Positions 1-64,000 of a DNA stretch of 64,000 bases are shown piece after piece (positions within the stretch are counted from its first letter, which is position 1; the number at the start of each line of letters is the position of its first letter). The notes beneath the pieces were generated by a model. The model did not search any database. It saw only the letters and a list, made by a program, of their open reading frames with translations, and had not been told where the DNA came from. Origin of the DNA: Octopus sinensis (lineage: Eukaryota); contig NC_043006.1 in the NCBI RefSeq assembly GCF_006345805.1, positions 63,178,001 through 63,242,000 of the forward strand. The letters run 5' to 3'. The translations under genes and the position numbers were made by a program.

Positions 1-138
1 ACCGATAGAATAAGTACTGGGCTTACAAAGAATAAGTACCGCGGTCGATTTGCTCGACTAAAGGCGGTGCTCCAGCATGGCCGCAGTCAAATGACTGAAA
101 CAAGTAAAAGAGTAAAAGAGTAAAAGAGTAAAAGAGTA
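1..138 (+). mobile_element. SINE family A, 3' half (window edge)
   Basis: Matches the 3' half of copies at 8193-8613 and 42343-42792; ends ggcggtgctccagcatggccgcagtcaaatgactgaaac plus (taaaagag)n tail. Confidence 0.9.
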
Positions 139-167
139 TATATTTATATTATATATATATATATTTT

Positions 168-208
<41 letters not shown>

Positions 209-216
209 TATATATA

Positions 217-263
<47 letters not shown>

Positions 264-351
264 TATATATGTATATATAAAAATATAAATATATATATAC
301 ATATATATGTATATATATACATATACACACACACGCATTTATATATATATA

Positions 352-408
<57 letters not shown>

Positions 409-789
409 GATACGCACTTTGTCGTATTGTTATCTGTTATATTTACATTGATGAAATGTGTGGTGTCGACGTTCTGTTAGGTAGGGTCAACAAGATTAGA
501 ACTTTATTAAGTGTAAGATTAGCGCTGGGCTTCTTTTGTTTACCGCTGTCCATTTTCCTTCAATGTTCGCTATATTATCTGTCTGTTGATTGTAGCCGCA
601 GACAAAACAACTCTCCGACTGTTGAAAGAAATGTGCCGGCGGTCAAGTGTTTAGTAGACAGAAACTCTTCAAAAATGTGTGAATCTTGATGAGCGCGTAC
701 GCTATGTTTGCGGTTGCGCACTTGTGTGTGTATATGTGTATACATGTGTGTGTATATATAAATACATATATATATATATATGTTTGTAT

Positions 790-864
<75 letters not shown>

Positions 865-1013
865 TGTTAGAGTATGTTTGTATGTCTACATATGTATATG
901 CACGCATGTATACACACACATACGCACACGCGCACGCGCACACACACGCACACATGCATATAGATATATGTGTATGTATATATATGTATATATGTATATG
1001 TATATATATATAT

Positions 1014-1046
<33 letters not shown>

Positions 1047-1063
1047 GTATATATGTATATGTA

Positions 1064-1108
<45 letters not shown>

Positions 1109-1111
1109 GTA

Positions 1112-1161
<50 letters not shown>
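139..1161. repeat. (TA)n/(TATG)n/(CA)n microsatellite tracts with an unclassified insert at ~406-720
   Basis: Seen directly; source of the YIYIY ORFs. Confidence 0.9.
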
Positions 1162-1168
<7 letters not shown>

Positions 1169-1178
1169 CTATTTGAAG

Positions 1179-1389
1179 ATGGTCATTTCATTTATTTATT
1201 TATTGCCAAATAAACAGACGTACTATTTTTGTTCTTCTCTCGTTTATTGCTGTTATTTAATTATTTTAACACCTGTTAAAATGAACAGTCGTTAAAATAA
1301 TAAAATACTAGTAATAATCGAGCAAAAGAAAAACAAGGAAATAGTGCGTGTGTTTATTTGGCAAAAATAATAATAAATAAAATGACCAT
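1179..1389. repeat. Imperfect fold-back (~90-bp arms) next to (TA)n
   Basis: atggtcattt...ttgccaaataaaca...attattttaac mirrored by gttaaaataat...tgtttatttggcaa...aaatgaccat. Confidence 0.8.
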
Positions 1390-1774
1390 ATATTTAGATC
1401 GAGATAGTGTATGAGTCTGTGTTTGTATATATGTATTTATTAACTATGTTTATAATTTTGCATGCATGTGTGTGTGCGTGTATATATATATAAGTAGTTA
1501 TGTATATAAATATACATGTATGTGTGTTCGTGTGTCTCTCTTCGTGTGTGTGTGTGTAATAGTCGAGACAGTGCATTGAACAAGAATGCGCAAGAAGACC
1601 TTGTGTTGGGTATGCCTAATCGATGAGTCTCTCTATACTCCAATGTGAACTTTGCCTTTCGTCTTAATGAAGTCAATAACATGAATGGCAGGCAATGGGA
1701 TATACTAAAACCTTTGTCGTAGGTGACCAATCACAGTGGCACCCAATATTAAAATAGTTAAATAAATACATAAA

Positions 1775-2400
1775 TAAATTATAATTCTTTCTAATTTTGG
1801 CAAGACCGGCACTTTTTAGGAAAGGGTTAATTCGATGATGTCGACCCCAGTTCTTGATTGGTACTAATCTTATCAACCCCAAAGGATTGAACTCAGAACG
1901 TATAAACTGGTAAACTGGCGCGTCCGCAACGCTAACGATTCTGCCAGCTCACCTCCTTTTCTTTATGCTATAGGCACGAGGCCTGAAATTTGATGGCAAA
2001 GGGACTAGTTGATTACATCAACCCCAGTGCTCAACTGGTACTTTTTTATCGACCCTGAAGTATGAAAGGCAAAATCGACCTCTGCAGAATTTCGACTCAG
2101 AACGTAAAGACGGACGAAATACCACTAAGCATTTTACCCGGCATGCTAACGATTCTGCCAGCTCGCTGCCTTATAACCATGATAATAATCCTTTCTACTT
2201 AAGTCACAAGTCCTGCAATTTTGTGGGTGGATTCTAGTTCATTACATCGACCCCTACGTTCAACTGTTACTTATTTTACCGAACACGAATGTTAAGCACG
2301 TGCAATTTGAACTCAGAACGTAAAGCCGCAAGAAATGCCGCTAAACATTTTGTCCGCCTTGCTAATAATCTTTTTTACTATAGTCACATAGCCAGATATT
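1775..2400 (-). mobile_element. Three tandem decayed copies of tRNA-derived SINE family B
   Basis: Repeated ...tcgaccccagt...gaactcagaacgta...ctaacgattctgccagctc motifs; same family as 54240-54472. Confidence 0.85.
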
Positions 2401-2489
2401 TTGGTGGTTAAGCATTTTCTCTGGTGTGCTATTGAGATTATATCTCTCTCTTCCTCTCTTTATTTGTATATATACACGTGCACATGTAT

Positions 2490-2552
<63 letters not shown>

Positions 2553-2555
2553 TTG

Positions 2556-2882
2556 GGACCCCCTTCGGTCATGACTGACCGTGGGTTTGCACCTAGAAAG
2601 TTACCCTCCCAGACACAAGTCTGGGCAAGATTGTTTATGGAAGACCAGCAGTCGCCCATGCATAACAGCGTGCCCTTTCCATGCCACCAGTGTTATCCAA
2701 GGGAAAGGCAAAGGGGCCGATACAGCTTGGCACCTGTGACGTCGCAACTCGTTTCTACAGCTGAGTTAACTAGAGCAACGTGAAATAAAGTGTCTTGCTC
2801 AAAAACACAACACACAGCCCAGTCCGGGATTCGAGCTCACGATCGTAAGCTCGACGCTCTAACCACTGAGCCATGCGCCTTC
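2556..2882 (-). mobile_element. tRNA-derived SINE family C
   Basis: Reverse complement of the 60349-60684 copy; A box tggctcagtgg and B-box-like gctcgaatcc. Confidence 0.9.
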
Positions 2883-2904
2883 ACTATATATATATATATA
2901 TATA

Positions 2905-3292
2905 TATATTTGTTTCTAATTTCAGCTCAGAGCTGCGGCCATGCTGATGCACCGCCGTTTTGTGCTACACTGTTATTGCGACGAACCTCGTCTAATATGT
3001 GGCACTTGGTGAAGAATGGAGTTTGATACAGCTACTCTCATTTGCACCTCTTGCCGTGAGGTAGGTTCATCTGGGACTCTTGACAGGAAGATGTCCAGCT
3101 TTGATTTAAAAACCGCTACATCTACTTTGTGCAAGTTCCTCAGACTCTTTGGGAGAATATTAAAAAGCTGTGGGCCCTTGAAACCCAGGCTGTTGCAGAA
3201 GCTGGTCCTGAAGCGTGATGGCATTGCTGGGATCTTCGGCACTATGCAGTGTCGTCCCGTTCTAGCATTGGTGTAGCTTACAATTCCAAAAT
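2905..3292 (-). mobile_element. CR1-group LINE, 5'-truncated 3' end (ORF2 C-terminus and 3' UTR)
   Basis: Minus ORF reads NSLGFKGPQLFNILPKSLRN...FKSKLDIFLSRVPDEP...SNSILHQ, typical of invertebrate CR1-type ORF2 termini. Confidence 0.8.
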
Positions 3293-3589
3293 TTAACTCA
3301 GCTGAAGAAACGAGTTGCGACGTCACAGGTGCCAAGCTGTATCGGCCCCTTTTGAATTTTTGAATTTTTGAATTTCTGATTTTTCGCTTCTTTTTATAAG
3401 TTTTGCTGGTCTCTACAGTTTTTGCAATTATGCAGTTTGTATATATTGGGAGATGCTTACCACCTTCATTTCTTTTGAAGCTACAGCCGATCATGGTGAA
3501 AGTTTCCCGCCTGGCACGTCCGAAACCGCCTGGATCAGAGGCAGTGATCTGGCCTTGGACGGTTGTTATGTCACAACAGTTCACATACA

Positions 3590-4260
3590 CGGTGTGCGCA
3601 AAAACAGACGTAAGTGGACGGTACAGAGGAGGCCGACGTACCTTGAAATTTTGGATGGAAAAGAATATAGGTCCAATGTCAGAAAATAAACTGATGAACC
3701 AAGTGAGAATGATTAGGAAGAATGGTCACTTAACTAGAGTAGAAATATATTGGATTAGTGAGAGTCTGAGAGGCCCTGCAGATGGGCCACAAAGGATGGT
3801 CCGAGTTGAAAACACAGAGGTAGTAGTTGAAAGTAGAGAGACGAGTAGACAGGAAGAACAGGGAAAGGGTGATGGGACTGCCAAGGATGAGGAACAGGAA
3901 AGTAATACAGTGAACCCTAATACTGTGGTGGGTGGACATGCAGGGGAAATGAACCAACTAGATAATGAATTGCTTGAAATTCAAAGATGACTCACCGACT
4001 TGATGAATGTTCCAGGAGAAAAAATTCCCATGAATATGAGAAGGGTAGCTAAGAGTATAACAAATAACGGAGGACATAACACAAACAAGGAATCTTCTCC
4101 GACTTATTGCGCTACCTGTTGAGGAGAAATTATAACTTAAGAGAACAAAAATGCTGGAGCCAAGGAACCATGGTGAAACCATAAAAAAAACATTAAAAAA
4201 GCCAATGAGTGAGTGTCGTGACACAAAAAATAGGTGACTAAGCAACTTCCAAAATCCTGT
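3590..4260 (+). mobile_element. R4/Dong-like non-LTR retrotransposon, decayed N-terminal ORF fragment
   Basis: SENKLMNQVRMIRKNGHLTRVEI resembles the EQRLxDQxRxIxKNxWL block; a KEPW motif follows; stops and frameshifts. Confidence 0.6.
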
Positions 4261-5177
4261 TCCAAACATGGGTATTTACTGGTTTAGGGTACATTTTGTA
4301 CATTTTACAGAATGATATTGTTTGTAAATGTTATTTTGTAAGATAGCTTTAATGTAAACGCTCGATGCGATAAAAACAATAGCCATGTAACTTTCTATTC
4401 ACAAGTAGTTGCCCTCGAAAAGAACACGTTAAATAATGACAATACATGAAGGAAAACATGGAGTGATCACGACTGGAATTTTTTTAATGACAAATCTGTT
4501 CCATTACAGTTGACATGGAACGACTCAAGAACAACAGAAGCAAATAAAATAGTAGCATACAAGTACACAGACAAAACACGCGGTATATAACAAATTGTGT
4601 GAGAAATCCTTCATAACATGAACAGTTTTCTACAAAGTACATATCTTTATATGATCCCTTTCACTGCATTCAGAAAGGTGATTGTATATCAGTTGTGGCA
4701 ATTGCAAATGGGACGTTTAAATACGTCTCATAACTATTTTAACAAGTGTGCTTGTATTAGGTCGATGTAATAAGTTCTATCGAAATGCTAGAAATAACAG
4801 TCTAATCTCCACTAAATCATACCCAATCCTCTCAGGAAAAGAATGGGTACACTGGACAGTGCAGACTACGTACCCGTAAAAGAGACAAGATGGTTATAGT
4901 CGCAATACCTTTGAACATAAACTGCTTCTTTCAAAATGAGATACAACTTTCATGTTCTTTTTAATACAACCGTTACCTCTTCGTAATTCTAAAGCTTTTC
5001 AGACTATTTCTTTACTACATTCTTACAGTCATTTAGTTGTGTGATTATGTTGAATAATATTTTTCATGAAGAGGATATCAGACTTATTATGTCATGTCTA
5101 CTGTTCTATAGAAATGCGAACTACCAGAGTATATTTATTGTTATAATTAATAAATATTCTACTGATTATTATTACAG

Positions 5178-5301
5178 AGGCACAAGTGGCATTGATATAG
5201 ATTTGGAAAAAGTAGACATCAACCAATGTCCTCAGACAGATGGTTCTAAAGAAACAAATGTTTTTGCCGGTTCTCATCGATGTCGAATGGAAACTACCAA
5301 G
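5178..5301 (+). CDS. GPR158-like: Internal coding exon of a GPR158/GPR179/CG31760-like class C orphan GPCR (extracellular Cache to Cys-rich junction)
   Basis: ttacag| acceptor at 5176-5177 and AAG|gtaaga donor at 5302. Encodes GTSGIDIDLEKVDINQCPQTDGSKETNVFAGSHRCRMETTK, matching the GTSGIDIDLxxVDIxQC...NxFAGxxxC...TT motif of this family. Phase 2 start, phase 0 end. Confidence 0.88.
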
Positions 5302-5385
5302 GTAAGAGAGTTTATGAATGATACTATCACATCCTACCCAAACACTTTCTATATACCCAATTCTCCTGCTTTCTCACTATCTCAC

Positions 5386-5436
<51 letters not shown>

Positions 5437-5453
5437 ACTTTTCTCAGAACCTT

Positions 5454-5495
<42 letters not shown>

Positions 5496-5668
5496 AATTG
5501 TCCAACGAACTATGAGTGACAGTTTTGTGATAATTTTTCAGCTTTAATATAAAGTACATTAGTTTGGTATTCGGGTAATATTTTTCCACCCTGTTATGCC
5601 TCAGTCTTAGGAATATAAAAAGACTTACTTATTCATATGTATATACACGTACGTATGTGTATATACAT

Positions 5669-5766
<98 letters not shown>

Positions 5767-6069
5767 TTATATGTATATATATGCATACGTGTGTATGTGT
5801 GTGTGCTGTCTTTTTTATTTCAGAATAATAAATTTTGACTGACCACGACTTGTTGGCAAGCTGTGAAGGAAAGCGTATTGTTTTGTTCATCATCCATTAA
5901 ATCTTAAGAAGGTCTCGCAGATTTTTAGAGCCCCTGATATTGTTATCATTTGTAGTGTATGAATTAAAGATTTGCGTTATCTACCCCCAAACCCAAGTTC
6001 AGCCATTCTTTGCTCCATATATGTGTGTATGTATATGTGTATATATATATATACACACACACAAATACA

Positions 6070-6115
<46 letters not shown>

Positions 6116-7578
6116 CGTCCTAGTCTCCATTTCCATTTCTTTTAAATGGATATTAACTATATATCTTTAAAATATACCTGTTATTTAAAGGAAATTCATT
6201 CCCCCGAAATACTGGGTATTGAACTAGCATTTCTACCCCTTCCTGAGGCTGATACATCCTCTAATTAAATATAAATTATAAATACATAACTTATAAAGTT
6301 TTATATTTTATATTATTCAATTTTTCTGCATTTATATACCCTCTTATACATTTGTATGGCTTTTATAGTTTGTAGATTGTTTGGCAACTTATACTTTCTT
6401 TTCATATAACTCACTGTTTAATGTAATGTTTTACTATTATATTTGTAATTACACATTATATTTTATAAATTGTTATATTTTATATTTGGTATTTTTATAC
6501 ATTTATATATCCTTTTATATACTTTCATAGTGTTTTTAATTTATAATTTTTTATGGGGTTGTTATATAATTCATTGTATATTTGTATATGTGAATTCTTA
6601 TTTTATTATATTTTTCAATCACGTAGTATATTCATTAAGTGTTTATATGCCTAAATTTGTTTAAATATGGTATCTGAATGTACTTCCTTACACATTTGAA
6701 ATATCTGTAATTTAATTACTCCATATATTGGATACCATTTCTTCAGAGATTTTATATTCATCCTCTCGTAATGAAGCAAATAGTTCTTATATTAGTTTAA
6801 CGTATACTCTAAATTTCTATTTATATGATAATTTAATTCCGTATTACATTCATTATAAATATTTTTACCATGATCTTTTATTCACTAAGTTTATGAAAAG
6901 TCTTAATATATTTTTCTCTTATATATTACACTATCCAATTATTAAGTTTTAGATTTAGCTTTTAACCTTCTTCTATATCTTGGTTTAAATATTTGGCTTT
7001 AATATTACAAATTGGCTAAGTTATAATACCTCCCATATTCTCTGATTTTAAATTCTACCCCTAAATTTATATTACGTCTTTCTTTTTTTTCATTGTCGTT
7101 GCCTGTAATATGATAATCAAAATAAGTATTAGCTCTTCTTATCCCTCTTTCTTCCAATTATCATATCTTCCCCATCAGGCATTCCCTTATTATTACGCCA
7201 CGCCCTAGTCTTTTGTGTAGACAAAGCTGGAAAAATGGTTCCAGTATATAGGGTTTAGTAGATCGTCTAACATTGATTGATTTAGAATACCGTTGACAAT
7301 TCCCAATAGATTTTATTCTAGACGGCTGCTACTCTCTAAATTATAGTAGACTTGACAAGATATGCAGTACTTTCTAAACTCATTCTGCCAGCGATATGAC
7401 AACAGAAACAATGTAAATATTTTGAGTTTCATTATGATGTGAATATGTTAGAGCAGTTTGTTTTTTCCATCTGGCGAGAACGGTTTCTTTCAAATGATGC
7501 AATGTTTTCATTAATCAATTAAAGGAGTCGCTTGAAACGACTATAACGAATTGACACACCTGTACACACCCACCCACC

Positions 7579-7664
<86 letters not shown>

Positions 7665-8192
7665 GTATGTAGTATGTATGTATGTATATATGTTTGTATG
7701 TGTGTATTTGTTTTGATGAAATATAATGGTCAATATCAGAGCCCGATTGATTTTTTTTTTTTGCTATTCTGATCGAATGTATATTTTATGTTTTTATTTA
7801 ACGGTGTCTTATTATCGGTGTATTACATTTTATTTGATTCATCTATTTCATTTAAGTTTCCTTTTCCTTTTATCTTTGCATACATTATTTTATTGTTCAT
7901 ATGACAAAGAATTCTTCATTATAGCTCTGTTCGTTATGGAGACGCATAGTACGCTAAACTTACTAAAATGTACTGTCTTAGAAATAAGCAAAACAGCAAG
8001 AGAAAAGTAGTAATTTTTGAAAAGTCACCCGAGGAGACGCACCTGCTTCTACAATGCATCATAACTGCTTGTACAGCATCTTTCATTCAAGGTACTGGTC
8101 GAAACGATTGTAGTGGTTCCGTTTTCTTTCCCCCATATGATATATATATATATATATATACATATATATGCATATATATACATATATATATA

Positions 8193-8355
8193 GGCGTAGG
8201 AGTGGCTGTGTGGTAAGTACCTTGCTTTCTAACCACATGGTTCCGGGTTCAGTCCCAATGCGTGGCACCATGGGCAAGTGTCTTCTTCTATAGCCTCGGG
8301 CCGACCAAAGCCTTGTGAGTGGATCTGGTAGAAGGAAACTGAAAGACGCCTGTCG

Positions 8356-8398
<43 letters not shown>

Positions 8399-8612
8399 TT
8401 GTGTGTCTGTGTTTGTACCCCCAACATCGCTTGACAACCGATGCTGGTGAGTTTACCTCCCCGTACCGTAGCGGTTCGGCAAAAGATACCGATAGAATAA
8501 GTACTAGGCTTACAAAGAATAAGTCCTGGGGTCGATTCGCTCGACTAAAGGCGTTGCTCCAGCATGGCCACAGTCAAATGACTGAAACAAGTTAGAGAGT
8601 AAAAGAGTAAAA

Positions 8613-8613
<1 letters not shown>
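8193..8613 (+). mobile_element. SINE family A, full length
   Basis: tRNA-like head (gtggctgtgtggtaag...ggttcagtccc), central (TA)n, conserved 3' tail. Confidence 0.92.
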
Positions 8614-8701
<88 letters not shown>

Positions 8702-8709
8702 ATATATGT

Positions 8710-8772
8710 CAATTGTTTTCGTTTCAGCACACGACCTCAGATCAAATCACTTGCTATGCAAGTACATCTCCG
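8710..8772 (+). mobile_element. 3' terminal fragment of the hammerhead-bearing element at 33741-34032
   Basis: caattgttttcgtttcagcacacgacctcagatc...caagtacatctcc is the reverse complement of 33743-33804; flanked by (TA)n. Confidence 0.75.
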
Positions 8773-8820
<48 letters not shown>

Positions 8821-8937
8821 CAATTAAGGACAACTACTTAATAAGGAAAACTTAACAAGAAATTGTCAGGTAGATAGCGTGAAAACCTCATAAGAGAAAA
8901 AATTTCGAAAATAATTATTCTTATTGAACATATTAAT

Positions 8938-9107
8938 TTATATATAGAGGGCATTATACATACATGCCAGATGGCATTATACATACATGCCACACGCTAA
9001 GAGGGACAATTAGTCATTTCTACCAAAATGGTAGAAATGACTAATTGTCCCTCTTAGCGTGTGGCATGTATGTATAATGCCATCTGGCATGTATGTATAA
9101 TGCCCTC

Positions 9108-9116
<9 letters not shown>
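8938..9116. repeat. Perfect hairpin, 88-bp arms, 3-nt loop
   Basis: 8938-9025 is the reverse complement of 9029-9116; part of an insert (8820-9116) between (TA)n tracts. Confidence 0.95.
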
Positions 9117-9177
<61 letters not shown>

Positions 9178-9737
9178 ATTGATGTGTGTGTCTGTATGCT
9201 TTATCTCTGTTTATAACCAAGAATTTAGATTCCTACCCCTTAATCTTATTCTTTGGCAGTTTTTACTCTCTATTATGATTTTGTAATGGCGTGCGTGTGT
9301 GCGCGCGCACACCTGTCCGAACGTGTGTTCCTGTTCGGGAATGCACACTCCTCCCATTAAGCTAAATGTAACCTATCTTTGACAGGTTCTATATAATTTT
9401 ATGCTATATATTTCATGGACAACTGTAGCTAGCCTCATTAGCCGGTTATATCCAAAATACAGCGAGCAAGAACAGCATTCCTAGAACTTAGTATATCTAG
9501 CATACCTGTTATCGGTATGCACAATACCATACCGATAACAGGCAGTTGCAGAATGGGTCGAAACGATCATCGCACTGAATCTATCTTCCTTTTCTTTCAT
9601 CAATTATTATCTCGACACAGCGGAATTCCTGACGTAGATCTAGGGGAAATCCCATATGTGACGACACCAGGTACCCCAAACTAGGAATATGCTTTACTCA
9701 ACACACTAGTTGGCATATACCCATTAGTTCAAAATAT

Positions 9738-9791
<54 letters not shown>

Positions 9792-10224
9792 ATACGTATA
9801 TGTACCTACATATATCTATACGTGTATATATATGTATGTGTGTGTGTGTGAGTGTGCATATGTGGGCACAGGACGTCACGAAAGGTGTACAACAAAAACG
9901 TACGAAGCATGAACTATTCTTTCGTACAACGAAAGACACAAATGGAAAACAAAGCAAGCAGCATAAAGAACAACCCTTCATCAGTTGCTGGCTGTTTTTC
10001 TAGTCTCGTATTTCGAGCATTTAACAACAATATGCGCTTTCGATAAAACAGACCAAAGCAAATTAAATAAAATTTGGGATTTTGCGGAGGGTCAAAATTG
10101 ATAACACAAACAGGGCAGTGAAAACAAACAGGAAGGGCTGCTGAGTCTGAACGAGTATGTGGTGGCGAACGCGTAAAACAAGCGAGGACAGGAGACAAAC
10201 AAGAACACGTCTTACTTGTCCAGC

Positions 10225-10640
10225 TACAACGGAGTGTCATTGGACGGCCACTCTTGAGCTTCAAGGACAATCTGAAGCAATGCAACATTCCCTTTTCTTG
10301 CTGTAAATACAAAATATCAGAACACAGGACCTGGTGCCGGTCCTGCTTCTCCTCAGTTCAAAAATTTGAACAAAGTAGGCTCCAACATCGGGACCAAGTT
10401 CATGCAAGTGTGAAGGCACGCTAGCAAAACGCTGCTCCTCTAAATGGAAACCTTACTTGTCATTGTCGTTTTATGGCACGAAGCAAAGCAGGCCTTGCTG
10501 TCCACTCAAGAAAACACATAGTAATGATTCACAAGCATTCGAGCACACTGAGTCCTCAAGTTGTTCTATTTTCCAAAAGATTTTTCAAAGTACCAGCAAG
10601 CCTGAAGAGACATATTCGTGTCCATAGAACATGATTAACG
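10225..10640 (+). mobile_element. RTE-clade LINE 3' fragment
   Basis: GRPLLSFKDNLKQCNIP...HRTW...FEQSR...C..CRFMARSKAGLAVHSRKH: RTE C-terminus with zinc-finger-like end. Confidence 0.75.
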
Positions 10641-10744
10641 TTTTATTTTACTGAACGTTCATTTGTCGTTGCCGAAAAGAGAATCTATCAAATATATATT
10701 AATATGTTTAGAGGTATATACATTAACACACATAGTCAGACTGA

Positions 10745-10773
10745 TAGACAAACAGACAGACTGACTGACTGAG

Positions 10774-10828
<55 letters not shown>

Positions 10829-10832
10829 CTGA
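10745..10832. repeat. (GATT)n/(GACT)n microsatellite
   Basis: Seen directly. Confidence 0.95.
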
Positions 10833-12509
10833 GCGAATCATTGCTTGATTGGCAGTGATTTAGGAAAAGATATATAGCTACACGTATTTAGTCGTTATTA
10901 GTGTAGTTCTACCGTACTACGAATGCAACATTTCCTTCTAATACTCATGTCTTTATGGTCTACTGTTGATTTTTGAACGTTTGTTAACCTAACATTTGCA
11001 TTGAAATTAGTTTAAATTCAGTGAATTAAACTGCAGACTGTCCATGACATAAATGGATAAGAAAGAGACTAAAATGATTTAAATATACACATAAAATTGG
11101 CTGAAATTAAAGTATTAAATCATGTGTTCTAGTATTTTATTACAGTTCATTAAAATTTCCATTAAATTGCTGTATTTGAAATAATTATATATCTATGATA
11201 TCAATTATCTCTCTTGCTTCTTTCTTTTTAAACACCAACTGGCTATAATACGTACATTTAAACACAAACACAAATTGATATTCACTTAAGTATATTTATT
11301 CTCTTCAAAATGGTTACCTGTATTTCCAATGAGGGCATAAAAAAATATAATGAAATCTCTTGCCAAAAATTCTCAAGCAATCACCATGTATTATAAACTT
11401 AGATTTCATTTTTGATATAGAAGCTACCTATCAATTTGTTGTAAATGGAGTCATAGGGTAAATTGAATTATTTGCACGGTTTATTCTTTGGACTTCCGAT
11501 AATTTCTATAGCCTGTATGTTGATATAGCATCCACACAACATCTGTTTTTCATTTCTAAAAGCCTGGTCAATTAATAAATATTGTTCGTTTAGAAAGTTT
11601 CTCACTTTATCTATTATATTTGCTTTCAACGTAATATAAAAGGTTGCAGAGATGAATAAAATTACTTCCATTGTCTATCCTAATAACGTTTCCTTGTCTT
11701 TAATTAATTCTCTCACTTCAATATTTATCGCTTTTAATGCCGTTCATAGTCCTTCAGTTTACTGATAACGTCTTTTAATTCAATATGGAAGATTATTGGC
11801 ATGAAAATGACATTATGTTTTAGAGACAATAAATGGTTTTGATAGACGTGTCAGCATTTCTACATAATTGATGGCAATATTCTGCACATATATATTATCT
11901 GAAATCTATTAAATCGATAAAGAATTGTAAAACGTCCGAGTCGAGCTGAAGAATACCGTTAAAATATGTGAGATGTTACGGTTAGTTCAATAACCGGAGG
12001 ATTTTGAAAGCACAAAGAAATACGGTACTGTAATAGTGCAAGGATGATTTCTTCTGAAATTACCAAACATTTTAGGCTCGTTAAGATAGAACAACCAGAG
12101 GTAGTGATCTGCAAAACCGAATCATTTGGGTAACCGTTCGTATTATTCTATTCAATACTGCTGTAATTCTATTATTCTATTCAATACATCTGTAATTCAA
12201 CATCAGTATTTCCAAAGTTTCTCTAACCTCACCTTTCTGTCTCACTACACTCTTGCTATCATTCCTGATATTGTTTTGATTAAAATTACACTTTCGTGAC
12301 ACCCCTAACTATTGACTGAGATAATCTAAGCTGTCACGTGAACGGTGTTAGAGGCCACTGTTCTGGTTACACTGTGTCTTTAAAAGAGACGGACTTGTGG
12401 CACTTAGAATCTGTTTAATTACAAAGCTAATTGTTGACCACTGTGATATTGAGCTAAATAATAAGATAACAAGCTTTTATAATCAATAAATAATTTTCAG
12501 AAAGAACAT

Positions 12510-12785
12510 TAGGCAAGTGTCTTCTACTATAACCTCGGGCTGACCAAAGCCTTGTGAGAAAGTTTGGCTGAGGAAGACTGAAAGCAGCTTGTCATATATA
12601 TTAATATGTATGTGTGTGTGTCTTTGGCGTACAGCTAAGTTACGTGACGCAAACACAACCAACACCGGTTGTCAAGTGGTAGTGGGGTACAAACACAGAC
12701 ATGTATGCGTGTGTGTGTGTGTGTGTGTGTGTGTTACGACGGGTTTCGTTCAGTTACTGTCTATCTAATCCACTCAAAGGCTTTA
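12510..12785. mobile_element. Two decayed SINE A fragments in opposite orientations
   Basis: ggcaagtgtcttctactata... (+) followed by gctaagttacg...aatccactcaaaggc (-). Confidence 0.7.
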
Positions 12786-13386
12786 TTCGACACACACACA
12801 CACACACACAGAAGGGGAGAGAGAAAGAGAGAGAGAGTTTATATGAGATGTATATTGCCGAGATGCATGTTCAGTAATGATCGAACATATCTTTGTATTA
12901 AGTGCCATAAAGCGATTTGCAGTTAAATATATCTTTAGACATTAGAGGAAATAATTAGAGAAGCATCATAAGTGGGAAACATCTCTGAATAGAAACCGGT
13001 TCGCAGATTCGCTCGCCAGATGCAAACAACAAAGCCTCTTAATAAAATCTTACATTTCACAAACTATACACGATCTTTTACAACTTTACAGTGTATAATT
13101 ATGCAATATGCATTACATCAGATATCGACATTCAGTGCGCTATGATTATTAAGTGTGACGTTTTCAGAAAGGAAAGAACCACCTAAGAATCAAAACTGAA
13201 GTTCTTAGATCAAGTTTAAAGTTCTCAACACATTCTGATCAAATTACTATTCAATAATACAATCCGATTGCTGATGACAAGACCCATGTACATTGTTTGC
13301 GAGTTCATTCCACGCTACAAAGAATATTCCTGTGATAGTTTATTTATTTATTTCCACCGTATTTCTAAAACATATACAAACAGAAA

Positions 13387-13803
13387 ACTCTTACTCTTTA
13401 CTCTTTTACTTGTTTCAGTCATTTGACTGCGGCCATGCTGGAGCACCGCCTTTTAGTCGAGCAAATCGACCCCGGGACTTATTCTTTGTAAGCCCAGTAC
13501 TTATTCTATCAGTCTCTTTTGCCGAACCGCTAAGTGACGGGGACGTAAACACACCAGCATCGGTTGTCAAGCAATGCTATGGGGGACAAACACAGGCACA
13601 CAAACATATACACACAAATATATATATACATACATATATACGACAGGCTTCTTTCAGTTTTCGTCTACCAAATCCACTCACAAGGCATTGGTTGGTCCGG
13701 GGCTATAGCAGAAGACACTTGCCCAAGATGCCACGCAGTGGGATTGAACCCGGAACCATGTGGTTGGTAAACAAGCTACTTACCACACAGCCACTCCTGC
13801 GCC
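13387..13803 (-). mobile_element. SINE family A, full length
   Basis: Reverse complement of 8193-8613. Confidence 0.92.
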
Positions 13804-13830
13804 TATAAATTTGCATCAAGTAGCGACATA

Positions 13831-16800
13831 CAAGGCGGTATCAAAAGGTTTCCGGACTAGTTATGTTTAATAAAAATTACATATTTACTTAATCTTTAAC
13901 ATCATCTCCTTCGCAATGGTCACCCTGCGCACCAAAACATCGGTCCCAGTGTGCCTACCACTTTTGGAATCCAGCTTGGAAGTAGTTTTCCGTAAGCGCA
14001 TCGAGGACCTTCTGCGATTCGCTCTTGATCCCGACAACGGCGACATTTGAGCTGCATTTTCATCGGTTAATATAGGGCGTAACAAATATCAGAAAATCAA
14101 AAACAAAATGTGTGTAATAGGTGTAAAACAACTTCCTATGAACGAATATGAAAAGGGGGGTGGGGGAGAGGCCTCGGAAAATTCACATCGGGAAGTTCCG
14201 AAAGCGTCTGAGGGGCTGACCCGGGCACCAAAACAAAAAAAAATAGTGTAATATGTGTAAAACAACTTGCTCTAAACGAATATGAAAAAAAAATGCGCTC
14301 TCGAGAAAGAGGGGTGGGGGAGAGGCCTCGGAATATATCGGGAATTTCCGAAAGCGTCTGAACCGGGCACAAAAACAAAAACAAAAACAGCGTAATAGGT
14401 GTAAAACAACTTGCTCTAAACGACTATCATGAGAAAAATGCGCGCTCGCGAAAGGGGGGTGGGGGAGAGGCTTCGGAAATTTCACATCTTCAGTCCACGG
14501 CCTTTAAACTAAGAAAAAATAGTGTAATTGGTGTAAAACTACTTGTTCTAAACGAGTATCAAGAACACACACTCACACATGAATCATAAACTCCGTATTT
14601 CGCAAAAAAAAAAAATAAAGAGAAGAAATTCTGGAAAAAGTGAAGAAATGTTGGATCTCATTCCTTGGTTAAAGCTATTTTAAACATTAAATTTATGCTT
14701 TTCTTTGAAATAGTTCAGATATATGCAATTCTTCTCACTTATTAAGATGCATTTATCAGAAAAAATTATTATTTTGTGTCAATCCTTCCCTAATTATCCT
14801 TTATTAATTAGTTTTGGCGTGTATTTTTTTCCCAAATTTTTCCCACTGTTTAGTAAAGCAATTAATTATCTTTATAATTTGCATATTTGACTTATTAATC
14901 AAAATTCTCTAGATGTAATATATACTAAGTAATGCATCCTTCATTTATGTGTTCCGTTCTGTATTATGCATGCGTGACTGTTTGTATGTAAGTGTGTTTA
15001 ACTGTGCACATGAATGTGAATATTAAAGAACATATTTATTTACTATGATTGTTATTTTCAGAACAAATAAATCTTTTGGCTGTTATGTTATTGATGTTAT
15101 TATTATTGCTAGTTAAAGGGTGGTGACTTGGCTGAATATTTTGAGTCTTGTAGTATGTAGTTGTGTTAGTCAATATTCTGAGTTCAAATCCAACTCATTT
15201 TTTATCATCATTATCGATGGACCACTCAAAGAGGTATGTATACATTATCATTTTCGTAACATAATTTCTGTAGTATTTCAAGATGTTTCTGACACGTATT
15301 TTGATTCACATGGCGGAGATCCAACATTTCTTCACTTTTTCCAGAATTTCTTCTCTTTATTTTTTTTTTTGCGAAATACGGAGTTTATGATTCATGTGTG
15401 AGTGTGTGTTCTTGATACTCGTTTAGAACAAGTAGTTTTACACCAATTACACTATTTTTTCTTAGTTTAAAGGCCGTGGACTGAAGATGTGAAATTTCCG
15501 AAGCCTCTCCCCCACCCCCCTTTCGCGAGCGCGCATTTTTTTCATGATAGTCGTTTAGAGCAAGTTGTTTTACACCTATTACGCTGTTTTTGTTTTTGTT
15601 TTTGTGCCCGGTTCAGACGCTTTCGGAAATTCCCGATATAAATATTCCGAGGCCTCTCCCCCACCCCTCTTTCTCGAGAGCGAATTTCTTTTTCATATTC
15701 GTTTAGAGCAAGTTGTTTTAACAATATTACACTATTTTTTTTTTTTTGGTGCCCGGGTCAGCCCCTCAGACGCTTTCGGAACTTCCCGATGTGAATTTTC
15801 CGAGGCCTCTCCCCCACCCCCCTTTCGCGTGCGCGAATTTTTTTTTTCATATTCGTTCATAGGAAGTTGTTTTACACCTATTACACACATTTTTTTTTGG
15901 ATTTTCTGATATTTGTTACGCCCTATATTAACCTTTTCATCTTGGGGAAGAGATGTAAGTCCGTAGGTTTTAAATATGGCGAATAGGGTGGGTGCGGAAG
16001 CGATTCTATATTGTTTTTGGCGAGTAACTCGCGATTGAGGAGAGCTCGGTGACAGAGTACATTGTCGCCGTGAAGAACCCAATTCTTCGTGCTCCACACA
16101 TCCGATCGCCTTCGCCGAATGTCCTCCCTGAAACACTTCAAAACTCTCGATCGACGGTCTGGCCTTAGGGTGCAAATTCTTGATGCACAATACCGCGAAC
16201 ATCGAAAAGAAAGGTGATCATGTTCTTGATCGAGCTGCGGTTCTGTCGTGCCTTATTCGGTCGTGGAGATGAAGGGCTCTTCCATTGTGAGGACTGCTGC
16301 TTCGACTCACGATCGTACCCATAGACCCAACTCTTGTCACCGGTGATGATCCTCGACATGAAGGATGGGTCACCAGCGACACACAAACGGAGATCTTGAC
16401 AAACTTCGACGCGATGTTCTTTCTGCTCAGACGGGGTCAAACTTGGCAAAGATACGCTGCATGTTCAATTTAGATGTTAGGATTGCCTGCACGTTCTCAT
16501 GCGACACACCATCATCTGCAATGTCGCTGATTGTCCTCCAATCATTCTCATGACTAAGCTGATGAATTTTCTCCCCATTTCCGGGTTTGATGGCTCATCG
16601 TCTTCCAGGGACGTTCTTCTACTTTTGAAGCACCCGTGTCACTCGAACCAGTGCCTACGACCCATAGCCTCATCGTCGCAAGCTTGCCAAAGCATACTCA
16701 ATATCTCTGTAGCAGACCTCTCGAGTTTGACGCTAAATTTCACGTTGGATTTTTGTCCCAAATTCCTATCCATGACAAAATCGCAGACTACAGCATACAG

Positions 16801-16860
16801 GTACTAGCATCCGTTGGCACGCTGCCGAACTAACCCATGAAAATTTTGATACAACCGCCT
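13831..16860 (-). mobile_element. Mariner (DD34D) transposon, pseudogenised and interrupted by a nested element
   Basis: TA|caaggcggtatcaaaa TIR with decayed partner near 16830-16860. Minus frames give IITGDKSWVYGYD, LHGDN, HPPYSPYLKPTDLHLFPKMK; the C-terminus (FQKW..WDRC..QGD..EGD) resumes below 14064. Confidence 0.9.
14065..15933. mobile_element. Non-autonomous Merlin-like DNA transposon with ~600-bp TIRs
   Basis: TIRs 14065-14659 and 15316-15933 start GGTTAATATAGGGCGT; exact 8-bp TSD ttttcatc at 14057-14064 and 15934-15941; TIRs built from ~130-145-bp tandem units. Confidence 0.8.
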
Positions 16861-16888
16861 ACAAAGGTTTTATTTAAAGTTCAGTATA

Positions 16889-17267
16889 TTACTCTTTTAC
16901 TCTTTTACTATTTTACTCTTTTACTTGTTTCAGTCATTTGACTGCGGCCATGCTGGAGCACCACCTTTAATCGAGCAACTCGACACCGAGACTTATTCTT
17001 TTGTAAACCCAGTACTTATTCTATCGGTCTCTTTTGCCGAACCGCTAAGTAACGGGGACATAAACACACCAGCATCGGTTGTCAAGCAATGCTAGGGGGA
17101 CAAACACAGACACACAAACACACACACGCATATATATACATATATACGACGGGCTTCTTTCAGTTTCCGTCTACCAAATCCACTCACAAGGCTTTGGTCG
17201 GCCCGAGGCTATAGTAGAAGACACTTGCCCAATGTGCCACGCAGTGGGAATGAACCCGGAACCATGT
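16889..17267 (-). mobile_element. SINE family A, 5'-truncated
   Basis: Homologous to 13387-13803. Confidence 0.9.
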
Positions 17268-19940
17268 GAAAAATCTTAACTATATGAGAAAAATTACATT
17301 AGTGCATGAGTGGCTATATGGTGAAAGGGTTCACGTCACAAATACGTGGATGTTGTGGAACAAACATTAGTGAATTACTAGTACACTAATAGATTAGTAG
17401 ACTACAACATAGCGCATTGCAACAACTTCACCGATATTGTTATAAAAGATCAAGCACTCAACCAAAAGTACTTATTTATTACAAATGATATATACTAAAA
17501 CAAATGCATCTTGTTTACAGAACGGATAACTGCATAATTATATAAAGAAACTTATAAACAGAACACATAATCAAACTGCACACTGTATGTCAGAAAATAT
17601 TACGATAACACGAGAATGAAAATATTTTTCATTAACACAAAAGCACAACCCAACAAACCACAGAGCATTTTTCAGATTACTCATGCAATTTCTAAATTCA
17701 AGTCTAAACATTAAAGTTGTAAATTTCGTGAATCAAACTACTGTGTATGAAGTTTCTTTCATATGATTTACTGGAATGATAACAGCCAGGATAATCCCAT
17801 TGAAGTTTGAACCAGAAATCTACCATCAAGTATATATCTTACGTTCCCTATCACCTCTTGTCGATATATCCGGAAGAAATAGTTCACTTAGCTTAATTCC
17901 CCCAGCTGTAATAGATCTTGATGGTCACGTTACATCCATGCAAATTAATACAAGGTATTAATGTCCTCTATGAATAGTTGCAACAAAAAAAATGTTTAAA
18001 ACTCCGAAATTAAAGATTATGCGCTGCACTCAGTGTAGTCCATTGAATATATGCTGTAATTCCAAAGCTAGAACTGATGGAGCAAATATTTTCCAGAATG
18101 GCTATAACTAATACGTCAACTAAATGTATTTTAGTCAAGTTCTTGTAATCGTATACATTTTCACAGTTATTATCAAAATAATATGATGGTATATCGTAGA
18201 ACAAAAGCACTGTTGTAATAAACAGAAACTAATGTGATTTTGAACACAGCACCCTCCAAGTTAGTCAAAGACAAGTCTCAGATATTAGTTAGTATAAAGT
18301 ATATTGCGCTGTGTAATGGGAGAATGGACTGGTGAAAATATAGATGAAAATGGCATTTAAATAGAAAGGATATGAAAGTTGTTATTAAAAACGTTATAGT
18401 TTCAAGCAACATTTGATGTTACAACATTCAGTGTTTCCGGCGAAAGGTTTCAAACTTACATTAATGATGTATGATTAGTTGAGGCTAAAAATAAAAAAGA
18501 TACGCAATTTAATGTGTATCCCTGATGATATTGGTATTTTTATTTATATTTTCATATTCCTACAACTGTTGTAGTTACTTTTACCGCCAATTCACGATTT
18601 TGTTGCCAATTGTTTGTTGTTTGTTTTATATGGAGATGTTATTGCTTTAAATATTTCTTATTTCCTCTTTCAACAATCGAATCATTACATAATTTTATCT
18701 TTTAAAGTCTGTTATCGATTACATTGTTTGTTTATTTTTTTTCTTATCAAACTACACCATATTGCACTCCTCACTTCTCTTCACTCACTTCTTATCGATA
18801 CGTTTATTCATTTTTTATTTATTTATTTATGTTTATGCTCCTTTTTACGCTTTTTTCTATTCACTTTAAATCTTGTTTTTGCTTCTATTGATTTATTTAT
18901 CTTCGTTGTTTTTCTCCACACACAGACACACTGTGTGTTGTTATTGTGTTGCCATTTCCACATTTCCTCATTCATTTGTGGCTATCGTTGTCAGCAAATG
19001 TTAACTAAAGATCATCAATTGCCGTAAGTTATTCTACAAATGATGACAATAAAAAATAAACTGTATTAACAAGCTATAACAAACATGATGGATAGCTTCT
19101 GGTTATATTTGTCAGCTTTTGATATAAACTATAACCAAACATAATACGTTTAGTTAGATAGCACAGCTGTACATATTTGGTTTAAAGAGTTCATTAATCC
19201 ATTTTTTTCTCTCTATCGTTTAATGTGTTACTGAGTTCGTTCTCTGATCGATAATGTGTAATAAAACAAAGAAACTTTTGATAGTATTTCCTTCCTGAAA
19301 ATGATAAATAAAAGAAAAGAAAAAAATCAAATCTCACACATTTTACTTCATTCAAATCTTGATATAAACGCATTCGTCAAAAGCGTTAATTCGATTAGTG
19401 AAGCATTGAGTTCAACTTCGAATGTTGTTTGTTTATTCTCTTAAGATTCTGCTTTAATAAACTCGGTAATGAATAAACGATGAATTTTGGTAAAAGTCTA
19501 AACCGACAGTTAACAGAGTCGGTGATCTTATTTTAAGATCCGATTGTTATGCCGCTAAAATCATAATTCACTTCTTTCAAAAATCCTATTCTGAGTGCGC
19601 AGCCATGTTTATGAGGTTCAAGGTTCTATCTGCGTGATACATTGGGCAAGTGCCATATACTACATACGAGAGCTGTGAGTGGAATTTCATAGCTGGAAAC
19701 TACTCATTGCACGCACATACACACAAACGTACACGCAGACACTCACATACACACATACATACATACAAAATTTTCGATCTGCGTAATTGAATTGGTAAGA
19801 TTATGCAAAAAGAAAATCCCCTCCACTCTTTATTTTTTTTCATTCGGGGTTTTAAAATACAGACAGTCCAAATTCACCATTCGTCTCTGTTTATAATTTC
19901 CAAATAATTTTTTACTACTTTTATGGAAGAAAGTCAATTG

Positions 19941-20028
<88 letters not shown>

Positions 20029-20488
20029 GAGACAGATAGAGAGAAGGAGAGAGAGAGAAGGAGAGAATTTATATGAGATGTATATTTCCGAGATACATGT
20101 TCAGAAATGATAGAACATATATGTCTATTAAGTGCCATAAAGCCATTTGTAGTTAAATATATTGTTAGACATTAGAGGAAATAAATACAGAAGCATCATA
20201 AATGGGAAACATTTTTCACATTATTTTTCACATAATCCTGGACTTTATATGTGAAATACCAGTGACATGCTGTATGTCCAACAACAATATTAGCAGACAG
20301 ACAGCCGTGCAGTGGTACGACATATAGTCCAAATCGACGAAAGCCTGATTTTTAAGAGGAAAAATTAAGCTGGAAGAGTTTTGAATATTTGTGATTGTCG
20401 TAACCGACAGTGTGCTAGTTTTTATGTGTGTACGTGCGTTTATAAAGATATAATTGAAACAATACGTATATATACACACATACATATA

Positions 20489-21770
20489 TCAGGTCATCCC
20501 ATAAGTTCTGTCCGATTTTACATTTTTTTAAAATAAAATGAAATTTAATAGTATTTTAGAATGTTTAATGGAATTAAAATTATTTATATGCATTTGTGTA
20601 CATTTAAACTAATTAAATATTATTTTATAGAATAATAGAATTGAAATTTATTTGATTAATACCCTCTCTAGCATGGAAGTATCCAAAGAGCATTTAAGGC
20701 ACATAATGCTTTATGAGTACAAAAAAGGAAACTCAGCAGCCGAAGCGACTCGAAACATGCACTCAGTTTATAGGAAAGAATACTTGAATAAAAGAACTTG
20801 CAGAAGATGGTTTTCACAATTCAGATGTGGAGATTTCAGCCTTGAAGATGAAGATCGAACAGAACGTCCAGTTGAGTTTGATGATAATCTCCTTGAGACA
20901 TTATTTGGAGAAAATCCTGCATTATCAGTTGAAGAATTGGCAATAAAGCTTAGTTCAAACCACACAACAGTTCATTATCATATAACTTAGAAAGGTTCCG
21001 AAACTTAGAAAATGGGTGGCTCATGAATTGTCCGAAAGCAATCACATATCCCGAGTTGACATCTGCTCTTCTCTCCATTCACGCCTACTCATTTCACCCG
21101 TTTTGGATAGACTTGTGACTGGTGACGAAAAATAGATCTTTTATCGAAATGGTAAATGTTGTGAACAGTGGCTTGGTAAAAGGAAGAAAACTCAACCACA
21201 ACCGAGAAGGGAACTTCACAGGAAAAAGTTCTTCTCTCTATCTGGTGGGGTTGCAAAGGAGTAATTCAATTTGAATTGTTACCAGCTAATGCAATAATCA
21301 ATGCTCAAGTCTACTGTCAGCAATTAGAGCGTTTGAACCAAGCTTTGAAGAAAAAGAAGACCCGCGTTAGTGAATCGAAAAGGCGTGATGTTTCATCAGG
21401 ACAATGCGCGACCCCACGCTACAAAGATCATATCACAGAAGATCAAAGACCTTGGTTGGTTGGGAAAAAATTCTCATCCACCTTATTCTCCCGACCTTGC
21501 TCCTTCAGACTACCATTTGTTTCTTAGTTTACAGAATCATTTGGGGGACATAACTTTCGCAAGCCAGGAGGAGGTCGAAACTGACATTCCAGAGTTCTTC
21601 GCTTTGAAACCAAAAGAGTTTTACATTCATGGGATTAAAAAGTTTGTAAATAAATGGAAGAAAGTCATAGATAATCAAGGAAAGTACATTGACGAATAAA
21701 TTTCAATTAAGTATAACATTTGATCACTTGTCTTTATTCAAAATTCGGACTGGACTTACAGGATGACCTG

Positions 21771-21771
<1 letters not shown>
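20489..21771 (+). mobile_element. Full-length mariner transposon with disrupted transposase
   Basis: TA-flanked TIRs tcaggtcatcccataagttctgtccga / tcggactggacttacaggatgacctga; MEVSKEHLRHIMLYEYKKG..., WVAHEL, VTGDEK, HQDNARPH, HPPYSPDLAPSDYHLF; frameshifts. Confidence 0.95.
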
Positions 21772-21824
<53 letters not shown>

Positions 21825-21965
21825 CGTTATTATTGTTCACTGATATTTTTTCCTATCTTGCCTTTAACAGATGTGTGACTATTCGGTGGTACGGAAGTAT
21901 TTTTTGACTTCTATCATTAGCGATATAGGTACTCATGTAGTACCCTTGTGTATATATGTACATAT

Positions 21966-22248
21966 ATAATATTGTATGTATCTGTAAATTAATAGGTTAC
22001 TATTATTCAATAGCCAAGATAAAGCTCTGAGTTTCGGATGCCGAAGTGGAAATCCACAACACCATCTCTTCGGTTATCTGGCCAGATAACCGAAGAGATG
22101 GTGTTGTGAATTTATCGCAGTTTTATCTTGGCTATTGAATAATAGTAACATATTAATTTACAGATACATTTTCTCTATTTACATAATATTGAGGTCTCTT
22201 TCTTTCTTTTGTTATCTTACCGTTTTTACCAATAAATAATATTGTATG
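21966..22248. mobile_element. PLE-type terminal fragment with inverted partial copy, hammerhead motif and 13-bp flanking direct repeat
   Basis: Perfect 54-bp palindrome 22055-22108 inside longer arms; ataatattgtatg at 21966-21978 and 22236-22248. Confidence 0.7.
22014..22081 (-). ncRNA. Degenerate type I hammerhead ribozyme motif
   Basis: Minus strand reads ccagataa-CCGAAGA-gatg...catc-c-GAAAC-tcagag-ct-ttatcttgg. Helices I, II and III pair; core U4 and the cleavage-site U are mutated. Confidence 0.65.
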
Positions 22249-22334
22249 GATATATTTTATTAATTTGCCTGTACGGCTAATAATTCGCTTACCACTTGTG
22301 TTGGTATTTTAATAATATCATCCCTATATTTATT

Positions 22335-22367
<33 letters not shown>

Positions 22368-22412
22368 AATTAAAAATGAGGGTGTCTGAGAGACACCACC
22401 ATGCCGAAATAG

Positions 22413-22929
22413 TTTTTTTATTGACTGATTTTTATTCCATTATCCTAATAGCTTCTGAAACTTATGCATATACATGTGTAAATGCATACATAAACATACA
22501 AATATATACACACACTCATACATTTTTATATACATTTAAATATCGATATTATCCTCATTTATAAATTTATATATATATATATATATATATATACAACAAA
22601 TACTAATGGTGTGGATTTTCTAAAAGCTCTTTCAGGGACAAAGTTATCACAATGAATTCCAATTTAATCGGAATTTACTTGATCTGAAACATATTTGTAG
22701 AAAAGAAATATCTAATTTTCTCAAGGTTATGAAGAAACAAATCTTTGGGGCACAATTGTGTAGATATGCCGAAATATTTATATATATACAAGGTTGTATA
22801 TAAAGCTAACTCTGTAAAAATGTATGAGTGTGTGTATGTATTTGTATGTTTATGTATGCATTTACACATGTATATGCATAAGTTTCAGAAGCTATTAGGA
22901 TAACGGAATAAAAATCAGTCATAAAAAAA
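22413..22929. repeat. Inverted repeat, ~115-bp arms, ~285-bp spacer (MITE-like)
   Basis: 22413-22528 mirrored by 22815-22929. Confidence 0.85.
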
Positions 22930-23569
22930 GATTTCCCAAAAATATATTTCCTTAATTCTTAACTACTGTTTCTGGCACTCATATTTCCACAACTTTGATT
23001 TTGAAGCATTTAAAAAATTATTTGGAAATTATAAAGAGAAATGGTAGATTTGGATTGTCGATATTTTAAAACCACGAATTTAAAAAAAAATTGTGATGTG
23101 TCAAATTTTTATTCCAGAAGTTCATGGCTTCATTGGAATAAGCATGGAAAACTGCATCAAGATAAAGAATTTTCAGATTTCAAGGAGGGTGTCATTTGTG
23201 ACTCGAAGGGCCAAAAGGCTTTGGCCTAAGTAGGTTGAGAACCTTTGTTCTATAGTATGGTAGCAACTTGCCTCAAAAGAACTGTTCAGGCTCAAACAAT
23301 GATGAAGAAATGTCTTATAAACGTTGCGATGCAAGGCGAAGTGTCAAAATTGTTGAATATTAAAATATCAGTTAGGCGTTAAGACAGCGGAATGAACTTT
23401 CAAATACAAAAGACAAACAGAACAAAAGTAGAAACGTTTTAATTTTAGAAAACTTCAAAATGCTTCATTAAGCATTATGAAGCAAATTCAAATAATAAAC
23501 TCCAGCTGGCATCAAATGAATGAAAAAAATAAATCTCATAAAATGGAACGAATTCGGCTCACAAGGCTT

Positions 23570-23735
23570 AGGCGTGGCTGTGTGGTAATCCCACTGCTTA
23601 GTACCTTGGGCAACTGTTTTCTACTATAACTGCGGGCTGACAAAAGCCATGAGAGTGGATGCCGTAGACGAAAACTGAAAGAAATGTGTGTGTGTGTATG
23701 TGTATGTGTATATGTTTGTATGTGTATATGTGTGT

Positions 23736-23796
<61 letters not shown>

Positions 23797-24000
23797 TTTG
23801 TCATCCTCTGCCATTTGACAACTGATGTTGGTTTGTTTACTTCCCCGTAACTTATCGGTTCGGCAAAAGACACCGATTGAATGAGTACCAGGCTTTAAAA
23901 TGTAAGTACTGGGGTCGATTCAATCGACTAAAATTTTTTCAAGGTGGTGCCCCAGCATGACCACAATCTAATGACTGAAACATGTAAAAGATAAAAGATA
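23570..24000 (+). mobile_element. SINE family A, diverged
   Basis: Head, (TG)n and 3' tail recognisable. Confidence 0.85.
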
Positions 24001-24845
24001 CAAAAGCATCAAACATATTATATATATTGATTTTCGCTTCGATTGATTTTTCTTTTGAATTTTTTGCTGTTCCTTTGACTAAGTTGCAACATCACTTGAA
24101 ATTCTATGCGAGATGTGAAGAAAAACCAATTATTCCTTATATGATCCTATATAAAATTATAATTGTTATATGGAAATATAAGTTGATGCTTAATTTTCTG
24201 TCTTGTTGTTTAGCCAGCAGTATTCCAGCCATATCTATTCCACCTATATGTCAGCAATAGAACTATCCAATGTGTTTTACATAGTGAAAATAAACGGTGA
24301 AATAAAGCTCACATAGAGCTCCTCTATTTTCTATGTAGTCTTATGTAATATAGTGAATACGTTGGGCAGCCTGTAGCTTTTTACAGGTTCCTAGTTAGGT
24401 GAGATCAATCATGTACCAGCCTAAATTGAAGTTACAAATCGAGTGCGTAAGGAATACGCGGGTATTCCTTGCTCAGATCAAGAAAACAGATCAAGAGAGG
24501 AAGAACGTTGCTTAACGTGTAAGCATGGAGTTTAACTGACATGTAACAGAGATGATGAAAGGAGAAAATTGAGCTGTTAAGTCCTGGATTAAAGATATTC
24601 CAGCCCTGGCCGTCCCACCTATTTAAGTGTATGTATACCTACATATTACTTGAGTCCTGCCATTTTTAAGACATCAGGATATGCTTGAGGAACATCTAAG
24701 AGGCATCATAGAGGCTCTTTCATCTCGGCGAAGCCCGACATAGCCATATATAAGGCACAAAGTAGGGACACCTCGGAGTAGTGGTAACTGTTCCTGTTTT
24801 TTACACCACCGAGTTCAAATCTCGTTGAAGTCAACTTCCCTTTTC

Positions 24846-25642
24846 ATCTTTTGGGAGTCGTATTAGGGGTTGATTTTTTCTCTTTCTCTTTCTCTCTCAG
24901 GTTCTCTCTCTCTCTCTCTTGTTCTCCCTTTCTCTCCCTTTCTCTCCCTTTCTCTCACTCTCTCTTTCTCTCTCGCGTTGCTCTCCCAGAGTTAGCTACG
25001 CTTCGCAGTGAGATGGTTTTGTGGTACCATTCCTCCAGAAAGGGAGGAGCGTTGAACGAGAGACAAGAAATCCAATTTTATACAGCATGCCACAAAAACC
25101 GTCTGGAGACTCTGGAGAATGTGGTGAATATAAACGGACAAAGTTATGTATTAGTTTTCTCCCCACTACTTAAATATTTATTCCTCACATTGCACAAAGT
25201 TAGACAGGAGATACACAATCGATTGCGTTTCAGCCTTGTAGGTAAACGAAATTTATTTTTTTGACCCAAAAGTTTTGAGCAGCGAAGGTAGTTTCAGTGG
25301 GAATCGATTTCACATGATATAAAAAACCTCAATGCATTTTGTCCAGCTACCTGGTATTTCTGCTACAGTCGTGTCCTCTTATTTCGGAAATATTGATTTC
25401 TGACGTTGGCACAAGGTCTCATATTTTGGAGAGAATGTATAGATAATTTTTATCTTTTGGGAGTCGTATTAGGGGTTGATTCTTCTCTTTCTCTTTCTCT
25501 CTCAGGTTCTCTCTCTCTCTCTCTCTCTCTCTTACTCTCCCTTTCTCTCACTCTCTCTTTCTATCTCGCATTGTTCTCCCAGAGATAGCTACGCTTCGCA
25601 GTGAGAGGGTTTTGTCGTACCATTCCTCCAGAAAAGGAGGAG
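24846..25642 (+). repeat. ~200-bp direct repeat pair (24846-25049, 25452-25642)
   Basis: atcttttgggagtcgtattagggg...cattcctccagaaa.ggaggag occurs twice. Confidence 0.9.
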
Positions 25643-27507
25643 TGCTATGTTTTATTGATCCCAAATTAATCAAAGGTAAAGATTAACCGGCAGGGTCTCA
25701 TATCAGAACGAACATTGACGCTATTTAAATAGCACAGGTCATTTAGTCCGGCACTGTTACTTCTGCTGGAGTAATGTTTCACATTTTCAAAAATAATAAC
25801 AATGTTTGGCTTATTGAGTTTTATTGTTTGTAATATCTACGAGATGTATATCCTTTTACAAAATGATATACTATTTCCAGCGTTATCGATTGGAGCAGTT
25901 AAATACGCATTATATTCGTGTCATGTACAAGCATGTACAATTTGTGATATTCATAAGCATCTATAAATGTTGACCAGAGCTGACAGCAGCTTAGTTGAAC
26001 ATATTACATGATTCAATCATTATCATTGATACAATGTGTTTGCTCCTGGCTTAATTTCTAACATCCATGACTATTTAAAATCGGAATGTCAAACGGATTC
26101 TTTGATAGAATTTAGTGTTATTAACAGGAGGGCGATAAAAAGGGAGACAGAAAGAGAGGGCAAGTAAAACCTGGGGAAGACTAAATAAAATAATCTCTCT
26201 TCTTAGAAATACATTTGTGTAAGATAAAGCAATAATTATTGATCAATCACAACAGTGATACTTGACACCAGAGAAAGGAAGAAATCTATTTTAACTATGT
26301 AGTCTGTCTCTGTAATCCCTGAGGTATTTATAGTATTATTGACGAAATAATGTTATAAATTAGATATTTTTCCCCATAATGTGAATAATACATATAATGA
26401 TAGAACCCGATCTTTGTAAAGTCAAATTCTATCCAAAACGTTCACAAAAATCGGACTTTGCCTCAGAGGAGAAATATATTTACAGATAACTCTTGGTTTA
26501 CCTCAATAATTAAGATATCAACATATATATTAAATTTCATAATGGGGCAAGGGGTAGCTAATCTTTTATCATAATTGAATAAATTATATTATCGACTTAA
26601 CTCAATATAAAAATAACTTAAATTTGATTCTTTTTAATGGTTTACTCAAAGGAGAAAAGGCAACGTTCGTGACCCTGTCCAGGAACTCCGAGATTAGTGA
26701 AAGGAAAGGAGAACATTTATACCTGGCCCGAATGCCTCGCTATTACAGAGATTCAGCAGCAATAAACTGGGTAAGAATTAATTGAGAATTGATAAGGAAT
26801 GAAAAATAAAAGAATTCGAAATTAATTGAGGAATAGAAAGAGATAATTAGGTTTCATCTGATCAAAAGTTTTTAATGACCACTCGAGAAGTTGTAAAAAA
26901 ATGCCATACAGTCGGTTATTGTCTGTGAGGTATGTATCTCTTTTAAAGGTTTGTGAGGTATGTATCTCTTTTAAAGGTTTCAGAAGGTTTTACAGTTGAT
27001 TGAAAATTAGTCAGTTCAAAGATTAACTTCTAACTCAAAGCAATACTTGTTTACATCTCGACCGAGGTAACCTAGAAGCATAAAAGATTGTTAGTTATGA
27101 CTGCTGCAAAATTCTACGGATTCAATACACACTGAAAGAGCAGCAGAATTGTCTGGTTTAACCGTCAAAAGTTATCATTTTGTCTCCATTCAGACAAAAA
27201 ACAGCTGAGGTTCAGTAGAAAGCGAATGGGATAAGTGTGGAGCATCAGTTCAGAACAAATAGGGAATGTATACAGAATCCGTTAAAAATAAGTAGAAAGT
27301 CAGTAGAACATCAGTCGAGGAAATATGCGTTAAATATGCATTAAAGCACATAAGAATAATTAAAAAGTCAGCATATAATCAGTTTATAGACAGTAGGAGT
27401 ATATGTGGGCAGCATTGTTTCATAGGAGGCAATAAAAAATCAATAGGAAATCATTTGAGAGCATGTAAGATAAATATATCAAATTATAATTGCATGTATT
27501 TATATAT

Positions 27508-27911
27508 CTTTTATCTTGTAGCTTTTACCTTTTACTTGTATCCGTGATTGAACTACAGCCATGCTGGAGCACCGACTTGAAGGGTCCTTGGCGAATGAAT
27601 CGACCTCGGGACTTAGTTTTTAAAACTTGGTACTTTTTCTATCAGTCTCTTTTATTGAATAACTATATTACGAGGACTTAAACAAACCGACACTGGTTGT
27701 TAAATGATGGTGCGAAACAAACACACACGAGCGCATGCACGCGCACGCACGCAGTCACGCACACACATATATATATAACGAGCTTCTTTCAGTTTCTGTC
27801 AACCTAATACTCTCACAAGGTTTTGCTCGACAAGGGGCTATAGTAGGTTCCATGCAGTGAGACGGAACCCAGAACCATGTGATTGGAAAGCAAAGTTCTT
27901 CTTCCTGCGCC
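27508..27911 (-). mobile_element. SINE family A, old copy
   Basis: gccatgctggagcacc...agaaccatgtg...cctgcgcc. Confidence 0.75.
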
Positions 27912-28302
27912 TATATATATCTTTTATGTTTTATCTTTTATTTCAATCATTGAACTGCTGCCATTGGGGAGGAGCACCTCCATACAGGTTTTAATCCAAC
28001 AAATCACCATTACTGCTTATGATTCTTTTAAGTCTGGTACTCAGTGCATCTTTTACCGAGGAGATAAATAAAGCAACACCAATTATCAAGCGGTGGATGA
28101 GGGTGATAAGTAAAAACGCAAAAGTATACATGTATATACATATGAACGGCGTGTGGCAGTAGCAATTAGACACAACGACACGCATACTTAGATATATACA
28201 TAGACATACCAGAAGTAAATAAACACATTTATAATCATTAAAATTTATTTATATCTGAAATTATAAATTTAAATTATTTATTAATTGTTATAACGTGTAA
28301 AT

Positions 28303-28463
28303 TTAATATTTGGTAGACATGCCCTTTGCATTTTTCAATGCAAGGACCCTATTAGGCCTGTTACTGATCAGATGACGAATATTCGCTTCTGAAATTTCTT
28401 GCCAAGTTTCATGCAATACCTTGACATCCTGAGTAGAATTTGATGGTGATGATGACTTGGCAC
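28303..28463 (-). mobile_element. Tc1 (DD34E) transposase C-terminal remnant
   Basis: Minus strand encodes LHETWQEISEANIRHLISNRPNRVLALKNAKGMSTKY*, matching the Tc1 W..I....I..L..SMP.R...V..AKG..TKY end. Confidence 0.7.
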
Positions 28464-29444
28464 CTTAAACAGAAAGTAAAATTTATGAAAAGAAAAGATT
28501 ATGAAAACATAAAATTCCAAAATGAATACAAATAGTTATAAAACAGAAGCTAGAATTTACCTGTATAAGACGTTTACGTGAAGCGATATTGCTGATAGGA
28601 GTTATATACCTCTCTTATCTCATCAGAAAGACTGTGCCTGATAGAAGGAAACCGATTACATTTTTGAAATCTGCGGACAAAACTACATATAAAACACCAT
28701 ATAATATCCCTGATGAAAATTGGCTGTTGACCAGTGTAATTAAGTTTCCCAGTTATATTCATCCCATGGTAAGATCAACCTGTCGGCAGTTATCAATTAG
28801 TTGGCATATATTTCGTGATAGGTTATTGTGTTATTCCTGCTTTTAGATACGGCATATCTAAAATATTTTTGTATGAGAAAATATATGAAAAGGAGCGCCA
28901 ATGATAAATTTCTGAAAATTTAGTACTGTTATGCAGGAGGATAAAAATTATGGATATAGAATTTCTTTGCTTTGTTACAACTCATTAAGCCTTCTTTTTT
29001 AGTACTTGCATATTCAGCATATTTTCACATTACATCAACCAAAGTATTCTAAAATATTCAATACAAAGAAATACAGTTTAGGTTTGAGTAAAAGAAGAAA
29101 TAACATTTTAAGAAAATTTATTTTGAAGAAACACTTATGCTAGGTATCCATTTATTTGACTATGTGTAGCTGCAACACACCAGGTCTGTGAGATTTTCTA
29201 TCTCATTTTACCCGTGTTTGCCAGTTCACCATTAGCACGTCGAAGCTTAGTTAATAGATATTTGACATGTTGATTCAAATTAAAACCCTCGAACATCAAC
29301 GCTTCATGATATTTAGTATATTTGTTATGGCAGAACACATTTTCAGAAAATTTCAGCTTATTCTGTCAGAAAATGTTTTTTCTTCTATTTAAAATAAAAT
29401 ATATTCATATTTGTTTAGATTAGGGAATGTTTTCCCAATATTGC

Positions 29445-29655
29445 TTTCAAATTTTGGCACAAACCCAGCAAGTTCGGGGACGGGGTAAGTCGATTACAAC
29501 GACCCCAGTGCTCAACTGGTACTTATTTTATCGACCCCAAAAGGATGAAAAGCAAAGTCAGCCTTGCCGGAATTTGAACTCAGAACATAAAATCAGATGA
29601 AATGACGCTAAGCATTTTGCCCGGCGAACTAATGAGTCTGCTGGCTCACCGCCTC
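29445..29655 (-). mobile_element. SINE family B
   Basis: gaccccagtgctcaactggtacttattttatcgacccc...gaactcagaac. Confidence 0.85.
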
Positions 29656-29949
29656 ATGTTTTCCAAATATTAATCCTTTAAAATATAGATTTTTATTCTT
29701 ATGTTCAGTTTATCTATAAGTTTTCTTCAGAAATAAGTTGGTGTCATTAATAAATTTGTGTAATATAGTGTTTTTGATAGCATTGATATGAGCTATTCAC
29801 GTATGCTAGAAATAAAACTGAACCAGTAACAGGACCTTGTTTTGCTCCACTGAGTCAAACCAGACAGTGATACAACTTGTGAGAGTAGTTGAAAGATGTC
29901 ACGTATATGCTTGAAACATCACAGATATAGAGATTTCATTCAGCTTCAA

Positions 29950-30790
29950 TAATTCTGTAGCGAACAGTATCGAATGTGTTCTGTAGAATAGCAAAGAACC
30001 AACAAAAATATTGACTAGAGCCAAGGACATTGCAAATACCTCTGAACCTGAGCTAGAAGCTATAGCACCATGGAGAACATCTAACAAATAACTAATTCCA
30101 CCCACTAGAGTATTAAGGTTGCAATAGATTACCGTAGTAAGAACCCCAACCACAGATTACCTGTTTTAGACACTAAATTCTGGCTGGAAACTAATAATAG
30201 CAAATTCTCAATTCGCACTATAGACTCCAAATAACTGATCCACCGGGACGCAGGAAGTGCAGATAATATCGTAATAACGGACTTGATAAAGGTGGTAAGA
30301 AACGTCTCCTGCATGTGCAACCCAACGGAATTAGAGAAAAACATACAGTATTTCATCCACTGCATGAAGTCCTCAAGATACAACTGAAGAGTCAGGATCA
30401 GCGTGTACAAAGGAGCCATGACAAAATTCAAGACCATCATAAATAATGACGAAAATGAGATCTTCCCGCTGTAGAGGAGTAAATCATGGAATAGCACAGG
30501 AAGTACAAAGAGAAAGATAGGTAAAGCTAAAGGTTTGGCAACCAAAAATACCAGAGCGTCATGTTCGTCGGTGCTACTCCTGGAGGCAAACTAGCGTATC
30601 ATTATAGAAAAACTGGGGTATACTGAACCTACATATTAACGTATTAGAAAGACCAAGAACTCACACAAAAAAGTCTGTAGAACATACCCATTTGAAAGAT
30701 CCCTCTGTACTAATAGGAACTGTGTATAGTGTAAGCCCACAGATCAACTGCAAAGCTAGGAATTTGGTTTATAGTATAAAGTATAGAGTG
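29950..30790 (+). mobile_element. Penelope-like retroelement remnant (RT thumb to start of GIY-YIG)
   Basis: + frames give NHRLPVLDTKFW...MKSSRY..R...FPL*RSKSW...SVMFVGATPGGKL...CTNRNCV*C...CKARNLVYSI; many stops. Confidence 0.7.
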
Positions 30791-32092
30791 AGACAGAGCA
30801 GAAAGAGGGCAACGACGGATATTGAAGAGATAGTAATAACACCCCACCCTGCAACCTGACGAATTAAAACAGAACAGAGAAAAAGAGACATGGATTTAAA
30901 CAGTGTAATGGACAATCCCATACACATGCATACAAGATACATATATGCATATCAAACATATGGATACAGGTACAGATGCAAAAGCATGCGCAGATAGGGA
31001 TACATACCTCTGAAAGACTAGATGGAATTATAGGGCAAGGCCAGAGAGAAGAGGAAACAGAGAGAAGAAGAACAGACAGTCACTAAAGAAGCCACAGAAT
31101 GTATGATGAAAAAACTATCAGAAATAAACTAATAATAATAACGCCAAAGTGAAGATAAAATATGTAGTGCGTATATTTATTGGTAAAATGACCATCCCCA
31201 AATATAACAAGATATTTTAAATTTTAAATCGCAATATTTGATTAGTTTGTCTCTTTCTAAGTTATTAGGGAAAACTCTAGTTGTTAGACATTTGTTTGAT
31301 ATTGTAAGATATTTGAGCTAGTCTTACATATATGTTGAGAAAGTTCTGATATCTACAAATATGCCAAATGAGTCACTAGCGCTTCTAAGATACATTGGCG
31401 AGAAGTGTATTGATGTATACAGTAATTTGGAGTTTGACTTGCATAAGGTATCTTGTGTTTTTTTAGTGTAAAGAACTGTGTATTATTCTTGATATTACCA
31501 AAAATTCTTCGATAGTAGTTATTAACTTCATTAATAATATAGATGGATCTGCTCGAGTTGTAACATTTGTATTTAATGAGTATACAGAAGCTGTTCGTGG
31601 AGGCCATGAACACACAATGGAATTCACACAAAGGTGTGTTTTAATATCCTTTCAGTGATAAACGATCACAAATTCAGTTGGATCAATAAGTACAGTTGCT
31701 TTTTTCATGAACGTAACAATACTGTTGTGATGTTTTCGGGAGATACATAAATTTATTTGCCAACATATTTATATTTTGTCTTTCGATGAGACGTTTCAGT
31801 GTTATTATCAAAGAAATTCTTAGAAAATACTTCCATATTAAATTCTTCTAGGTTGATAATAGTTTCTTAAGAGAAACACTGAATAATTCTTTTCTTTTAT
31901 TTGTTTCACTTACTATGGTTGTTTATATTATATAGTTTTGGTATACAATGTATAGTAAAATGGTTGATATGCAGAAGGCCAGATCTTTAGAACATTTTGC
32001 ATCCTAAGAGTCTATGAAGATGTAACTAATTAGAGTTTATTGTTATCATTAGCCATTGTTGAACAATTTATTTTTGGCCATAAACAACCGAT

Positions 32093-32412
32093 TATCTTTT
32101 ATCTTTTAATAGTTTCAGTCATTAGTCAGCGACCATACTGGGGTACCACATTGAAGAATTTTCCCGATCGACAGAAATGACCCCAGTACTTATTCTATCG
32201 GTATCTTTTGCGGGGACTTAAACACACCAACACGGATTGTCAAGCAGGGGTGACAAATTCGGACACATAGAAACTCAAACACACAGATACGCACATGTAT
32301 ATATGTATATATGTATGTATGTACGACAAGCTTCTTACAGTTTTCCTCGACCAAACCAACTCACAAGGTGTCGCGTAGCGGGATGGAACCCGGAACCACA
32401 CAACCATGCCTG
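32093..32412 (-). mobile_element. SINE family A, decayed
   Basis: tttcagtcatt...ccccagtacttattctatcgg...aacccggaacca. Confidence 0.7.
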
Positions 32413-33740
32413 CACTTTGTGAACTTAGAATATTTAAAAAATTAGATCAGTTATTGTTTTATTTACAAATAGATTTAATATTTTAATTCAGTCATTTCAA
32501 TGTTTTAATTCGGTCAATATATTTAAGGAATAGGAAACTTATTTCAAGTTTTATTTCATTCAATTTGAATGACAGAAGATACTGTCCATATTACAGCTTT
32601 CCTTTGTTGTTAGAAAATTTCGAAACAGTCTTCAACAACCCATCTTTATAGTCACATTGTGTGATCTTATTTCTTCTGATGTTGTGTATTAATTTGCGGG
32701 CAAATATATCAAAAAGCTCCACTAACAGAAGCTGATGATTTACTATGTGTGGCTAGTTATAATAATAGAGAAATTATAAGTTAAAATAAACATGAATAAT
32801 TATTAAGAATCTTGATTTTGTAAGAGCAATGCCGCTAAGATCTGCATTAAATATATTTCACTCATTAAAATATAAGATAGCGAAAATATGTGATAATGGA
32901 ATGCAACAAATTTATTGAGAAATGCAAATAACGATGTCGTTATTTGCATTTCAGAGAGTTCTTTTGCATCCAGCCATAGAAATAGGAAATCATTTAGAGA
33001 GTTACATTGTTCAAATATTGATTATAGATTATCTAGACAATTTCTGGTTGAAGAGGTTAAAAGTATGAAGTATGTTTGAAGCTAAGATGGTTTCTTTTGT
33101 TAATACTGGAACGTTTGTCATTCGGTTTAGTTTTAAGTTATCTACGATCTAACATTAAAATGTCTCTATGAACCTGGCATTAATAAATGTCATAAAATAG
33201 ACCTGTACTTACATAATTGTGACATAAAAAGCAGTTATGGGAATACACAAAGAACTACAGCAGTAATTTAGAAATAAAGCAGCGAATTATATTCTAACGT
33301 ACTAGCACTTTAGAGCACTTCCATTCTTCGGGGTAATAATCGCAATTATTTGCGAAATGAAATTCTAAATTCTAAAACATATACGTCTGCATATATGCAA
33401 ACATATTCATGAAATTACTAAATGGAGACAAGTAACTACTACAGCCGGGAACTACATCCATTATAAAGGGCAAATTATATACCGTGTGGTAAAATCTATC
33501 CAGCAATAAAACGGAATGTAATTACATCAATTGGTTATATTCTGTCTCACTGTTTTGTTAGGTGTCTTTTCTCACAATACATGCATATTACATTTTGGAC
33601 TAACGGTACTTGTGTTATTTTCAACAATTTATGATAACCTCACACACACACATAAAACATATATAAATCACACATATATTTATAATTCATATATAAAACA
33701 CACACACATATATATAACATATATATATATATATAAATAT

Positions 33741-34500
<760 letters not shown>

Positions 34501-34521
34501 GACACACAACAGACAGACCTT

Positions 34522-34852
34522 AAAGACCCCGTCGGTCACGAATGACAATGGGATCACCCCTACAAAGTTCTCCTCCAAGGCACAAGTTTAGGGTTGTTTA
34601 GTGGAAGACCAGCAGTCCTTCATGCATACCAGCCTCCCCTCTCCACGACACCGATTTTATCCAAGGGAGAGACAAAGACCGATACAACTTGGCACTAGTC
34701 ATGTCGTAACTCATTTCTACAGATGAGTGAACTACAGCAACCTGAAATAAAGTGACCTGCTCAAAAACACAACACACAACCCACTCCGGGAATCGAACTC
34801 ACAACCTGACGATCGTAAGCTCGATGCTCTTACTACTGAGTCATGTGCCTTC
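34522..34852 (-). mobile_element. SINE family C
   Basis: Homologous to 2556-2882. Confidence 0.88.
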
Positions 34853-34904
34853 ATGCAAACATACATACATTCATCTATATAAGTACATACATACATGTAT
34901 TTAT

Positions 34905-34984
<80 letters not shown>

Positions 34985-35026
34985 GTATACACACAAACAC
35001 ATACACACAAATGACCTAAGAAAAAT

Positions 35027-35510
35027 ACGGGGGGTATTGATTAAAGATTTCCCCTACCCCAATTTCCAAGAGCGGGGATAAACGAAACTTGGCATAATTA
35101 TTAGTTCTTCTCTACATAGCCACCACTAATAATGACACACTTCTCCTATAGATTTATGCGACTGTGAAGACCTCATCTGTAGAAGTCAGTAGGTTGCGTT
35201 TGGAGCCAAGAATTTACCCTGGAAATAAGTTCATCATCCGAAAAGCGCTTCCTCTTCAAAAAAGACTTCATGGTTGGAAAGAGGTGGAAGTCAGATAGTG
35301 CGGGGTCGGGAGAGTGAGTGGGATGAGGAAGCCGCAGGAGTATGCTTTCATCTGGGAAACATGCTCATTGTGAACTCGGGCGTTATCTTGAAGGAGGCGA
35401 GCTACTTTGGTCAGCATGCCCATGCCTCTCTACTTGGATGGCGTCTTGCAATTTCTACTGCAGAGAAGCATAATATATCCCATTAATTGTGGTGCTCTTT
35501 GCCAGAAAAC
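35027..35510 (-). mobile_element. Mariner 3' fragment
   Basis: Minus strand LPHPTHSPDPALSDFHLFPTMKSFLKRKRFSDDEL; TIR-like tacggggggtattgattaa. Confidence 0.75.
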
Positions 35511-37193
35511 CCATCATTACTAATCCACGCTGTTAGTATCACTTGCCTGCTGAGTGTGTGTGTGTGTGTGTGTGTGTGTGCAAGACGAGTTTCTACTGCT
35601 TCCGTCTGCCAAATTCATTAACAAGGCATTGGTCAAACCGGAGCTATAGTAAAATATACAAATAAATACATGCACGGTCTCTCTTCCTCCCTCTCTTTCT
35701 CGCACATACATATACACTCATACACGTTTCTTCCGCCAGTGGATCTTGTTTACTAAATACAGTCTGAGAAATTTTGTTACATTAAAACTCATCGAAAGGA
35801 GTTGAGGACAGACTCTTACCTACACTTACGAGACACAATTAATAATGATGTATCTGGAGGAAAGCTTGATTATGTTTGTATTCTTTTACTCGTAGTTCTC
35901 AAACCACGCACGAAGAACCGCAACATGCAATGGCATACGCTCGCTATTTTGACTGCTGAGAACTTTTCACTACTTTCACCTGCAACTGCAAATAGAAATA
36001 AATTCCAGACGAGATCCTTTCATTTACAGGAATGATCTTATGGCTAGGGTTTTCAATTTCAAACTGAGAAATTTAAACATTTGTATATTAAGTGTCAAAC
36101 ATTCAGATAGTTCTAGTCTTGGTTCCAGTATAATTTGAACGTAGAACGTAAAGAAATGTACCTAAATACCTCGTAAAACTTCTTTCCGTTAATTAACCGA
36201 CTGTACCTACACTCAAAAAGTTGTGTATGGTAAGATATATATATTATAATAATAATTACCATTCTTTTTGTCTCAAGTGGTGGTGAAATATAGTTATATA
36301 TAATGTGTTAATATGTCAAATGACAGGTTTTATTGCACTTATATTAACATGCGAGTTGGAAGCAATCAACTAAAGTGAATTTGTAAGATCCTTCATAGAA
36401 TTATGAAAGATTTGCTTTAGGAAGAATGCTATAATGTTATTAGAAAATTCTTCACACTTTGAATTTATAGTAAACAGATAATGCAAAGAATACTCTTGAT
36501 ACAATATAGATTGCTTTGGCATTTCTCATACTGAAATAAGTGTAGAAAGAAAGATTCAGTTTAGAAACTGCACAAATATATTTTACTATCTCGACAAGCA
36601 GTTCTCTGAAAGATATTTGGGAAGAAACTTTCAAAACTAATGTTTACAGAATATGAAATACATAAACTTTGTATTAATGGCAAATTGCCAAAAAAATTTT
36701 TCAAGTAATTCAAAGTAAAATATTAATACAAATACACAGAATAAGAAAAATATTATTCAAATCTATGAAACTTTATTCATGTTATAAATTATATAATTTT
36801 GTCATAACAGGAAATTTTAGTTGTTAATTCATGTATTTTTCTTTACAAGCGCGGGGACAACTACAGCGCATCATTTTAAAATATATAAAATTATATGAAG
36901 TAAAGAACTGTTCATATGCTGTGATAAGAAACAGTCTTTTACACCAAAAGATTATTTTATCTAAATCAACGAAGACGATCCGTACAAAATCATAACAATA
37001 TGTTGAATGAAATAGTATTCTTTTAATCTCTCAAAGAAAAGTATGTGTAATTCTCTCCAAAATTGGGAATGGCCTTCACTACCGTTAGCAATGGTCCAAA
37101 TCTCAATATCAAAGCTGCTCAATAAAATGTTATAGATCCTTATTAATGACATCTGTGCAATTGTGAATTGCAGTAGATTATAAAACAATATTT

Positions 37194-37612
37194 GGATCTT
37201 TTCGGTTTGAACGGCAGTTTTATCATAATTTTTAAGTAACTAAAAAATGTTTAACTTCGTTTACTGGTAGAATGTGTTTATCAAACATCTTTTTCTCTTG
37301 GCTTTATTGAGAAAATTCTATAGTTTGTAAGATATTTGTTGTTTTTTTCTTCAATTTCTGCAATTTCAACCAATCAATTACGTCCATTGAGGTAAAAAAA
37401 AAAACATTCTGTGTGGTATGCATATGTCCCTCGTTTAAGAAACAGATTGGGTTTATTTACATTTGTGAAGAAAAAAAGATACCCTTCCCCCACCCCCAAC
37501 CCTAACCCTAAAACAGATAGAAATGCAATAGATCGATACTAGGGTCATAATTATGGGTGACAATTTCATATGACACCGCTAGGAAAAACTGCCGTTCAAA
37601 CCGAGAAGATCC
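37194..37612. mobile_element. MITE with GG termini and 8-bp TSD (Merlin-like)
   Basis: TIRs ggatcttttcggtttgaacggcagttt / aaactgccgttcaaaccgagaagatcc; TSD caatattt at 37186-37193 and 37613-37620. Confidence 0.85.
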
Positions 37613-38202
37613 CAATATTTGTTTTCTCAAATGCAATTAAGGTAGAAGGAACTCATATGTGAATTTCATGGAACTACATATCAACAAGAAATTTGTGGAT
37701 TGTTTACTATAAAATCCTGATCTCTGGGATCCAGTCATGGAACTGTGTTGACGGAACCAACCCAGGGAAATAAAAATACATTATATTTAAGCAAAATAAA
37801 ATCAGTGTTTAAAGCTGTTTAAAAAGGAAAACATGAACGTTTCGCATTGGTATTTGAATGCTGTTCCAACGAGTCTGCATATTAGAGCTGGATGGGTTAT
37901 ATGGTTAATAGTAGAAGAGCTTAGGGGGAGGTCTTCGAAGTTGAGCAAAATATCGACCATACATTAAAGGAAAGAAGGAGAGAAGTAAGCACCTGCAAGT
38001 AAGTCTTAGTTGTATGTGTGAGAGACGAAGGGAAGGGTTGACTGGTGTCTGTGTATGTATGATGTGTTTGTGTGTGTCTCTGTATGTGTAATGTATATAT
38101 TGTGTGTGCGTGCGAATGTGCTTGCGTGTGCGTGCATGTGCGTGTGTGTGTATGTGTGTGCGTGTGCGTGCATGTGTGTGCGTGTGTGTGTATGTGTGTA
38201 TG

Positions 38203-39405
38203 TACGAGGCTGGGCTGAAAAGTTCATATGCTGACTATAAAGGAGTGATGCTAGAGCTGTTAAATCTTGCATGCATTAATTTCAACTCATCTTATTAACA
38301 ACTGCATTCTTTTTTCCCTACAAACTGACACCTGACTGTTCAAAAAGACTTTTAAAGTGACAGGTAGCAACAGTAGATATGACATCATTATCACTGTGAT
38401 ACTGCTTCCCAGTCAAGTATCGTTTCTTGTTGGGGACTAAATGATAATCAGATGGGGTCAAATCAGAAGAACAGGGACAGTGATCAAGCGGTTCAAAGAC
38501 ACAATCACGCACAATAGCCATCAAAACCAAGGACTTCTCTGCTGGAGTATTGTCCTGATAAAACAAGACCCTTTTCTTCAGTTTTCCTCAGCATTTGGTC
38601 ATGACAGCCTTTGGTGACTGCCTCTGCAAGTGGGTGTAGTACTCTCCATTGATGGTGTGGCCCTTTTGAAAAATAGTCAATAAACGCAATGCTTGTTGCA
38701 TCTCAAAAATCTGAGGTCATCACCTTCCATGAAGACGAAATGCGCCTTCTTTGGAGCAGGTGAGGAAGGGGTTTCCATTGCATAGTATGTCTGTCGCTCA
38801 AAGAAATGAACCCAACACTCATCCTGACCCTTTCTAGGGAACCAGCTGATCTCAAATAATGTCAAATTTTCACGTGATGTGATCAGCTTAGTGCGCTTTT
38901 TATAAGATGTCAGAAAACGTAGCATCCACCCAGAAGAAACCTTTGTTATGCCAAGTTCGTTGTGCAGAACATTCTCAACTCTATGACAGGATATGCTGAT
39001 AACGCAGTCAATCATCTGTCATCCATCATCATGTGTGGATACGGTCAACATTTTTATTGGTGGCGGCAGTTGCAAGAGGTCCAAGCCTTGGGTCATCTCC
39101 AAGACTCTCCTTATCCTTCGTAAATTCAACTGCCCACTTTTGCACTGTTGATAAAGCTGACGCGTCATCCATCAGCGTTAACATCTATAGGGCTAAACTC
39201 TTTTTCTGTAGATACTTGACAAAACCACGATGACATATTGTGTCTATTTTCAAGAGAAGTTGCTACTAGTCACATATAAATATTCTTTGAACAGTCAGGT
39301 GTCAGTTTACCTGGAAAGAAATAATGTAGTTATTAATAAAAAGGGCTTAAAATTAATGCATGGAAAATTTCACCACTCTGATATTATTCTTTCATATTCA
39401 GCTTT
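38203..39405 (-). mobile_element. Mariner (Himar1/irritans-like) remnant with extended inverted ends
   Basis: tacgaggctgggctgaaaagttc terminus; KVSSGWMLRFLT, DECWVH, YQDNTPA, SSDLTPSDYHL; perfect 23-bp IR at 38322-38344 and 39286-39308. Confidence 0.85.
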
Positions 39406-39795
39406 GAAGGGCTTATTTAGTCGAGCAAATCGACTCGAGGATTTATTTATAAGCCTGGCACTTATTCTGTCGGTCTCTTTTTGCCGAACTGTTAAATTAC
39501 GAGGGCGTAAACACACCAATACTGGTTGTCAAGCGGTGAAGGGAGAACAAACACAGACACAAAGACACGCACACACACATATACATATACATATATACAT
39601 ACAAACATACATACATACATACATACATACATACATACATGCATACATACATGTGAAGCGCCTCTTTCAATTTCCATCTACCAAATCCACTCACAAGGCT
39701 TTGATCGACCCGAGGCTATCGTAAAAGACACTTCCCCAAGGTGCTACGCAGTGAGAGAGAACCTGAAACATGTGGTTGGAAAGCAAGCTTCTTAC
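39400..39795 (-). mobile_element. SINE family A, diverged
   Basis: tagtcgagcaaatcgac...aaatccactcacaaggc. Confidence 0.8.
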
Positions 39796-39813
39796 GACAC
39801 ACACACACACAGT

Positions 39814-39844
<31 letters not shown>

Positions 39845-39959
39845 ACATACACACACACACACATACACACACATATGGTAATCTCAAAGAAATTATACAC
39901 ACTTTGATACCTGATAACTCAGTTGTCATTTCTTTTTAGATCTAACTCATGGGAAATAA

Positions 39960-40290
39960 CCGAGCTTTGAAGAAAGGAAATTTGTGCCTAGCTACCACAG
40001 GAAGTTTGAAAACGCGGACAATGAGGAGGGGCTTTCGAACAGATCCACCTGCGCGACTTACCGTCATTCTAATTAGAAGTGAGCTTAAAGCGGATGGAAC
40101 TGTTCAGAATGTCTACAAGAAACATTCCGGAAGACCGCGGATATCGACGAGCTCCACAAAGCAAGAAAGGCTACTGAAACCGTATATGCTGAAGTTCAGG
40201 AAAGCCTGTACCAGAAGCAAACCGTGAGATGGAAATTTCAAAATCAAGCGGCCATTGCAGTTTGAAGAGTTATCATTGAAAAGATTACAA
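39960..40290 (+). mobile_element. Tc1/mariner-superfamily transposase N-terminal HTH fragment
   Basis: FRTDPPARLTVILIRSELKADGTVQNVYKKHSGRPRIS. Confidence 0.6.
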
Positions 40291-40314
40291 TCTGGCTCTC
40301 TTTTTGATATATCT

Positions 40315-40700
40315 GGGAAGCACTCCGTCGGTTACGACGATGAGGGTTCCGGTTGATCCGAATCAACGGAACAGCCTGCTCGTGAAATTAACGTGTAAGT
40401 GGCTGAGCACTCCACAGATACGTGCACCCTTAACGTAGTCCTCGGGGATATTCAGCGTGACACAGAGAGTGACAAGGCCGACCCCTTGAAATACAGGTAC
40501 AACAGAAACAGGAAGTAAGAGTGAGAGAAAGTTGTGGTGAAAGAGTATAGCAGGGATCACCACCATCCCCTGTTGGAGCCTCGTGGAGCTTTTAGGTGTT
40601 TTCGCTCAATAAACACTCACAACGCCCGGTCTGGGAATCGAAACCGCGATCCTATGACCGCGAGTCCGCTGCCCTAACCACTGGGCCATTGCGCCTCCAC
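40315..40700 (-). mobile_element. tRNA-derived SINE family D1 with 13-bp TSD
   Basis: Head gtggaggcgcaatggcccagtggttagggc...ggtttcgattccc; TSD ttttgatatatct at 40302-40314 and 40701-40713. Confidence 0.92.
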
Positions 40701-41756
40701 TTTTGATATATCTATGCGCCATGCAGCTGAAGAGAAGAAATTATTAAAATTAGTCATTAATCATTTTGCACCAGTTTAGACATCACTTTTTGAAAATTGA
40801 AAATTATCAAATTAGACATTAGTGTGGGTAAAATTGAATTAGTATTCAACAGAGAAAAGATATTTTATTAGCAGCCTCAATTACAATCGGGTTAAAGCTA
40901 AGGAAAAATTTCTTGAAATAAAAGAGGATCTACCACCTGTCTATCCTTCAGACTCTCTCAACTTCAACAAAATCTATGCTGACCAATTTTTACTTCCAAA
41001 GATGATTCAACTATACAAATGGTGATACTTGCAATGTAATGGTTTCAAACAGGCGAAGTGAAAATAACGAGAAATAAATTACTAATTTTGCCCGCTTACA
41101 AATTTTCAACCCCACCCTGTATGTCTGTGTGTGTATGTGTGTGTGTGTGTGTGTGTGCATGTGTGCACTGCCAATTGGTAACATATTTACAGGGAAGGGG
41201 TATAATCGGTAATATCGATTCTAGTCTATCAATAGTATTTTATTCATCAAACCAGAGTAAAGTAAAGTAAACTTGGTGTTGGTAGCATTTCAACACACTT
41301 TTAAAATCCTGTCAAAAATAACCATTGGACATTGTGTTTCACTCGCTACCATTTTCCCCTTTCACTGTTATCCCATTAATCTACATTGTCTTACTCAATA
41401 CAACGCTGAAAGAGATTTATATGCAAATCAACTAAAACTAAATCTAAGAAATATTAATGCTGTCTTCCGCTCAATGTTCTTCCAAAATTATTTTCTTTTG
41501 TTGGTAGCTACTACTTTTCACTTTCTCTGGCGGAGAGGTTTTTCAGTTTTAATTCCTTCTTTCTAATAAAGATTAGCATATTTTTTTAACAAATATGATT
41601 GCTGATGTCACAAGTAATTCTAATTAACTGCTAAACCATTTTATCAAAAAGCTATCAATTTAACTCGGTACATTTCCTTTTTTCCTCTTCGACTCAGTAT
41701 TTTATCTTCTTCTTTCATAGACTTCTACATTAGCTTTCTCCCTCTCTCTCTCTCTC

Positions 41757-41819
<63 letters not shown>

Positions 41820-41904
41820 CCTGTGTAACTATCTCTCTACATCTCTGCTTAATTATCTCGTATATTCTTTCCGGAGGGTTTTATCTTTTTTGATGGATAT
41901 TCTA

Positions 41905-42048
41905 TGGTTTCAAATTTTGCACAAACCCAGCAATTTTGTGGGCGGGAATAAGTCGATTACTTCGGCCCCAGGATTTATTTTATAGTCCCCGAAAGGGTAA
42001 AAAGTAAGTCGACAAAGACATTTTGCCCGGCCTGCTAACGACTCTGCC
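41905..42048 (-). mobile_element. SINE family B, deleted copy
   Basis: taagtcgattac...ccccgaaagg...tgctaacgactctgcca. Confidence 0.7.
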
Positions 42049-42342
42049 ATTAAAAGCAACTTTTTAAGACATCTGTTTTAAAGTAGAAGCTAAATGCAAA
42101 CGACGTTCCAAAGAGCCATCATAACCCTTTGAATTCCCAGACTTCTGAACACCTTTACTACCGACCAAATGACACGCCATTTCCCTTTAACTTGTTATTG
42201 TTACAACATATCAAACATTGCTATCTGATCGATAACTTCCAAGTATATTCAGGAGAACCGGGCATCTTATGAAGGGATGGCCATGCATAGCTTATGTAAT
42301 ATATGGTATAATTATAAACATGGCAAATTTTAGCCATTTCTC

Positions 42343-42511
42343 TGCAGGAGTGGCTGTGTGGTAAGTAGCTTGCTTACCAACCACATGGTTCTGGGTTCAG
42401 TCCCACTGCGTGGCACCTTGGGCAAGTGTCTTCTACTATAGCCTCGGGCCGACCAAAGCCTTGTGAGTAGATTAGGTAGACGGAAACTGAAAGAAGCCCG
42501 TCGTATATATG

Positions 42512-42578
<67 letters not shown>

Positions 42579-42792
42579 ATGTTTGTGTGTCTGTGCTTGT
42601 CCCCCTAGCATTGCTTGACAACCGATGCTGGTGTGTTTATGTCCTCGTCACTTAGCGGTTCGGCAAAAGAGACCGATAGAATAAGTACTGGGCTTACAAA
42701 GAATAAGTCCCAGGGTCGAGTTTGCTCGATTAAAGGCGGTGCTCCAGCATGGCCGCAGTCAAATGACTGAAACAAGTAGAAGAGAAGAGAAG
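42343..42792 (+). mobile_element. SINE family A, full length
   Basis: Near-consensus head, body and tail. Confidence 0.92.
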
Positions 42793-42837
42793 ACTGAGAA
42801 AACCATAATCAATTTTTGAACCTTATTGGGTTCTCAT

Positions 42838-42868
<31 letters not shown>

Positions 42869-43557
42869 GATATATGCATGTAAGTATTTATGCATTTTTA
42901 CACATGCACAAGTCACATCGTGTCCCACATGTGTTATTTTTTTCATCTTTTATAATGGGTTGTTCATTGTATTCACAATATATGTATGTACGTATGTATG
43001 TATATATGCATACATATGTGGATATATATGTGTATATACTAAGACTATATATATGCAAGTATGTATGTATGTACAGTGAGGTTCCTTATCAGCACATCAG
43101 TACCATACCACCGTAAACCTTAGAGTAGCAGACGCCTCTAAACTTCGATCCTTGCTCATCACTTTATTTCCACATAAGTCAAATTGCAGTTAACATTCCA
43201 AACTTTAGACAAGCACTTTAGAATGAAAATTATGCTACCATCCCACCCAGCCAATGATAAGGTTTCACTTTCGTCTTCTATAACGTTGTCCTGTTGTGTT
43301 TGAGCAAAAACTTTTTAATTAAAGCCGTTCTTCTTTGCGTTGTCCTGACTTTTCTGCATAAACTATACTAAAAGAGTTTCAGAATTTTATTTATCAACTG
43401 TTATATATATTTGGGGAATTGCAGTGATTTACGGAGAAATTTTATGGGAAATTAAAAAGTATTTGAAAACTGTCTTTATTTTCTTTTTATTTCTATCTTG
43501 AAATAAAATTTTGATAAAGTGTGGCCCTTGATAATATATTTCTTTAAGGGAAAAACG

Positions 43558-44202
43558 TTGTTGAATTTTCATGTCAGTGATGGTAGTTGATGGATGTCCT
43601 GCTCCCTCTTTGTGCTTTAGGCTTGTGTTCCAGACATGCTATATCTGAAAAAAATAGACGGGATGGTCGAAGGTCATGCCTGGAACGTCCTTGCGTAAAG
43701 CCTGCTCGATCAAATGTAACTGAAGGTAAGCAACAACAATAAGAATAATTTCTACTGATATATATATAACACGAATGTCACAAAATGTTCTTTTATAATA
43801 CTATTCTATAAATTAATTTCTACATACGAATTCTCTCTTCCGAAGAAGGCAATTATAAAAAATAATACAAACTCAAAACAATACAAAACATATAATGTTC
43901 TTATATAATATCTTCTTTTATAAGAACTTGATATAAAATTTGCTTAGCGAGTGAGGTGGGGTTGGTGAACACGAGTTTCTCAATTTCATTAACTTTCAGT
44001 AGAAACTACTATAGTCGTTGGCGTGTGAAGTAATTCCAATTTTGAATAGAAACTCACTCGCAGTTTTGTGTCATCGTCAACATTTCACACTCTATAGTGT
44101 CTAAAGCTGAAATAGAAAATATATATTTTATGATTTAAGCAGAAATACTTCTAGGAAAGGCTCTGCTTCATTCTCTCTACCATTTTCTCTCTCCCACCCC
44201 TT

Positions 44203-44273
<71 letters not shown>

Positions 44274-46269
44274 TAGAAGGTTTGGAGATGATGTACAGGT
44301 ATTATATATTAGAAGAAATGAGGTACTCAGAAATCTGGATGGTTTTATATTTACAGATATTTATTAGTATGTTACATGTTTTTATAAATCATATATCATA
44401 TATATAGCGCTTTCGTCAACTCTAGTGGATTTTTCAAACTGAACTTTTGCATTAATTTTGACTCTTTTTATAGTATTATTGAGTGTGTAGTGGTGGGAAG
44501 AGATAAAAGATAATACAAGAGGGTGAGGAATGGGGAGAAAGTGAGAGACCGTGTGTGCGTGTGTATGTGTGTGTGTGCATGTGTGTGTGTTTTTGTATCT
44601 GAAACTAGTGTTAAAGAAAAAGAAGGAAAGGAAGAAGAAGGAGAGAAAGAAGAAAAAATTGTTGATATCTTTGCAGCTGGTCAGTCTGTCAATAATAAGC
44701 GATTCTTGGCTTTTAGCAATGGCAAACCCAGTTGGTCACTCCAAGTGGGACAAAATCTCACTTTTCAAAAAATTGTCTGGATTTTTTCTTCTTTCTCTCC
44801 TTCTCCTTCCTTTCTTTCTTTTTCGTTAACACCCCTTTCAGTCTAAGCTTAGATCATTTGACTCCTTTGTAAGAAATCTAGCCAATGTGTACGACAACAA
44901 AGACAAAAATCGGAGAACATGATACACAATTACGAATACAGACAACAAGAAATAACAACAGGTGTCTTTCGATTGGGAACGAATCAAATTGAGAACGATT
45001 TTAAAGCTTCATTTAGAACTCGTTACTATAATACGATTTAGTAAGTCTGGTTAGTTATGCTTAAAATAATGTAGTGGTTCGCCAATCAGCAAATTTGTAA
45101 ATTTGCACGTGAAATTCTATATGTTTAATAATGTTTTTACGCAAACCTTCTCCGCCTTTTTTCGTCACTGGTTGATTCAGTTTCACTTTATTAAAGACTG
45201 TCATATCGAATTTCTATCATTCTGCGAACAACTTTCGAAAAAGCGCCTTTCATTACTATGAAGGGAAAAACGTTTTTCGTTTCATAGTAATGAAAGGCGC
45301 TTTTTCGAAAGTTGTTCGCAGAATGATAGAAATTCGATATGGCAGTCTTTAATAAAGTGAAACCGAATCAACCAGTGACGAAAAAAGGCGGAGAAGGTTT
45401 GCGTAAAAACATTATTAAACATATAGAATTTCACGTGCAAATTTACAAATTTGCTGATTGGCGAACCACTACATTATTTTAAGCATAACTAACCAGACTT
45501 ACTAAATCGTATTATAGCAACGAGTTCTAAATGAAGCTTTAAAATCGTTCTCAATTTGATTCGTTCCCAATCGAAAGACACCTGTTGTTATTTCTTGTTG
45601 TCTGTATTCGTAATTGTGTATCATGTTCTCCGATTTTTGTCTTTGTTGTCGTACACATTGGCTAGATTTCTTACAAAGGAGTCAAATGATCTAAGCTTAG
45701 ACTGAAAGGGGTGTTAACGAAAAAGAAAGAAAGGAAGGAGAAGGAGAGAAAGAAGAAAAAATCCAGACAATTTTTTGAAAAGTGAGATTTTGTCCCACTT
45801 GGAGTGACCAACTGGGTTTGCCATTGCTAAAAGCCAAGAATCGCTTATTATTGACAGACTGACCAGCTGCAAAGATATCAACAATTTTTTCTTCTTTCTC
45901 TCCTTCTTCTTCCTTTCCTTCTTTTTCTTTAACACTAGTTTCAGATACAAAAACACACACACATGCACACACACACATACACACGCACACACGGTCTCTC
46001 ACTTTCTCCCCATTCCTCACCCTCTTGTATTATCTTTTATCTCTTCCCACCACTACACACTCAATAATACTATAAAAAGAGTCAAAATTAATGCAAAAGT
46101 TCAGTTTGAAAAATCCACTAGAGTTGACGAAAGCGCTATATATATGATATATGATTTATAAAAACATGTAACATACTAATAAATATCTGTAAATATAAAA
46201 CCATCCAGATTTCTGAGTACCTCATTTCTTCTAATATATAATACCTGTACATCATCTCCAAACCTTCTA

Positions 46270-46342
<73 letters not shown>

Positions 46343-46987
46343 AAGGGGTGGGAGAGAGAAAATGGTAGAGAGAATGAAGCAGAGCCTTTCCTAGAAGTAT
46401 TTCTGCTTAAATCATAAAATATATATTTTCTATTTCAGCTTTAGACACTATAGAGTGTGAAATGTTGACGATGACACAAAACTGCGAGTGAGTTTCTATT
46501 CAAAATTGGAATTACTTCACACGCCAACGACTATAGTAGTTTCTACTGAAAGTTAATGAAATTGAGAAACTCGTGTTCACCAACCCCACCTCACTCTCTA
46601 AGCAAATTTTATATCAAGTTCTTATAAAAGAAGATATTATATAAGAACATTATATGTTTTGTATTGTTTTGAGTTTGTATTATTTTTTATAATTGCCTTC
46701 TTCGGAAGAGAGAATTCGTATGTAGAAATTAATTTATAGAATAGTATTATAAAAGAACATTTTGTGACATTCGTGTTATATATATATCAGTAGAAATTAT
46801 TCTTATTGTTGTTGCTTACCTTCAGTTACATTTGATCGAGCAGGCTTTACGCAAGGACGTTCCAGGCATGACCTTCGACCATCCCGTCTATTTTTTTCAG
46901 ATATAGCATGTCTGGAACACAAGCCTAAAGCACAAAGAGGGAGCAGGACATCCATCAACTACCATCACTGACATGAAAATTCAACAA
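43558..46987. repeat. 3.43-kb near-perfect palindrome (inverted duplication, ~1.7-kb arms, no loop)
   Basis: Identical ORFs at 44523-44846(+) and 45697-46020(-); centre between 45271 and 45272; few substitutions plus a 2-bp (CA)n length difference. Confidence 0.97.
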
Positions 46988-47690
46988 GTTCGAGTGATGT
47001 TTCTGGCGAATCGGCGAGTGGCCAACGATGAAGTGGCATGTTCTCTGAAAACTAGTCGATTAGAAATCATCCACGGCAAGCTTTGCTTCCGTAAAGTCTT
47101 TGCGAGATCGATAGTGGTGCCAAGACACCGCTTACCCGACCACTACAACGATGAAGGCGAAGCGTTTTAGAAGAGAGTAGTCACAGGAAATTAAATCTGG
47201 GTCCATCACTTCGAACCAGAATTCAAAAAACAGAGTATGGAGTGGAAACACCCGGAAACTCAAGCGAGAATTTAAATTCAATCACCAGAGTAGGCTACAG
47301 TGAAATGCTGAGCAACAAACTGAAACCATCAGTTTGCACCAAACGCCGAGGTCTATTGTTAAAACAACTTTTGTTGCAGGACAATGCATTCTCACATGCA
47401 GTCGCCCACACCGTTGAAACTACTGAAAAAACTGGGTTTCGAGTTGCTGAATTGCCCTGCATAAAGTCCGTCCAGATCTCGCTCCTTCCGCTTTCACCCT
47501 CTTTGGACAGCGCCCAAACATCCTTTACACGGTGGTCGATTTGCTACGGACGAAGAAGCACAGGACGCGTTGAATAAATGGATGCGCAACCTGCCGAAAA
47601 ACCTTCTTCAATGGAATAAGCAAGCTTGTGGACCACTAAAAGAAATGTATCGAAAAGTAAGGAGAGTGAATCGAAAAACTGTGTAATTGT
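46925..47690 (+). mobile_element. Decayed mariner transposase
   Basis: GAGHPST...IQQVRVMFLANRRV...KLCFRKVFAR...VVTGN*IWVHHFEPEFKKQSMEWKHP...LLQDNA. Confidence 0.8.
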
Positions 47691-48080
47691 TGAACTACTG
47701 CTTTTTTGTTTTACTTTTTTTTATTAAATTGCATAAGGAAGAGTGCGTTTAATTTTTTACCTACTCATGTTTATGTAATATCCTAAAGTTACGGTGTATG
47801 TCTTATAGTGACTTTTTTCTATTCTGCCTAGTGTATTCCCATCAGAGGACTCGGTTTTCGAAGAGGTTCCTACCGATGTGTTTGCAAAGATTCTTTCTAC
47901 TTTCCCAATGTTACAGCGGAACATAGATATTTCTTCGGTACAGATGTAGAACACGAATACGAAAAGGCAAAGAGAGTAAGTATATCACTTACAATTTCTT
48001 ATATATTATTATAATCCTACTATTATATACCATATACATTATATATAATATAGAAGTGTATGTGTGTATGTGTGTGTGTA

Positions 48081-48141
<61 letters not shown>

Positions 48142-50582
48142 TGTGTGTGTGTGAATTATAGCTAAGCGGTATATGATAGTATTATCTTATAACAATATCT
48201 TGTATACGTCTTAATTCACAACCTCGCCCTTTTGTTGAATTTATCGGACTTATTTGCCAATGAAATCCGTTAACTTATTGTGTTATCAAGTAAATAATGT
48301 TTTTCTTTCTTCATCAACTAGAGTTGCTATAAATTCTGCAGATCACATTCTTAAAGCTTAAATTAGCTTCCAAAACAGCTGGCAGTTGAAATATATTTCT
48401 GCTCTACTTCAAGAAATATTCTATCACATGGTCAATCTTGGTTTTATTTCCCAATACTACAAGATAACAAAACACGAATTAATTAAACATTAATTGGTGC
48501 ATTGATTTAATATGAATTTTATTGATGTAAATACTGGGCAATCTTTACGAAGGGCAAAGCCAAGTAATGTTGATAGGATATGAAATAACGAATCTTGGGC
48601 CAACAGAACGTACACTTTAATAACTCTGATACAATACTTTTTAATTGAATGTGTTTTTAATTAAATAAACACTGATCAATTCATATTTCATTGTATAACC
48701 CAGTCTTTTATAAAAGAGAGAATTATTGTAGATTCGAAGACACCAATATTAGAAACAGAACTTTCTCATACCAACATAATCATATCTTAATTAACTTGTG
48801 TGGGATAAACATAATAAAACGTGTTTACGGCTTATTAAATAACTTCACACATATAAAAGCTTAACATTTTCGTAATGTGGCCACATAGCTTTTCACTAGT
48901 TCGCTTCGATACTACAGATGCACCGCTTTATCGTCAAATTAATTAATTTGAAAATAAATCATTATTCCAATCGACTTATCTTCATTAAAGGAGACGTTAC
49001 TCTAGTACTGAATTAGATTGTCTGTTCGTTTGTTCCTTCTCGTCTACTAATATTTATACGAGATAGAATTTTAAATTCATTATTGACATACATTATAATG
49101 ATATTTACATCCCAGATCAGAGATGATAGAATTTTCACAGACAAGTTCATATAGCGATTTGGTATACAATGGTATAAAACACAAACTTGAGGGTTTTCTT
49201 AGCTTCTTTTAAAATTGAATGAAAAAGATTGTTCATGCGAAGTGGTTTCTTGGCAGTATCTACTATGCGTAACCAGTAAAAGAATAAGATTTAGAAAATA
49301 TTTAGAAAATATTAAGCTACTGGCATAAATTTCAAAGAAGAACTCTGAAAAAAAACATCAATCTTTCAAGAGAAAATCAAAAATTTATTGCGTGGTCACA
49401 GAGATTCGAGTTGACTATGTAATGATTGGGCATTTGTCTGAGGCAATTGTAACGTGAGATAGTACAACCTGAATTGAAACTTGTATGCAGATAACCGAGG
49501 CATTTAGTAAAAATATTAAAACTCATTCTATAACAATGCATAGATTTTCCACTTAACAAAACTGCTATAAACTTTCTTACCGAGTATGGCCGTATGGATA
49601 AGAAGTTCATTTCACAACTGCATAGTTCGGGTACGATCTTACAATGTGATACTTTGGGAAAGGGTCTCCAACTACATGTTCGGATCGACCTAGAATGGAA
49701 TTTTGTAGATGTAAACTGGTTGGAATTCCGTCAGAGTAGATGTTCCTATTTTCGTGTAGTGGATTTAATCCATCGGCCTATTTAAACACCACATCTTGGT
49801 TCTTAGGTGTCTTAAGTGGAATATTTTCTGTTGAAAACATTCGGCCCAAGTTCTTGGTCTCACAGGTCCTTAAAATAGATATGAGGTAATCCTTTTCTCC
49901 TCTAAGTGATATGCTTTATGAAACTGTGTGCAATAATAAACGGAAGTATTAGGAATGACTTCTGATTCTTCCTCCTATAAGTTATAATTGAGTCAGCAAG
50001 ACAGCCAGCAACCAGCGATCGAGCAGTTTGGCAGTTCTTATACCTTCAGACACTCTTTGATGGGTAAAAATATAACTTCAGCTGATCCGATCTCCTTTGT
50101 CGTAAATAAGTACTGTTGAGAGACGGGCTGTGTACATTTTGTGAACAGTGCAAATAGCACAACATAAAAGTTCATAACCTAATTTCACTCTCCTTTTATA
50201 AATGCTTTATTTCAGTTACGTCACAAATAACACTGAAGAAGGGCATTAGATTTATATAATAATAACTCCTTTTCTCCAAAACAGTTTTTTTTTCTTTTTT
50301 TTTCTACCGCGGCTATCAGAAATAGATGGCGTGTTTTATATTAGAGAATAATAAAGGAGGGAAATTCAGTACGAATTGCTTGAATTATCGGGAGAAACAC
50401 TCTTCAGTGAATGCCATCTCTTAGCTTTTGATTTCGATTTCGATCACTTACCATACAGTAAAACACGATATTCTTTCTAGTTGATATTGATTGGCCTCTA
50501 CCGTATTCCCTATGTGTATCTATCAGCCATTGAGATTATGATACATAATTTTTTTTTCTAAAAGTAGTTTTGATAAAAAAAC

Positions 50583-50712
50583 TTGGCAGAAACGTTAGCT
50601 CGCAGGGCGAAATGCTTAACGGTATTTCGTCTGTCTTTACGTTCTGAGTTCAAATTCCGCTGAGGTCGACTTTGCCTTTCATTCTTTCGAGGTCGATAAA
50701 TTTAGTACCAGT
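50583..50712 (+). mobile_element. SINE family B 5' half
   Basis: tggcagaaacgttagc...gagttcaaattccgc.gaggtcgactttgcctttc. Confidence 0.85.
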
Positions 50713-50759
50713 TTCTATATTCGTGTGATCGCATGAAATGCTTAAATCTCAACCTAAGA

Positions 50760-51746
50760 AAAATAAGGTGGATGAGGATTTTTTTTCCCAACCAAGCTCT
50801 TCGATCTTCTGTGATGTGATCTTTGCAGTGTGGGGGTCGCGCATTGTCCAGATGAAACATCACACCTTTTCGATACACTAAAGCGGGTCTTTTTTTCTTC
50901 AAAGCTTGGTTCAGAAACTCTAGTTGCTGACAGTAGACTTGAGCATTGATTGTTGCATAAGGTGGTAACAATTCAAAGTGAATTACTCCTTTGGAATCCC
51001 ACCAGATAGCGAGAAGAACCATTTTCCCATGAAGTTCCCTTCTCGGTTGTGGTTTTTCCCTTTTACGACGTTTAACGACATTTAACATTTCGATAGAAGA
51101 TCCGTTTTTCGTCACCAGTCACAAGTCTAACGAAAAGGGTGAAATGAGTTCGCGTCAATGGAAAGAAGAGCAGATGTCAACTTGGGACTTGCGGTTGCTT
51201 TCGGACAATTCATGAGGCACCCATTTTCCAAGTTTAGGAACCTTTCCTAGCTGTTGAAGATGACGATGAACAGTTGTATGGTTTGAACTAAGCTTTATTG
51301 CCAATTCTTCAACTGATAATGCAGGATTTTCTTCAAGTAATGTCTCAAGGAGCTTATCATCAAACTCAACTGGACTTCCTGTTCGATCTACATCTTCAAG
51401 GCTGAAATCTCCACTTCTGAATTTTGCAAACCATCTTCTGCAAGTTCTTTCATTCAAGCATTCTTTCCCATAAACTGAGAGAGAGTCGCTTCGGCTGCAG
51501 AGTTTGTTTTTTTTTTGTACTCATAAATCATTTTGCCTCAAATGCTCTTTGGATACTTCCATGTTAGAAATGGTTTTAATCAAAGAAATTTTAATTCTAT
51601 TATTCTATAAAATAATATTTAATTAGTTTAAATGTACGCAAAAGCATGAAAATCACTTTTAATTCCATTAGACATTTTAAAATATTATTAAATTTCATTC
51701 AGTTTTAAAGCAGGTAAAATCGGACAGAACTTATGGGATGACCTGA
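50760..51746 (-). mobile_element. Mariner, same family as 20489-21771, 3'-truncated
   Basis: TIR tcggacagaacttatgggatgacctga|TA; KLGKWVPHELSESNR, WWDSKGVIHFELL, FHLDNARP. Confidence 0.92.
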
Positions 51747-52493
51747 TAACATGGCTCTAATGGTTTCTTATAAATAGAGGAAATGTGCTCGTATTTATTG
51801 ATATTACCATGTATGTATATGGGCATATACATTTGTACATTCATGGATTGCTATGCTTATAAATTACTTAGACATAAATTAATACACCCTATAGATCGAA
51901 ACACATATCGAAAAAATGCATTATCTTTATACATTCATCTGGATGCATAAATAACATCATAGAATTACGTGAATGCATTTCTCTACAATAATGAAATTAC
52001 GAATAACCACGCTTGAAACAGACTAGAAAACCCTTAGTAAATATTTAAAGTAACATAGTCTCACCAATCCTTACCATCCCAATAAACTTTGCTACAATCA
52101 TTTATTAATATAAATCTCGCAGGACCAAAACTAATCCAACCTCATTTTGATATATGCTTGGAACCGAGCAATCTCGTCAACTAATATTCCTATGTGAACC
52201 TTAAAACACAACAAAAACATCAACAATCTGATCAAAGAATATCATGGCCTGAACTTAACAACGCTTGACTGAACTCTAAACAATAGCAATTTTCCTACGT
52301 CAAACCAAATAGAAACTCCTCTCCCACGCCCTACAAACACATATTTACCTCCTGTCCTCCTCTATCCTCTGCTTCCTAAACAACTACTCCCCCAATCTAC
52401 CTACTAGACACCTAATTATCATATCACATGGCACTATATCCCAAAATATTCTTGCTAAAGACGACATAAAACCAAATAGAATGAAAATAAGTG

Positions 52494-52535
52494 AGTCTGA
52501 CGATAGCGAACAAGCCGAAACTTGGAAGTCAAACT
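52494..52535 (+). ncRNA. Minimal type I hammerhead motif with canonical core at a PLE-like 3' end
   Basis: agt-CTGACGA-tagcgaacaagcc-GAAAC-ttggaa-GTC-aaact, shortly upstream of a (CA)n tract. Confidence 0.65.
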
Positions 52536-52773
52536 AGAAGTTTTATCTATACGCACGCACATACACACACACACAATCATATATATGTATGTGTATGTGT
52601 GCGTGTGTGTATGGTTCAACTGTAAAAAAAGCAAAAGACAAAGACAGGTGAGGGGACAACAAACAAGTAAAGTTTTTGACGGTTCGTGCCTACGCCCTTC
52701 GCCAAAAAGGAATGAGAGGGAAAATGTGTTGAGATTAATGGTTGAACATGATGAAATGACCGGAAGTATGAGC

Positions 52774-52808
<35 letters not shown>

Positions 52809-52820
52809 ATATTATCATAT

Positions 52821-53012
52821 TTGCGACTTTACAGGTGCCAAAATATTCTTGCTAAAGACGACATAACTTGGATAACATCGGCGGTGTGAAGAGATGAGGT
52901 TGGTATGCATGGGTGACTGCTGGTCTTACATAAGAAAAACTTTGCCCGGACTTCTACCTCTGAGGGGAACTCTTTAGGTATAATTGTATGGTCATTCATG
53001 ACCGAAGGGAGC
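52821..53012 (+). mobile_element. SINE family C 3' portion with an internal replacement
   Basis: ttgcgac...ggtgccaa and cttggataacatcggc...gtcattcatgaccgaaggg. Confidence 0.8.
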
Positions 53013-54239
53013 CCTATATCATATTATATTATATGATAGATATATCATATCATATATATAAATAGTGTATCGTTAAAATGAGTACCAGTGTTATACTGTG
53101 GTAGATTTTTAATTGACTGTATACCCACCCCATACGAATTTGTAGTTTTACACCAATATCAATTATTTATCCGAGTGTTCGCGAAGATAGAATACTCTAA
53201 GCCTACCAGAAATGGCAGGTAAACCGCCTTAAATCTATCATCTAAAAATAAAATATGGACACATTGGCCAAAGTAGTGCTAGTCACCGCTGACCTGGGGG
53301 CTAAACAACAGTAACAACAAAAATAATTGATCAACATATCACGATATTGAAAATAATTATCGATTTGACTGTTTATAAACCCCGCTCAATGCTGCATTAT
53401 ATCTCAACAAACGAAATTTTTATATTGACAAATAATTAATATGTCAGCCAACTCGTATGTCTTTTTCAGGGACCGGGGGCGAGAGGGGATTTCTATTTGT
53501 GTGAGTATGTGCTGTTGTTGTTGTTGTTTGATGCGTGGTCTTCTGTAATTTATCGGTGTTCCTCCACGCAGGTTATATAAACTCACCCGTCTCCAGTTTC
53601 ATGGAAAACATTTCTTATAATTTAAACAAAATATGAATATAGACTTTTTGTTGTTGTTGTTTTCCTCGAGTATTTGAACAGAAGCAGAAGAAAAATCATT
53701 TAAGATTCTGAAATTATGCAAGACATTATCGTCATCTGTTTTCGACTGCTTCCAAATTAATTGCCAATCTTCAAACCTCGTAACAGCGCTAAAGAAAAAA
53801 TATATATAATGTAAAAATGGCGTCGTTTAAATATGATCAATTAAAAATATAAACGAAATTAAACATTCTCTGTTATTTATTCAACTAAACCCTTATAAAC
53901 ATTAATTTCCTTGCTATGATTTATTTCATTTGATTTTTTTCAAATCTTCTTCATCATAAATTTTCGCGAATTCTTTTCAATTCTTGTTTTGTAATTTCAA
54001 TCTTTGTAATTTCCACCGCTCTCTTTTCTTTTTGTTCTTTCTTTCCTCTTACTCAATTTTCAGTTGTTAAGTCAAAATAATTATCAGTTAACTAGGGGAA
54101 AGTGTAACAGGAATGAAAACACTGGAAAGAATAATGCGAAGGATGATCCTGAGCAAAATATTAAACTGCGGCTCCATTTCGGGAGTTGAGGGTTCAAGGG
54201 ATTAGGGAGTAAACGTCAACAAGTCAGGTTATGTGTCAT

Positions 54240-54472
54240 ATATTTCTTTATTGCTCACAAGGGGCTAAACATAGAGGGGACAAACAAAGACAGACAAAGG
54301 GACTAAGTCGATTACATCGACCCCAGTGCGTAACCGGTACTTTATTTATCGACCCCGAAAGGATGAAAAGCAAAGTTGACCTCGGCGGAATTTGAACGCA
54401 GAACGTAACGGCAGACGAAATACGGCTACGCATTTCGCCCGGCGTGCTAACGATTCTGCCAGCTCGCTGCCT
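54240..54472 (-). mobile_element. SINE family B, full length
   Basis: tRNA-like head ggcagcgagctggcagaatcgttagcacgccggg; B-box-like gttcaaattcc. Confidence 0.92.
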
Positions 54473-54840
54473 TCGTTATATATCATATAATAAATAGCAT
54501 ACAGAACTCGGAGGATTGATGTCCCGCTAGACATGTCACAGAGATTCGCAGGTGCGTGGGCCTACGCTGATGTTATATGACTCATTCACACTGCTTTTTT
54601 TTTTAAACAAGCACTGCACTTCGAGGATATACTCACAAAAATAGGGACCAGCAGAGCAAACCGTAAATAGACTGGCAACGGAGTAATCTCTGCTGCATAT
54701 TTTCTAAGAAAAATCAAGGAACTTCAGACATTGGCATGAATGGCTATGATCACCGAAACCTGTAAAATAGACGTGGAGCATGAAGAGAGAGTGAGAGAGG
54801 GTGAGAGAGAAAGAAAGAAGCAAACAGAAAGAGAGAGAAA

Positions 54841-55114
54841 TTGTGTGTGTGTGTGTGTCTGTGAGTGAGTGAGTGAATGAGTGAGCGAGTGAGGGAGTGA
54901 GTCAGTGAGTGAGTGAGCGAGTGAGTGAGTGAATGAGTGAGGGAGTGGGTGAGTGAGTGAGTGAGTGAGTGAGTGAGTGAATGAATGAGTGAGTGAATGA
55001 GTGAGGGAGTGGGTGAGTAAGTGAGTGAGTGCGTGAGTGAGTGAGTGAGTGAGCGAGTGAGTGAGTGAATGAGTGAGGGAGTGAGTGAGTGAGTGAGTGA
55101 GTGAGTGGTTGAGC

Positions 55115-55145
<31 letters not shown>
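54841..55145. repeat. (GT)n-(GAGT)n-(GA)n compound microsatellite
   Basis: Seen directly. Confidence 0.95.
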
Positions 55146-55149
<4 letters not shown>

Positions 55150-56011
55150 AAGAAAATTCTTTTGAGAGATTGGTAGAAAGAAAATGCAGCGGCGAACTTA
55201 AAAGAGACGTTAATTAAAAATGAGCGTTTGGTTTGTAATTATTTCGAGCTTCAAATGTATTTCTATGTTAACGTATTCTATGTTAAACCTAATAGAAAGG
55301 AACTATTCATTCATAAATAAATTTGATGAAATACATTTAAGAGATAACCGACAATTACGATAAAACTGATAGCTTAGGATAACTTCACTTATCTGTTAAC
55401 TTTTAATATTCACAGGTTCATATAAATAACTATCAATACTAAATTGGATATTCCTGCATTGAATTACCACAAATAGGGAATCGGTAATATGCAAACAGCT
55501 GTTAAACTGGAACTTTAAATTCTGATAATGAACACCATTCCTTAAAATATTAATGATCAAGTCCAGGTAACTAGTTTCAGTAATAAGATTGCCGATTCAG
55601 TCTGAAATAGTAATAGACCAATTTCGTACTAAGAGAAATATCATTAAACCCTTATAACACAACGTATGACACTAATTTATAATCATGTTGATGATGGTGT
55701 TTAGTCAGAAAAGTCTTAATATATTGTCTCTATAGTCCAAAGCTTGCTCAACAGGAACGTGTAATTCGATTAAGTTTGATCCGAGTGCCTAACTTAATAT
55801 TGACAATATCGACATCAAGAGGGGATAAAACGCCACGCAGATTCCAGCAAATTGTCATAGTTGTTACAAATTTCAAATCTTTATTCGTACACGAAAATCC
55901 TGATGAAAAAATGGAGTTAATTTTTACACTAACTCCAGTTAAATATTATTCATACACGCGCGCACACACGCACGTACAAATATACATACATATATACATA
56001 CATGCATACAT

Positions 56012-56307
56012 CACGTGACCGACCAGACCGTCAGATGTTGTTACACATCGCTGGTCACAATGCGTTCGCATTGTTTTAGCCTTCAAATGACGCCACCCCG
56101 CTGGCTAAGCGAGCAGGCCAACAGAAGAAAGAGAGAGAGAAAGAGTGGTGAAAGAGTACAGCAGGGATCACCACCCCCTGCCGGAGCCTCGTGGAGCTTT
56201 TAGGTGTTTTCGCTCAATAAACACTCACAACGCCCGGTCTGGGAATTGAAACCGCGATCCTGCGACCGCGAGTCGCTGCCCTAACCACTAGGCCATTGCG
56301 CCTCCAC
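56012..56307 (-). mobile_element. tRNA-derived SINE family D2 with 12-bp TSD
   Basis: Same head as 40315-40700, different tail; TSD acatgcatacat at 56000-56011 and 56308-56319. Confidence 0.92.
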
Positions 56308-56699
56308 ACATGCATACATACATATATATATATAAGTAAAAAAACGTATAATAAAGGCACAAACAAACAAGTAACAGACACAGAAGGTCACCAAATTCTT
56401 ATCAGTTATCGGCCAGAGGGTCAAACGCAATTTCATGCCTTAACAATAATAATGAATTTTGCAGTCTTGCTAAAATTAGCTAGGCATGTCAAACTTTCAC
56501 GCATACTTTTAGCAGCTAAAATGAAATTTGTGATTGAATTCCTTCAGAAATTAACCAGCACCGAAATTTCGCTGGCATTCCAAAAATGTTGCATGAAAAC
56601 TGGCAGCATATTTCAGCACTACCTCTAATCTGAATAAAACTACTAATAGAGTTTCTGAACGCTGTACCCCCGAAAAGCTATCGCGAGAGAGGTAAGCCC

Positions 56700-57300
56700 T
56701 GTTTATTGTGCAACAACGTGTTAAGTCAATTCCATCACAAATTATAACAGAAATGTTATGGTTTATACAGAAGGTGGGACGTATAAGGATTCACATTTGG
56801 GGTACATGGCGAAATGCACAAAACACAACTTGATTTATGCTAGATGCAAAATATATCAATTAAATGAAAGATTTAATGGGTACAGATATGACTTGAGGCA
56901 CAACAGCAGCTGTTCAGCGGAACTTGCCGAAGATTTTACATCAAGCGACTGTAATTTTGCTCGTTATCGGAAAGTATCGACTCTACTGCGCTTTCAGTCC
57001 TCATATCCTCATATGAGGATAAATATATTTGTGAATTGCCAATGTCACAACCCGGAGGAATAGACAGAATGACTGACGAATTCTATCACATTTACGCAAA
57101 AAAGCTTTCGATAAAGTGTTCTCTTCCTTGTTTTCTTTTTCTTTCTCCATTTTTTTCTCTGCGAAAACCAGTAACGTTCTTTTGTGTAAAAAAAAAAAGA
57201 ACGCAGGATATTCCATTCCATATTTGTAATGTTTCCTCATTTTTTATCTTGAAACCGACGAGGAAATATTGTTGAATTCAATAAACGGTGTTAATCTCTT
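56700..57300 (+). mobile_element. Penelope-like element GIY-YIG endonuclease remnant and 3' region
   Basis: LGYMAKCTKHNLIYA...QLNERFNGYRYDLR...AELAEDF: decayed GIY-YIG, RxxxH and LAxHF motifs. Confidence 0.7.
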
Positions 57301-57373
57301 CTTAATACAAATCGTATCACGCTCTTCTTATTCCTCATTTACCTTCGTGAAAAGTTTCGTGAATCATCATATC

Positions 57374-57406
<33 letters not shown>

Positions 57407-57457
57407 TAATAATAATAATATAATAATAATAATAACAACAACAATAATGATAATATT

Positions 57458-58014
57458 TGCCCTGAAGCAATACCAGGCAGTGGCTCTCATGTCTTCTGAT
57501 CTTAACTGATTGGAGGTGTTATCATGTACATTGTTTTCTCTTGGTATAAAAGATGGGCTAAGGTAAATATTTTGCTCAATACCACAGATTTGTTTGTCAG
57601 ATGTTTGACCTTAACCAGTTGAGCATGTCCTTTAGTAGCCGCCGATATATGCATCTCTGATCACGATCAGAAGTAGTAGGAGAGCATCATAGCTGTGTGT
57701 TGAAAGGAATTCTTAGAGGTTTGGATAATTCACCTTTGGAAACATGGGTGGTTCGTTCAACATCCTTAAACAATCTTTATTCAGGGACCTTTTGGGTGGA
57801 TTGGGCTACTCGACCAGAAGCAAATTCTAACTGAGCCCCACCTGCAAGGTCATGTGCTGTTTATCTTGATATGAGATCACCATGTCGCGCACATATGGTT
57901 GTGATGCATGTGCTTGGTGTACCCTTATCAGACGGATATTCATGATGGGTATCCTGGGCTTCGTATAGTTTACCCCAGTGTCACTTTGATGGCATGCACT
58001 GCTCTCTCACTCAA
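57458..58014 (-). mobile_element. (TAA)n-embedded retroposon, possibly R4/Dong-related non-autonomous copy
   Basis: Flanked by (AAT)n on both sides; second copy at 63596-64000. Classification inferred from the TAA target preference of Dong elements. Confidence 0.55.
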
Positions 58015-59690
58015 TAATAATGATTTCTTTATTAACCACTAGGGTTTACATAAAAAAACATTATGGACAACACAGGACAAATACAATGTGGGGTTATATG
58101 AAAGTCGTGTAAACAATGAAAAACAAAAACAGAAATCGAAAATAACAAAATTCCCCAGAAGAGGGAAACCTCTTAGGACTGCTAGTGAAAACCCCACAAG
58201 TCCACAAAAGCCCTGACCACTAAGGAAAGTGCCCTTCCTACTTTGTCAACAGGTGTATGCTTAGAGCAGGCCCATTCACTCGGGCCATTCTTGCGACATT
58301 CACCAACATTTTAACAAAATTGCTAGGGATTCAGAACTTGCCTCTCCAACCTCACTTTCCTTTTCAAATGCAATTTGAAAAGGTTTATGAGGGTTTGGCT
58401 AAAGAGGAAAGTCTCTGTCTTCAGCCCTTGCACCCTGGTCCATCACACAACCTCTTTTGCTAAGGCCACCAAGCAAATAAAAACAGCCTGTCTTTCCCGG
58501 CCAAAGGAAAGCGGCGGGACTATCCTCACAATGGACCCAGCCGATTGCCAGATTCGTCCTACTCGGACCCATCGAACGGCTTTCATTCCCTAGTGTCTTA
58601 GAGCACTACCTAGCTCTGACAATGTAAACAGTGGAAGAATTGGTTCAGAACCAATCTCGCTGCCAAGCACGTCGGTTGCTATGCCACTACTGAATGCCTC
58701 TTCTAATTTCCTAATTCTCTTTCTATTCTAGTATTCTCTATCACTAATACCCTGCTAGATCCTACAGCTTCTACTCTAACCGCCCATTTTAGGGTTGCCC
58801 ATTATCGGTTGTTGACGACTGCACCCGTCAATTTTTGATGGACTAAGTTACTAATCCGGTCTCTGAAAGCTTGGTGCACCGGGAAAGACATGCTTAGCTT
58901 CTAGTACCCGGGACCCTGCCTAAGCAGCCTGACTAGGTCGACCATACAGATCACCAATTTGTGGTCCGTATAGCTGACAACTTCATAATTGTGGAAAACC
59001 TATGCTATCTTTATCTGCTGGCCGACAAATTACCCTATCTATTTGCCCACGTCCACATTGAAGTATTTGGGAAATCCAGACTGAGATAGGAAACGATTGA
59101 GCATGTTTGCGAGGCTTGCGCATCCCTCATTCCTACCCAATTCACACGTGCATCCAAGATAGCGTTCCAGTCGCCCACTAGCACTAAGGAGCGAGACGTC
59201 CCAAGAAAGACTTTGAAGCGTCTAAAGAAATCTGGCTGTCCCGCTCCGGTCAGTGCATACAAAGCGACCAGTCACGTTATCATTCACGTCCATGACCACC
59301 ATGGTATCTTCAAGGTCCACGAAGACCGACCGTATCTCGAGATCCAGGCCTTTTCTGAACAGATCGCCACCCCACCCACCATTCCCAATCGACTAAGAGA
59401 TGCAAAGATCTCATAATCATCGAAAATGAACGCTAAGGCGCGGGTGTCCGAGATCCTGGTCTCACTGGCGGCTATTACGTCTAATTTTTGCCACCTGAGG
59501 CCATTGAGCAAGCGACGTTGCTTCCATGATGACCCCAGGCCGCGTACATTTCTACTGCCCACTCTAAGCAATACCATATTGGTATAATGGGAATGTGTGA
59601 AAGTAGGAGAGAGTCACTTACCAAAGCTTCGTAGGGGAGTGGGTGTGCCTACCCCGTCCTTCTCGTTGGATGTGGGGTTTTCCCCAGCGG

Positions 59691-59972
59691 TTCCTTGTAA
59701 AGTCTGATATTAAGGTCCTTTTGAAAGTCCCCTACAAACTGAAAATACCTAAATTTCAAAATTTTGTTGTCACTTTGAGTAGCTGTGAATATTTTTATTG
59801 TGCGGGTATAATTGTGGTTGGAATGACATAATTCCTTGTAAAGTCTGATATTAAGGTCCTTTTGAAAGTCCCCTACAAACTGAAAATACCTAAATTTCAA
59901 AATGTTGTTGTCACTTTGAGTAGCTGTGAATATTTTTATTATGCGGGTATAATTATGGTTGGCATGACATAA
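59691..59972. repeat. 141-bp tandem duplication inside LINE ORF1
   Basis: 59691-59831 repeated at 59832-59972 with few mismatches. Confidence 0.95.
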
Positions 59973-60348
59973 TTGAATTCATTAATATCCATGTTTGTGG
60001 ATGTGTTCTATTAATTCTTTATTTTTTGTGCTTATAGCCGTGAGATTTATAATGTCTGGTTTATCATCATTTGGGGAATGCAATCCATCTGTTGTGTATG
60101 TAGGCTATGTTGTGTTTGTGATGGTTGTGGAGGTTGTGGTGGAGGATGTTATTGTTGCCTGTGTGTGTAGGTGAGTCCTACACACATGGTGTGCTGTTGT
60201 TACTGTTCGTTCCCTCCATTTTCTCGTACCTGTCTGTCTATTTTTGGTTATCGTTTTATGCTCTTCTGTCTTTTCCTTCCTTTTCCTGTGACTCTTTGCC
60301 ACGCCTGTCCCTCCTATTGCCGTCGTTTTTGTCGTCCAAATAGGAGAG

Positions 60349-60684
60349 GGAGGCGCATGGCTCAGTGGTTAGAGCGTCGAGCTTACGATCGTGAGGTTGT
60401 GAGCTCGAATCCTGGATCGGGCTGCGTGTTGTGTTCTTGAGCAAGGCACTTTATTTCACGTTGCTCCAGATCACTCAGCTGTAGAAATGAGTTGCGACGT
60501 CACTGGTGCCAAGCTGTATCGACCTTTGTCTTTCCCTTGGATAACACTGGTGGCGTGGAGAGAGGAGGCTGGTATGCATGGGCGACTGCTGGCCTTCCAT
60601 AAACAACCTTGCCCGGACTTGTGTCTAGGAGGGTAACTTTCTAGGTGCAATCCCATGGTCATTCATGACCGAAGGGGGTCTTTA
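60349..60684 (+). mobile_element. SINE family C, full length, nested in the L1/Tx1 element
   Basis: ggaggcgcatggctcagtggttagagcgtcg...gctcgaatcc head; tgtgttcttgagcaaggcacttta central block. Confidence 0.92.
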
Positions 60685-62544
60685 TTTCTTCTACAGGTAT
60701 TTGTTTTACTATTGTTAATGGTTTTGTCATTATTTTTGGTGGGGAGTTGTCTGTTTCTGCCGTTATTGTTGCTGTTTGTGATGCAGTTATTGCTGCTGCT
60801 GCTGGGCATTCTGTTTGACGATGTGCAGTTGTTTTCATTCCAGTCGTTGTTGTATCTGCAGCTGCTGCCAGCGCTGTAGTGGTTTTTGTGAATGCCGTTG
60901 TGCCCAATTGTCTCTGTTGGTGCTGTTATTTCTGTTTCTGCTGTTGCTGCTGCTGCCCTTGTTGTGGTGCCTGTTGTTGTGGTTGTAGTGGTGTTAGTGG
61001 TTGCTGCGGCTAAGTTTTCCCCCTTTCCTTCTTTCCTTCGGGCAATAGACTCTGACGTGACCCGAATCGCCACAGAAGTAACATCCCGGTTTCCTTCCTT
61101 CCACGATCACCCGCAGTTGCTGGCCTCCAAGGATTTCTAATAGGTCGGAAATTTTCTCTACAGTTTCTGGTTTTATTTGCTATAGAATTTCCAACCTTAT
61201 TCCAAACCAGTTCTTTGGGGATTTTTGGATTTCTGGGATGTTCTAGGATCATCCAGCACCACAGATTTTACAACCAGCAGAAATTGATTTCTGGTGCTAT
61301 GTTACTTATCTTTATTCGGATCTCCTTCTGTCCCAGATAGAGAGAAATTAAAATGAACTCCCCAATTTTTATGAGACAGGTGAGTGATTTTGTGCTAGTG
61401 ATTCCGACTGGAATATGACCATGATGTAGCCGAACTTTGGGGCGTGGCAGACAAAGCTGACATCCCACCATATATTTTTCAGGCAGAACTCATCGTGGTT
61501 TAATGATATTTTTCCAGTCTTATTTTCATGGACATACATCTGTACATGATTGTTTTTGGTTTCTTTTCGGTTGCCTCTAGCAGGTTTTGATGCACATTTA
61601 GTGTGACCTTTCTTTCTTCGCATCTTATAATTCTCTCAGCTTCCTTTAAATGTTCTTTCTTATTCTCTAACGACTTAATTTCAAAGTTATTTGTATCTTT
61701 TGCGAAGGAAACGTTATTTTTATTTGAACCTCCTCTTTCTTTGTTCGAAATTTTACTGATTTGTGTGGTGGTCGTAGTGGTGGTGGTGGTGGGAGTGATA
61801 TTTTCCTTGCACTATTGGCTGCTGCCATTTATATTTCGTGCTTCCTCGATCGAATTCTCATTACTTCTGAAACTTCCACTATGGTTGTTGTTGTTGTTGT
61901 TTTTGTTGTTGTCATTGCTGTTGCTACCCCTCCTGCTACTACCACTATCATTTACACCTAGAGTGTGTAGGGGCATGTGAAGGCGCAAGACAATTTCGCC
62001 ATCTATATCTCCTCCCACTTCCCTCACTTGCTGACTCGCTGAGAAAGACGATGACGCCATATTAAATTTTGCAAATTTTGAAAGGAAAATTAAATTTCTT
62101 TTCTAGTGATTTTTGCTCCGCAGTGCAAAAAAAAAACAATGCCACTGTTAATCAGACCAACATAGTTTAGATTAACTTAATCACAAGTTATAACAATAAA
62201 ATATAAGAATAGCAATCACTTTAGAGGTAAACATGCTCCGAAATACACGTCCAGCTCTGGCGATAATAATAATAATAATAATAATAATTTTAATTTTGCC
62301 ACAGGACCCATTTATAAGTACAACAGATTTATTTTAAAGTGGATACAAAAGTGTATTGGTAAGTGTAAAATAAAATTTTATAACGAGGAGACGGGCAGTG
62401 ATCTCATACAATATACCTATGCATTAAAATATTATATTACATAAATATATATACACAAAATAATTAGTTTATATGAAACAGTTACCAATTTTTCCTCTCA
62501 TTCGTTCCTTTGACAAAATATTTGTTGTCATTAATTGTGTCGAA

Positions 62545-62698
62545 GGCGGCGACCCGGCAGAACATCAGCAAGCCTTTTTATTCTTTTGGGGTCGATATAG
62601 TAAGTACCAGCTGACTACTGGGGTTGATGTAATTTAATATCTCCTCCCGCCCACCCGCAAAAAATTTCAGGCCTTCTGCCTATAGTAGAAAGTATTAT
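62545..62698 (+). mobile_element. SINE family B, internally deleted
   Basis: ggcggcga...ggggtcgata..taagtaccag...ggggttgatgtaat. Confidence 0.7.
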
Positions 62699-63102
62699 TA
62701 ATTGTGTCGTTGAAATTGCCCAAAATGATGTTATTTTTGTGAGGAAACTGCTATTTTATTATCGATGAAATACCTGTATTCGATGACGAACGGGAGCTTT
62801 CTTTCAGTTTTAAACGTGCGTTTTTTCTCGGAGATCGTTGCCGCATTGAGGGTCTATATCATTAAGAATTTTTTCTTCTTTTTGGTTCGTAAATTAAACC
62901 GTTTTTCTCTAAAACTAGGAAAAGAAAAATATTAAATAACTTTCTAAGTCTTTATCTAGGTAAGAATCCAAGATGCAGACAACAAATAGAAAACATGTAC
63001 AACAGCTAAGAAGTACTAACATCAGAATATGGGCATAGATTTGTAGACAGTAAGAGCAATTGATTGTAGCAATCTCTGGATACAAGTAGTTTTTAAATAT
63101 TA

Positions 63103-63305
63103 CTAGCAGTATTGCCAGGCGTTGCTCGGGTTTGATTTCTTTTCGACCCTTTAGAATTGGAAGTTTTGAAAAGTAAAAATTTTGCATTATGCAGCTTTGT
63201 TATTCTCTTTAAGTAAACATTTTTCTGGTTGAAATACAACGAAAACTGGCGATACAGTCAAACAATTGTAAAAAATAGGGAATTTCATAGAAAAAGCAAC
63301 TTTTT
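63103..63305 (-). mobile_element. Helitron 3' end (non-autonomous fragment)
   Basis: Minus strand ends cccgagcaacgcctggcaatactgCTAG|t: GC-rich subterminal hairpin then CTAG before T. Confidence 0.7.
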
Positions 63306-63312
63306 GATGTAA

Positions 63313-63592
63313 ATAATTTTCGGTCTTAACATGGTCCGATTTGAATTTTTTCTTCTACGGAATGACAAAATACCTACTTTTTTACTACCCACAAGGGGCT
63401 AAACACAGAGGGGACAAACAAGGACAGACAAACGGATTAAGTCGATTACATCGACCCCAGTGCGTAACTTGTACTTAATTTATCGACCCCGAAGGATGAA
63501 TGGCAAAGTCGACCTCGGCGGAATTTGATCTCAGAACGCAGCCGCAGACGAAATACCGCTAAGCATTTCGCCGGCGTGCTTACGATTCTGCA
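63313..63592 (-). mobile_element. SINE family B
   Basis: Homologous to 54240-54472. Confidence 0.9.
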
Positions 63593-63595
63593 AGT

Positions 63596-64000
63596 CACAG
63601 CAAATATTTATCTTGGCATAAAAGATGAGCTACAGCGAATATTTTGCTCCATACCATAGATTTGCTAGTCAGTTGTTTGACCTTAACCAGTTGAGCATGT
63701 CCCTTAGTGGCCGATAAAATGCGCATCTCTGATCACGAGTAGAAGTAGTGGAGGAGTATCATAGACATGTTTTGAGAGGAATTCTTTGAAATTTGAATAA
63801 TTCACCTCTAGAAACATGCATGTTTCGAGAAGTACCCTTAAATGACCCTTATTCAGGAATCTTTTGAGTGGGATGAGCTATTAAACTGGGCCCCATCTGA
63901 AAAGTCATACGCTGTCTATCTTGATATGAGTTCACCATGTCGCGCGCATATGGTTGTGATGTATGTGGCTGACGTGCTCTTATATAATGAGTTGTCATGA
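63596..64000 (-). mobile_element. Second copy of the 57458-58014 repeat (runs off window)
   Basis: gtttgaccttaaccagttgagcatgtcc...atctctgatcacga...caccatgtcgcgc shared. Confidence 0.8.

Follow-up and report, generated by a model that had tools for sequence, protein, structure and literature searches.

The window, that is, the whole stretch of 64,000 nucleotides that was analysed (G000:C10:63178001-63242000), belongs to a contig of chromosome scale in an animal genome of 2.72 Gb. Two exon matches to a GPR158/179-like host gene were found in it, at 5152-5313 and 47823-47900, and a long palindrome (43546-46987) is located between them, so that the palindrome is likely intronic. Judged from these matches the intron would be about 42.5 kb long, and the exon at 47823 lies about 850 bp downstream of the palindrome. 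The features used in the description of the locus are as follows, each with the evidence for it in brackets.

5152-5313, forward strand: upstream exon match of the GPR158/179-like host gene, positions 30-77 of PF22572 (E 8.5e-8)
43544-43549, forward strand: TT/AAGG at the start of B, similar to the bottom-strand consensus for nicking by the L1 endonuclease (motif count; noticed post hoc)
43546-43559, forward strand: B, first copy, a direct repeat of 12-14 bp at the outer left junction (14-mer search)
43558-45262, reverse strand: left arm D', an inverted and derived copy of 45281-46987 (self-alignment, the cut mariner-like remnant and the contig start in samples X11 and X12)
43558-43626, reverse strand: truncated inverted piece of the mariner-like remnant within the left arm (alignment of 11 of the 13 copies, all from 43558)
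44208-44261, forward strand: (CA)27 in the left arm, with its partner (TG)28 at 46281-46336 (arm comparison)
45261-45274, forward strand: B, second copy, at the apex, holding the mismatching bases 45263-45264 (14-mer search)
45265-45278, no strand assigned: perfect 14-bp palindrome, the likely fold-back hairpin with a 5-bp stem and a 4-nt loop (sequence, folding and a background frequency of 2.2e-4)
45273-45280, forward strand: C, an 8-bp single-copy segment between B and D (read from the sequence)
45281-46987, forward strand: right arm D, original intron segment of 1.7 kb (arm comparison; joins the right flank in samples X4 and X13)
46919-47777, forward strand: decayed mariner-like transposase remnant crossing the end of the right arm (other copies align at 68-83%)
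47823-47900, forward strand: downstream exon match of the same host gene, positions 71-96 of PF22572 (profile match)

The sole self-inverted alignment, 43554-46990, has 99.5% identity over 3,440 columns. Its exact arms extend over 43558-45262 on the left (1,705 bp) and 45281-46987 on the right (1,707 bp), and this difference in length corresponds to one (CA) unit in the microsatellite listed above. Four substitutions separate the arms (43948/46597, 45025/45518, 45179/45364 and 45201/45342), and two mismatching pairs at the apex, 45263-45264 / 45279-45280, flank the central palindrome. All of these differences had been named in an initial annotation of this DNA; each was recovered in the arm comparison, which found no others. 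The same annotation had proposed that three of the substitutions cluster near the apex. As a count this held, three of the four lying within 247 bp of the apex, but its significance is borderline: P is about 0.01 with this cut, which was chosen post hoc, 0.04 when mean distance is used and 0.10 for any three within 176 bp. A reading of the arm differences as an A-to-I signature was rejected, as they are not confined to one strand.

The 14-mer said to be present both at the outer left junction and at the apex was found there base for base, at 43546 and 45261 and nowhere else in the window, with no occurrence on the minus strand. The bases AA and TT at the ends of B are the two 2-bp microhomologies of the structure. 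A perfect 14-bp palindrome occupies the centre (45265-45278), and centres of this kind were counted at 116 of 533,398 sampled non-microsatellite sites (2.2e-4). The layout of the whole locus can be written as A-B-D'-B-C-D-E, in which B has 12-14 bp, C has 8 bp and D has 1.7 kb. Both junctions are inverted and are fully accounted for by local DNA: at 43557/43558 the end of B meets the end of D, and at 45262/45263 the start of D meets the start of B. The copy pattern in the assembly is 2-1-2, with B present twice, C once and D twice, where the doubling of B is read from the assembly alone.

The right arm contains unique DNA, two old repeat fragments, microsatellites and the start of the mariner-like remnant. 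When the genome assembly was searched with the arm stretch 44600-45260, two full matches were obtained, both at this locus, and 45273-45549 had no other match among 40 scored candidates. A search of the same assembly for another haplotig that carries the ancestral allele found none (the left flank matched once and the arm twice), and no repeat copy spanning the ancestral B-C join was found in it. A MITE or foldback transposon was rejected as an identity for the palindrome: the arm is single-locus and not dispersed, and the direct repeat is located at the junction and the apex, not at both outer ends.

The remnant at 46919-47777 is named mariner partly from motifs that we take to be typical of these elements. 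A search against solved structures returned only the Mos1 transposase as a weak match (E 0.23), and a Pfam search of the remnant gave no match. All 13 of its copies align across 46987 on the right, whereas on the left 11 copies align, each of them from 43558 onwards. Because the copies cross the end of the right arm but start only at the left junction, the right arm is the original and the left arm the copy. This assignment had also been made in the initial annotation, and besides the mariner-like copies it is supported by samples X4 and X13, in which a single arm runs into the right flank.

The locus can be explained by a single event, to which we assign a probability of roughly three in four: a bottom-strand 3' end would have folded back on the 14-bp palindrome, copied 1.7 kb and been rejoined by a 2-bp microhomology. 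The free bottom-strand end, just past B, could have come from a stalled nascent strand or from a resected break with a 12-14-nt stagger. After fold-back on 45265-45278, the last two bases of this end would pair at 45281-45282 across two mismatches, and because priming would take place across these mismatches the apex would keep 45263-45264. Synthesis would proceed along D as far as 46987, and the displaced strand would anneal at 45273-45274 through a 2-bp microhomology, or through four of five positions when one mismatch is counted. This annealing site would lie 12 bases behind the start point, so that B would be copied twice. A reconstruction of fold-back and return in this order reproduces the observed sequence exactly, including the apex mismatches and the second B. 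The earlier proposal of fold-back self-priming and template return is thereby borne out as far as the product is concerned, while the direction of synthesis and the trigger lie beyond the sequence evidence.

Since the 14-bp palindrome is located in the single-copy B-C part, it would be older than the event. For the 22-nt apex, folding gave a minimum free energy of about -3.3 kcal/mol with the pairing in another register, and its stability was not significant (z -0.8 and -1.0); a 2-nt clamp after two mismatches would be a weak fold, not the favoured or lowest-energy one. No function is proposed for the palindrome, which is likely to be neutral DNA of the intron whose frequency rose by drift in one lineage. 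The intron RNA, if transcribed, is predicted to form a 1.7-kb hairpin.

The structure is a known template-switch product, described as DUP-NML-INV/DUP or as '4 before 1', and it belongs to a described class rather than a new one. As in the DUP-NML-INV/DUP rearrangements outlined in one report (PMC6902434), there is a distal-to-distal and a proximal-to-proximal junction, and an inverted distal segment lies between two direct proximal copies with a piece of normal copy between. The PLP1 cases of that report extend over megabases, whereas here the proximal duplication is 12-14 bp and the normal piece 8 bp; since B and C are so small, the product is a nearly loopless palindrome. The present locus also differs from them in having no Alu/LINE pair at its junctions and in belonging to a wild animal lineage, not to disease. 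The same structure has been presented as a two-duplication (Dup-invDup) local 2-jump (PMC7025897). In the four-point template-switching model (PMC7954356), the '4 before 1' switch has the order 4-1-3-2 on the top strand, as seen here, and leaves a direct and an inverted repeat resembling one insertion; the fragment copied here is 1.7 kb, whereas about 140 nt on each side were searched in that work.

Local fold-back inversions at double-strand breaks in yeast (PMC11724301) have hairpin priming, synthesis, strand displacement and end joining in common with the event proposed here. The insertions described there are joined at a median 2-bp microhomology and are mostly 5-34 bp, up to >150 bp, in length; the palindrome differs from them by its 1.7-kb copy, its 12-14-bp direct repeat and the lack of a known break. 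That 1.7 kb is far longer than these yeast events (PMC11724301) was counted against fold-back. Literature searches on this animal group, which were not aimed at this locus, returned no title that deals with palindromes of this kind.

Nine 200-kb blocks and the window, a sample of 1.864 Mb, were scanned for palindromes; 54 were obtained in which each arm has 35 or more non-simple bases, the arms are at least 85% identical and the spacer is at most 30 bp. Outside the window, 11 have arms of at least 100 bp at 95% identity, and one has arms of more than 500 bp at 98% (902 bp, L160:536-2341). Scaling of the latter class gives about 1,500 palindromes genome-wide, with a very wide interval of 38-8,400. 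The junction-to-apex match of 14 bp in the focal palindrome is the longest among the 54, and shuffled pairings reach 14 in 0.3% of cases. The initial annotation had suggested a search for other palindromes with a repeat shared by junction and apex; in this 1.864-Mb sample such a repeat was not a common signature, none of the other 53 palindromes having a clean one longer than 7 bp. One TA-rich case had 10 bp and three had 7 bp, a length reached by 3.4% of shuffled pairings.

Runs of (TA)5 or more adjoin 21 of the 54 palindromes, against 5.6% of random intervals (P 5e-13), and other microsatellites are not enriched at them ((CA)/(TG) 3/54, (GA)/(TC) 0/54). With two cases excluded that have TA at both ends, 19 TA-adjoining palindromes were judged by their other copies: the arm away from the TA run was original in 12 and the TA-side arm in none. 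An origin of these palindromes as fold-back copies that stopped in (TA)n, in which the arm next to the TA run would be the original, was rejected on this count. A second TA run lay within 100 bp of the far end in 8 of the 19 (11% expected, P 6e-4). By its sequence the palindrome with 902-bp arms matches Penelope-like elements: it encodes a GIY-YIG fragment (E 0.005, below the cut-off), and a relative in L047 has reverse transcriptase and GIY-YIG frames.

For Penelope-like elements an arrangement has been reported in which there is an inverted truncated copy, a short tail on one side and a (TA)n target (PMC8557442, PMC3846280), and the observations on these palindromes agree with it; such elements have also been reported as recently active in Octopus vulgaris (PMC13282606). 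An assignment of all TA-adjoining palindromes to this type was not borne out, as only 2 of the 21 could be tied to a coding match: these have, no more than 3 kb away, a match to the three Penelope-like proteins used, as have 3 of the 33 other palindromes. For the remaining TA-adjoining palindromes a Penelope-like type is nevertheless the likely reading. The focal palindrome resembles the inverted 5'-truncated Penelope-like copies in its near-loopless form, which those reports attribute to self-priming (PMC8557442, PMC3846280), but differs from them as single-locus intron DNA without terminal (TA)n or a Penelope-like coding match. Its own reading as a Penelope-like inverted insertion was rejected on the single-locus arm, the lack of (TA)5+ at its ends and a tblastn search of the whole window with Penelope-like proteins, which gave no match. 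The nearest (TA)4 lies about 140 bp from its left junction.

As a subset of the fold-back explanation, the free end may have been produced by a LINE- or Penelope-type endonuclease. In this case B would be a target-site duplication left by a staggered cut, and the primer end would have folded back in an 'empty' retrotransposition, a tentative and on balance doubtful trigger. The 12-14 bp of B fall within the 7-20-bp range of L1 target duplications given, together with the L1 nick consensus, in PMC3219598, and B starts at TT/AAGG with ten pyrimidines preceding the bottom-strand 3' end; no more than 1.9% of AA sites have a TT/AARR reading. This motif was spotted post hoc, however, and hairpin geometry alone also predicts a B near this length. 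Ends cut by L1 ORF2p have been reported to yield inverted duplications in which a 2-bp homology primes a small hairpin and a short duplication lies between the breakpoints (10.1101/2024.12.14.628481), features that are seen here too. The L1 cases reported there have an L1 insert, whereas the focal palindrome has no retro-copied insert, neither junction showing retro-copied sequence or poly(A), and a role of an endonuclease in it is putative. This genome also contains Penelope-like elements whose inverted copies are at 99%, and self-priming of such elements has been reported (PMC3846280). A search for A-tailed, duplication-flanked L1-type inserts in 1.86 Mb passed 0 of 41 candidates, so that no L1-type targeting is shown in this genome sample.

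A more specific course, that an endonuclease cut inserted nothing and was healed by a 1.7-kb snap-back, and that the resulting 3.4-kb palindrome was carried to high frequency without central deletion, is unlikely. If it were true, hairpin loci of kilobase scale would, together with Penelope-like insertions, number in the hundreds to thousands in this genome, which would make it a natural testing ground for the tolerance of long palindromes.

The same product could also have arisen in the mirror order, by fork stalling and template switching without self-priming. Here the top strand would have come to a halt once B was copied and switched to the sister strand 1.7 kb further on; synthesis would then have run back as far as the hairpin, with a return to the first base of B. 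The resulting sequence would be identical, and the two types of event are described as inseparable without replication direction (PMC7954356); a short microhomeology is also present at the far junction. This order would, however, need a 1.7-kb jump on 2-5 matching bases and its end on a 14-bp palindrome would have to be a coincidence (2.2e-4 per site) if it is not the hairpin that halts synthesis, and we regard it as quite improbable. Self-primed fold-back from the bottom strand, followed by return, is the preferred reading.

Contigs of other samples bear on whether the assembled structure is real. Public runs matching 43065-44200 numbered 24, from which the contig comparison took X4, X11, X12 and X13 and left out X2 and the small-share runs X7-X10. 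X11 and X12 are two samples from one study other than the likely source of the assembly, and X4 and X13 are relatives. In both X11 and X12, base 1 of the arm contig falls exactly at 43558, a point at which the junction and the normal right-flank join have their first word in common, and a second contig overlaps the arm contig by just 30 bases there. The loose-end consensus of X11 matches the inverted right flank in 28 of 30 letters (by eye). The depth of the arm contig was 14.1 in X11 and 74.8 in X12, against 5.45 and 33.7 for the contigs joining at 43558. Relative to the median of the other contigs listed, arm depth was 2.14 in X11, 1.76 in X12, 0.79 in X4 and 0.53 in X13; these ratios express contig depth, not strict copy number, the comparison contigs not being calibrated for it. 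Single-copy depth over the arms had been named beforehand as a sign of an artefact, and contig depth in X11 and X12 is about two-fold instead. A ratio near 2 would fit two carrier chromosomes better than one, for which 1.5 is expected.

In the relatives, the arm contig continues unbroken beyond 43558, for 183 bases in X4 and for 325 in X13. The unrearranged ancestral state is present in both, with a single arm continuous with the right flank (the letters of the join itself are not displayed). In X13 the match of the left-flank contig ends at 43555, with 22 letters unaligned. The listed contigs of X11, X12 and X4 cover the arm, not the apex and, owing to a record filter, not the left flank; with the left flank uncovered, no contig listed bridges 43557/43558. 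A true absence of the left flank from these three samples was rejected, and the missing cover was taken as a filter hole. From the contig break at 43558 and the roughly doubled arm depth, with no bridging contig, the inverted duplication is very probably real and inherited.

Long palindromes are a familiar type of artefact, and a fold-back chimeric molecule from the assembly or the library could have been built into the sequence. The arm divergence (4 of 1,705) is on the order of allelic differences, X2, whose sample label is that of the likely source, has 0.88 of the sampled words, and no bridging contig is among those listed. Yet two runs of another study break exactly at 43558 at about twofold depth and two relatives show neither, a recurrence that a single chimeric molecule could not give; X11, moreover, contains 1.00 of the 105 sampled words, where the chance of missing all 28 junction-specific words is about 0.06. 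An artefact of this kind is thus very unlikely. Hardly credible is a simple inversion of C-D in the heterozygous state, of which the assembler placed both alleles one after the other: it would also make the left junction, the break at 43558 and arm differences at the allelic level, but it predicts single-copy arm depth, against the observed 1.8-2.1 times the median of other contigs, and leaves the second B with its two mismatching apex bases unexplained.

The palindrome is an unusually clean natural record of a probable fold-back and return, in which the two junctions, the likely priming hairpin and the state before the event are readable, and its size lies between template switches of tens of bases and the kilobase-to-megabase rearrangements of disease. 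The most recombinogenic palindromes are described as having long arms, high identity and little spacer, and 718 near-perfect palindromes of more than 200 bp are given for the human genome (PMC7999016). The apparent persistence of the present one, found at about twofold depth in two further samples despite an architecture expected to be unstable, is a mild surprise. With carriers and non-carriers among close relatives, stability and central flipping can be tested, as can any effect that the 1.7-kb hairpin predicted for the intron RNA may have on how the downstream exon is edited or spliced.

X12 and X4 bear the same organism label and differ in palindrome state, which is either a polymorphism or the result of a label that lumps sister lineages. 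On this scale the duplication is recent. Over 643 bases X4 departs from the left arm once, at 43814; both arms have the same base there and X13 agrees with X4, so that this change is older than the duplication or was converted. The base of X4 at 43948 is that of the left arm, and the right-arm base is therefore derived or an error.

Short-spacer palindromes were collected from nine 200-kb blocks of the genome assembly (L035-L214) together with the window, which gave a sample of 1.864 Mb. A run of (TA)5 or longer adjoined 21 of the 54 palindromes in this sample, compared with an expected 5.6%. Among 19 TA-abutting palindromes that were tested, the original arm was the one away from the TA run in 12, and a second TA run lay within 100 bp in eight. 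Three features from two of the sampled blocks, L160 and L047, concern Penelope-like sequences:

L160:536-2341 (contig C11, 20050536-20052341), palindrome with 902-bp arms, 99.3% identical, and a 1-bp spacer
L047:694-2286, Penelope-like element on the minus strand, containing frames for a reverse transcriptase (343 aa) and for GIY-YIG (179 aa)
L047:2645-2939, palindrome with 145-bp arms, in the immediate neighbourhood of this element

The arms of the L160 palindrome consist of a Penelope-like fragment encoding GIY-YIG, and the palindrome is flanked by (TA)n on one side and by a 39-bp tail followed by (TA)n on the other. The TA-abutting palindromes are likely to be Penelope-type inverted insertions, a relation shown for only 2 of the 21; for the others, fold-back repair at broken (TA)n tracts is a possible but less probable origin.

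The window itself contains further inverted repeats:

8938-9116, perfect palindrome (arms 88 bp, loop 3 nt) with a TA run of 56 bp after it
14065-14659 and 15316-15933, two inverted copies, each roughly 600 bp long, 94.5% identical with indels, 656-bp spacer
20487-21487 and 50762-51748, 1-kb repeats in inverted orientation to each other, separated by 30 kb and 87% identical
2710-3352, inverted repeat of 60 bp with a 523-bp spacer
22413-22929, inverted repeat of 115 bp with a 286-bp spacer (identity 97-98% for this and the preceding repeat jointly)

The arm of the first palindrome is part of a dispersed repeat, other copies of which extend beyond the apex, and the pair at 14065-15933 is made up of internally repeated units. 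The two 1-kb repeats flank the focal palindrome (43546-46987), one on each side.

Within the left arm of the focal palindrome lies a dispersed repeat of about 240 bp (44600-44841), mirrored in the right arm, whose first 60 bases are the inverted repeat of its last 60. Elsewhere it is often tandem, with many copies near 34.5-35.0 Mb of contig C6.

Over the left junction (43065-44200), public sequencing run X2 contained 0.88 of the sampled sequence words, even though its sample label is that of the likely source. Runs X12 and X4 carry one organism label, yet they differ in arm copy state over this interval.

For the host gene, a GPR158/179-like receptor, further exon matches to the GPR158/179 domain were found on contigs C1 (130.6, 135.2 and 139.4 Mb), C2 (88.5 Mb) and C19 (20.0 Mb), and the gene therefore has several paralogues.
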